Part shown: one piece after another, positions 1-64,000 of the stretch
How positions within the stretch are numbered: the stretch's first letter is position 1
Layout: each line of letters opens with the position of its first letter
Assembly: GCA_002104945.1 (NCBI GenBank)
Contig: MCFH01000051.1
Coordinates: 124,001-188,000, forward strand
DNA from: Piromyces finnis finn
Taxonomy: Eukaryota > Fungi > Neocallimastigomycota
Reading direction: 5' to 3'
Length of the DNA stretch: 64,000 nt
The notes under the pieces: generated by a model
Seen by the model: the letters and a program-made list of their open reading frames with translations, nothing else
The model's database searches: none
What the model was told of the DNA's origin: nothing
Translations under genes and position numbers: made by a program

Positions 1-721
1 ATAAAGCCGAAAAAAAAATTAAATTAAAATTATTAAATAATCAAGTATATTAAAAAAACTAATTTACCTAATATATTTATAAAACTTTTAACATTATTAT
101 TAAGATAATAATAATTATGTCATTTTTTAATATTTTTTTTTTAAAATGAGTAAAAGTATACATATAATGTAATATATTTTTTTATTTTTCATAAATTATA
201 TAAAATTATAATTTATTATATCATTAAAAAAATATTTTTTAATACAGATTAATACAGATAATTTACAATTTACAATTATATTAATTATATATTAAATTTA
301 ATTTATAATAATTAAGCTTTTTATTTATTATTATGTAGGATTAATAATATAATACCTTTTTTTTTTTATTTTTATTATTATTTTTTTAATTTTAAATATC
401 TTAATTTTTTTTTTATTGTTCTTCATCTTTTAATTGAATTAGAAATGTTATTTTAATTTAATTGTTGTTGTGGTTTATATTTTTACTGATATTAAAATAT
501 TAAATAATAAGTTGAAAAGAAATTATAATAAAGAAATAGTATAGAAACATATAAAGTAGAATTAAACCACAATTACAAAATAAAGTAAGGTTGATAAAAC
601 ATCACATTTATTATTTTTAAATATATATAATTGTTAATAATATTAATACATATACATTTTATTTTACCATTACTTTTTAATTTTATTAGTATTTATATAT
701 ATATTTAAAAGAAGAAAAAGT

Positions 722-762
<41 letters not shown>

Positions 763-1486
763 ATATTAATTATGTAATAAATAATAAATTAAATAGTGCT
801 ATATAAAGAGAATTACTTTATAAAATATACAACAAAATAATATTATTATAATATAATAATATTATTATTTCTTCTTTTTCTTCTTATTTATATTTTATTT
901 TTTTTCTTTTAAATTAAAATTACTTTATTTAAACTTTTTTTTTTTTTGATATTAATATAGATAATTATATGAAATGTTTTGAGCTGATAAAACTATATTT
1001 TATTTACTAAATTATTATTTATTTATTATATTATTAATTTTATATAGCGAAGATATAACAAAAATCTATTAAAATTAAGTAAGAAAAATTATCGAGAAAA
1101 AATTTTCTATATGAAAATGAGCTATATATAAAAGATCTGATAAAAACAAAATACAGAAAGCAAAATATATATAACAATAATAAAAATTTAGAAATAATTA
1201 TATATAATTTAAATATTATTCAAATATTAAAACAAACATTCGACATTTTTTCTTCTTTCTTTTACTTATAGATTATAGATTTTAATTAATACTCGAAGGT
1301 AACTCTATATATAAATGATATATAAAGTATTATTTAGAAATATATATATATTAAAATTTATATATTCTATTCTCAAATATAAGTTTATTTTAAAGTAAAG
1401 TAATTAGTAGAATTTAAAATAGCTTTATTTTAAATTATACGTTAAACAATTTGATATTGTTTATTAAAATATTATATATTTAAAAG

Positions 1487-1649
1487 ACCAAAACCAAAAC
1501 TAAAACCAAAACCAAAACCAAAACCAAAAAGACAAAAAAAAAAAACAAAAAAACAAAACAAAAAAATAAAAACAAACAAACAAACAAACAAACAAAACAA
1601 AACAAAACAAAACAAAAAAAAAAAACAAGCAATAATAACAACAAACAAA
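1487..1649 (+). repeat. A/C-rich compound microsatellite ((AAAACC)n, (AAAAC)n, (AAAC)n) just upstream of the CDC24 ATG
   Basis: Read directly from the sequence; almost no G or T over about 160 bp. It generates the spurious 1500..1727 minus-strand ORF. Confidence 0.9.
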
Positions 1650-1686
1650 TAAATTTTTTATATAGAATAATAGAAAATTAAAAATC

Positions 1687-4600
1687 ATGAATATTGAATT
1701 ACCAGTAGCAACAAACGTACGTGTCAATACTGATTCGTTATATCAACAATGTTTAAAGCTTATTGAAAAAATTTATCCTTTGGAAGGATTTGATACTATC
1801 TTATTTTCTGATGGTGACTACTCAAAAATTTCAGATCCTGTAAAAATAATATGGGATATGTGCCGTTTAGGTAGTCCACTTTGTTTATTATATAATTTAT
1901 TACAACCAACAACTCCATTAGAAGCGAAACAAGGTGATAATATTTCAAAAGCTAATGTATCAAAACGTTGTGTTTTCCTTTTTATTCAAGCATGTCGTTC
2001 AGATTTACATATTCCAGAAGATGAATTATTCAAGATTACTGATGTTTTTAAAGAAGATACCAATTTATTTATTAAGGTCGTAAATGTTTTAAATATTCTC
2101 TTAAAAACAATCGAAGAAAGAGGTTATTATCCAAAAAATATTAAACCTTTACCATTTAATATACCGAATTCAGAAGATATTGAATCTCCAAAGGATAATC
2201 GTGCTAAACTAGTAGCTGAACTATTAAACACAGAAAGAAGTTATGTTCAGGATTTGGAAAGATTACATGTAATTAACAATTCTTATATATTTAATTAAAA
2301 AATATTTCATAATTATATAATATATTTTTTATTAAAAATATATATTATTAATTACTAATTAAAAATGTTATTATATTATGAAATAAATAAATATATATAA
2401 ACTCATCAAAGAATTATCAAATTGAAGCTGAAGCAAAAATACTGAGTAAGGAAGATTCTATTACTCTTTTTTCAAATTTAGGACAATTATTAGATTTTCA
2501 AAGAAAATTCTTAATTCATATGGAATCAGCTCTCTCTGTGTCAACACAAGAACAACGAATTGGTCATCTTTTTTCATCAATGGTAATTATATATATTATT
2601 GAAAATATAAAATTTATTATTTTAATATTTAACATATATTTTATCTACACTATATGTATAGGAAAAAGGTTTTGAGGTTTATCAAATTTTCTGTGCAAAT
2701 CAAGATAAAGCTGCAAAATTTGCATTAGAAAATTGCGATTCTTTAGTGGTATGTAACAAATAAATATATACATAACATTTTTTTTTATCTCTTATTAATT
2801 AATATATAATATTTTTATAAAATAGCCGTTAACAAACATTATGGAACCTAAATATGAGTTACCATCATATTTAATTAAACCAGTTCAAAGAATTTGCAAA
2901 TATCCATTATTATTAAATGTAAAATTTGATATTATAGTATAATAACATATTTATAATTATTTGAAATTAAATACTTAAATATTGAATTTTAATAGGAATT
3001 AATGAAGTATGATACAAAAGCTGAACACCCATATTGCCATGAACTACAACTTGGTTTAAATTCAATAAAGAGAGTTACTGAATTAACTAATGAAATTAAG
3101 CGTCAGGAGGAGAATGAGGAAATCACAGAGGATTTAAAGAATAATATTCAAGATTGGAAAGGTGTAAAAGTTGATGAATTAGGCTTATTATTGTTACGTG
3201 GAAATTTTACAATTTCTAATGGTAATAATGAACGTGAATATGTTTTATTTTTATTTCAAAATATGCTTTTATGTTGTCAGGAAAAGAAACAAGAAAAGAA
3301 AAAGAAAGGAAAAACAAAGATTACTTATATATTAAAAGGTAGTATTTATATTTCATCTATAGAAAGAGTTTTAAATAAATCTGTTATAAGCGAAAATTTC
3401 TTTGCGTTAAAAATTTATTGGAGTGATAAACTTATTAATCAAAGTTTTACTATAAAAAGTGTTAGTGAGGAACAATGCAATCGTTGGTTAACTCAAATAG
3501 AAAAGTTAGTTGATATTGATAAGCAAAAAACTCAAACTTTAAGTAGAAGACACCAAGATTATAATAATCGTTATGTTACTCGAGTTAATCATATAGATGG
3601 AATGTTTATGGATGAAGAATATGATAATATTAATAAAGGTGTTCATAATACTCATAGTATGTATAATAAGCCTGTATCTAGATCAGGATATAATAATTTA
3701 TCATCAGCATCTTTTACTTCCTCCCAGAATAATAGAGCACTTAATCGTTCAAAATCACAACCAAATATTTTTAATATCAATGGTCATGAACAACATAGAT
3801 ATGGATTCCATAATCAGGAAGCTCCGCCACTTCCATCATACTCAAATAATGAATATAACTATAATACAAATATTCCTTTACAAAATTCTAATACTCTTCC
3901 AGATCGTAAGAATACTATGGGAAATGGCAGAGAACAATCAAATTTCGATAATTTTTCTGCACCTCAACGTACTGTTAGCAGTCATGTTAAACATAATCAT
4001 TCTATGAATAATTTAAGACATTATCCAAAATATAATGAACCAGGTAAATGAAGTATATTTATTATTTTTATTATTAAAGGTATACTAATTTATTATTTTA
4101 TATTTTATGTTATGTTAACATTCAAAAATTATATTCAAAACAAAATTTAAGATGATTATTATACTTCAAAATCACCGACGAATGGTAGTAATATTCAATC
4201 ATCTTTCATACCACAAACAGCCCCTCTTCCACCTACACCTACTATCACAACTAATAAATCATTATACTCATCAAAATCAAATAATAATTTAAGTGAAGAA
4301 TATAAAAGCAACAACAACAACAACAATAATAATAATAAAATAGCTAATTCACCAACTACTAATTTTTATCCTGAAAGAAAAGCATCCCATGCTAAACCAT
4401 TAAAAATTAATATTGAAGATTATTCAAATCGTAGATATAACAATTCTTCTAAGTTATCAGAAAGTTATAGTGAACGTGAGGATGTTGGATCATTGTCACC
4501 GGCGTCAACTACTTCAAACTCATTAAGCGTATCATATGATCCTTATGAACCAATGTCTCCCACTGGATCATTTTATCATAGAAATCAATATAATCAAAAG

Positions 4601-5647
4601 ACTTCAAAAAAAGGTGAAAGCTATAATAATAATGAAAATAATTCCCTTAGAAATGATTATAATGAATTTGACATTAATAATAACTATAATTATTCTAAAA
4701 GTAATTCAAGAAATGAAGTTGAAGATCCAGTTATATATAATAACAGAAGAAGTGAATATAATAATGATTCATATGATTATGAAAGAAGTAGAAATCGTGA
4801 AAGAAGTAGGAGTAGAACAAGAGAAAAATCTATAAGGGAAAGAGATGATGAACATAATAGAGCGAGATCTAAATCTCGTACTAGAAATCCAAATTATAGA
4901 AATCCATCTTCTACTGTTAATAGTGTTTCACAATTAATTCAAGATTCAAGTAATTATGATAAGGATAGACCTAATGAAAAAATATTAAGAAATCAATCTT
5001 CTGTTTCAAGTCTTTCATATGAAATTAAAAAGAATGCTAGCATTAAATCCAATGCATCTAGTAATTCTATGGGTAGAAAAACTTCTGGTGGTAGTAGTAA
5101 TCCAGTCAATTCTTTCAATAATAATTTTACTAATTCACCGAGAATGCGCCCATCTCCACCAAGTACACCACGTCCATCAACCCCAAATCTTAATCGACCA
5201 TCGACTCCAAATCTTAATCGTCCTTCTACTCCTAACATTTCATCGCGTTTGAATAATATTAGACGCCCCTCTACTCCATTAAATTCTTCACTTTCAAGTA
5301 ATACTTACTCTTCCTCTGATACAACAACAGTGCGTTCTAATTATACTAAAATTAAAGTAAGTTATAATAGCCAAGAGTTTATTATAGTAGCGCCAAGTTC
5401 AGGATGTACGTATAATGAACTTATTTCAAAAATCGAACGAAAAATACGTTTAAATGAAAGAACAATAAGTGATAATAGACCGTTGAGAATCCGTTATAAG
5501 GATGAAGATAATGATTTTGTTACCATCATTACTGATGAGGATATTAATTTAGCTTTTGAAATTGCATTAAAAATTTGGAAGTCTAATAAAGATACAAATG
5601 AACCTATGTTAAGTATGATGGTTAACCTTTATGTTGATAGAAAATAA
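1687..5647 (+). CDS. CDC24: Rho/Cdc42 guanine nucleotide exchange factor Cdc24/Scd1 (CH-DH-PH-low complexity-PB1), 6 exons
   Basis: Exons 1687-2268, 2412-2582, 2662-2748, 2826-2918, 2996-4043, 4152-5647 join in frame at GT-AG sites. Motifs: CH-like DPVKIIWDMCRLGSPLCLLYN; DH ELLNTERSYVQDLE and YLIKPVQRICKYPLLL; PH LLLRGNF...REYVLFLFQNMLLCC; C-terminal PB1 KIKVSY...LRIRYKDEDNDFVTIITDEDI. Confidence 0.92.
5170..5280 (+). repeat. In-frame RPSTPNLN-type tandem repeats in the CDC24 low-complexity region
   Basis: Translation PRPSTPNLNRPSTPNLNRPSTPN...RRPSTP; 24-bp DNA units. Confidence 0.75.
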
Positions 5648-6061
5648 AAATTTCAACAATAATTCTCTTATATTAATTAGATTAGAAAAAATAGTAATCA
5701 TTAAAATACATAACCATTTGTTAATTTTTGATTTATAAAAACAGCAATAATTTAATAATTAAGCAACAAAATAATAAATAAAAAACAAAATTAAAATTAT
5801 TATCATTGAATTTATTTTGATTCAGTATAAATTATTATTTCAAAAATCAAACATTTAAAAATAGAAATTAAAAAATAAAGATATAAAATATATTTTAATA
5901 TTTTATATATTATTAAAATTAATGAATAACAAAATTGGAAAGAAATTGATAGAGCAAAATGAAATTGTTATTATTTTATAATAGCTTAAAATCTTTTTAA
6001 AATAATGTATATATTATTACTATTACTATTAATACTATTATTTTTATTTTTTATTTATTTT

Positions 6062-6101
<40 letters not shown>

Positions 6102-6613
6102 TTATTTTTTATTAAAAGAAAAGAAAAAAGAGGTGAAAGTTTTAAATAATGAAATGGTAATAGTAACCAAAATATAATTTAAAGGTTAAATTACAAATTA
6201 CTAATTTAATTGATAGTAATAAAAAAATAACAGTTAAATTTTATATTTATTATTATTTTTTTTTTAAGTTATAATAAATGGAAATGAAAATATTATAGAT
6301 AGTTAGCAATTATTATAGACAACAATAACAATTACAATAACTACTAATAGTAATAGTAGTTATTTCTATTTATATATAAATAGAAATATGGAAAAATATT
6401 TAGTATATATTATATATATGCGTTTTTTTTTTTTTTTTTTTTTTTTGTTTTTTGTTAGATGGTTATTGTTTCTTAATATTTTTATGTAATTTAATTACAA
6501 AAAACAAAAAACAAAAAACAAAAACAAACTAAAAAAAGAAAATTAAATATTAAAAATGAAGAATCTAATAAATGTATTTCTATAATTAATCTTTCTTTAA
6601 TATTTGTTCTTTT

Positions 6614-6614
6614 T

Positions 6615-6675
<61 letters not shown>
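6614..6675 (+). repeat. (TTTC)n microsatellite grading into poly-T
   Basis: Seen directly. Confidence 0.9.
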
Positions 6676-6681
<6 letters not shown>

Positions 6682-7182
6682 AATAGTTTTATTCAAGAAT
6701 ATAAAAAATTAATATTTTAAACAATTAATATTAAATAATCCAATTCCCATAAATAAAACGTAAAGAAAATAAACAATAATAACAATATATATATTTTATA
6801 AAGGTTTATTTATTTTTTATTTTTTGTTTGTTTTGTTTTGTTTTTTTTATGATTTTTATAATTACTATTATTGCAAAGATGAAAATTAGTATTATTATTA
6901 TTTTTTTTTTAAAAATAATATATATATATAATTAGGTAAAATTTTATTTTATGGAAAATAATAAAAATAATTATTAATATATATATTATTTTTATTTTTA
7001 TTTTTTCTTCTATATTTGCTATTTAATAATTATTATAATTTCTCTCCTTTTTCTTTATTAATCATTTATTATACTCTAATGAATGTATTAATTATGATGC
7101 TATCTTAAACATTGGAAAGAAAAAAAAAAATATCATGATAATTACATGTAAGCTAATAATTTTAATAGGCAAAAAAAAAAAA

Positions 7183-9813
<2,631 letters not shown>

Positions 9814-10344
9814 ATTGTTTATAAAAAAAGTTTATAAAGTATATTTATTCAATTTTTGATTTTTCTAAGTTGATAAATATATATTGATGTATTGTAATGT
9901 ATATTATATTATATTTTTTCTTTCTTTCTTTCCTTTTTTTTTTTTAAAAAAAAATATTACAATAACTAATTATGTAAATAATTATATATACTTTATAATA
10001 TATAGAAAATAATGATTTAATACAGTTTTATAAAAATATAAAGGTTAGTATTCTATGTAAAAAAAAAAAAAAAAAGAATATAAACTTTTATTAATTTGTT
10101 ATTTTATTTTTTTATTTGTTTTGAAAAAGTTTTAATTGCCATAATTAAATATCATTAAGAATCAATGATATTATCAATAATAATAGAAAATATTCTTTTT
10201 TATTAGAAAATTCAATTTTATTCAATGAAAAAATTTTCTCATTAAATAAATTTATATAATGTATATATTAAGTAAAAGTATGAAACTTATATATTAGTTA
10301 AATAATATTTGTTAATAATTGTTCGAACATTTGAATTGTTAATG

Positions 10345-10408
<64 letters not shown>
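10345..10408 (+). repeat. (AAT)n microsatellite
   Basis: About 20 AAT units seen directly. Confidence 0.92.
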
Positions 10409-10410
<2 letters not shown>

Positions 10411-11513
10411 TAATTGCTTATGCGCTTTTATTTCTTTTAGTTTAATTTTTATGTATTTTCAATGAATTATAGATAGAAATAAAAATATTTTTAATAATAA
10501 TAATGATAATAATAATAGTAAAGAATATATTTTTTAATACTAACTAAATTATATATTTAAAATTATGAGCATTAATATTCACTTTATTATAATTATTTTT
10601 AAAGAGAATAATTTTCTAATAAAAACTTTATTTCTTTTATTTAAAAAACAATATAGAATTTAAAAATTTAAAGTTCCACAAGAAATTATTTAAATTTTGT
10701 AACCTTTATTTAATTAATATATATAAAAGTAATATGAATATGAATAAATATTTTAATAATTTAACAAGAACTTTTATAAAAACCAATAATGATATGGATT
10801 AATCATAATTTTTGAATAATTCAATTTATTTCAAATTAACTTTTATTTCAAGCTTAAATTATAAGTTTTAGTTATAGTTATAATAATTATTTAATAACAA
10901 TAATAACGATTTTTAATTAATAATAACTTTAGATTTTTTTAAAGACATTTTTTAAAGACATTTTATAATTTGCAATATAAATAATTACTAATTACATAAT
11001 TATATAATATGATTTTATATGATTTTTACAGTATTATAAAAAAATAATTTAATTTTAATAATAAAATAATATATAGAAAATAAAGAGTGAATAGAAATTA
11101 AAATGACACTAAAGATATAAAATTTCAATTAATACAAAAATTATATAATTTAATCATTTATATAATCTTTATTATAACAACATTATTTTAGTTTATTTTT
11201 TTCTTAATTAAAATAATTCTCTTCCGTTCATAAAAATAATAATAAAAAAAAAAAAAAAAAAAAAAGAAACCAAACAATAAAAAAAGAAAAGTAATGAAAA
11301 TTTTATTTATATAAATTATGTTCAATACATATTAATTCGTATTAACGATTTTATAAATAAATGTAATAATTTCTTATTATAATACATAATTTTATCCAAT
11401 CATATTTAATCTATTTTATGATTGGTATTTTTAATTTTTGTATAATGAAACTGAATGATCAGGGTAGTAGATTTTTTTACTTCCTCTCTCTCATTATTTG
11501 TGTTAACTGAATC

Positions 11514-12331
11514 ATGGTAAATTGATTAAATGAATGATGAATTGATTTATTTATGTTTAAATTATTTTTATTCTTGAAGATTTAAAAATGTTATGAATAT
11601 ATTGTTTATGTGTGTTTTTGTTATTATTATGATACGTTTGTTTAATGTTTACTAGTCCGTTTGGTAATACCAAAAGTTAATAGATAGATAGATGGATGAA
11701 TAATAATAAAATTACATAATATATATACATATTGTATATATCGTTGTCTTTTAACTTTAAACTTATGTATATTATAATAATGACAATAAAGCTGTTGTTT
11801 TAATACTCTTTAAATATTAAATATGAATTATTATAATTAATCTATATTTTTTTAAATATAATATATTTTATAGACCCAAAAAAGAAGAAATAACGGACGT
11901 AACAAGCACGGTCGCGGACACGTTAAATTTGTTCGTTGTGCCAACTGCTCCAGAGCTGTTCCAAAGGATAAGGCCATCAAGAGATTCTTAATCAGAAACA
12001 TGGTCGAAGCCGCCGCTGTTCGTGATATTGCTGAAAACTCCGTCTACGACAGTAAATATTAAACTCAACATAATAAATTTAAAATATATTATAAATGTAT
12101 GAATGTATGATATATTAATTATTTTTTTATAATATAAATTAATATTTAAACTATAAAAATAAAGATGTTGTTCTTCCAAAGCTCTACATTAAGATGCACT
12201 ACTGTATCTCTTGTGGTATCCACAGTCACATTGTCCGTGTTCGTTCTCGTGAAGGTCGTCGTAACAGAGCTCCACCACAAAGATTCAGATTCAACAAGGA
12301 CGGAAAGAAGGTTACTCCAAACAAGGCCTAA
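11514..12331 (+). CDS. RPS26: 40S ribosomal protein S26 (eS26), 3 exons
   Basis: Exons 11874-12051 and 12165-12331 give [38 protein letters not shown]...[25 protein letters not shown]. The ATG-only first exon is inferred at 11514-11516 (ATG|GTAAAT) and is less certain. Confidence 0.93.
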
Positions 12332-12885
12332 ATTAGACATTAAAGCCTAGTTCTTTTTTAATTGTTGGAAATTTCAAAATAAATAAAAATTTTTTTGAAA
12401 CAAAATTAAACAGTAAAATATAATGGATGCATTTTAAAATATTTAAGTTTTGTGTTTAAAAATAAGAACGTAATGTGGAGGTGTAAATGTATTGAGGAAA
12501 AAATAGACAAACTAAAAGGTAATAATAAATTAGTAGATATAGTGTTGTAATTTTAAATATTAGAGAGTAATAGTATAGGTAAAAACATGTGAAATAAACC
12601 ATGATTGTTATTAGTCTTATTTCAAAAAAGTATAAACGTTTTAAAAGAGCAATATTATTTTTAAAATTTATTTATAATGTGTAAACCAACTATTTAAAAG
12701 ATTTTTAGAAGTAGTAAAATTATCCAGAATAGTAAATTACAATTGATTATTATTGCTTTAATATTTTATTTTAATTTAAGGAATATAAAAAGATTTCAAA
12801 AAATATCTTAATACAGGTGTATTTAATTTCTAAACTTATTTTATAATTGTATTTTGAAATAATAACAAAAATTTCAAAAGATTTG

Positions 12886-12955
12886 TAACATGAATTATAA
12901 TTTTAATTAAATTAATAATAAAGTTTAAAATATTTGATGCCGTTAAAAAAAAAAT
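12886..12955 (+). mobile_element. Extremely 5'-truncated LINE copy (about 70 bp of 3' terminus plus A11)
   Basis: Near-identical to the 3' end of the full element (ACATG.ATTATAATTTTAATTAAATTAATAATAAAGTTTAAAATATTTGATGCCGTT-polyA). AAAGATTTG flanks both sides (12877-12885, 12959-12967). Confidence 0.85.
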
Positions 12956-13020
12956 TTAAAAGATTTGCTGTTAATAAAAAAAAAATTATTAAAGTGTTTA
13001 ATATTAAAAGATTAAATGCA

Positions 13021-13209
13021 ATAATTCTAGTGTATTTAACAATTATCAATGTTCAAAAAATATAAAACAACAACCAAGAGCGTCAGGCCAGGAGGCCAGC
13101 GCAACCAATGAAGATCATAATTTTGTCCCATGATAAAATTTTGATCTTTGGCTCGGTGTCCCATGGAAGTCAAATACAATTATTATACCTTAGTATAATA
13201 GTGGCTTTT
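13021..13209 (+). mobile_element. Older, internally deleted LINE relic (ORF C-terminus plus start of the 3' UTR)
   Basis: Collinear blocks match about 27213-27600 of the full element, e.g. CCAAGAGCGTCA/GGCCAGGAGGCCAGCGCAACC...GATCATAATTTTG...GTGGCTTT, with internal deletions. Confidence 0.85.
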
Positions 13210-14478
13210 TCACACCTTGTCAATTACATTCCTAAATTTAGAAAATACACGTGGTGCAAATCAAGTAGGACACTTGATAAAAAATTAAAGAAACATGGAG
13301 ATGTTAAAGCAGTTAAAAACTTTTATTGGAAAGATCTCAAAGGGAATTCAATCAAAGTGCAATATTATGATGATAATAAATTTAGTGAAACTAAAGATTT
13401 TATTAAATTATGTTATGAATACCCAGAGTTTGCCTATGGCTTCTACTGGCTATTGAAAGCAAGAAGCGGATACAAGTTGGATGCTAGAGTTGCCAAAGCT
13501 GCTAAATTTGTTGATCCAGTTTGTCCTAACTACTGTCCATGTTGCAAGTGTGGAGATCAAAGTATTAAACATTGGTTATTAGATTGTCCAACATTTAGAG
13601 ATATCCGTATTAAACATTATGATTCCATAGTCTAGCTACTATATTTTTTCAGTCAACGTAATTCCAATAGTCCTATCAATAATAATGAAAATGTTAATAT
13701 CAGTAGAGATAGCAATAACATTAATAGTAATAGTAACAATAGTAGTAATAATAATTACAATAGTAATAGTAACAATAGTAATAATAGAAATAGTAATAAT
13801 AACAATAGTAGTTATAGAAATAATAATACTAGTAATGATAGCAATAGTGAAGATAATAATTCTAATTTAGATAGTAATTTAGTTAATGATAGTAATAGTT
13901 CTAATAATCCGGTGAATATTAATGTGTATGATTATTCTAGTGTGTGCAGTAAAATATTTAAATTCCTTCTTGGGGGAAGAAGTTTTAACAATATTAATTA
14001 CAATTCAAGGGAATGGAAAGAACTTTGCAAGCGTCAGATTCAATCTGGTACTAACGAAGGAACACCATTCTTGACGGTAACCGCGGAACTTCTAACCAAA
14101 ATCATGCCTTTTGCTATTGGCCAGCAATGGTCAATGTTTAAAAGGTTTGAAGCAACACCCAAGAGCGTCAATGCTGAAGAAACAGTAAGACAGGCCAGGA
14201 GGGCCAGCGCAACCAATGGAGATCATAATTTTGTTCCATGACAAAATTTTGATCTTTGACTCGGTGTCCCATTGGAAGTCAAATACAATTATTATACTTT
14301 AGTATGATAGTGGCTTTCTTACTTTAATTAAAATTACTAGAATACATTATACCCAATTTTTATTCATTTGTGTTTATTTAAACATATTTTTTTTATTTTT
14401 ATTTTTATTTTTTAATTTTTTATTACATGTATTATAATTTTAATTAAATTAATAATAAAGTTTATAATATTTGATGCC

Positions 14479-14511
<33 letters not shown>
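13210..14511 (+). mobile_element. 5'-truncated LINE copy (Zn-finger region, Asn-rich tail, 3' UTR, A30); ORF broken by TAG at 13633-13635
   Basis: High identity by eye to 26498-27802. CAG>TAG at 13633 relative to the intact copy; ends TTTGATGCCGTT-A30. Confidence 0.95.
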
Positions 14512-14513
<2 letters not shown>

Positions 14514-16825
14514 AACTAAAATATTAAAAATCAATATCTTCATGTAAAATGATATAAATAATTTACTTTAAAATTATTTTCTTGTCTTGACCTTAAAAAA
14601 ATTATTGATTTTTTTATGAAAATTTTTATAGTATTAAAATAGATCAAATTATGAATATATTAGACTTTTTTTTCTCTCTCAAATTAATGCAAATTAAAAA
14701 GTATTATATATTAGAAATTTAAAATTAACTTTAATTATTTTATTAATAATAATTTTAAAGAGTCTTCTTTATAAATTGTTTATATTACAAGAATTTAATA
14801 CATTATTATTAAAAATGTAAAGTCATTGTTATATAAAAGAAATAATATTATGTTGATATTTTTTATGAATTTTATTTTTTTAAAGAAATATTGACAACAG
14901 TATATATATATATATTCTTTTATTATAATAAATAATATAGTATTACTTCTTTTTTTTTTTAATGATTTTTTCATTGAAATAATGTGAACGTATTAATTAT
15001 AATTTATTAAGAAAATCCTTAAAGATTTTAATGTGTAAACTTATCATATAATTAAATAACATAGTATAAATTCACTTAATTTATATGAATAAAAAGATTA
15101 TATAATTACTATAAAATGTTGTATATTGATATTTCTATGAATACTCGCTTTTTACAAAACATTATCACTGGATGCTTTTATAACTATTTGTTTAAAAGGT
15201 ACTTTTCAATTATTGCTACAATTATGAAATAAAAAATATTTATATACTTAATTAAAAACCTCATAAATTAAAATTCATATATTAAATTTTTCCGATATTT
15301 TACATAAAAGTACTTAATATTGAATATAATTTTAATTCTCCACATAAAATTAATATAATTTGGTGGCAATATTTTAAAATTATTATATGGCTGTAAGTGG
15401 CAGAAATATTTTCAAATTTTATAAAAGTAAATAAATAAATAATATATTAATTAAATAAATGTTCAATTAAGAATATATATATGTTTTTTCAATATATTTT
15501 ATCTATTGGGTTTAAAGTAAATTAAGGTGTTACAAAATATTAGGATAAATCATTATATAATTATATATATATAAATTTATGTGATTTTATTTTATGAAGA
15601 CCTAATAATAAAAACATAACCATTATATAATGAAATTTTATGATTTTATGATTTTATAATTAAAAATTTTAATATTATATAGTATATTAAAGTAAAAAAA
15701 AAAAAAAAAAAAAATCTGAAGTGTAGTATCATATATAATCATTTTTTAGTATTTTCTCTGCTTTCTTTGATAATATCTTATTTGCTTTTCACTCTTTTCA
15801 TTCTCTAATTTTCATTATTATGATTTTCATTTTCTTTGTTATTTTACTATTATCATCAAATGAAAACTTATGCTTCTATAACTGATATTTTTAAATTTTA
15901 AATTTTAAATATTCAATTTTCAAAAAAATTTTTTTTTATTATTATTAAATATATATAAAAATTAAAGTAATTAAAATAAAAAACATAAACAAATAAATGA
16001 AATAGGTTTAACAGTATTTTAATGGTAAAATTAAAGAAAGAAATACTATTATAAGATGCTATTATAACAGTTCAATATAACCATTGATTTTTGACTTTTA
16101 AAGATCTCGATATTTGACATTAAATGAAATTAATTATATAATAACAAATTTCTTTGAATAATTAATATAAAAATAGCAATTAAATATTACTATATTATAG
16201 TTAAACTAGCAATAAATTTATATTGAAAATGAAAATGTTAAATATTTATACCTTTTTTTTAAATATAATATGATTTAATTAACTTTTAATTATATATTAA
16301 CATATAACAACAAAATATACTACTATATATTTATATTTATTATACCGTTATTATTATAAACTTAAGTCTAAACATTTTTGCTTAATTATTCTTTTATTAT
16401 TTTATTATTTATAAAGAAAGAAAAAAACTATATAGCTACAGCAAAACTATCTTTATTTTATTTTTTTTAGAATTTTTATATTATTTTTAATTATTTTTTC
16501 CTTCTTCTTCATTTTATGTTTTTGAATGTCTTTTTCTTTAAAAATTTTATCTTTTCTTAATATATCATACGAAATTTCCATTGTAAATTTTGTTTAATAT
16601 ACTAAAATAAAATCATTTAAATTTTTACATTTTTTCTGTTATATCAATTTTTATGTCTAATTCTAAAATGTATAAAGAAAATTATTATTAATTAGTATAA
16701 AATTAAATAATTATTTAAATAATTTATAAAAATAACAATAAAATAAAATTCTAGAAATTTCATTTTATTAACAAAATTTTTTTTTATTTGCTTGCTTTTG
16801 CTTGAAGCAAAGAAAAATAAGCTAT

Positions 16826-17635
16826 TTATTCGGATTTAATTTCATTCTTAATTTCTTTTGCCTTCTTTTTAATGTCCTTACTAGCATCCTTAAGATCTCT
16901 TTCGATTTCATCTTTAAGTTCATTAAGTCTGGCTAAGGTTGGTAATGGAACCCAAAGACCGAAAATACCAAGGTAGTTGGTTTCATTTTCTGAAAATAAA
17001 ATAAAAGTAAATAAATAAAAACAGAATAGCATTAATATCAAATACTAATATTATAACTATATTTTAATATTAAAAAAAAAATTAATATATATACCTGGAA
17101 CACTAACAATAGAGAAGAACTTGTAATCCTGATTTTTTAAATAAAATACATATATAAAGGTAATTTGATAAGTATTATTTATTATTTTATATCGTGTTAC
17201 ACATAATATTAATGTTTACTTCTCTCTTATAAACAAGGGAGGTAATATTAGAAATTAATTTTCTTTCGAACCAAGATGAACCATTGCTATCATAAAAAAT
17301 TTTATTTTTTTAAATTAGTAAATCATTATTTTTGTATATTTTATTATATATTTTTTATATATGTGAATGAGAAATATTTTTCTATAAACTATTATTAATT
17401 GTTGTTAATTATTAATCTTTTGTGTTTATTTTCATTTATATTTAAATAAACTTTTTTTTTTTTAATATGTTATAGGTTATTTTCTAAATATTAATAAAAT
17501 TTTTTAAATTTATTATATTTACTCTTGCATTTTAGTTTCAATATATTTCTTGAAACTTTCTTCATCTGGATTTAAAGCAAAAGCAGTAGCTAAAGCAGCA
17601 ATTAAACCTAAGCAAACGTTGGCCTTGTTAACCAT
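16826..17635 (-). CDS. Small protein with N-terminal hydrophobic segment, DUF4359-like, 4 exons
   Basis: Exons 17635-17523, 17286-17220, 17128-17095, 16989-16826 join in frame: MVNKANVCLGLIAALATAFALNPDEESFKKYIE...KREDYKFFSIVSVPENETNYLGIFGLWVPLP...coiled tail. The NP / FSI / YLGIFG pattern recalls DUF4359 (family call uncertain). Confidence 0.7.
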
Positions 17636-20041
17636 TCTGTTTTTTTTTTTTAAATGATAAATATATTAATAGTAAAAAAAGAAAATAATTTTAATTTCAA
17701 TCTCCATTATAAATTCTTATCATTTTATTTATTCTTTTATTATTATTTATTTAAGTCATTTTTATTTTTTACATATTTTTTTTAATTTATACTCATTCAT
17801 ATTATGTCTTTAAATCAGATTAAATCTTTATTTTTAATCTTATATTAATTTATGTTATTAAAAAGCTTAGAATAATAATTCAAAAACAACTTTTTTTTCT
17901 TCTTTATTTAATTCATTTATGAATTATATTTCTTCTAAATATAAATACTTACTTTAAATAAATTAATTTTAAAATTTATTTTTTTATTTTTAAAAAAAAA
18001 GATTTTTTTTATCAAAAACAAAAAAGTTATATTTAACCTTTATTCAAAGCTGAAACAAAATAAAAAAAAAATAACCTAAGAATATTGAATAAAGTCAAAT
18101 ATATAAATTTATTATAAATACATGATAATAAAAATATGAATATATTTTATATTTAATCAATTTTGTATATACAAATTCAAAATATTATATAATATTATAT
18201 ATATTTTAATAGAAATGAATATATTTTTATTATAACCAATAATAATCAAAATTTGTAGATTATATTAAAATCATCCATTTCCATAAAACATTATTGATTA
18301 ATATATTATAATATAAAATAATATATATAAATAAATATAAAAAAGTACATTATAAAATCGTTTTTTTTTTAGCCTTTTTTAAAGATCTAAAGATTTATAA
18401 TAATAAATTAATAAATAATATTTTATATAAACAAACAGACAAATAAAGAAAAAGTGTTGAGGTTAATAAATATTATTATAATTACATAATTCATTCTTTA
18501 TTTATTTCGTAGTAAAGCACTCATTATTTTTATTATTAAGCTTATCTAATATTTCTTTTTTTTTTTTTTTTATTATAAAAATATTAAAATCAAAATAATT
18601 ACTATATTCATATTCTTTAAAGAATTATTAAAAATTATGGAAAATATAATTAGGAATGTTTAAAAATAGATATTAAAAAAAAAAAAGAAACAATTCTATT
18701 AAAAAATAAAGGATAAAAAAGTTAACAGATTTATTTTTAAATATATATAAAATTTACATACCAAAATTAAAAAAAAAATGTATATTATCTTTTATAAAAT
18801 ATTACATTTTAAAAAAAATAAAGTAGCCTAAAATATTATAAACTTTTGTAAAATATGATATATTTACTAAATATGATTAATTCTATGTAGGGTAATAGTT
18901 AATATTTTTATTTTTTTTCTTAGTGTTTATGCAATTCAAAATTTCATTTTGGGTTAGATTAAAAATGAAGTTTCAAAAACATATTTAAAATTGTTTCAAA
19001 AGGCTTGATATTACTGTTATTACAATAATACGTAAATCAAAATGTATTCATTTATATGTTACACTAAATCCTTTAAAATTAATGTATATACATAATTAAA
19101 AATTAAATTAAAAATTATTATTAATATAATTAGTCTCATCTACTTGTTATTACATAATATATTAAAATTATAATAGTGAATTAATTCATAAATACAATAA
19201 TCTTCTTAGGTAAGGATGATCACCATATTTATTAATCAAAAATATTAATTAAAATATATTTTTAATTAAAGTTTTAACAATATTTTAAATGAAAATTTAA
19301 ACTGACTCACTATAAATATTGTTATTATTGTATATTATTTTTATTATTTTTAATATTAATAACCAAAAGAAAATAAATTAATTTTATATTAAAAAATGTC
19401 ATTATGAAATTAATAATCTATTGTCTTATATATTTACATTAATATTTTATGTATTATTCATAGTAAATAATTATTTATATTATAAAGCCACAAATTATAT
19501 AATAAGTGTAAATCTTTTATTGTATTAAAGACATCATATATTAACAAACTCTAAATAATATTAATTTAAATTAATAATTCTATTATTAATTTATTTATAA
19601 TTATAATAAAAATTAAAATTTCAAAAATGGATAAAAAAGACAAAAGAAATTAAAAGGAAAAGGGATATTAATTTATTTTTCATTTAATTATTCAATAATT
19701 AAAGTTTTTTTCTTTTTTTTCTCAACTTTAGACCAAAAATTTAGATTAATATTTTTCTATTATATATTAAAGTTAATATTATTAACCAAATAAATTATTG
19801 AAAAACTATAAATACCAAAAATATTTACTTTTTTTTTAATAAAAAAAATAATTATTTTATTTTATTAAAATAATCTTTATCAATAATAGACTTATTGAGT
19901 AAAGAGTATAATAATAAACATCTTTTTTTACTGTTATTTTTTATTTGTATAATTAATATAAATTAGAAGAACAATAAAAAAAAGAATTTAGAATAAAAAA
20001 AAATATAGACATACATATATATATAATATATATAAACCAAA

Positions 20042-21658
20042 ATGAAAAATATCTACTTTAGTTTAGTTCTTTTAGTAGCCTCTTATGTTAGTGCTAGTGT
20101 CGCTAATCTCAAAGATGGTTGGTATTTCATTAAAAATCCTTCAACTGGAAAGTATCTTCAAGTTAGAGATGAAGAAGGAAAAAATGTTGCCAATATTGAA
20201 ATTGGCTCAGGACGTAAATCTGATGGACAAAAATGGAAATTAACTAATGTTGGTGATGGCTATGTCACATTAACCTCTGCTCTTGGTGAATATAATATTG
20301 ATATTGCTAATGGTGAAGATAAAAATGGAGCTAATGTTCAAATCTATGAAGCATATGGTGGTGATGCTCAACAATTTGTTATTATGACCACTTCTACAGA
20401 TAACGCCTATTCCATTGGAACTAAGGCAAGTTCAGGTGATAAGGTTATTGATATTGAAGGTGGATATAGTACTGATGGAACCAATGTTTGTCAATGGAAG
20501 AGTAACAGTGGACCAAATCAAGTCTGGATTTTTGAAAGTGCTGGATGTTGGGCTGAAGCATTAGGATATGAATGTTGTAGTACTTGTCAACCATCACAAT
20601 ATAAAGATGAAAGTGGTGAATGGGGTGTTGAAAATGGTGAATGGTGTGGTATTACCAATGACAATTGTTGTGCTCTTGGTTATCCATGTTGTCAATCAAC
20701 TTCTTCTGTAGTTTTCACTGATAACACTGGAAAATGGGGTATAGAAAATAATGATTGGTGTGAAATAAAAGAAAAACCAAAAACCACTACAACTAACTCT
20801 CCAGCTCCAGCTCCAACTTCTTCTGATAATAACAATGAACAAACATACAGTTTTGGATATGCTCTTAAAAACAAACCAGTTCCATCTAAGGGTTGTGGTA
20901 AGTCATTAAGTCTTCCAAAAACTGGATCATTTGAATTCAGTTGGTCTGGTGGTAGACGTACTGTTCGTATTGATATTCCAGATAACTATAATAACAACAA
21001 CCCATACCGTTTAATATTCGGTATGCACTGTATGGGTGGATGGGCCGGAGGTGTCCAACAAGAAGGATATTATGGTTTAAAGCCATTAGATACAGGAAAG
21101 ACAACAATTTTCGTTGCTCCAGAAGGTAATGGTAATCAAGCTCCATGGGGACAAGGTGATTACACTTTATTTGATGAACTTCTTAGTAAGTTAACTAATG
21201 ATCTTTGCATTGATACTTCCCGTGTCTTCTCTACTGGTTTCAGTTACGGTTCTATGTTTACTAATGGTCTTTCATGGAATCACCAAAAGGTTCTTCGTGG
21301 TGTTGCAGTTTATGAAACTGCTGAACGTAATATTTGGCTTCCAAAGAATACTGGTGAACCAATTGCTTGGATGGGTGTTCTCGGTTTTGATGATGGACTT
21401 TGTACTCCAGAAATGGGCCGTAATGCTCGTAATATTATCCTTAAGAATAATTCTGAAGGTGGTAAGGCTGTTAACGAACAAGCTCAAGAAGCTCAACGTA
21501 ATTCCAAGCATTTATGTTATGATTACAAGACTGTTGATCAACGTTTCCCAGTTCGTTGGTGTACTCAATCTGGAGGTCACATTTGGGATCACAAAGATCC
21601 AGGTTCCAACCAATCATGGGTTCCACAAGCTACTTGGGACTTTTTCACAAAGTTCTAG
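20042..21658 (+). CDS. Secreted cellulosomal esterase: signal peptide - CBM13 (ricin beta-trefoil) - 2x fungal dockerin (CBM10-type) - linker - CE1-like alpha/beta hydrolase; intronless
   Basis: QKWKL and QVWIF (QxW) repeats; dockerins CWAEALGYECC...WGVENGEWCGI and ALGYPCC...WGIENNDWC; esterase nucleophile motif GFSYG and C-terminal GGH. Confidence 0.88.
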   Translation: MKNIYFSLVLLVASYVSASVANLKDGWYFIKNPSTGKYLQVRDEEGKNVANIEIGSGRKSDGQKWKLTNVGDGYVTLTSALGEYNIDIANGEDKNGANVQIYEAYGGDAQQFVIMTTSTDNAYSIGTKASSGDKVIDIEGGYSTDGTNVCQWKSNSGPNQVWIFESAGCWAEALGYECCSTCQPSQYKDESGEWGVENGEWCGITNDNCCALGYPCCQSTSSVVFTDNTGKWGIENNDWCEIKEKPKTTTTNSPAPAPTSSDNNNEQTYSFGYALKNKPVPSKGCGKSLSLPKTGSFEFSWSGGRRTVRIDIPDNYNNNNPYRLIFGMHCMGGWAGGVQQEGYYGLKPLDTGKTTIFVAPEGNGNQAPWGQGDYTLFDELLSKLTNDLCIDTSRVFSTGFSYGSMFTNGLSWNHQKVLRGVAVYETAERNIWLPKNTGEPIAWMGVLGFDDGLCTPEMGRNARNIILKNNSEGGKAVNEQAQEAQRNSKHLCYDYKTVDQRFPVRWCTQSGGHIWDHKDPGSNQSWVPQATWDFFTKF

Positions 21659-22090
21659 ATAATTAAAAATTTTATTTTTAATAATATAAAAATATATAAA
21701 AATATATAAAAATATATAAATATAAATGTAAAATATAAAATATAAAATAAATGTAAAATAAAAAATAATATATACAAAAATTATGTATTATTTAATAACG
21801 TCAAAAAAAAAAAATTGAAAAAACAAAAACGAAAAGCGATGAAAAGAATAAATAAATAAAAAAAAAAAAAATGATAAAATAATTTAATTATTAATGTGTA
21901 GTTTAAAAGATGTTTTTATTTTTATTTTTATCATTCAAAAGTCTTGTATATTTTTATTTTAGTAAAATTATATTTTTTAATATAAGTATATTATAGCATG
22001 ATGTTTATATATTTGATCAAATTTTTCTGTAATGAAAAATAAATAATGGTGTATACAACATAAATTTGATGTTCTTTTTATGAATAACAA

Positions 22091-22338
22091 TCCCTCTTGG
22101 GAACGTGCCTTCATTTATTTAATAAATGTAGTTTCTCAAGGGGGTCTACTCATGCTCATGGTACTGAGAGAGTAGAAAGAATTAAATCCAAGTATTGCGC
22201 AATGGATGCTTGGTGCCCTCTTAGGAATGTGCCTTCATTTATTTAATAAATGTAATTTCTCAAGGGGGTCTACTCATGCTCATGGTACTGAGAGAGTAGA
22301 AAGAATTAAATCCAAGCATTGCGCAATGGATGCTTGGT
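22091..22338 (+). repeat. Two tandem 124-bp monomers at the LINE 5' end
   Basis: CCCTCTT(G/A)GGAA...GATGCTTGGT starts at 22092 and again at 22216, with only a few substitutions. Confidence 0.95.
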
Positions 22339-22981
22339 TAGTCTTCAAGGGAAAATTATTAGGACTAAGCTCATGGTACTGAGCGATTAAAAAACATTTT
22401 ATTCATCAAATTTAAGTATTTGATGAATAAGTGAATGTTTGATTTTTCAGGTAAGTTTGTATAGTATTTAATTAGAAGAGTAATACATTTTGTTGCTGTA
22501 TTTTTTCTTTTATTCATGTATTCATGTAGTACTACTCTTCTCTTGTAAGAATCCAATGTAGTCAACTTTAGCATTTGCATTGTACTTTTATATTCATGTA
22601 GCTATTGTTGTATTGTTTCTTGTAAGAGACTGATTCACTCTACATCATGTAAAAATACTATTCACAAGCTTTCTGGTGTCGACATTCTTGATTCAAATTT
22701 TTTACCAATTTAAATATTTAATGAAAAGTAAAGTCAAACAAGTTTAGTGTCAAAAAGCGAATCGAATTTACTAACAACAAACCAAAACTAGAATTTTTAA
22801 AGAAAATTTACAACTAGAATTCAAAAAAAGAAACTTTAAACAAAGCATCGTAACAATTTTTGTACTATCCAGTACTTTTAAGAAGAGAGAGAGAGACAGA
22901 TTTTTTTCCATATACGTTATATTTGTAATTTTTATTAGTATTTATTTTATATTCAATATTTTTTAATTAGAATTTATTATC

Positions 22982-25900
22982 ATGTCAGTCCTTTATATTA
23001 AAGATAAGAATTATATCAGACGTGGTACCCGGTCTTATGGTATCCCCTTAGATGATATTCGCTCCTTCTTTATCCGTGGTATTCGATCATGGTCAGTAAA
23101 TATGCTATGGGAAAAACTCGAGGTTATTCTAGAAGATAAATTTAATTCAGTTATTAGTGTTAAATATTTTCAGACTTTCAATGATCACTTTTTCTTAGTC
23201 AAGGTTCATGGTTCATCAAAAGATTGTATTAAAATCTTACACATGTTAAAGAAGAAACTTTCAGTTACCTCAATTTCCTTTTCAGCTCGTAGTAGAAGGA
23301 ATCACAAATACACTTTTTCCACTCTCAAACGTAAAATTTTAGTTTCTAATAAACATCAACATTCTATTCAACAATCATTTCAACAATCAGTTCAACAATC
23401 AGTTCAACAATCTCATCAACAATCCGATCTTCAACAAGATCTTCAACAGGATCTTCAACAAGTTTCCCATCATGAAAATATTCCAGATCTACAGCAAACA
23501 CAATTTCAATCTCAACATTCAACAATTAATTCTAATAGTTCTATCAACTCTGATAACAGTTCAATAGTTGATAGTTCTTCAGTTTCACAGCCATCTAGTA
23601 ATAGTTCTACTTATTCCTCTGATGCATCATCCATTAATAACGATGACTTTAATAATAATAATAATAGCAACGATTCTTCCTCATCCAACAAGCCTGATAA
23701 CTTTTCTTTTTGTCTTAGTTGGAACACCAATGGGTGGAATCACGAAAAGAGAGATAGTATTAGCTATTTCACAGCTATTTTCAAACCATTATTTTTATGT
23801 TTCCAAGAAACTGGTAATGGTTCTGGATCGAATACAAATTATCCTTGTCGTGTTACTTTGCGAAACTATAGACACTTTTTCAAGAAAGCTGACGAATCAG
23901 TTCCGGGAATGAGAGGTTTATATTTAGGTTTTCACAATTCATGTCAAGCCTCACTTGAAAACTTCTCTGGAAAGTATATTATTTCTATTTATACTTTTAG
24001 TCTCTGGAATAGATTCAAATGCTCGATTGGAAATGTTTATATGCCTCATAGTCATCACAACATCTATGTTGATCATGCAAAGTTAGAAGTTCGCTTGTGG
24101 TTACAAACTCATTCATCCCATCCATCGATTCTTGTTGGTGATTTTAATATGTCTAAAGTAAAATTATCCAACTGGTTATCAACTAATGGATTAGGAGATT
24201 GGGAAATTCTTCCGCTTAGAGGGTCTACTATCTCTTGGACTCGAGGTGATCAATCTTCCGACATTGACCATGCTCTTATCAATTCGAAGATGAAAGATCT
24301 TATTCACTCAGGATCATTTATAAATAATTTTTATCCTGTATCAGACCATAAGCCACTTCTTATTAATGGTAAAATTATTCCTATGGAAGATTTTTCTAAT
24401 GACTTTAATGTTCCTAAGAAAATTCTGAAATGGAATAGATTAAAATGTATTGAGGAAAAGGAATCTATTCTCAGTCATAATAAATTCCAAATACTTTCAG
24501 CAAAATTCAACGATCCTAATGTTTCTACAGATGAACTTTCCAAAGAGTTTACTTCAACTGCTTTTTCAATTGCAGACGAGCTCAGTATTACCTCAGCAAA
24601 TAATGTTATAAAGTCTTCATTTCATATTTCACAACAAATTTTTAATCTCCAAAAAATCAAAATGAAGTTGTATAAGAGATTTAAAAAAGAAAGAATTTAT
24701 GATATAGATGAATTTATTAAAAGAATTAAAATCTACCGTAAGCTCATTGATTACATCCACAAAAGATGTAATGAATTTAGGAAACAAGAATATCTTCATT
24801 GGATTAAAACAGGATGTGAGTATATGAAGAGTCATAATCCTAAGAAGGCCTGGAAATGGATCAAGAAAACTGCAAAAATTGGAAAAGATTCTTTCTTTAT
24901 TGCTCAACCAATTAAAAACAAAAATGGAGAATTAGTTGTTGCTACGGAAGAACAACTAGATGTGTGGAATGATCATTTCGAAAAGCTTGCATCAGATCCA
25001 AGTGGTGTAAGTCTTGATTTGGAGCATTGGTATGAAGAACCAACGAATAAACGTTTTTCACTCCCTATGCTTGATGAATGGGATATCAACCAAGATATTA
25101 GTATTGATGAAGTCAAGTCAGCTATCCTCTCTACTCCGAATTATAAAGCATCAGGTCCGGATGGTATTCCAATTGAATTTTACAAAGCATTAATTCCATC
25201 AAGTAATGATTCTAATAATGCTACAGATAATAATTCTTCCGGTAATACCACTTCAGATAATGATGCTTATGGTTTAAATTTTATTCTTAAATTATTCAAC
25301 CGTATTTGGGATGGAGACTTCCCCAACTCATGGAATGAATCCAGTATTGTTTCTATTCCTAAGAAGGGAGATTTGACAGATTGTGATAACTATCGAGGTA
25401 TATCACTTATCAATAATGGTATTAAGTTGATTTCCAAAATTGTCACCACTAGAATCTCAGAATATGGTCTAAAGAATAATTTCATTAGACCTGAACAATT
25501 TGGTTTTCGAAAAAAGGAAGAAAGTATCAGTCTTTTCATTTCAATCCAAGAAATATGCCGTAGACGTCAATTAGATAATAAAGAGACATATTTGGCCTTT
25601 TTAGATCTCAGGAAAGCATACGATTCAGTCCCAATCGGTAATATTCTCCATAAATTAGATTGTTTAGGAATCCGAGGTAAGAGTCTACAATTTATCAAAA
25701 ATTTATATTTAACATCTAAGGCTAATGTCAAATTAGATGGACAATTCTCGAAATCTTTTGATGTGAAGAAAGGAGTCCGTCAAGGTTGCCCACTTTCGCC
25801 TATTCTTTTTAATCTCTTTATTAATGATATATTTAGAGAGTGCGAAGATCTAGGAGTCAGTTTAGGTGACACTCGATGCTGTGGTGGACTTTTTGCAGAT

Positions 25901-27523
25901 GATATAGTTATTTGTGCTCCAACAAGAGGATGCTTAAAAAAGATGCTTAGAAGAGTTAATGAATGGGCACTGTATAATGAAATGGAATTTGGTATCCAGA
26001 AATGTTCAACGATGGTGATTCGTCCTGAATCAATAGAAAATCAGAACAAGAGAGATCCAACATTTTACTTAGCAGGACAACCCATTCCAACTACTGATTG
26101 TTATACTTATCTTGGTGTTCCATTTGATAAGAATCTGTCCCTTAAACCAGTAATTAAAGCTCTTAATAACAAGGTTTTGAAAGGGCTTTTCTCAGTCAGT
26201 AAATTCTTAAGAAATCCTAATATTCCTATTCCTTTCAAAAAACTAGTACTTAACTCACAAGTGATTAGCAGAGTTTCATACTTTGCACCATTACTTGGAT
26301 CCAACAAAGCTAGGTCTAGGATTGCTCAGAAGCATGTTAACAAAGGAATACGATGGGTTGCCGGAGTTCATAAAGCTGTATCGTTTATATCTTTATACTC
26401 TATCTCAAAAGATTTGAATATTCCTCCATTGTCAGCCAAATGTGCGTTAGCTCAGGTTAGATGTTTTAACAAATGGAAAAACTCAAATTGTATTATCTCA
26501 CACCTTGTCAATTACATTCCTAAATTTAGAAAATACACGTGGTGCAAATCAAGTAGGACACTTGAAAAAAAACTAAAGAAGCATGGAGATGTTAAAGCAG
26601 TTAAAAACTTTTATTGGAAAGATCTCAAAGGGAATTCAATCAAAGCGCAATATTATGATGATAATAAATTTATTGAAACTAAAGATTTTATTAAATTATG
26701 TTATGAGTACCCAGAGTTTGCCTATGGCTTCTACTGGCTATTGAAAGCAAGAAGCGGATACAAGTTGGATGCTAGAGTTGCCAAAGCTGCCAAATTTGTT
26801 GATCCAGTTTGTCCTAACTACTGTCCATGTTGCAAGTGTGGAGATCAAAGTATTAAACATTGGTTATTAGATTGTCCAACATTTAGAGATATCCGTATTA
26901 AACATTATGATTCTATAGTCCAGCTATTAAATTTTTTCAGTCAACGTAATTCCAATAGTCCTATCAATAATAATGAAATTGATAATATCAGTAGAGATAG
27001 TAATAACATTAATAGTAATAGTAACAATAGTAGTAATAACAATAGTAATAGTAACAATAGTAATAGTAACAATAGTAATAATAACAATAGTAGTAATAGA
27101 AATAATAATATTAGTAATGATAGCAATAGTGAAGATAATAATTCTAATTTAGATAGTAATTTAGTTAATGATAGTAATAGTTCTAATAATCCGGTGAATA
27201 TTAATGTGTATGATTATTCTAGTGTGTGCAGTAAAATATTTAAATTCCTTCTTGGGGGAAGAAGTTTTAACAATATTAATTACAATTCAAGGGAATGGAA
27301 AGAACTTTGTAAGCGTCAGATTCAATCTGGTACTAATGAAGGAACACCATTCTTGACGGTAACCGCGGAACTTCTAACCAAAATCATGCCTTTTGCTATT
27401 GGCCAGCAATGGTCAATGTTCAAAAGGTTTGAAGCAACATCCAAGAGCGTCAATGCTGAAGAAACAGTAAGACAGGCCAGGAGGGCCAGCGCAACCAATG
27501 GAGATCATAATTTTGTTCCATGA
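22982..27523 (+). CDS. LINE polyprotein: putative RRM-like N-terminus, Q/S/N-rich linker, APE endonuclease, reverse transcriptase, CX2CX8HX4C zinc finger, Asn-rich tail
   Basis: APE motifs SWNTNG, FQET, LVGDFN, SDIDH, SDHKP. RT motifs KASGPDGIP, YRGISL, EQFGFR, FLDLRKAYDSV, GVRQGCPLSP, FADD, YTYLG. Zn finger CPCCKCGDQSIKHWLLDC. No RNase H recognised. Confidence 0.95.
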   Translation: MSVLYIKDKNYIRRGTRSYGIPLDDIRSFFIRGIRSWSVNMLWEKLEVILEDKFNSVISVKYFQTFNDHFFLVKVHGSSKDCIKILHMLKKKLSVTSISFSARSRRNHKYTFSTLKRKILVSNKHQHSIQQSFQQSVQQSVQQSHQQSDLQQDLQQDLQQVSHHENIPDLQQTQFQSQHSTINSNSSINSDNSSIVDSSSVSQPSSNSSTYSSDASSINNDDFNNNNNSNDSSSSNKPDNFSFCLSWNTNGWNHEKRDSISYFTAIFKPLFLCFQETGNGSGSNTNYPCRVTLRNYRHFFKKADESVPGMRGLYLGFHNSCQASLENFSGKYIISIYTFSLWNRFKCSIGNVYMPHSHHNIYVDHAKLEVRLWLQTHSSHPSILVGDFNMSKVKLSNWLSTNGLGDWEILPLRGSTISWTRGDQSSDIDHALINSKMKDLIHSGSFINNFYPVSDHKPLLINGKIIPMEDFSNDFNVPKKILKWNRLKCIEEKESILSHNKFQILSAKFNDPNVSTDELSKEFTSTAFSIADELSITSANNVIKSSFHISQQIFNLQKIKMKLYKRFKKERIYDIDEFIKRIKIYRKLIDYIHKRCNEFRKQEYLHWIKTGCEYMKSHNPKKAWKWIKKTAKIGKDSFFIAQPIKNKNGELVVATEEQLDVWNDHFEKLASDPSGVSLDLEHWYEEPTNKRFSLPMLDEWDINQDISIDEVKSAILSTPNYKASGPDGIPIEFYKALIPSSNDSNNATDNNSSGNTTSDNDAYGLNFILKLFNRIWDGDFPNSWNESSIVSIPKKGDLTDCDNYRGISLINNGIKLISKIVTTRISEYGLKNNFIRPEQFGFRKKEESISLFISIQEICRRRQLDNKETYLAFLDLRKAYDSVPIGNILHKLDCLGIRGKSLQFIKNLYLTSKANVKLDGQFSKSFDVKKGVRQGCPLSPILFNLFINDIFRECEDLGVSLGDTRCCGGLFADDIVICAPTRGCLKKMLRRVNEWALYNEMEFGIQKCSTMVIRPESIENQNKRDPTFYLAGQPIPTTDCYTYLGVPFDKNLSLKPVIKALNNKVLKGLFSVSKFLRNPNIPIPFKKLVLNSQVISRVSYFAPLLGSNKARSRIAQKHVNKGIRWVAGVHKAVSFISLYSISKDLNIPPLSAKCALAQVRCFNKWKNSNCIISHLVNYIPKFRKYTWCKSSRTLEKKLKKHGDVKAVKNFYWKDLKGNSIKAQYYDDNKFIETKDFIKLCYEYPEFAYGFYWLLKARSGYKLDARVAKAAKFVDPVCPNYCPCCKCGDQSIKHWLLDCPTFRDIRIKHYDSIVQLLNFFSQRNSNSPINNNEIDNISRDSNNINSNSNNSSNNNSNSNNSNSNNSNNNNSSNRNNNISNDSNSEDNNSNLDSNLVNDSNSSNNPVNINVYDYSSVCSKIFKFLLGGRSFNNINYNSREWKELCKRQIQSGTNEGTPFLTVTAELLTKIMPFAIGQQWSMFKRFEATSKSVNAEETVRQARRASATNGDHNFVP

Positions 27524-27759
27524 CAAAATTTTGATCTTTGGCTCGGTGTCCCATTGGAAGTCAAATACAATTATTATACTTTAGTATGATAGTGGCTTTC
27601 TTACTTTAATTAAAATTACTAGAATACATTATACCCAATTTTTATTCATTTGTGTTTATTTAAACATATTTTTTTTTATTTTTATTTTATTTTAATTTTT
27701 ATATTACATGTATTATAATTTTAATTAAATTAATAATAAAGTTTAAAATATTTGATGCC

Positions 27760-27805
<46 letters not shown>

Positions 27806-27867
27806 ATGAATAACAAAGCCGGGTAAATATATTTTAAGCCTCAACAAAGAACATCAATGCTAAAGAA

Positions 27868-29125
27868 TCCCCTTGGGAATGTGCTTTCATTTATTTAATA
27901 AATGAAGTTTCTCAAAGGGCTCGCGAGTAGATATAAATCTAAGCATTGCGCAATGGTTAGTCTTTATTATGAAATATTATAATAAAGACTAAGCTTATGG
28001 TACTGAGCGACTTAAAAAACATTTGTCCATCAAATTTTTAAGTTATTTTAATGGATAAGTTGAATGTTTGATATTCAAGTAAGTTTGTATAGTATTTAAT
28101 TAAAAGAGTAATACATTATTGTTGCTGTATTTTTCTTTTATTCATGTAGTACTACTCATCTCTTGTAAGAATCCAATGTGATGTGGTCAATTTTAGCATT
28201 TGCACTGTGTTTTTATATTTTTGTAGCTATTGTTGAATTGTTTCCTCTAAGAGATTGATTTATTCTACATCATTTAAAAATTCACAATCTTTCTGGTGTC
28301 GACATTCAATTCTGCTTTAAAATTTTATCAATTTAAATATTTAATGAAAAGTAAAGTCAAATAATTTTAGTGTCAATAATTGAGCAAACCAAAACTAGAA
28401 TTTACAAAGATATTTGCAACTTGAATTTCATAAGAAACTTTAATCAAAGCATTTGAAACAATTTTTTGTACTATCCAGTACTTTTTAAAGAAGAGTGATA
28501 CAGTTTTTTTTCCCATATACATTATATTTATAATTATTTATTAGTATTCTATTTATTTTTAATTCGAATTAATTAATATGTCAGTCCTTTATATTAAAGA
28601 TAAGAATTATATCAGACATGGTACCCGCTCTTATGATATGCCCTTAGATAATACTGGATCTTTCTTTATCCGTGGTATTCGATCATAGCTAGTTAGTAAA
28701 TAATGGAAAAAACTCGAGGCTATTCTGAAGGATAAATTTAATTCAGGTATTAGTGTTGAATATTTTAAGAATTTCAATAATCACTTTTTCTTAGTCAAGG
28801 TTCATGGTTTAATGAAAGACTGTAATAAATTCTTACACATCTTCAATTTATTTTTCAGCCCGTAGTAAAAGAAATCACAAATATATTTTTTCCTCACTCA
28901 AACATAAATTTTTAGTTTTTAATAAACATCAACAATCAATGCAACAATCAATTAATCTCATCAACATTCATATCATCAATCTAATCAAATTCAACTTCAA
29001 CAAGATCTTCAATAAGATATTCAACAATTAATTCTAATAGTTCTATTACCTCTGATAACAGTTCAATAGCTGATAGCTCTTCAGTTACACAGCTATTTAA
29101 TAATAGTTCAACTAATTCCTCTGAT
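27868..29125 (+). mobile_element. Older degenerate copy of the same LINE family, retaining only the 5' UTR and frameshifted ORF start (3'-truncated)
   Basis: Begins TCCCCTTGGGAATGTGC like the intact copy and aligns through the 5' UTR. ATGTCAGTCCTTTATATTAAAGATAAG at about 28578; stops and frameshifts follow; similarity ends at CCTCTGAT near 29125. Confidence 0.92.
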
Positions 29126-31274
29126 TCAATCGGGCACTTGCGAAGGAATTATTTTCTAGAAATTAGAGCAGTTATAAATCGTTATTATTAATATTATTAA
29201 TATTATTAATATGCGTTAATATATATTATATTTAATTTTAATTTTATTTAATTTTTATTTAATTATTTTTATTAATTAATATTTTGTAAACAAGTAAAGG
29301 CAAAATTTCTTTTTTGGAATGATATAACTCGGTTCAATACAATTTTATTTTTAAGGGTTTTTGTGATTAACTACTTTATTATTAATTAAATTACAATAAA
29401 AGACGTGTTTTTAATAATTTGTATTTTTCATAATCTATACTAAATATTTAAGAATAGTTAATAAAAAATTTAATTTAGAACTAGTAATAATATAATGGAA
29501 TTAATAATAATATATAAAATAAATATGGAAACATTAATAAAATAAGAAATAACATTTATTTATGTACAATAATTTTTATTGATGATCATTGTGAAATATA
29601 CTCCATGACTATAGCTTTTTATGTAAATTTAAGATTTTTGTAGTAAATAAATTTATGGATTTTATGTAATTATTATAAATTTACCAATTTATAATAATTA
29701 AAGTTTATAATCTATATTTTATATCAGAAAGTTGAATAATATAATTAATCATAATTATTATTGATTGACCGTTAATCCAAAATAAAATTGTCCCCCGTTA
29801 TAATTACTTAAATTGAATCTAGTTTTTAATATGAAATATGATTCATTGATATATCTTCTATTATTTTAAATATAACTATACATTATATTTACAAATATAA
29901 TACGTTACTAATATATTATAATAATTACATATTATTTTACATTGTACTTACATCACTAATATATAAGTTTATTTAAACTACTATCTATTATAATTACATG
30001 CTAATAATAAACCATGGCATAATTTTATGATTTAAAAATTAAAAGGTATTTTAATATTATTTATTATTTACAATATTATAATATCTATAAAAATATAAAA
30101 TACAAGAAATACAAAAATTTTTATAACGTGGCTTGACTATTAACAAATTAAATAGATAGTAATAATACATAATTATTAATATAAATATTAATTAAAACTT
30201 TAAAGTATTAAATTAATGTATTCCAATTCCAATATTCCAATGTAGGAATAACTAATATAATATGTGGATAATTATTATTTAATATGAATTTTATATTTAA
30301 GTTTTTGGTGAAAGAAAAATTTAAATAAGAAAAAATCTTAATAATAAATGATGATATTAGTTGTACTTTAGATTTGGATATATATAACATGTTTAATAAA
30401 ATAATCTTTTTATAGTATAAATGATAAAATTTATTTTAAATTCCATTTTAATTAATTTAAAAATATAATAAATAAACATTTGAATAAAGAAATAATAGCG
30501 AGTTGTTGTTTAATTATGAATCTATTAACAATTTATTTAACTATTATATTAAATATTTCTATTTCATACTTAAATTTTTTTTTTTTTTGAAAATATTCAA
30601 ATTACTTAATTTAGTTTAACTAAAGTTTTATTGATATTTATTATTATAAAGTTTAATGAAATTGTTAAATGTGTAGATGAATGTCAGTATATTTTAATAA
30701 ATAATTTCTATTAGTATTAGTTAAAATTATGAAAATTGTTTTTTATGAAAAAAGATAAGATATATCAATTTATAATGTTTTTTAATGTTACACAAATCGA
30801 TATATTAGCATATATTTTTATAATATTTTATTATTTTTTCAAGTTTAGCAAAAATTGAAAGAATAAAGTCAAAATATTTCCATATTTATGGTATAAAATT
30901 AAGATATTTTTATTTGTAAGTAGTCATAAATTGAATAAAGTAATAGTGAAAAATTCCGTATTTATGAAAAAATTCAAATTTTATAAATGAAATCTGTTCA
31001 TCAATCTATATATCTATTTTTATATTTTTTATATTCTGATAATGATAAATATTAAATTATTGATGATAATTGTATAAACATCTTAGTAACTGATATTCAA
31101 TTAAAATAATTAAAATGACTGTATACATTTTGATTATTAAGCAATAAAGATGTAAAATATTCAGTAGAAGTAATAAATATAATAAAATATAATTAATAAT
31201 GAAATTATTGTGAATTAAAATTACAAATCTTAATTCTTTCAAAAACAGCAACAGTAACAACAACAACAATAAAT

Positions 31275-32935
31275 ATGTCAACAAATTCTTTAACCCAAGA
31301 ATCAAAATATAAGAAAGATAAATTAAATTTGTTAAGTAAAAAAATTAATAGTATAATAGATAAATTAGATCTTCAACATCTTCAATATTTATTACAAGGT
31401 AATTATATCATTAATGAGGATGATACTATTTATATTAATGATGTTGAAAATCATAATTTAACTGAAGATGTAGACATTATAAGTACCAGTAATATCAAGG
31501 AAGATTCACAGTTAAGTAACATAGATGTAAATACAAAAGGTAATAATCTTGAAATTTATAAGGAAGTATTACTTTAATTAAATCTCAAATTATAAAATAC
31601 AAATTTCATTTTATAAATTTAATATATTCTTAAAATAATTTGATAAAATTTATATATTGATATTTAATTATAAAATCTTCATTTGAATTGATAATACATA
31701 TATTAATTGATAGTTATGGTTTTTATTTCAACTTTTAATTATTTAAAATACATTATAAAAACTATGATAAACAATTAGGAACACCAATAGATATCAGCAA
31801 ATTAAAAGGCGGAGATAATCCTATAATTTATTTTATAGAATTCTATAAGCGATTATGTTGCTCCAGTTGTTATTGCATAGGAAAAGTCTTAGAGAGTAAT
31901 GAAAATATCGAGGAAAACTTTAAAGAAGGATTATTAGACTTTAGAAGTGATAAAAAGGAAAGAGCGCTAGAGGTATTAAAATTATTACTTCAATATACTT
32001 CAGATTTAAATTTTGAAACAAATCAAGGTCAAATACCATTATTCATGGCATTTTATGAAAATCAAGTTGATATTCTAAAACTATTTTTTCAATATTTTTT
32101 AATACCGAAAGCCTCAATATCGAAGCCAATTTCCACAGATTTTTTTCACCCTTCATCTATTTCAAAAATTCCTTTAAATTTAAATTTGTATAATGAAGAA
32201 TGGGATAATATATTATTATATACTTTTAAACTCAAAAATGAATTACCGGAGCCTGCACTGTCATTTCTTTTACTATATGGAATGAATCATTGTTATGAGC
32301 AAGGTCATATTTTAAATTCAACATGTATTGATTTAAATGCTCAATCTTGGAATGGAAATACCATTGTCATGATGGCTGTGGAAAGGAATAATTATCATTT
32401 CTTAAAGTCTTTTTTTAAAACTATAGAAAATATTCATGAGAAAGCTTTGTTAAAAATTCTTTATCGTTGTAAAAACAATTATTATCATGATCTTATACAT
32501 CAATATCAATATCTTTCACGATCCCATTCAATAGGAGGTATCAAACAGGCTTATACAGATTTTTCTGATGATCTTAAAGATAAATTAATGCAAGATATAG
32601 TACAACTGATTATGAGTGATCCTCAAAAAATAGATTTAGAGGTAAAAGATCGGTCTTTAAATACTGCATTATTAAAAGCAATTTGGTCTGGCAATATGAA
32701 AATTATTCGATGTCTCTTACATCACCGTGCAAGTACTCGAGTACATGATATTCATGGTAATACCCCTTTAATGATAGCTAGTATCCTAGGTCGAGCAAAA
32801 CTTGTAAAATTATTAATTTCATATGGTGCTGAGTTAAACGCTCGTAATAAAGGAAAAACAGCTCTAGGCTTTGCTCTTGAAAATAATCATGATGAGGTTA
32901 TCTACCTTCTTCGAAAACATCAAGCCATTGAATAA
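31275..32935 (+). CDS. Ankyrin-repeat protein, probably 2 exons
   Basis: Exon 31780-32935 is open with ANK motifs (QGQIPLFMA, NGNTIVMMA, NTALLKAIWSGN, HGNTPLMIASILG, GKTALGFA). Exon 1 starts at 31275 with a phase-1 donor at 31399 or 31540 (ambiguous). Confidence 0.8.
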
Positions 32936-33374
32936 ATTAAAATTCAATAGAAAATATAATTAAATAAATATTGAATATTATTTATATGGTATTATTTTAA
33001 ATTAAAGAAAAATAATTAAGATCATAACAACATTATCAACAATAATACATAATACTTATAATAAAAAAAACAAAAAGATAAGTATCAAAAATATTATGAA
33101 CATAGAAGGATTATAATTACAATTTACCTTCGACTTTGGGAATATAAATCAACAAGTAAATAATTAAATTAAGTAAAAACAAATTTATGTGTATATTTAT
33201 TATGATATATAAATATATAAATATATATATTTTACAAAAAAACAATGTTATAATAAAATGATTATATTGAGTTATAAAGCTATACTTGTTAGTATTAAAA
33301 TATTTAATTTTTAAAATATTATCTTTTCACTTAAAATATCGTCTAAAGATAAAGTCATAATTATCATTTTTCTT

Positions 33375-36300
33375 TTAAAAGAATTTTAAACTATTTGAAA
33401 TAATAAAAGAATTGTCATCACTATGGGAAGTAGATGCTTTTTGATGTTGGTTATTATTAGATTTTGAATGCCGTTGTGAATGAATTGGATCAAAATCAAA
33501 ATCACTATCAGAACTATCTCCTCTTTGATAAAACGAATTTAGTTGATCGAATAATTTTTCTTTTTTAGTTTTCTTTTTGTAGTTTCGGGCACTTCCTGTA
33601 ATTGGCATATGTGATATATGATATTGAATACTTTTGCTAGTAATGTCCTGGTTTGTTGAAGTGTAATGATTAAATAAAGTTGGTGAATTAGTGATTGATT
33701 GATTATTGGTTTTTAATGGAACATTTGTTTCTTCTGATGATTTTGGCTTAGCAATATCAGTATGATATAGAATAAATTCAATAAATTCGTCTTCTTCTGT
33801 TTTTTCTCTTGGTTGTATTTCCGGTTGGTATGAAATAAAGGCATTAGTTTTATTGTTTTTCTTGCTCTTCTTTTTTCCTTCTTTTTTTGATTCCTTGGTA
33901 TAAGGTAATGTATTATGAATGGTGAAATCTTGCGAAATAGTGTATTTATCATCAGTGTGAGTATCGTACTCATAACTACCACTTTCTGTAGAGGATTCAT
34001 TACTATAATCGTCGTAAGCATCTTCGTCTATATCTTCATCTTCACCTTTATCTTCATCTTTATCATCTTCTTCTTTATTATTTTTTCTTTCACTATTTCC
34101 ATCTTTTTCATCTATTGATTTAGGATTATTATTTGAATCATATATTTCTTTTTTCTGTTCTTCTTCTTCCTCCTTTTCTTCATCTTTTTCTTTTTCTAAT
34201 TGGGCTATAAGATTTTTCAAAATGTTAGGATCTTTAGGTTTACCTACTTGTTGTTGTTCTGGTATTGATTGCTTTTTGTTTACAATATTTTCATTATCTT
34301 TATCACTTATATTCTCATCATTATTTTCTTTATTTTTTATATTATTCTTATTATTTTTGTTTGTATTGTTAACATTTTCATTTTCTATGATAATTTCATT
34401 CTCTTTTTCATCTCCTGAATTATTATTATTGTTATTATTACTCCTATTATTTCTATTTATTTCTTTTTTAAGTAAATTATCTTTATCTCTAGCTTCACTT
34501 AATCTTCTTTCTCTTTTAGCCATTATTTTTTGGACTTTTGGTGTTTTCATAATTGTTTCGTTGATTGAATGAATATTTTTTAATAGTCGTTGGTCATTTA
34601 AAATACTTTGATCAAATAGACTACTGGTTGTCTTTCTCATATGTGTCGGTTTATTATTATTATTATTTTTGTTCTCATTATTCTTTGATGGTAATTCCAT
34701 TTCATTTACATCATCTAGTGGATGAGAAAATATGGTTGATGAAGTTGTTGATAATAATGAAGTCTTACTAATATTAGCATTACGTTGTTTTGCAGGTGAA
34801 TATTCATAATAACTAGTGTTATTTAAGGAACGCATACTATGACGGTGTCTTATACTTCGTTTTAATTGATTATTTATAGGAGGTTGATTATTACTGTTAA
34901 GATTAGACAAGTTAGTTTTAGTATCTGTAGAAACACTATTTATAGATTCAGATGAATTAACAGTATGAAGCAGATTAGGATTTTGAAATTGAAGATTGAG
35001 ATCTTCTTTTGTATCATGAACGGAAACCTCAACAGTATTAAAGAATACCTTCTTTCCTTTAATAATTAAATTATTTTCAGCAAGTAAACTATTCATAGTA
35101 TCGTATATTTCTTCTGCTTCAAAAACATGCATAATAGAATCATTAAGATAGTATCGTAATTCCAAGGCTCTTCCGTGAAGATCCAAAGATGTTGAAAAGA
35201 GCCTATTATATTTACTTGTATTCTTAAGAATAGGACTTATTTTTTTTTTGAGAATATCATTTAGAGTTTTGTTATATTTATTAGGATAAGGGATATTACG
35301 AGAATTTGCTTCTAATAAATATTTTTTATCATTTCTATTTCCTTTCTCTTTTTCTTGATTAATTTCTTTTTCATATTTTGATTGATTTAACTCTTGTTGC
35401 CTTGTAATATCTTCATCCTCTCTTAAATAATATATCATTTCTTCCTCAGACATAAAAAAGTTATATTTTGATGTTTCCAGATAAGTTAATGGAACCAAAA
35501 GAAGAATAGCCTTAGCATAAATATTATATAAAGGTTGGAAATGGGATAAGAAAAACATATCATTTGGAATAAATGTTAAAAGTTGAATAAGCCTTAAATT
35601 GAACATGGCTAAGTTAACTTGTTGTGTTTTTTTTACAAAAGAATAAGAACCATATATTTCATAATCATTTCCATTTAATTGATTCAGAGAACGATTATAT
35701 ATGAATAGTTTTAAGGTAGAAAGAGTTTTCTTGTCAATCAAGGCAGTATCATTAGAATTTTGAAACGATGAAGCTGTTTATTAAAAATAATTAAAATATT
35801 AATATTATTAATATAAAAGAGGTAATACATATATATATATATTATATTAGCATTCATCATGAAGAAAAAAAAATTAGTAAATACATTAAGATAGCATGAC
35901 AAATATAAAAATATGAAATAATTATTATTTTTGTATTATGTTTTTTTTTTTTTTTTATTTTTATACAAACCTGATTCTGATTCCAGTTCAATACGAGAAA
36001 TAAGTATGTGAATGAATGTAAGTATTAGTTTATCACCCCATAGTAATGGTGAAGTAGGATTTTCTACCCAATAGTGTTTTTTTTCTTTTTTTTCTTCAAG
36101 AAAAATAAAATGAAAGAATAAAAATATTTGAAAGTCATAAATAATATATATAAATATTTATCAACAATAAATTCATATTAATTATATAGAGTAATTGCAT
36201 GTTAAATTTTAAAGATATTAAAGTGGAAAATAGTTACCATTTTTTGCAAAGTCCGAAGAGAAATAAGATTCTGGGTTTTGAACAAAAGGTTCATATAATT

Positions 36301-37659
36301 CATCACTTTCTTTTGCAAAAAAGAATTCTAAACCTTTTTGAATTATATTACGAGGAAATTCTGGAAGAAGAGTACCATAAAGAAGCATTAATAAAATAAT
36401 ACGATATTCAGTATAAATTCGTGTTTTTTTATTATTAGGTGTTTTAAAATCATAATAAGCATTTTCATCACGAATAAGAATATGCTCTAAGATATCATTT
36501 TCTCGATAAAACTGTTCCATTTCTGTTCCTTGATGTTCTTCAAATAATTGGAGGTGGAATTGCTGCATTAAAATTTTGATACGCCATTTATCTTGCTCCA
36601 TAGGCATATAAAAGTATTTTGGCATTTTACTTAATAATTGGCGGGCTTTATTTGACCATAAATTACCAACTTTTAATTTATTTTGATCATCTTTTGTTTG
36701 TTAAGTGTATATTAAATGTTATTATTCCATAAATAATAATTATTGTTATATGATACAATATTATATTATCATTAAAATATAATGGTATTATAACATATTA
36801 AAAATAATATCAAAATTAAAGAGTATTAGAATATTAACAGTAAAGTTAATATAAATAGTTTAATATTAAATGGCTTAATTTTTTTTATGTTATAATACTA
36901 TATATTAGTTATTTTACCATCATTTTTGTAATATTGGTTGTTGCTATAAAAATATTCATATTCTTTTCGTTTTATAGATTCAATATCTTTAAAAGTATCA
37001 AAACCTTCTTGTTCATTACTAGGGATATAATAAGATTCTGGATTAATATAATGCTTTCGAATGTAAGATGAGTATTGACCTGCTCCTACAGTCGAATTTG
37101 TAGTAATATTATTATTTGGGTTAATGTTAATATTATCATTTATGGATGAAGTATTTCCAAAATGATGGGTATCTGATGTAACTGATAGAGCAGTGGCAGA
37201 AGGAGAATAGTAGCGATGCCAAAAGCGGCGTTCTGAAAATGTAATAAATTGATCATTAATCATCCATACCAATGGAAGACAAAATATTAGAAATCCACGA
37301 CATGGGGGATCATCAAAAATAAAATCTGGTATACCATAGAGCTTAAGATGTTGTATGGAAAGTGGTCGTATATATCGTTGAAGCCATTCAAAAGTGATAT
37401 CTGTATAGGAGAGATCCAATGTACCAAGATAAGCGAATGCATTTAAAGGCTTTAAAAGTTCACATGCTGTTTGATCGTTATAAAATCGACAATTTTTTAG
37501 TGAAAGATTCCATAAATTTGTAAAATGATTAATACTTTTTAATACGTTAATAGTTTTAGGTGTGATAGTAATATCTTCAACTAATGTATGTTTTAATTCT
37601 TTTGAATTATCATTTCCATTAGAGAATGTTTTATAATAGGACGATCTTTTTCTTAGCAT
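33375..37659 (-). CDS. Large uncharacterised protein with N-terminal LRR-like region and acidic/Asn-rich C-terminus, at least 4 exons
   Basis: ORFs 36898-37659, 36218-36625, a short exon near 35970-36095 and 33375-35780 link through phase-1 GT-AG introns. LRR-like LWNLSLKNC, LGTLDLSYTDI, IQHLKLYG. The true start may lie further upstream. Confidence 0.65.
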
Positions 37660-38718
37660 TTATTGAAAAACAGATATAATTATTATTTTTTTTTTCAATT
37701 AAAACTTAAAATAGGAAAATAACTAACTTTTTGCACTTCTTTTATTTCTAATAAAGAAAATATTATATTATAAAATATATTTTATAACGATATATAAAAG
37801 TTTCCTTCTTTCTTATATTCATTATATTTATATATATTTATTATATATCCATTTGTTATACTATTTAACTATTTTATAATGATTATGGTATATTTCAAAT
37901 ATGATTATTAATAATAAATATTTTAAATTATACTAATATTATGTATATGGATTTTATTAATTTTTAATGATTAAGAATAAAATTTTATATTTAATACTCC
38001 GCCAATAAAAATATTTAATGTAAATTAAAACGAAAAAATTTCATTTACTAAATTTTTCAATACTTTCAAGTGATGTTAATAGTAATTATAAAATAATATT
38101 TTTTTTTGTATTATTTTTTAAATTAATTAATACTTTTCTAAAAAATAAATATTACAATTAGTTTATATCAATATTTCAAAAATCAATATTTATAGTATAA
38201 TATATAATAAAAAATAATTTTAAAAGATTATAATACTTTTTATTATTTATTTAATTATTTCAATTACAAATATCTAAACATCAATCAATGAATAAACAAA
38301 AATAAAAATGTATTTTTAATGCTATGATAAAATACTTATAAAACAATAATTATTCTTTTTATTATATTTGTTGATAATTTCGATTTTATTTTTTTTAAAA
38401 AACAATCCTCTTATAATAATATTTTTAAGTACAAAAAAAAAAAAAAAAAAAAAAAATATGAATGATATTGAGTATCAAAAAAGATGTCATATTAACTATA
38501 CATCAATAAAGTCAAATTTTTTTTTTAATTATTATTTTATTAAAGTAAAATTAAAGATAGATTATTATACATTACATTAATATATGAAATTAATAATTAT
38601 TATAATGAAATGACATATTTATATATATTCTATAAAAAAAATTTTTTTGTTCTTTTCATTATTTATTATTTTTTAAGATAATAATATTACATTTTACTAA
38701 TATATTGAATTGCTATAC

Positions 38719-40137
38719 TTAATTGTAACATTTGAATTTAATACTACACCATTCATTGTTTTCGACACCCCAGAAGTCACCTTCTTCTTCAGATACAATA
38801 TTACATTGTTCACAACATGGGTAATCAGCAGCAGATAAACAAGATTCTCCATTAACTCCATTGGAAACATTTCCACATGAATCTGGAATACCACACCATT
38901 CTCCGTTTTCAATACCCCATTGATGATCGTCAACGTAGTAAACTGTACAAGATTCCTTACAACATGGATATTCTGGTTCAGACCAACATGAAGAAGATGA
39001 AGCATTATTGTTATTGTTATTGCTACCACTGTTAGATGATATGGTAGTTACAAGAGGTCCGTGGTGTTTGTAGAAGTCACCTATTTCAGAATCCTTAAAT
39101 TTAAGACCCTTACGGTCAAAGTGATCACCATTATCCCAAAGCATTGGACACATTCCTAAACTAGTGGCGTATTGAGCACAAGTGAATAAATATTTGTGAA
39201 CACTGTCTTTATTTTTGTTAGTTAAAACTGTACCGTATTCACCAATAATAACTGGAATTCCATTGTCAACAAAACGTTTTTTAAGTTTATCGAAATCAGC
39301 AATAAGGGCTTTAACTTCAGCGTCAGTACCCCATGAACCAGCAAACTTACCCCAATCTTCATCTTTTTCAAGGATAGTAAAAGTAGATGGAGTGTAATAG
39401 TGTACAGAAACCATTAATCTATTAGAAGAATCAGATGGGATCTTAAAGGCAGAATCAACTGTTAAATCAATATCAGTACAATAACCAGCTAAAAGTAAAT
39501 GTCTATTTTTATTATTACCACCGGAGTTACGAACAATATCAACAAATTGTTGATTGAGATTGTTTAAAGTTCCATATGCCTTATTCTTATCACCAGCATT
39601 ACTCCAACGGTTCCAAACATCATTCCAACAACCTTCTTCATTTAATGATTCAAAAATTAAATGTTCATCAAAATCTTTGAAATAACTTGAAACTTGTGTC
39701 CATATCTTGTTAAATTTTTGATTTGCTTGAGTAGATTGAGAAGTACCGAATTGTTCGAACCAACCACCGTCATAGTGGATATTTATGATAGCATACATGT
39801 TTTTATTAGTAACCCAACTAACAACTTCTTTTACTCTTTTTAATAAATTAGAATTAATAGTGTAATCGGAACTCATAAGATTACTCCAAGCAACTGGAAT
39901 ACGAATACTGTTAAAACCATTATCTTTAATAGCTCCAATTAATTGCTCAGTTGCAGCTGGATTTCCCCAAGCAGTTTCAAATTGATTAACTGTACTTCCA
40001 TTGATCCAATCCCCAAATGCTTCTAAAGTATTACCTAAATTCCAACCAAGACCCATTTCACCAATAACTTGTTGTGAAGTTAAAGCTAAAGCTGAACTTG
40101 CAGCAGCTAAAGTAAGTAAAATATTTTTTAAATTCAT
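38719..40137 (-). CDS. GH5 endoglucanase (subfamily 4-like) with signal peptide and 2 C-terminal fungal dockerins; intronless
   Basis: GWNLGNTLE, WGNP, IRIPVAW, INIHYD, acid/base FESLNEE, SVHYY, nucleophile IIGEYG, WDNG. Dockerins CWSEPEYPCC...WGIENGEWCGI and YPCC...WGVENNEWC. Start placed at MNLKNILL (40137). Confidence 0.93.
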   Translation of the reverse strand: MNLKNILLTLAAASSALALTSQQVIGEMGLGWNLGNTLEAFGDWINGSTVNQFETAWGNPAATEQLIGAIKDNGFNSIRIPVAWSNLMSSDYTINSNLLKRVKEVVSWVTNKNMYAIINIHYDGGWFEQFGTSQSTQANQKFNKIWTQVSSYFKDFDEHLIFESLNEEGCWNDVWNRWSNAGDKNKAYGTLNNLNQQFVDIVRNSGGNNKNRHLLLAGYCTDIDLTVDSAFKIPSDSSNRLMVSVHYYTPSTFTILEKDEDWGKFAGSWGTDAEVKALIADFDKLKKRFVDNGIPVIIGEYGTVLTNKNKDSVHKYLFTCAQYATSLGMCPMLWDNGDHFDRKGLKFKDSEIGDFYKHHGPLVTTISSNSGSNNNNNNASSSSCWSEPEYPCCKESCTVYYVDDHQWGIENGEWCGIPDSCGNVSNGVNGESCLSAADYPCCEQCNIVSEEEGDFWGVENNEWCSIKFKCYN

Positions 40138-41904
40138 TTTATTGTTAAAATTTAATATGATCAATTATTTAGAGTTTATTGATAAATATTTTATATCTTC
40201 AAAATTTGATTTTTTTTTTTTTTTTAATATTATTTATTATATAGTCAAATTTGAAGTTTTATAATTTATACACAATTAAAAATTCAAATTTTTATTTAAA
40301 ACTAACTATTACAATAAATTATTAAAAAATTAAATTATAAAAATTTAGTGAATTTTTGTTTATTTTATATGATTTTATATAAATATTATACAAATTTATG
40401 AATTATTATTTAATAAAGTTTTTTCTTTTTAATATTTTTTTTTATTTGTTCTTTATAGTTTTAATTATACAATATATAAGCATATAAAATTATATAATAA
40501 TTATATATATAGACTATTTAATAGAATATAATAGAGTGTATTATAGTTGAAATTATTTACTTTTTTTAATTAAAACATAAACTTTAATAATTATTTTTTA
40601 AAAATACAAGGGCCGTTTCTATTTTTAATAATTTATTATAATAATCATTTTATTTAATATATTTTAGTATTATCACTATATATAAATTATTAATATATTA
40701 ATTATATCAATTATAATAGTATTATTTAATATACGGGATAATATATGAATATATAGTATAAATATATGTTATATTGTAAGTTTATTAATAATAATTACAT
40801 TTTTACCACCACTTTAAATACTAAAATTATAAATTATATATGGTATATAAACTATTTATTATGTAAATGGATGTATAACATTTATTAATATTATAAGAAT
40901 TTTAATAATATATAATAAAGTAGTAATTTGTGATTGTTTTTAATTTTAATCTATTTTATATCTTTTAAGTTAGAAAAGTTTGTGTAATAATTTTTACATT
41001 AAAAATAAATTAATGTTAAATTAATTATTGAAAAAAAGTTTAAGTCAAATTATTGAATTAAGGATAATCATTATAAATATCAACACTATTAATTACTAAT
41101 CATATAAAATTTTATATTAATTATTATTATAATTAAATTCCATTAATAAACTATGTTGAATAACAAAAAGAAGATATTGACTTTTTCTAATAAATTTACT
41201 TTTAAATAAATTAAAATAAGGAAAATTAAATGTGACTTTAAATTATTATAAAATAAATTGTTAATTATTATTTTTTTTAATTTGCTAAAATGTCTACTTT
41301 AATTATTTGACCTACACATTTTAAATTTTAATAATATAAAATTTATATTTTTATATTAATATTTATTAACTCAATATGTATTATATAATAAAATGTTATT
41401 GTGGAATATAAACATAAAATATAATCATTATTAATTATTGACCTTAACTCTTTTAAATGTATTAAAACAATAAAGTTAATCAATTAATTTAAATTAAAAT
41501 TGGGAAAAAATAAAAGAAAAAGAAATTTAAAATGTTTGCGTCATAATATAATTCAATAATGATAATACTATAATTTATTGTTCATTTTTTTAGATTAATA
41601 ATACTATTATTTTATTTAGTCATATTATTAATATTTAATAATTTCCTTCAAATTAATAAAATCTTTATATTTTATTGAAAAAAAAAAAGGTATTTCAGAT
41701 ATATTTTCTTTTCCATAATTCTGATAAACAAATATAATTAAATTTATAAATTTTTAAAATCCATGTTTTTAAATTGTTTCATAAATACTTTTTCTTTATT
41801 TGTTTTGAATTATAATTATTATTAAAATAAGTACTTAAAATTTGAAGTAGTTACACAGAAACATCAAATATATAAGAATTATTATTATTAATAAAGGAAA
41901 ATAT

Positions 41905-41916
41905 AATAAAATAAAA

Positions 41917-42011
<95 letters not shown>

Positions 42012-42030
42012 ATCAATAAATCAATAAATA
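41905..42030 (+). repeat. (AAAT)n microsatellite with AATC variants
   Basis: Seen directly. Confidence 0.92.
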
Positions 42031-45000
42031 AATTATAACATAAAATTATTGATTATATATACAAATATGTATATGAAAATGAAAATTTTAAGTTTTATGA
42101 TTGAGTAAATAATTGATCTTTGTTACTTATATAAATGTTATATAATTACATTAAATAACTATATAATATAATTTTTTATAATATATAAGCTTTTATTATT
42201 CATTTTTATTATTGTAATAGGTATTAGTATTAATACAATTATTGACTTAATTTATTTTACTTTCTTATTTTCATTTTTAAAATATTTTAAAAACAATAGA
42301 TTACGGATGTTTATTTTAAAAAAATGTCAGTATAATGCAATATGTTAATATTTTATATTTTTAAATAAAAATAAAAAAATTTTTTTTTATAATTAATAGA
42401 ATATTGAATTATATTAACATGTAAAAATGAATATATATAATGTTTATGAATTCCTGATGGTTATTTTAAATTATAAGAAAAGATTTGTGTGAACTTAATA
42501 TTTAATTACTTATTTATACAACAATAATGTTTGTTAGAGAATCTATTTGGAAATATGAAATACTTTTTAAATTTTAAATTGAAAGATTAATTATTAATAA
42601 TGTTTCTTCTTTATTATTAAACAATTGTGAATTGATATATTCTCTTCTTTGATTAATATTAATTATTCTTCTTATTTTATTTTTCAGTAGTTTTAAGAAC
42701 CTTCTCTATAATAATATTTTTTTTAATTCATCTAAACAAGACTTTCATCTCCCGAACGCCATGTATTTTTTGTATATATTAAAAATATTAAAAAGTATAT
42801 TATTTGCCCTACTACTAAAATACTAGAGAGTATTGTATATAAAATTAAGGTAAATTTTGGTCCCATATTTCCCTTTTTATTATAAGCTGCCCAAATTTTG
42901 ATGCATGACATTATGATAACATATGTATAAAAACCTATTGATATAATTTAGGAAATATGTTAAAAATTTTTTTTAAAAATTATATATATATTTATTAACA
43001 AAAATAATAATAAAGATTTACCAATATGAATAATTAAATAGCTAAAAAATAATATAACTTTTTTTCCTTTTCTCCATTTTTTCTATTTTAAAATTTATTA
43101 AAATTAATTAATTTAGAGTTTTTTATTTATTTTTAAAATTATTATATTATATTCATTAAACAAACCTTATTCAAAGATCTAAGAGCTAATACAACAAAAA
43201 TTAAGCCAAGAAATTCAAAGAAAAATATAATTCCAAGACTTTTTGAACTAAGGAAATTCTTTTTAAAATTATAATATGTCAAGATTAAAATGTTCAACTA
43301 TATGTAAATTGAAGACCGGTTAATATGTAGAAAATAATATCATTATAAATGTAATATGAATACAATAAATATATAATGTTATAACCTTGTTATTATGTTA
43401 CTTACATATTCAAAAAATACTAATGTAAAAAGTAATGTTTTACATTTTTTGAAATCTGGATAAATATAATCGTTATATGGCATTAATGAATCTCTTCTTG
43501 ATATCGTTTTTTTTGCCATTTTATTTATACTTTGAATTAAAATCTTATTGAAAGTAGAGAAAATGATTTTATATTTTATAGCTGATTAAGAGATTATATG
43601 TTATAAATAGCTTATTTTATTGTTTTTTTTTTTTATTTTATTTTTTGGTTTTTAAAAAAAACTAATTATATTAATACTATATTATCTCCCCTGTTATTAT
43701 TATTATTTAAATTTATAGTTATTTTACTTTTATTGTTGTTTTTAATTAAATATTTATTATTTAAAAACTTTAATCATTTATTATATAAATTATTTAAAGG
43801 ATATATATTAATCAGAAAAAAAAAAATTTCCTAATACTTTTCTATATTAAAAAAATATAATTTTTGATATTATTTCATAAATTATAAATATTTAATTTTA
43901 ATACGTTTTTATAATTAATTTTATTCATTCGTTATATATATATAAATTTTATTAACTATTAAGATTTTTTTTTTATGATAGAGAAAGAAGTACATATATA
44001 AACAAACATTAATTTGTTAATTTTTTGTTTTAAAATATTTCTTAAGTTATATAATCATTTAAAATAGAAATTAATATTTTTTTCTCTTTTAGTTTTTATA
44101 ATATTTTTTTAATATAAAAAAGATTAAAAATTATTTTTCACTTTTAATTTTTGATTTTAAGAAAATAAAAAAATAAAAATAATTTTTAATAAATATCTTT
44201 ATTATATAAATATTAATTTAGAGATATCAAATCAAAAATATTTATATATTATATATAATGTGAATAATAATTTAAAAAGAGAAATTGAGATAATTTTAAT
44301 AATAAACATAATATTATTGAAAAAGTTTATTAAATAAGAATTATCATTTTAATTATTATAATAAACTTTAGATATATTTAAAAACTGTTAGAATATGTGA
44401 AACGTTATGTCACATGTATTCAAATGTATTGAAATGTATTAAAACGTATTTGTATATATTGTATTTAATTATATATTTAAGCCACAATGTAAATGTATAA
44501 ATACATGTAGTTTGAGAAGAATGTAACGCAAGTAGTTCTTTATCATAAAATATATTAATAAAGTTGACATAATTATAAACCTAAATTAAACAACTCTTAA
44601 TAAAAACAATATATTAAATAAAATATAAATTAAAATCAAAATATAAACCAAAAATATCAATATTCTGAATATAATAATAATTAAAAAACATCCTAATATT
44701 AATAATAAATAGGTAAAAAAAAAGTAGAATCAAAATATAAACTTTGATTAAAAAAACATTATAATATTTTAATATTAAATTCTTAAATATTGAAATTATT
44801 AAATCTCATTTCATGATTTATTTTTAACATTGTTATATATTATACAATTGATTTATAATATAATAATATATTAATATTATTTCAAGTTTAATCATTAAAG
44901 TCTTATATAAAATTTGATATTGTAAGAAACTTATATTAAAATGTCATATATCAAAATTAATAAATTGCTTTATTAGTGGAAAATATTAAATAATAATTAA

Positions 45001-46012
45001 AATTTTAATTTTAATCATAATTTTCGTGTATTTTTTATTACTTAAAAAAAAAAATAATATTTATGTAAATTGTACTACACTGTCATAGTTCGACAGTTTT
45101 TTTGGGGTTAACAATTGCTAATAAGATATTAATTTAGCCAATCATATATTAATTAAAAATACTAAAAAAATAGCATAAAGAATTTCTTGATTACAATAAA
45201 CCTTTTTTTAAAGAAAATTATACATAAGATTGTTAGTTATATAATAATTATTATTATAGTAAATGTAGTATTTGTATACAATTATTTGAATTATTTTTGA
45301 TGAGAAGTAGTATTAGTGCAAAATTTAATTACATATTTTTTTTAGCTTTATAATAAACCAGGGTGTTTTATTAATTTTAAAATAAAATAATAAAACTTTT
45401 ATTATTTATCTTTATAAAAGTAAGAATTTTGTATATAATTATTAAAGATAATATTTATATTATTTATTATTAAAATACAATTCTATTAATTCCAGTGTGT
45501 AAAAACCAAATATAAAACTAAATTATTAATGGATTTGTAATATATTTAAGTTGTTAATAGTATATAATTCTCACTAAATATTTTACAAAATTTCATTATC
45601 ATTTTATATTATATACTATTTAGTGAGAATTTTAATGAAATTAAAAATACAAAATGAGTCAAATGAAGAAAGAGTTGAAAAATTGAGATAGAAAAATAAA
45701 ATGGAAATAAATGATGAAAATATAAAAACAATATTATTTCATTAAAAAATTATTATAATGAAAATAAAATGATTATCATATTATTAAAAATTCAATTTAA
45801 TAGGATTATTAAAAGTATTTATTAATCATATAAAGAACAGGCAATAATTTTTTATTTTATATCATATGCTGATCATGTGTTCATCAACTATTTATAAAAT
45901 TATATAATTTAATTATGTTTTTTATATATTAGTTATATATTAAATATCCATTAATGTAAAATAAATATTTTCTTCTTCTATAAAAATTATAAATTATAGT
46001 TAAATAAAAACG

Positions 46013-47833
46013 ATGGAAGCTAAATTTGAAGATTATTGGGAAGAACTTAGAAATGAAATTATTTCTGAACTTCCTTCTTATGGAAATATGCCACAAGAAG
46101 GAATTGACTGGATTGAAAGAGTAAATATATTAATATTGATTATCATTAAAATTATATTTAATCATAATTAAAATGAAAAGTTGTAAAATTAATGTTATTT
46201 TCAACAATATTATATTTATTGTATATATGCATAAAATCAATTTTAAATTAGTGTATTAACTATACTGTTCCAGGAGGTAATGTTTTATTAATACATACAA
46301 TACAAAATTAAATTGCTGAAATAATATTTGAAGAAAAAGTTATATTAATCAACAATTTAAAATATGCTTTATAATCAACAGGAAAAATGAATCGTGGTAA
46401 AAGTGTTTTAGTTTCTTTACAATGTATTCTTAAAAGAGAATTAACTGAAGATGAAATTAAAAAGGCCAATATTTTAGGTTGGGCTATCGAATGGTATGAA
46501 TTAATTATTCAATAAATAATTATATATATATATATAAATACTAATGAGTAATCTGAATATTTATTATATTAATAAAATAATCATTTTTATAAAAGGCTTC
46601 AAGCTTTATTCCTTGTTTCAGATGATATTATGGACGCTTCTATTACCAGAAGAGGTCAACCATGTTGGTACAAGAATGTAAATATAATATCAATCCAAAT
46701 TTAAAAATTAATATCAACTTTTAAATTAGAGAAATTAATATATATTTATATGTTAAAAATTTAGGAAGATGTTGGTTTAATTGCTATTAATGATACTCTT
46801 ATCTTAGAATCTTGTATTTACAAGTTATTAAAGAAATATTTTAGAAGTGAAAAATACTATATTGATATCGTTGAATTATTCCATGAAGTAAGTGGAAGTT
46901 TAATAAATAGAGACAATATTTATTAAAATATAAATTAATATTGTAATAATGATTAATTATTTAAAAATATTTAATTATTAGATCAGTTACACTACTGAAT
47001 TAGGTCAATTAATCGATTTAATTACTGCTCCAGAAAATAAGGTTAATCTTGATAAGTTTTCAATGGACAAATACATTTGGATTGTAAGATATAAGACCGC
47101 ATTTTACTCATTTTATCTTCCTGTCGCTTTAGCTATGATTATGGTATGCTAACAAACATAGGTAATATTACATAAATAAAATTGTATAAAATCTAATTTT
47201 TCTATTATTTTCTATACATATAAAAGGCTGGTATTGATAATGAACAATCTCTTAAGGTGGCTAAAGATATCTTAATTCCATTGGGTGAATACTTCCAAGT
47301 TCAAGTAAGTATAGTTGTTAATATAAGTACAATTAATATTTATATTATTAATTAAATAAAATTATAAATATATTTAATTCATATTTTTAGGATGATTACC
47401 TTGATTGTTATGGTGATCCAAAGTTCATTGGTAAAATTGGTACTGATATTCAAGATAACAAATGTTCATGGCTTGTTAATCAAGCTCTTAAGATCTGTAC
47501 TCCAGAACAAAGAGAAATTTTAAATGTAGATACTCTTTATTTCAAAATTTTTAAAACAATAAAATTAAATATATATATATATAAAACTAATTGCAATTTT
47601 AATTATATATCAACAAATATCTAAATTAGGAAAACTATGGCCAAAATGATCCAGTTAAGATTCAAAAAGTTAAGGATTTATATAAAGAATTAAAGATTGA
47701 AGAGTTATATAAACAATACGAAGAAGAAAGTTATCAAAGAATCAGTGATATGATATCAAAGGTTGATCCAAATGTTGTTAGTCCAGATGTTTTTACTAAG
47801 TTCATGAACCGTATTTACAAGCGTACCAAATAA
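46013..47833 (+). CDS. ERG20: Farnesyl diphosphate synthase family prenyltransferase, multi-exon (includes a 25-nt exon, 46252-46276)
   Basis: Reconstructed peptides [29 protein letters not shown] (first Asp-rich motif), [49 protein letters not shown] (second Asp-rich motif), [20 protein letters not shown]. Confidence 0.95.
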
Positions 47834-49039
47834 AAAAATACAATAACTTAATTATAGTAACAGAATATTAAAAAAAGTTTATTAAAAAAAATTGTAACCA
47901 TTTATTAAAGTATGCTCAATGAGTATATTTATAAATGATGATAATAATAATAGATAAATAAGTATCTATGGAAATCCTAAAATAAAAAAATTAATTTGTA
48001 GAGCAACAACAACAATATATAAATAATAATTAATAAAAAGCACATAATTTATAAAATAATAAAATAATGTGGCCAAATAAATGTATAATATATATTGCTT
48101 ATTTTTTATATTAATATATATTATATATTAATATATTTTAATTTTTTTTTTAAAAAGAACTTTCAAAAGAATTTTTTTTAAATTTTAAAAACTAATTTAA
48201 AATTTTAAATTAATATATATATTATAATTAATTATAATAATATATATTTTTTACAGAAATGAATGAATGAGTGTATCATTTCATTTTAATTTTTTATTCA
48301 ATATAATTCATATTTATTATTTTTGATATATTTTATATACTATATAATATATTATATATTTTATTAAAATTTTAATGAATAGATAATTAAAGAATTATAG
48401 TTATGTAGTATTCATGTTTTTCAATTTATTCGTTTCTTTTTATTGTTAAAATATAAAAAGGAAATTAACAATTTAATATTTATTGTTTATTGACTTAAAA
48501 ACATTATAAAGTTATATTATAATTTATCGAAAAACAATAATTATTAAAAAACTTTAAAAATTAGGCAAAAACGAAATTAAATATTTCTTATAATAGTATA
48601 AGAGGAAATAATATTATAATTATCTTGAATTTTATAGCCTGAAAGAAAATTGTAATATTTAGTATTAAAGGTAAGATAGTACTAAAATAAATATAATTAA
48701 TGAAAATTTATTAAATATAGATTAATAATAATGAAAAAAGTAATAGTGTTTGAATAAACATTAATATTAATATTTATAATAAATACTAATGTATTATACT
48801 ATTATAATTTAAAAAACAAATACTCTAAATTACCACAAAAAACCACAAAAAACTTATTTTATTTAATAATTATAATTGTTGTAACAATATTATAATACTA
48901 TGGGATTTCTTTATTAGAAAATTAAATAATAACAATAATAACAACAATAATAATTTTATTTAACAAATAAATAAAACGAAAAGTAAATTTTTTAAAAAGT
49001 ATTTTTAGAATATAAAAAATATATAAATATATTGTCAAA

Positions 49040-52000
49040 ATGATGTTAGGTATTGATTTGAGGAAAACAAAACCAAATTCCGTTAGTGCGGCAATAAAAC
49101 AATATATTTCAATTACTTATGATGAAGATCCAACTGCTTATACTGAAGATTTAAATCAATTCGAAAAACTTAGAAATGATATTATTAATTTACCAATTTG
49201 CGATAATTCTGTTAATGTATTGTATAAGTAAGCTCAGTAAGATATATTTTCTATTAAACTTTTAGAATAGGAAAATAAAATTAGAGGAATTTTTGCTAGA
49301 CGTATAATATGTTTTCAACAATTTCTTTAATGTAAAAGGAAAGTTATAAACTAAAAGCATTAAATATACTTAATATATATATTTAAATATAATAAATATT
49401 AAAATTAATTATAAAAGGTATTATGGCCAATTAATTTTTCTTTGCGCTAAATTCCCATTAGAAGATAATAAAGTTTGTAATATATTGAAGATATTATTTA
49501 TATTTAAATTAAAATTGTAATAATAATAGTATTTTTTATTTTTATAATTAATGCTATATTAAATATTTTTATTAATATTAGATTACTTGTGTATTTTCTT
49601 GGACTCCATCATTTGGAAAAGATAAAAGACATGTTAATATTTCTTCTATTGAATATGAAAAAGCATGTGTTTTATTCAATATTGGTGCTATGTATAGTAA
49701 TGTTGGTACTAAGGAAAATTTAGATAATGCTGATGATATTAAGAATGCTTGTATTTATTTCCAAGTAAGTATTATATAAAATGAAACAGAAATTTAAATT
49801 AAATCTTATTATCCTATTTTGCGGTATTTATATTAACATAAATATTAAATGAAATTTTAATAGCGTGCTGCTGGTATTTTCACTTACTTAAAAGAAGAAC
49901 TTCATGGTTCATTAAAATGTCCAGTCCCACCAGATATGTTACCAAATTCTCTTGATTTTTTGATTAAGTTAATGTTAGCGCAAGCTCAAGAATGTTTTTG
50001 GAAGAAGGCTGTTTTAAGTATGTATATTTTTTTTTTTTTTTTTAATTATTAATAAGAATATTTTTAAAAAAATTAAATGAATAGAAAAACAGATTAATCG
50101 ATAAATAAATAATAAAATAAGAAGTTAAATATTAAAGTTTATATAATGCTTCTAATATTTTTATAAATACATTAAAGGTAAAATGAAAAACAATACTATT
50201 GCTAAGCTAGCCAAGGCTGCTTCTAATTTATATGGAGAAGCTTATAAGGTTGGGAATAATAATAATCTCATATCCCAGGTAAAATATTTAATTGTATTGT
50301 AAAATGTAAATGTTAAGTAATTGCTATACTTATAGATTTTTTTATTTTATTGTTTTTGTTGCTATTGTTAAAAGGAATGGATTTCATACGTTTTAAGCAA
50401 AATGTATTATTTAGAATCTGCCTGTTTAATTCGTTATGCAATGATTAATTATGATAATTGTAAATATGGTGACCAAATTTCATGCTTAATGGAGGCTGAA
50501 AGACTTATGCTCAAGTGTAAGTCTTTTAAAAATCAATTACCAGAAGATTACTATGAAGATCTTAAGGTAATATATAAATGATTAGTAATTAATATACTTA
50601 AATAAAGAATATTATAATATATATGTGTCTATGCTATTATTTTTCCAAATGCTTAATAATAATTATATATATATAAAATAGTCATTTACTAAATATATTA
50701 GCGGAAGAGTTAAAGAAGAAGACTATAATAATAACAAAATTTATATGGATGTAAGTATTTTATCAAATTATTTCATATTATAAAGAATATTTTTGATATA
50801 TTAATGTATATTATGTATTATAGATTGTTCCAGATTTTGCTAAACTTCAACCAATTGATGGTGCTGCTATGGTAAAACCAATTCCAATTCCCGACCAAAA
50901 ATCATTAGAAAATATTGTTGGAAAGCCATTATTTGATTGTTTAATTCCATTTAATTATCATGAAATTACTGTTAATTACAATACTAATAAGGAACAATTA
51001 GTTAGTAATCTTATTAGTAAATTAAAGACTGAAAGTCAAGTTTTTGAAGAGTTGGTTTCGAATATAGATTATTTTACTAATATTTATATTATTATTAATA
51101 TATTTATACAATAATACTAAAATTTTCTTTTTTTTTTTTTTTTTTTTTTTTTTTTCCTTCTTCTTCATCAGTAAAGTTGCTTCTTTGAATATCAATGCAT
51201 CTATTGACGCTTTAGATCAAACTCATGGCTTACCACAATCTGTCATAGATAGATCGAATATTGTCATTAGAAAAGGTGGTTTAAAAAGTATTCAAGAAAC
51301 ATTCTCTAAAGCTTCTGCAATTTCTCAAGAAAACCAAAGTATTATTGATAAAGTAATAATAATAATAAATTTAATTAATTATATTTTATATTATTTATCT
51401 GTTTTATATATAAAACTTCAAATTTTTTTTTAAATTTAAATTATACTTGTTATATTATTTTAAAATAATAGTTAAAGAATGACTTAAATGAAGAAGAAAA
51501 TGATGATTTAGCTGCTAGAAATCAATTTGGAGAAAGATGGACCAGAGAAACATCTCGTAATTTAAATAGAGGATTGATGGAAAAATTAAGAAATTATGAG
51601 GAAAAGGTTAATCAAGCTATTACTTCAGATAGCATTGTTCAAGCTAAAATTGATCAAAATATTGTAGGTATTGAAGCTTTAAGTTCCACTAAGGAGGAGC
51701 TTGAGGCTTCTATTCCAGCATGTCGTGCAAATGCTTCTTTAAATATTCAAAACAATCCAGAAGTTATTGGTTTGAAAGAAAAAATGAATCAATTTGAGCA
51801 GTCTATGGAACAAAAACAATCAATTATTAAGAATCTTAATGAAAAATGTAAGAATGATAGTATTAATAATATTGTATTAATGCTTATTACAAATAAGGAA
51901 GAAATTAATAAGGAAAAAATTGTTGGTGAGCAATTACAGAAATACACTACTGATAAGGGTATAATTACTGACTATCTTGAAGGATTAAAGAACCTCACTA

Positions 52001-52509
52001 ATGAAATTGTTGAATTAAATTCCGTCTTTGTTTTAAAGAAGTATAAGGATAATCTTCTTACTGAAAGAGAAAATGCTTTAAAGAACTTAGAAGATTCCTA
52101 TAAAGTATATGAAGAAATTTGTATGAATTTAGAAGAAGGAATTAATTTCCATTCAAGAATTAATTCTCTCCTTAAACAGTTAAGTGGAAATATTAGTGAT
52201 TTTATCTTTGCTCGTAAATTAGACATGAAGGAAAGAGTAAATGATTTAACTCAAAATATATCTACTGGTAATTTAATGGACACCACTGGATATGGTATAA
52301 GTTCACCACCTCCTCTTCCACCTCGTATAGGTGCAAAGGATAAAGACATTCAAAATAATAATGCTAGTGCCTACCCAACTGCTAATTATCCACCATCAAA
52401 TTATCAAAATTATGGATATGGATATCCAAACCAAGCACCACCACCTCAAGCCTATTATCCATATCCACCAAGTAGTAATCCAGGTTATTACCAAGGTGGT
52501 CCAAAATAA
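49040..52509 (+). CDS. BRO1-domain ESCRT adaptor (PalA/Rim20/ALIX-like): BRO1, V domain, Pro/Tyr-rich tail; multi-exon
   Basis: MLGIDLRKT, YYGQL...KFP, YEKACVLFNIGAMYS, FQRAAGIF, LMLAQAQECFWKKA, LEEGINFH, PPPLPPR tail. Bro1 versus Rim20 orthology not resolved. Confidence 0.88.
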
Positions 52510-53358
52510 AATCTAATATAATGAAATTCAAATATAAAACTTTATTTGATTTTTATATTTTATATATTAAAAATTATTATTATATAATTTATTTTTATTT
52601 TTATTTTTTTAAATACATATACTTAATTATGGATTTAAAAATAATATTATAAATTAATATTTAATAATTTTTTTTTTCTTTAAAAATAAAAATTTATCAT
52701 CCATCTTTTATATTTGTTTTTATGAATCAAAATATAGCTATTTAAAACAACTATTAAAAATAATTAAAATATTAAAAAAAATTAGAAATAACAAAAATTA
52801 ATTTATATATATGATATTAATTTGTTAAGTATTATTTGCATTGAACATTGTAATGATAATTCTATAATTGCAAACTATAATTGATACTTTTATTCTTTTA
52901 TAAATTTTTCAAATTAAATAGTAAATATAAATAAAAATAAATTAATTTATAATTTGATTTGGATAATACATAATAAATATTTTATGTATTACAAAATTGA
53001 AAGATTTTTTAATAAAAAGACAAAAAAGTAGATTTTAATGTTCAAAAATAATTTTTTTTACAAATAAATAAAATAAATAAATAATAAGAATAATAAAAAT
53101 TATTATTAGTAAGGTAATATTTTTATTTAATTATTAGTAATATCTATATCTTATATAAGATAAGATAAAATAAAATTACTATTTTAATATCTAAATATAT
53201 TATAAATTAATTGAAGCTATATACATTTCTAAATCATTTTTAAAATAATATTATCAATAAATAAAATTATATATATATATATATCATAATTAAATTAATC
53301 TTGATAAAATCAATAATTTATTACTTTTATTTTATTTATTAAAGCACAAGTCATACAA

Positions 53359-54078
53359 ATGAGCATGGAAATTAATACAAAACAGGAAACAACTATTATC
53401 AATAATTCTTTTTATCCAGAAAAAATTATCTTTTGTATTGATATTAGTGGAGAAATGAATCAACGTCTAGAGTTTAATGATTTACCCTATCCAATTATAA
53501 ATAATAATGAAAATAATGAATTTCAATCTCAAACACTTTCTGTTCCCGTAAGTCCTGTAGAATCACCTGCTAGTTCACCAAATATTTTTCATAAACCCAT
53601 TTCCATAGATAAATTAGCCATTGAGCCAAAGAATACTAATGTCATTACATCAACTTCAAATATAAATTCTGGCTCACTTTATAATAATAATAGCAACAAT
53701 AACAATAATAATTCTCTTGAAAGACCTAATAGTAATATAAAAGGACTTGCTAATAGTGCAAAAAAATTATTAGCGAAAGGTAGAGGAGAAAAGGATTTAA
53801 ATATAGGTGATAGTGGTTTGTCAAGTAGTTCAATTAAAAACCTTTTAAAAGTAAATAACAACAACAATAACAACAATAACAACAACAACAACAATAATAA
53901 TAATAACAATAATAACAATTCCGTTACTTCAAGTCCAAATAATATTAATAGACGTACTAGCTTAAATTTCTTAAAATCTAGTTATTCCAATGTTGTACAA
54001 AATGTTTTCAATAATAATCATAGTAGAACTTCTTCTAATACTTCAACGGGTAGTTTTGGTAGTTTAAATAATGCATCT

Positions 54079-54114
<36 letters not shown>

Positions 54115-55410
54115 GAATTTCCAGCTTTAAAAACCTCAATTGAGTTGTCAAGATTGGATGCAGTTAAACGTTACATAAAACGTTTTGTTTCATTAAAAGG
54201 TTCATTATGTAAAGATCATCAATATGCTATTGTATTACTTGGTGTTGATGCTATTTGGGTATGTATGATTTCCTAAAAAAAAAAAAAAAAAAATAAAATA
54301 AAATTTATATAATTTTATTAAAGATATGTGTATTATATAAAAAGTATAATGATTTCACTTCAGATTATAAAAATATAATAAATGTAATGGAAGAAATACC
54401 TGCTCAAGAAGAATATATTAGAAACTTTGGTATTTTTATTTTTATTTTTATTATTATTTGATAATTGAAAACATTTTTCTAGTCAATTAATTCTTACTTA
54501 TATTAATATTTTTATATAAAATATACAGATATGGAATCACTATTAAATTTAATGTATGTAGATTATAACCATTATTTATTTTAATAAATGTTATTAAAAC
54601 ATTATATATTTCTTTATTTTTAGAAAAGAAAGATCTTTAATTCCAAATGTGTTAACATCAAATTATTTCTTAAGAGTTATATTTTTATATTCAAGGTAAT
54701 TATTATATAATTATAAATGATAAATATAAAGAAAATTTATAATAATTAATTATTATTTTATATAATAATTATAAATTCAATTAATAATTTATATATTTAT
54801 ATAAGACCCACCATACCAAATATAAATATAAATAGTATTGTAAGCAAAAGATATTCTCAAAGATTTTTCTTTTTTTCATAAATTTCATATTAATACTATT
54901 ATATTTATCAAATAAATCATAAGTTATTTATTAATTTAATTTTAAAAAATAATATATATATTACATTAGATATTAAAACAATTACAAGAAAGTAAGCTAT
55001 TTATGTTTGATTGTGTTTATTTCCATGATAAGAAAAGTGAAACTAATAATCCACAGGTATTAATACAGTTAAATTAATATAATTAAAGTTAAAATAAAGA
55101 AATAAGTATATATATATTATATTATAAATATTAAAAATATAAATAATTGTAAATATATATATGTATTATTAATTTAAGGTTGTGTTTAATGAATTATTGA
55201 AAATGGAAGAACCATCATGCCCATCCCTATTCTTTGATGTTATAAGAAATGGTCAAAAGTAAAAATGTTTACATTTTGATAATTTTTTAGTATCTACTTG
55301 ATTGAAAAACTAATATATATATATATTTTTTTTTGAATTATTTATTAATTAGATTCTCAATTGCAATGATGAAACTTCTCGGACATCCTCTTCAAAGAAG
55401 AATAAAGTAA
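53359..55410 (+). CDS. BABAM1: BRISC/BRCA1-A complex member 1 (MERIT40/NBA1) vWA-like protein with long Asn-rich insertion; multi-exon
   Basis: YPEKIIFCIDISGEM, RFVSLKGSLCKDHQYAIV, RVIFIYSR, FMFDCVYFHD and the terminal MMKLLGHPLQR match the MERIT40 motif order as I recall it (PEKVIICLDLSEEM, RTILVYSR, FFFDVVYIH, AKLLAHPLQR). Confidence 0.82.
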
Positions 55411-55822
55411 ACATTTAAAACAATGTTAAAATTAAAAATTTTTCATATATAAAAAAATTATAAGCAAATAATTTAAAATAATAAAAAAAAAAAATCAGTT
55501 TTTTAAAAAAATTTTTTTTTGAAAAATACTTTATGTTTCAATTTTTTTTTTAATGAATCATTAATTTGTGTAATATAATTCAAAGTGTTATTTTATTTTA
55601 ATATTTTAATTACATATATCAACAAAGCATCTTTATTATAAATATACAAATTTTTAATAATGGGGAAAGATAATGGTATTTCAATTTAATTTACAATAAT
55701 ATAATAAAAATTGTGAAAATTCTCATTTTAATTTTAATCTTAATATAATGAATTAACTTAATTTTATTTTTTTATTCTTATTTTTATAAATATATTAAAT
55801 GTTTTTGGTAAATTCCTTTAAG

Positions 55823-57482
55823 ATGACGCTGGGTAAAGAGCACATTTGTATTAAAATTATATTATATATATATGTTTTTTTTTATCCTCTTTTTCTTTTT
55901 TTAGAATTCAATGAAATCTTTTTTTTTTAATTTCATTTTAATAAAACAATTAATTTTATAATAAAAAATAAAATATAAACCGTACTAATTTCATTTATTT
56001 ATTTTTTTTTTATTAGATTATTAATATTGATTATTGATACTAATCCATTCATATGGTCAAAATATTCTAACACTAATAAGTCATTTACCAATGTTATGGA
56101 ACACTTAGTAGTTTTTATTAATGCATATCTAGCATGTAAACATGACAATAAATTGGGTGTTATTGCAAGTCATTATAATGAAAGGTATTAAAAAAAAAAA
56201 AAAAAAAAAAAAAGGAATATATAGTTATTATCATAGTAATAAATATTTTATTTATGTATTTTTTTGAAAGTTAAAATTATAATTTAATATTGAATTATTT
56301 TTTTTTATTTCTTTTTAATTAAATTAACTTCAAAAAATAACAAAATTAATATTTATGAAATTTATGAATATAAATAAAACAATAGTAAATTTATTTATCC
56401 AACTAACGAAATGGTTGATGCTGGTCCTCGTCCAGCAAATGCTTATCAACAATTTTGGCAAGTAGATAATTCATTGGTTAATTCTTTAAAACAACTTGCT
56501 CTTAACGACACAATAGAAGATAAAGAATATGGCTATTCCATGATTTCTAGTTCTTTATCCTTAGCTTTATGTTGTAATTATCTTTAAAAAATTAAATTTA
56601 TTTTATTTTTTTTTTTTAAAAAAATTTAAATTTCATTAACAAATTTAAATTTCTAATAATTTTGAAATCTTAATCAAAATTTCATCATTACATTTAGATA
56701 TTAATAAAATAATTCGTTTAAATGAATTAGAGAATATTAAGCCTAGAATTCTTGTTTTATCAGTCTCACCAGATTCCTCAGTACAATATATACCTATTAT
56801 GAATTGTATCTTTTCAGCACAAAAAGCTGTAAGTATTATATATACAAATATAGAATATTAATTATATTTATTAAATTATATTTATTATTTAAAAAGAATA
56901 TACCTATTGATGTATGTAAATTATTTGATGAAGAAACCATTTTTTTACAACAAGCAACACATATTACTAACGGTGTTTTCCAAAATGTTGAAGACTCTTC
57001 TATGCTATTACAATATTTATTAGTATATATTTAAATATATTAATATTTAGTTTAAATATATGTTTAGAAATATTTAAAAATATTAATTTTTTCTTTTTAA
57101 TTAAAAAAGTTTTCTTTTTTACCAAATCGTTCATTAAAATCTATCATGGTATTACCAGATCAGGAACAAGTGGATTTAAGAGCATCCTGTTTCTGTCATA
57201 AAAGAATTATTGATATAGGCTATGTTTGCTCTGTTTGCTTATCAGGTAAGTCAAATAAAAAAATTTAATAATATAATAATTTCTACTTTTCACGTATATT
57301 GTTATATAAATGATTATTAATGAACTTTTTTTTTTTTTCTTTAATTAAATTAATAAAAACATGAAGTATTTTGTACATATTCAACATCATGCTCAACGTG
57401 TTTGACTAATTACTCCTTAGTTAATTTGAATAGAAATAATTCAAATGATACCAAGACTATTACACAATCAAGTATAAACTAA
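55823..57482 (+). CDS. TFB4: TFIIH subunit Tfb4/p34 (GTF2H3), multi-exon; 5' end approximate
   Basis: LLILIIDTNP, FINAYLACKHDNKLGVIAS, ISSSLSLALC, RILVLSVSPD...QYIPIMNCIFSAQK, IPIDVC, FLQQATHITNG, VDLRASCFCHKRIIDIGYVCSVCLS, FC...CSTC. Confidence 0.92.
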
Positions 57483-57709
57483 AATATTACAAAAACTTCA
57501 AGAAGTTCTATTACATAATTGATTTTTAACAATATTTAAAATATATATCTTAATTATTTATCTTTTTTTATTAAATATTATATACATTTTTAAAATATAC
57601 ATTTTTGTAATATCATATTATAACAATAATAACAACAATAATAAAATGGTATATTTATGTAAAATATTAAAAATGATAATCTATATATAATAAAATAATT
57701 ACATATAGA

Positions 57710-57772
<63 letters not shown>

Positions 57773-57793
57773 AACTATAATTTAAAAATTTTA

Positions 57794-61212
<3,419 letters not shown>

Positions 61213-61634
61213 AGTATGAATACAAATATTTAGTTTTTATTTATTATTATTTCGTTCTAATATTAAACAGGTATAAATCTTTTCTATATTTCCTTTTATT
61301 TATTAATTATTACTATTATTATTATTAATTATTAATTTCCTCTTTTTTTTTTTTTTTTTATAGAAGCTTTTATATTTAAATTATTTAATTTAATTATAAA
61401 ATTATAATAATATTTAAAATTATTTTAAATTAAGCATTATCCAATTAACAAAATTATGAAAAATTTTTTTTAAAACTAGCAATTGAATAGAATATTAAAG
61501 AAAAAACAAAAAATGAATAAATATTACATTTATAAAAAATTCATACTGGCTTTTTTTGTTTTTTTCAATTTTTATTTATTTTTTATTCAAAATATATTTC
61601 ATTATATATTATAAAAAGGTTTATTATATATTTA

Positions 61635-64000
61635 TTATTTAGATGATGAATTCTTTTTATGAAGTTTATGTATATTATTCCTTACATTGGTATCAATAGA
61701 AATTGTAGAAATAATATTTTTTTGAATATTACTCTTCTTTGAATTTAAATTCCTGTATAGAGTTTCTGTAGTGGTTGTTAATGGATTTGCATTTTTTTCG
61801 ATAGAATATTTAGGATTAGATAGTGAAACTTTAATTGTCCGTTTAGCCAAAGAAATATTCGATTTAGCCTTTTTAAGGCTTATTGAAGAATTTTTATGTG
61901 TTTTTTTTGTATATTTATTTTCTGTATTAGCATCATTTAATTCATTATACAATTTAAATTTGTTATTATTTAACTCTGAATTATATTTAAATACTTTATT
62001 ATTTAAGTCTAAATGTTGATGACTTTTAAGAGAGTCTTTCTCTTTCTCTTTTTTTTTTTTTAGTATACAAATAAATGAATAATATATGAGTAAAAAAAAA
62101 AGTTAATAATTTATGTTTATTATGTTAACTTACTTAAATTGGTTCTTTTATCCATCTTTTTACTTTTTAATTTTATTAAATTGCTATTATTTCTTGGTAG
62201 TGGTGCGATAAATGTTGACTTAAATAAATCACCATGATGACTTAAAGGTCTAAAAGCAGGGATGATTGTTGATTTTAAGGTTTTTTCTTTTGATTTTTTA
62301 GTTTTTGATTGTTTTCCAGAATTATTTTCTTTATTATAATTTTCTTTCGGAACTACTAATTTATTATGGATATTTTTATTTCTTTGATGGAATTCTTTTA
62401 TACTTTCTGTAAGAGTAAACGAATCGTTTTTATTATTAATAATTTTATTTTTTTTAGATTTATTATATTTTAATTTATTATCGATTTTTTCTACAGTCAA
62501 AAGATTATTTTTCTTTTTACACTTCAAAATATCATCATTTTTTATTTTATTTAAATCATTTAATACATTTTCATTTCCAATATCATTATTAATAATAATC
62601 TCTTCAATATTTTTACTTTCAATTACATTTTCGTTTAAATTATAGTTATTTAAAGGGTTATCAATATTACTAAAATTTAAATTATTAAAAATAGTTAAAT
62701 TAGATTCATTTTCACTAAGTATCTTATCATTTGTCTGTTGTTTTCTTTTTTCCAATTTAATTTTTTCTTTTAATTTTTTATTATTTTCATAATACTTTTT
62801 TATTTCATTATATCCCCAAAATTCATTTATTATATTATTGATTTCATAATTAATTTGCATACGATCTTCAAATTCCTCAGTATTTAAAATGAAATCACTT
62901 TCTTTAATTTGGCTTTCTAATAAAAGACTCTTTTCATAATAATTTTTTAATTTTTCTAATTCAATTACTGATTTTCGACGATCGGAGTCTGTAACAAAAA
63001 ATGTATCTAAACTAATAAGAGATGTTGGCATTGTAGATACAATTAAATGGTAATAACAAATAAATCTTAAATTTTTAGTTTCTCCTTTTTCCACCATTAG
63101 CTCATTAAATGTTGAAAAAACATCTGGTAAAATATTGTCATTATATATATCATTTTGTTTTTGAATATCACTATAAAATGCTTTATTTACTGGATTCTCT
63201 CTATTATATATTAGTTGAATTAAAATTAAATATTTTCAATGATTATTTTATAATAATATTTATTTAATATATTAATTTCTTTTTTTAATTTATATTATTT
63301 ATCTTAAATGATTTATAAGATATTCATTATATTATATATATATATAATTATACTAACCTAATATCCAAAATTTTTAAGTTCATAAGCATTTTTAAAGTAT
63401 TTAGAAATGGAGGGAATATAACTATCATATTATTAACAAGGTAGAGTTCTTCTAAATTCTTTAAATATAATATTTCTTTTATGTTTTTTATTTTATTATT
63501 ATTTAAATTGAGGTACTTTAATTCATACATATCCTTAAAGAGACCTAACGGGATAGAATCAATATTACAAGAACTTAATATAAGGGAATTTAAATTTTTA
63601 CATAAATACAATTCTTCTAATTTTAAAATACGCCTATCTAAAAAATTTTAATTATTCAAACAATATTCAATAATAATTAGAATTTAGAAATTAAATCTTA
63701 TAAATATAATGAAAATAATTATTACTTAATATAAATAATTCTTTTATATTAGTCAAATCCGAAAATTTTATATTTAAAGGATTGCTTAAAAATAATAAAA
63801 TATTATATTAGCAAACTTAATACATTTATTCTGTATATAAATCTTAAATTTTTAATTATATATATTTATTACTTTGTAAGTGGAACCTTAGATTGGATTG
63901 ATAAAGTTTTTAAATCACTCATTAAATAGCAATTTTTAATTTGCTCAACAATACTATCGTTAATATATAATTCAGTTAAATTTGGGAAATAAAATTCATC
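61635..64000 (-). CDS. Leucine-rich repeat protein (partial; 5' part lies beyond the window end)
   Basis: FPNLTELYIND, LNSLILSSCNI, LKYLNLNNNKI, LEELYLVNNMI, LKILDIR and an LRRcap-like LISLDTFFVTDSDR. Joining to the 61635-61952 ORF via the GTAAGT donor near 62133 is inferred. Confidence 0.7.

Follow-up and report, generated by a model that had tools for sequence, protein, structure and literature searches.

A LINE family from an anaerobic gut fungus begins with a predicted three-hairpin RNA domain

Structured or repeated modules at LINE 5' ends are known from several clades and include HDV-like ribozymes in R2, RTE, and L1Tc elements (PMC3774820, PMC3185411), twister variants in Perere-3 (PMC8501958), and the tandem promoter monomers at the 5' end of mouse L1 (PMC9022269, PMC6454616). 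LINE clades define or keep their 5' ends in different ways, through internal promoters, promoter monomers, or HDV-like or twister ribozymes. To our knowledge, nothing is known about LINE 5'-end definition in the very AT-rich anaerobic gut fungi, whose genomes are rich in the family studied here, and we found no description of a structured or repeated LINE 5' module from these fungi in the literature searched. We analyzed a 64,000-nucleotide stretch of a Piromyces finnis contig (MCFH01000051.1; hereafter the window, to which all positions refer), in which a structured, tandemly repeated RNA leader at the 5' end of a LINE had been predicted. Our comparisons indicate that this leader module differs from all of these described modules in sequence and predicted fold.

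We defined a LINE by a reverse transcriptase (RT) and an AP-type endonuclease in one ORF, a poly(A) tail, a target-site duplication (TSD), and no LTRs. Confirming the original prediction that the leader is the 5' end of such an element, we found a TSD, an A40 tail, and an ORF with endonuclease and RT around it, and 22091-27802 represents a full-length AP-endonuclease-type LINE. The 14-mer TTTATGAATAACAA immediately left of the element (22077-22090) is repeated identically on the right (27803-27816), directly after the A40 tail at 27763-27802 on the plus strand. A single plus-strand ORF of 1513 amino acids occupies 22982-27523. From the N to the C terminus, domain searches and an AlphaFold model revealed a beta-alpha-beta-beta-alpha-beta domain, a Ser/Asn/Gln-rich linker, the AP-type endonuclease, the RT, and a Cys/His motif, with Pfam matches to RVT_1 (7.6e-36), Exo_endo_phos (1.6e-6), and zf-RVT (0.002). 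The N-terminal domain (~100 residues) has RRM topology and a pLDDT above 90 in the model, and a Foldseek search with it returned generic ferredoxin-like matches only. The element is an active-looking LINE of an anaerobic gut fungus. Older remains of the family lie nearby: a second plus-strand copy of the same LINE, identified by blastn, by covariance model R1 (62 bits), and from the sequence itself, is found at 27868-29128 (copy 2), and 3' fragments of further LINE copies are found at 12888-14522. The window is very AT-rich (21% GC), and next to the LINE it contains a gene encoding CBM_10 dockerin modules, which fits an origin from such a fungus.

The 124-bp tandem monomer claimed in the original prediction proved to be real. 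TRF reported a repeat at 22092-22338 with a period of 124, 2.0 copies, and 96% matches, and a repeat search aligned 22092-22214 with 22216-22338 at 97% identity. On the plus strand, unit 1 covers 22092-22215, where model R1 scores 149 bits, and unit 2, also recognized by R1, covers 22216-22339; they differ at 4 positions, one of which creates an A.C mismatch within the first hairpin of unit 2. All of the stems that had been named were found where they had been placed, and they fall into three plus-strand hairpins per unit. Hairpin H1 (22092-22144; RNAfold and RNAalifold), whose CCCC...GGGG has an equivalent in all five lineages compared below, has an outer stem of 12 bp that starts from the first base of the element (CCC...GGGGG) and includes two G.U pairs, with CCCTCTTGGGAA at 22092-22103 pairing with TTCTCAAGGGGG at 22133-22144. 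Its interior consists of an internal loop on the 5' side, CGUGCCU, followed by a 7-bp inner stem (CATTTAT at 22112-22118 with ATAAATG at 22122-22128) closed by the loop UUA. In hairpin H2 (22145-22176; RNA folding and RNAalifold), TCTACTC at 22145-22151 pairs with GAGTAGA at 22170-22176 around CTCA-TGGTAC-TGAG at 22155-22168, leaving an apical loop UGGUAC in which GGUAC occupies 22160-22164. Hairpin H3 (22188-22213), supported by pair counting on 9 copies against shuffles, pairs CCAAG(T/C)AT at 22188-22195 with ATGCTTGG at 22206-22213 around TGCGCAATGG, with a conserved loop UGCGCAAUGG. The palindrome CATTGCGCAATG that had been noted in this hairpin is present, but its reading as a palindrome did not hold; other lineages keep UGCGCAAUG and not the palindrome, and it is better described as the conserved H3 loop. 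We also considered CATTGCGCAATG as a C/EBP-type DNA site and rejected it, as other lineages keep one half only.

Further hairpins had been predicted downstream of the two units, and these are present as TTAGTCTT (22338-22345) with AGGACTAA (22361-22368), GCTCATGGTACTGAGC (22369-22384), and ATTCATCAAA (22401-22410) with TTTGATGAAT (22419-22428). They are not separate motifs, however: because model R1 aligns end to end with 22341-22428 on the plus strand (18 bits; E = 1.5e-5 for that stretch), they belong to a third, degenerate unit containing GUCUU/AGGAC, GCUCA-UGGUAC-UGAGC, and UCAUCAAAU/AUUUGAUGA. Two units and one decayed unit are thus arranged upstream of a unique leader of ~550 nt, as in mouse L1. 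The leader is 890 nt long in total and contains 20 upstream AUGs, six of which are AUG-stop. Outside the tandem units, a second conserved block on the plus strand (22491-22665) is kept in 11 copies from all long-leader lineages. It includes the hairpin AGAG-ACUGAUUCA-CUCU at 22625-22641, the closing pair of which is A-U in 6 copies, G-C in 4, and U-A in 1 and is never broken. Copy 2, which begins 51 bp downstream of the TSD, is 76% identical, truncated, and broken in frame; it has one leader unit, from which H2 and the 3' arm of H3 are deleted, plus a degenerate unit. As the original prediction described, it keeps TTAGTCTTT/AAAGACTAA, GCTTA-TGGTAC-TGAGC, and GTCCAT/ATGGAT.

The module is a GC island: its GC content is 40%, whereas the flank has 12% and the remaining leader 25%. 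The 350-nt leader folds at -116 kcal/mol (z = -8.6 against dinucleotide shuffles), and its minus strand reaches z = -8.9 by the same measure. Because both strands fold equally well, folding alone cannot tell RNA structure from palindromic DNA, and it is comparison with other lineages rather than folding energy that separates the two.

The ORF has 26 relatives at 43-63% identity, which came from metagenomes, one NCBI assembly, and an Orpinomyces gene model; a metagenome scan identified eight family loci among 80. Leaders were obtained from thirteen loci falling into five lineages: G1 (the window element and L007), G2 (L001, L005, L009, and L006), G3 (L002, L003, and L083), G4 (L084 and L085), and G5 (L010 and L086). 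The leader was not present on the contigs of relatives P0007, P0008, P0015, and P0018, and a subfamily represented by L004 and L089 seems to be without any long leader. Since L091, from a lineage with 27% identity, has a short and unrelated leader, the domain is confined to this LINE family.

Every element with an obtained leader starts at CCCC despite unrelated upstream flanks, which contain host genes in some copies and pieces of other LINE copies in others. The base before CCCC is T in 10 of the 14 junctions tabulated, A in 2, and G in 1, and the near-identical L003 and L083, which are inserted in different places, have T and A, respectively; G, C, or A is the extra base at such joints in DNA contigs. 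This common start with a varying preceding base indicates that the 5' end is exact and that the preceding base is probably non-templated. The extra T at 22091, between the TSD and the first C of the element on the plus strand, is probably such a non-templated addition. The junctions show that the element's RNA, in the form copied into DNA, starts with the C of CCCC, the first base of H1.

Our comparisons upheld the claim that the structure is conserved with covariation, both between the window copies and across the diverged lineages of the family, here represented by only five independent lineages with several alignments fitted by eye or by model. H1 is kept in all five lineages, and H2 and H3 are mostly kept too, although the stem sequences differ; compensatory changes occur, as do sense-strand G.U pairs. 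When leaders were folded singly, the partner of base 1 or 2 in the minimum free energy fold was a G located 31-105 nt further downstream. The resulting outer stem was 7-13 bp in 13 of the 14 copies folded, the exception being the decayed window copy with 3 bp, and its sequence beyond CCC(C)U varied between lineages. L007, at 43% protein identity, illustrates this turnover: the loops of H2 (UGGUAC) and H3 (UGCGCAAUGA) are retained, but its H2 stems have been replaced (CUCA/UGAG to CUCG/CGAG and UCUACUC/GAGUAGA to UCAUCU/AGAUGA), and one U-A pair of the H1 stem has been flipped to A-U. RNAalifold, a check proposed with the original prediction, recovered H1, H2, and, where present, H3 from plain MAFFT alignments of each lineage, with 4 compensatory pairs in G1, 3 in G2, and 1 in G3. 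For H3, 9 copies aligned without gaps on the loop had 82% paired cells versus 62.5% in shuffles, with 0 of 500 shuffles reaching 82%. Shifting the partners by 1-3 columns as a control lowered pairing to 31-57%, and 8 of the 10 pairs had changed on both sides among these copies. Furthermore, a covariance model built from G1 alone matched L005 (22 bits), L001 (19 bits), L009 (16 bits), and L010 (22 bits) end to end and exactly at their 5' ends and matched L002 weakly. Evidence for a sense-strand bias of the fold was moderate. In 12 of 13 copies, the sense strand folded more stably than its complement, and it had 44 G.U pairs versus 15, whereas composition-corrected z-scores favored the sense strand in just 8 of 13. 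Unpaired bases are barely conserved across lineages except for CCCC/GGGG and a GUA core, and lineage G4 has H1 only, with H2 absent altogether.

The first reading of the sequence had also proposed that GGUAC in the H2 loop pairs with GUGCC in the H1 internal loop (22105-22109, plus strand) as a kissing or pseudoknot contact. This pairing has counterparts at the same position, H1 bases 14-19 and the H2 apical loop, in three other lineages, giving four lineages in all with complementary segments. The counterparts are GUAUCA with UGGUAC in L007, CCGUA with UACGG or UGCGG in G2, and GUACU with AGUAC in G3 and L010; L006 forms six non-palindromic pairs (CCGUAU with AUACGG). The pairing is weak in each lineage (P = 0.005-0.3 versus random loops), and its GUAC core is self-complementary; the flanking pairs vary between lineages yet stay complementary. 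We consider an H1-H2 loop-loop contact likely from this pattern. Together, the comparisons show that H1, H2 with a loop able to pair with bases 14-19, and H3 form one predicted unit of ~124 nt, and the data support the leader as a selected sense-strand RNA domain at the exact 5' end, anchored at base 1.

The original prediction had found no recognizable ribozyme core in the leader, and the Rfam search that it suggested agrees, as no catalogued family matched in any lineage. The search covered the window leader, eleven family loci, and, on their own, two leaders, and permissive thresholds yielded chance-level matches only (such as mir-590 and IMES-4), far below gathering scores. HDV-like ribozyme models had no match at E up to 10 in the window leader and four other lineages, nor did hammerhead, twister, twister-sister, pistol, hatchet, hairpin, or VS models match in the leaders searched. 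A helix from the first base, equivalent to P1 of HDV-like ribozymes, is present, as H1 pairs base 1 or 2 in every copy examined. However, an HDV-like fold fitted by hand failed on P3, P1.1, and P2, and the folds did not contain the HDV nested double pseudoknot (a 3-bp P3 with L3, P1.1, P4, and, ahead of the 3' strand of P2, a J4/2 with the catalytic C). Instead, the inner stem of the leader is 5-8 bp with a loop of 3-5 nt or is absent (G2), there is no GG for P1.1, and the partner of the H1 loop is the H2 apical loop rather than a segment after P4. A tRNA-like element that could serve as an RNase P substrate was likewise rejected, with ARAGORN finding nothing in 21900-23000 or in the whole window.

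Comparison with the closest described systems reveals both likenesses and differences. Like Pr77/L1TcRz of trypanosomatid L1Tc/ingi elements (PMC3383444, PMC3185411, PMC4035085), the fungal leader provides a short, conserved signature from base 1 in the first ~80-120 nt of related LINE lineages, and Pr77, to which we liken it, is thought to act both as DNA (a promoter) and as RNA. Pr77 is conserved in sequence and has an HDV-like ribozyme fold, whereas the fungal leader conserves only CCCC/GGGG, has three predicted hairpins with a likely loop-loop contact, and has no HDV match. The R2-type HDV-like ribozyme (PMC3774820) shares with it a helix at the first base, internal-loop bases that can pair downstream, and an exact 5' end with variable added bases. 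In contrast to that ribozyme, the fungal outer stem is 7-13 bp instead of a P1 of 6-7 bp, the inner stem is 5-8 bp instead of a P3 of 3 bp, P1.1 is missing, and the pairing partner lies in a hairpin loop instead of in the 3' tail that follows P4; the fungal LINE is not site specific. Perere-3 of Schistosoma mansoni, with its twister T-variants, also places a structured RNA at the 5' edge of a non-site-specific LINE adjoining the TSD, but there the TSD supplies part of stem P1 (PMC8501958), whereas the first stem of the fungal leader lies wholly inside the element and has no twister match. Mouse L1 monomers resemble the fungal arrangement as tandem 5' units of ~100-200 nt, with younger units outside, a decayed unit beside the unique leader, and a unit number that, in the fungal family too, may differ between copies (PMC9022269, PMC6454616). 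The fungal units have no sequence relation to these monomers, are phased exactly on the element 5' end, and appear conserved as RNA structure.

We also examined sequencing runs through assembled contigs, which cannot show transcript starts, and the RNA status of the runs is a guess. In three probable RNA runs, contigs extend over the leader from about position 22096 and across the junction between units 1 and 2, with zero depth at 21900-22052, a flank that a DNA run covers at about 125-140. The leader unit is probably present in RNA data sets. No splice joint removing the leader was found in the contigs, and the single GT..AG joint came from the DNA run. A 5'-leader intron starting from GTAAGT at 22451, which is conserved in copy 2, was rejected, as contigs of the probable RNA runs continue across it without splicing. 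Thousands of contigs of the DNA run contained the leader together with the unit junction, indicating an abundant family in which two units are a common form. DNA contigs at single-copy depth (130-180) also contained joints in which a partial leader was followed by one base and then 22092. The partial leader broke off at 22122 in three separate events, where the extra base was G, C, or A, and in other joints at 22174, 22208, or 22294.

Considering these results, we favor, with a probability of roughly 0.45, a reading in which the leader is a cis-acting 5'-terminal RNA domain to which the element's own protein binds and which both marks and protects the end of the RNA. The unit would act as RNA in cis, as a compact, lineage-specific domain evolving with each lineage, and would mark and shield the 5' end of the element RNA. 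The 5' RNA of R2 binds the R2 protein, and by analogy, we infer that the protein encoded by the fungal element, which has an N-terminal domain of RRM-like topology, could bind the leader. This RNA role may stand alongside a promoter role, with the domain possibly lying on top of an internal promoter in the same DNA, as in L1Tc Pr77 (PMC3383444). If the domain is a protein-docking leader only, it would be a modest addition to retrotransposon biology; an RNA domain anchored at base 1 without a catalogued match is a concrete object for cleavage, protein-binding, and promoter tests.

Alternatively, each unit could be a self-cleaving ribozyme of an undescribed or very derived class that cuts just 5' of the first C. 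Cleavage there would release the element's RNA from read-through transcripts, a role played by HDV-like ribozymes in R2, RTE, and L1Tc and by twister variants in Perere-3. In its favor, the exact 5' end coincides with the base of a helix, transcripts would begin with C, which is an unusual Pol II start, and only 1 G among 14 junctions means no regular cap-type extra G of the kind that caps leave in L1 copies. The domain is also compact, relatively GC-rich, and possibly pseudoknotted, a leader of this length and AUG content would be expected of an uncapped, internally translated RNA, and several LINE clades offer a precedent (PMC3185411, PMC3774820, PMC8501958). We nevertheless regard cleavage by the unit as unlikely, given the lack of any Rfam ribozyme match in any lineage even at E up to 10 and the misfit to the HDV-like nested double pseudoknot. 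The few unpaired bases conserved beyond CCCC/GGGG and the GUA core, together with the absence of H2 from G4, argue against a catalytic core, and since the two-unit form is common, transcribed, and retrotransposed, the inner unit is not cut efficiently. Quite unlikely in our estimate is the related idea that the three-hairpin unit forms a new 5'-end-defining class of RNA, either as an unrelated self-cleaving ribozyme or by directing a host-nuclease cut at the base of H1; if true, a fungal LINE could escape read-through transcripts without a promoter of its own.

The same units could instead be DNA-level internal promoter monomers like those of mouse L1, with inverted repeats that are dimeric transcription factor sites, such as ATTGCGCAAT, the optimal C/EBP-type bZIP site, and with RNA folds that are incidental. 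An internal promoter is a requirement for a LINE, the z-scores of the two strands are equally good, and parts of the leader are also duplicated in L085, L084, and L009. Tandem units also lie upstream of a unique leader with the older, decayed unit nearer the ORF, as in mouse L1 (PMC9022269, PMC6454616). What makes an exclusively DNA-level role improbable to us is that stems have been replaced wholesale between lineages with pairing kept, which is not expected of fixed protein half-sites, that the sense strand has gathered G.U pairs, and that other lineages keep UGCGCAAUG on one strand and lose the palindrome. A role of the domain in translation, as an IRES or as the take-off structure of a shunt across the AUG-rich leader, would suit the 20 upstream AUGs in 890 nt (six AUG-stop), the lack of a splice joint removing the leader in the contigs, and the second conserved hairpin block nearer the ORF. 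The module lies at the extreme 5' end, though, about 650-890 nt from the start codon, and its most conserved feature is a position at base 1, for which an IRES has no need; the second block would suit this role better, and we consider a translational function of the module very unlikely. Finally, a template-jump duplication of a leader with chance inverted repeats could have left the repeat as a functionless, neutral by-product. The duplication does bear the signature of a jump at the RNA 5' end, and the inner unit has a mismatch in H1, but an architecture kept at 43-63% protein identity while stem sequences turn over, in a GC island within surroundings of 12-25% GC, makes neutrality highly improbable.

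The origin of the tandem units can be considered separately from their function. On its left side, the duplication starts with the first base of the element itself, and a single additional base, G at 22215, lies at the unit junction. Because a single TSD frames the whole two-unit element, the two units must have been inserted together. Non-LTR RTs have been documented to add non-templated bases and to jump between templates, which likewise places one variable base between donor 5' end and acceptor (PMC8857657), although this behavior is known mainly in vitro, whereas here we infer it from genomic junctions. The repeat phase points to duplication by such jumping as the simplest reading: the RT would reach the RNA 5' end, add one base, and jump to a second leader RNA, and the two-unit form, once formed, would then be inherited. 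A template jump would explain the exact 5' end (CCC) to the right of every unit junction after one variable base. Nested insertion can account for some of the genomic joints between a partial leader and 22092 but not for the unit junction in the window. The repeat phase suggests that 5' monomer arrays could arise simply, by template jumps at the end of the RNA, and this may bear on the unexplained origin of mouse L1 arrays. Unit counts observed were one in copy 2, at least 1.4 in L085, and partial units at genomic joints. L085 belongs to another lineage and has the same repeat phase with a 135-nt unit, and other leader duplications occur in L084 and L009.

The LINE leader contains a second block (22491-22665) that is more strongly conserved in sequence than the tandem 5' units and recurs in the older, truncated copy of the window (28116-28290) and in related LINEs at loci L001, L002, L003, L007, L009, L010, L084, L085, L086, and L092. 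Within this block, a hairpin at 22625-22641 has a 4-bp stem and a loop with an invariant UGAUUCA core, and its closing pair is A-U, G-C, or U-A, being intact in 11 of 11 copies. A YWUGUAR motif, which frequently takes the form CAUGUAG, is also repeated several times in the block. Because the 890-nt leader (22092-22981) carries 20 upstream AUGs, six of which (22126, 22250, 22524, 22556, 22596, and 22647) are immediately followed by a stop codon, ordinary scanning through the leader to the ORF start looks unlikely.

The ORF begins with an N-terminal domain (residues 1-131; 22982-23374) that is without a Pfam family. Residues R14, G15, R17, G20, and W37 of this domain are conserved across the LINE family, and its predicted fold is beta-alpha-beta-beta-alpha-beta with pLDDT of >90. 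A Ser/Asn/Gln-rich linker containing a 12-bp tandem repeat (23356-23462) follows. At the other end of the ORF, a 14-bp hairpin spans the stop codon (27503-27536; arms GATCATAATTTTGT and ACAAAATTTTGATC, loop TCCATG), with 13 of 14 positions paired. This hairpin, which is also present in 3' fragments of the LINE at 13094-13164 and 14202-14272, is a candidate for the 3' element recognized by the reverse transcriptase.

We also observed stacked, 5'-truncated 3' fragments of the LINE at 12888-14522, with lengths of 67 nt, 125 nt, and 1.3 kb. Each is terminated or adjoined by A runs, and the 1.3-kb fragment is 97% identical to the full copy. In the subfamily represented by L004 and L089, whose protein is 49-54% identical, the leader is apparently only an AT-rich stretch of ~75-110 nt that comes straight after a poly(A) run, and the structured 5' units seem to be absent.

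On several unrelated contigs, an element starts 50-190 bp downstream of the poly(A) tail of another, so members of the family tend to be arranged head to tail. The stretches showing this arrangement are 27763-27868 in the window, 1-73 in the related locus L083, 1-110 in L004, 1-100 in L089, and 1-199 in L091, a 27%-identical lineage. The gap to the next element is 51 bp past the duplication in the window and 58 bp in L083. No tRNA gene is present in the window. At three loci, a piece of the family's own ORF lies directly upstream of the CCCC at which the leader begins (L084, 1-82; L007, 1-48; L010, 2500-2818). Such junctions arose either by nested insertion or by template jumping into the interior of another element's RNA.

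Finally, the product of the gene neighboring the LINE (20042-21658), which carries ricin-type lectin repeats and two CBM_10 dockerin modules, presumably forms part of a cellulosome.
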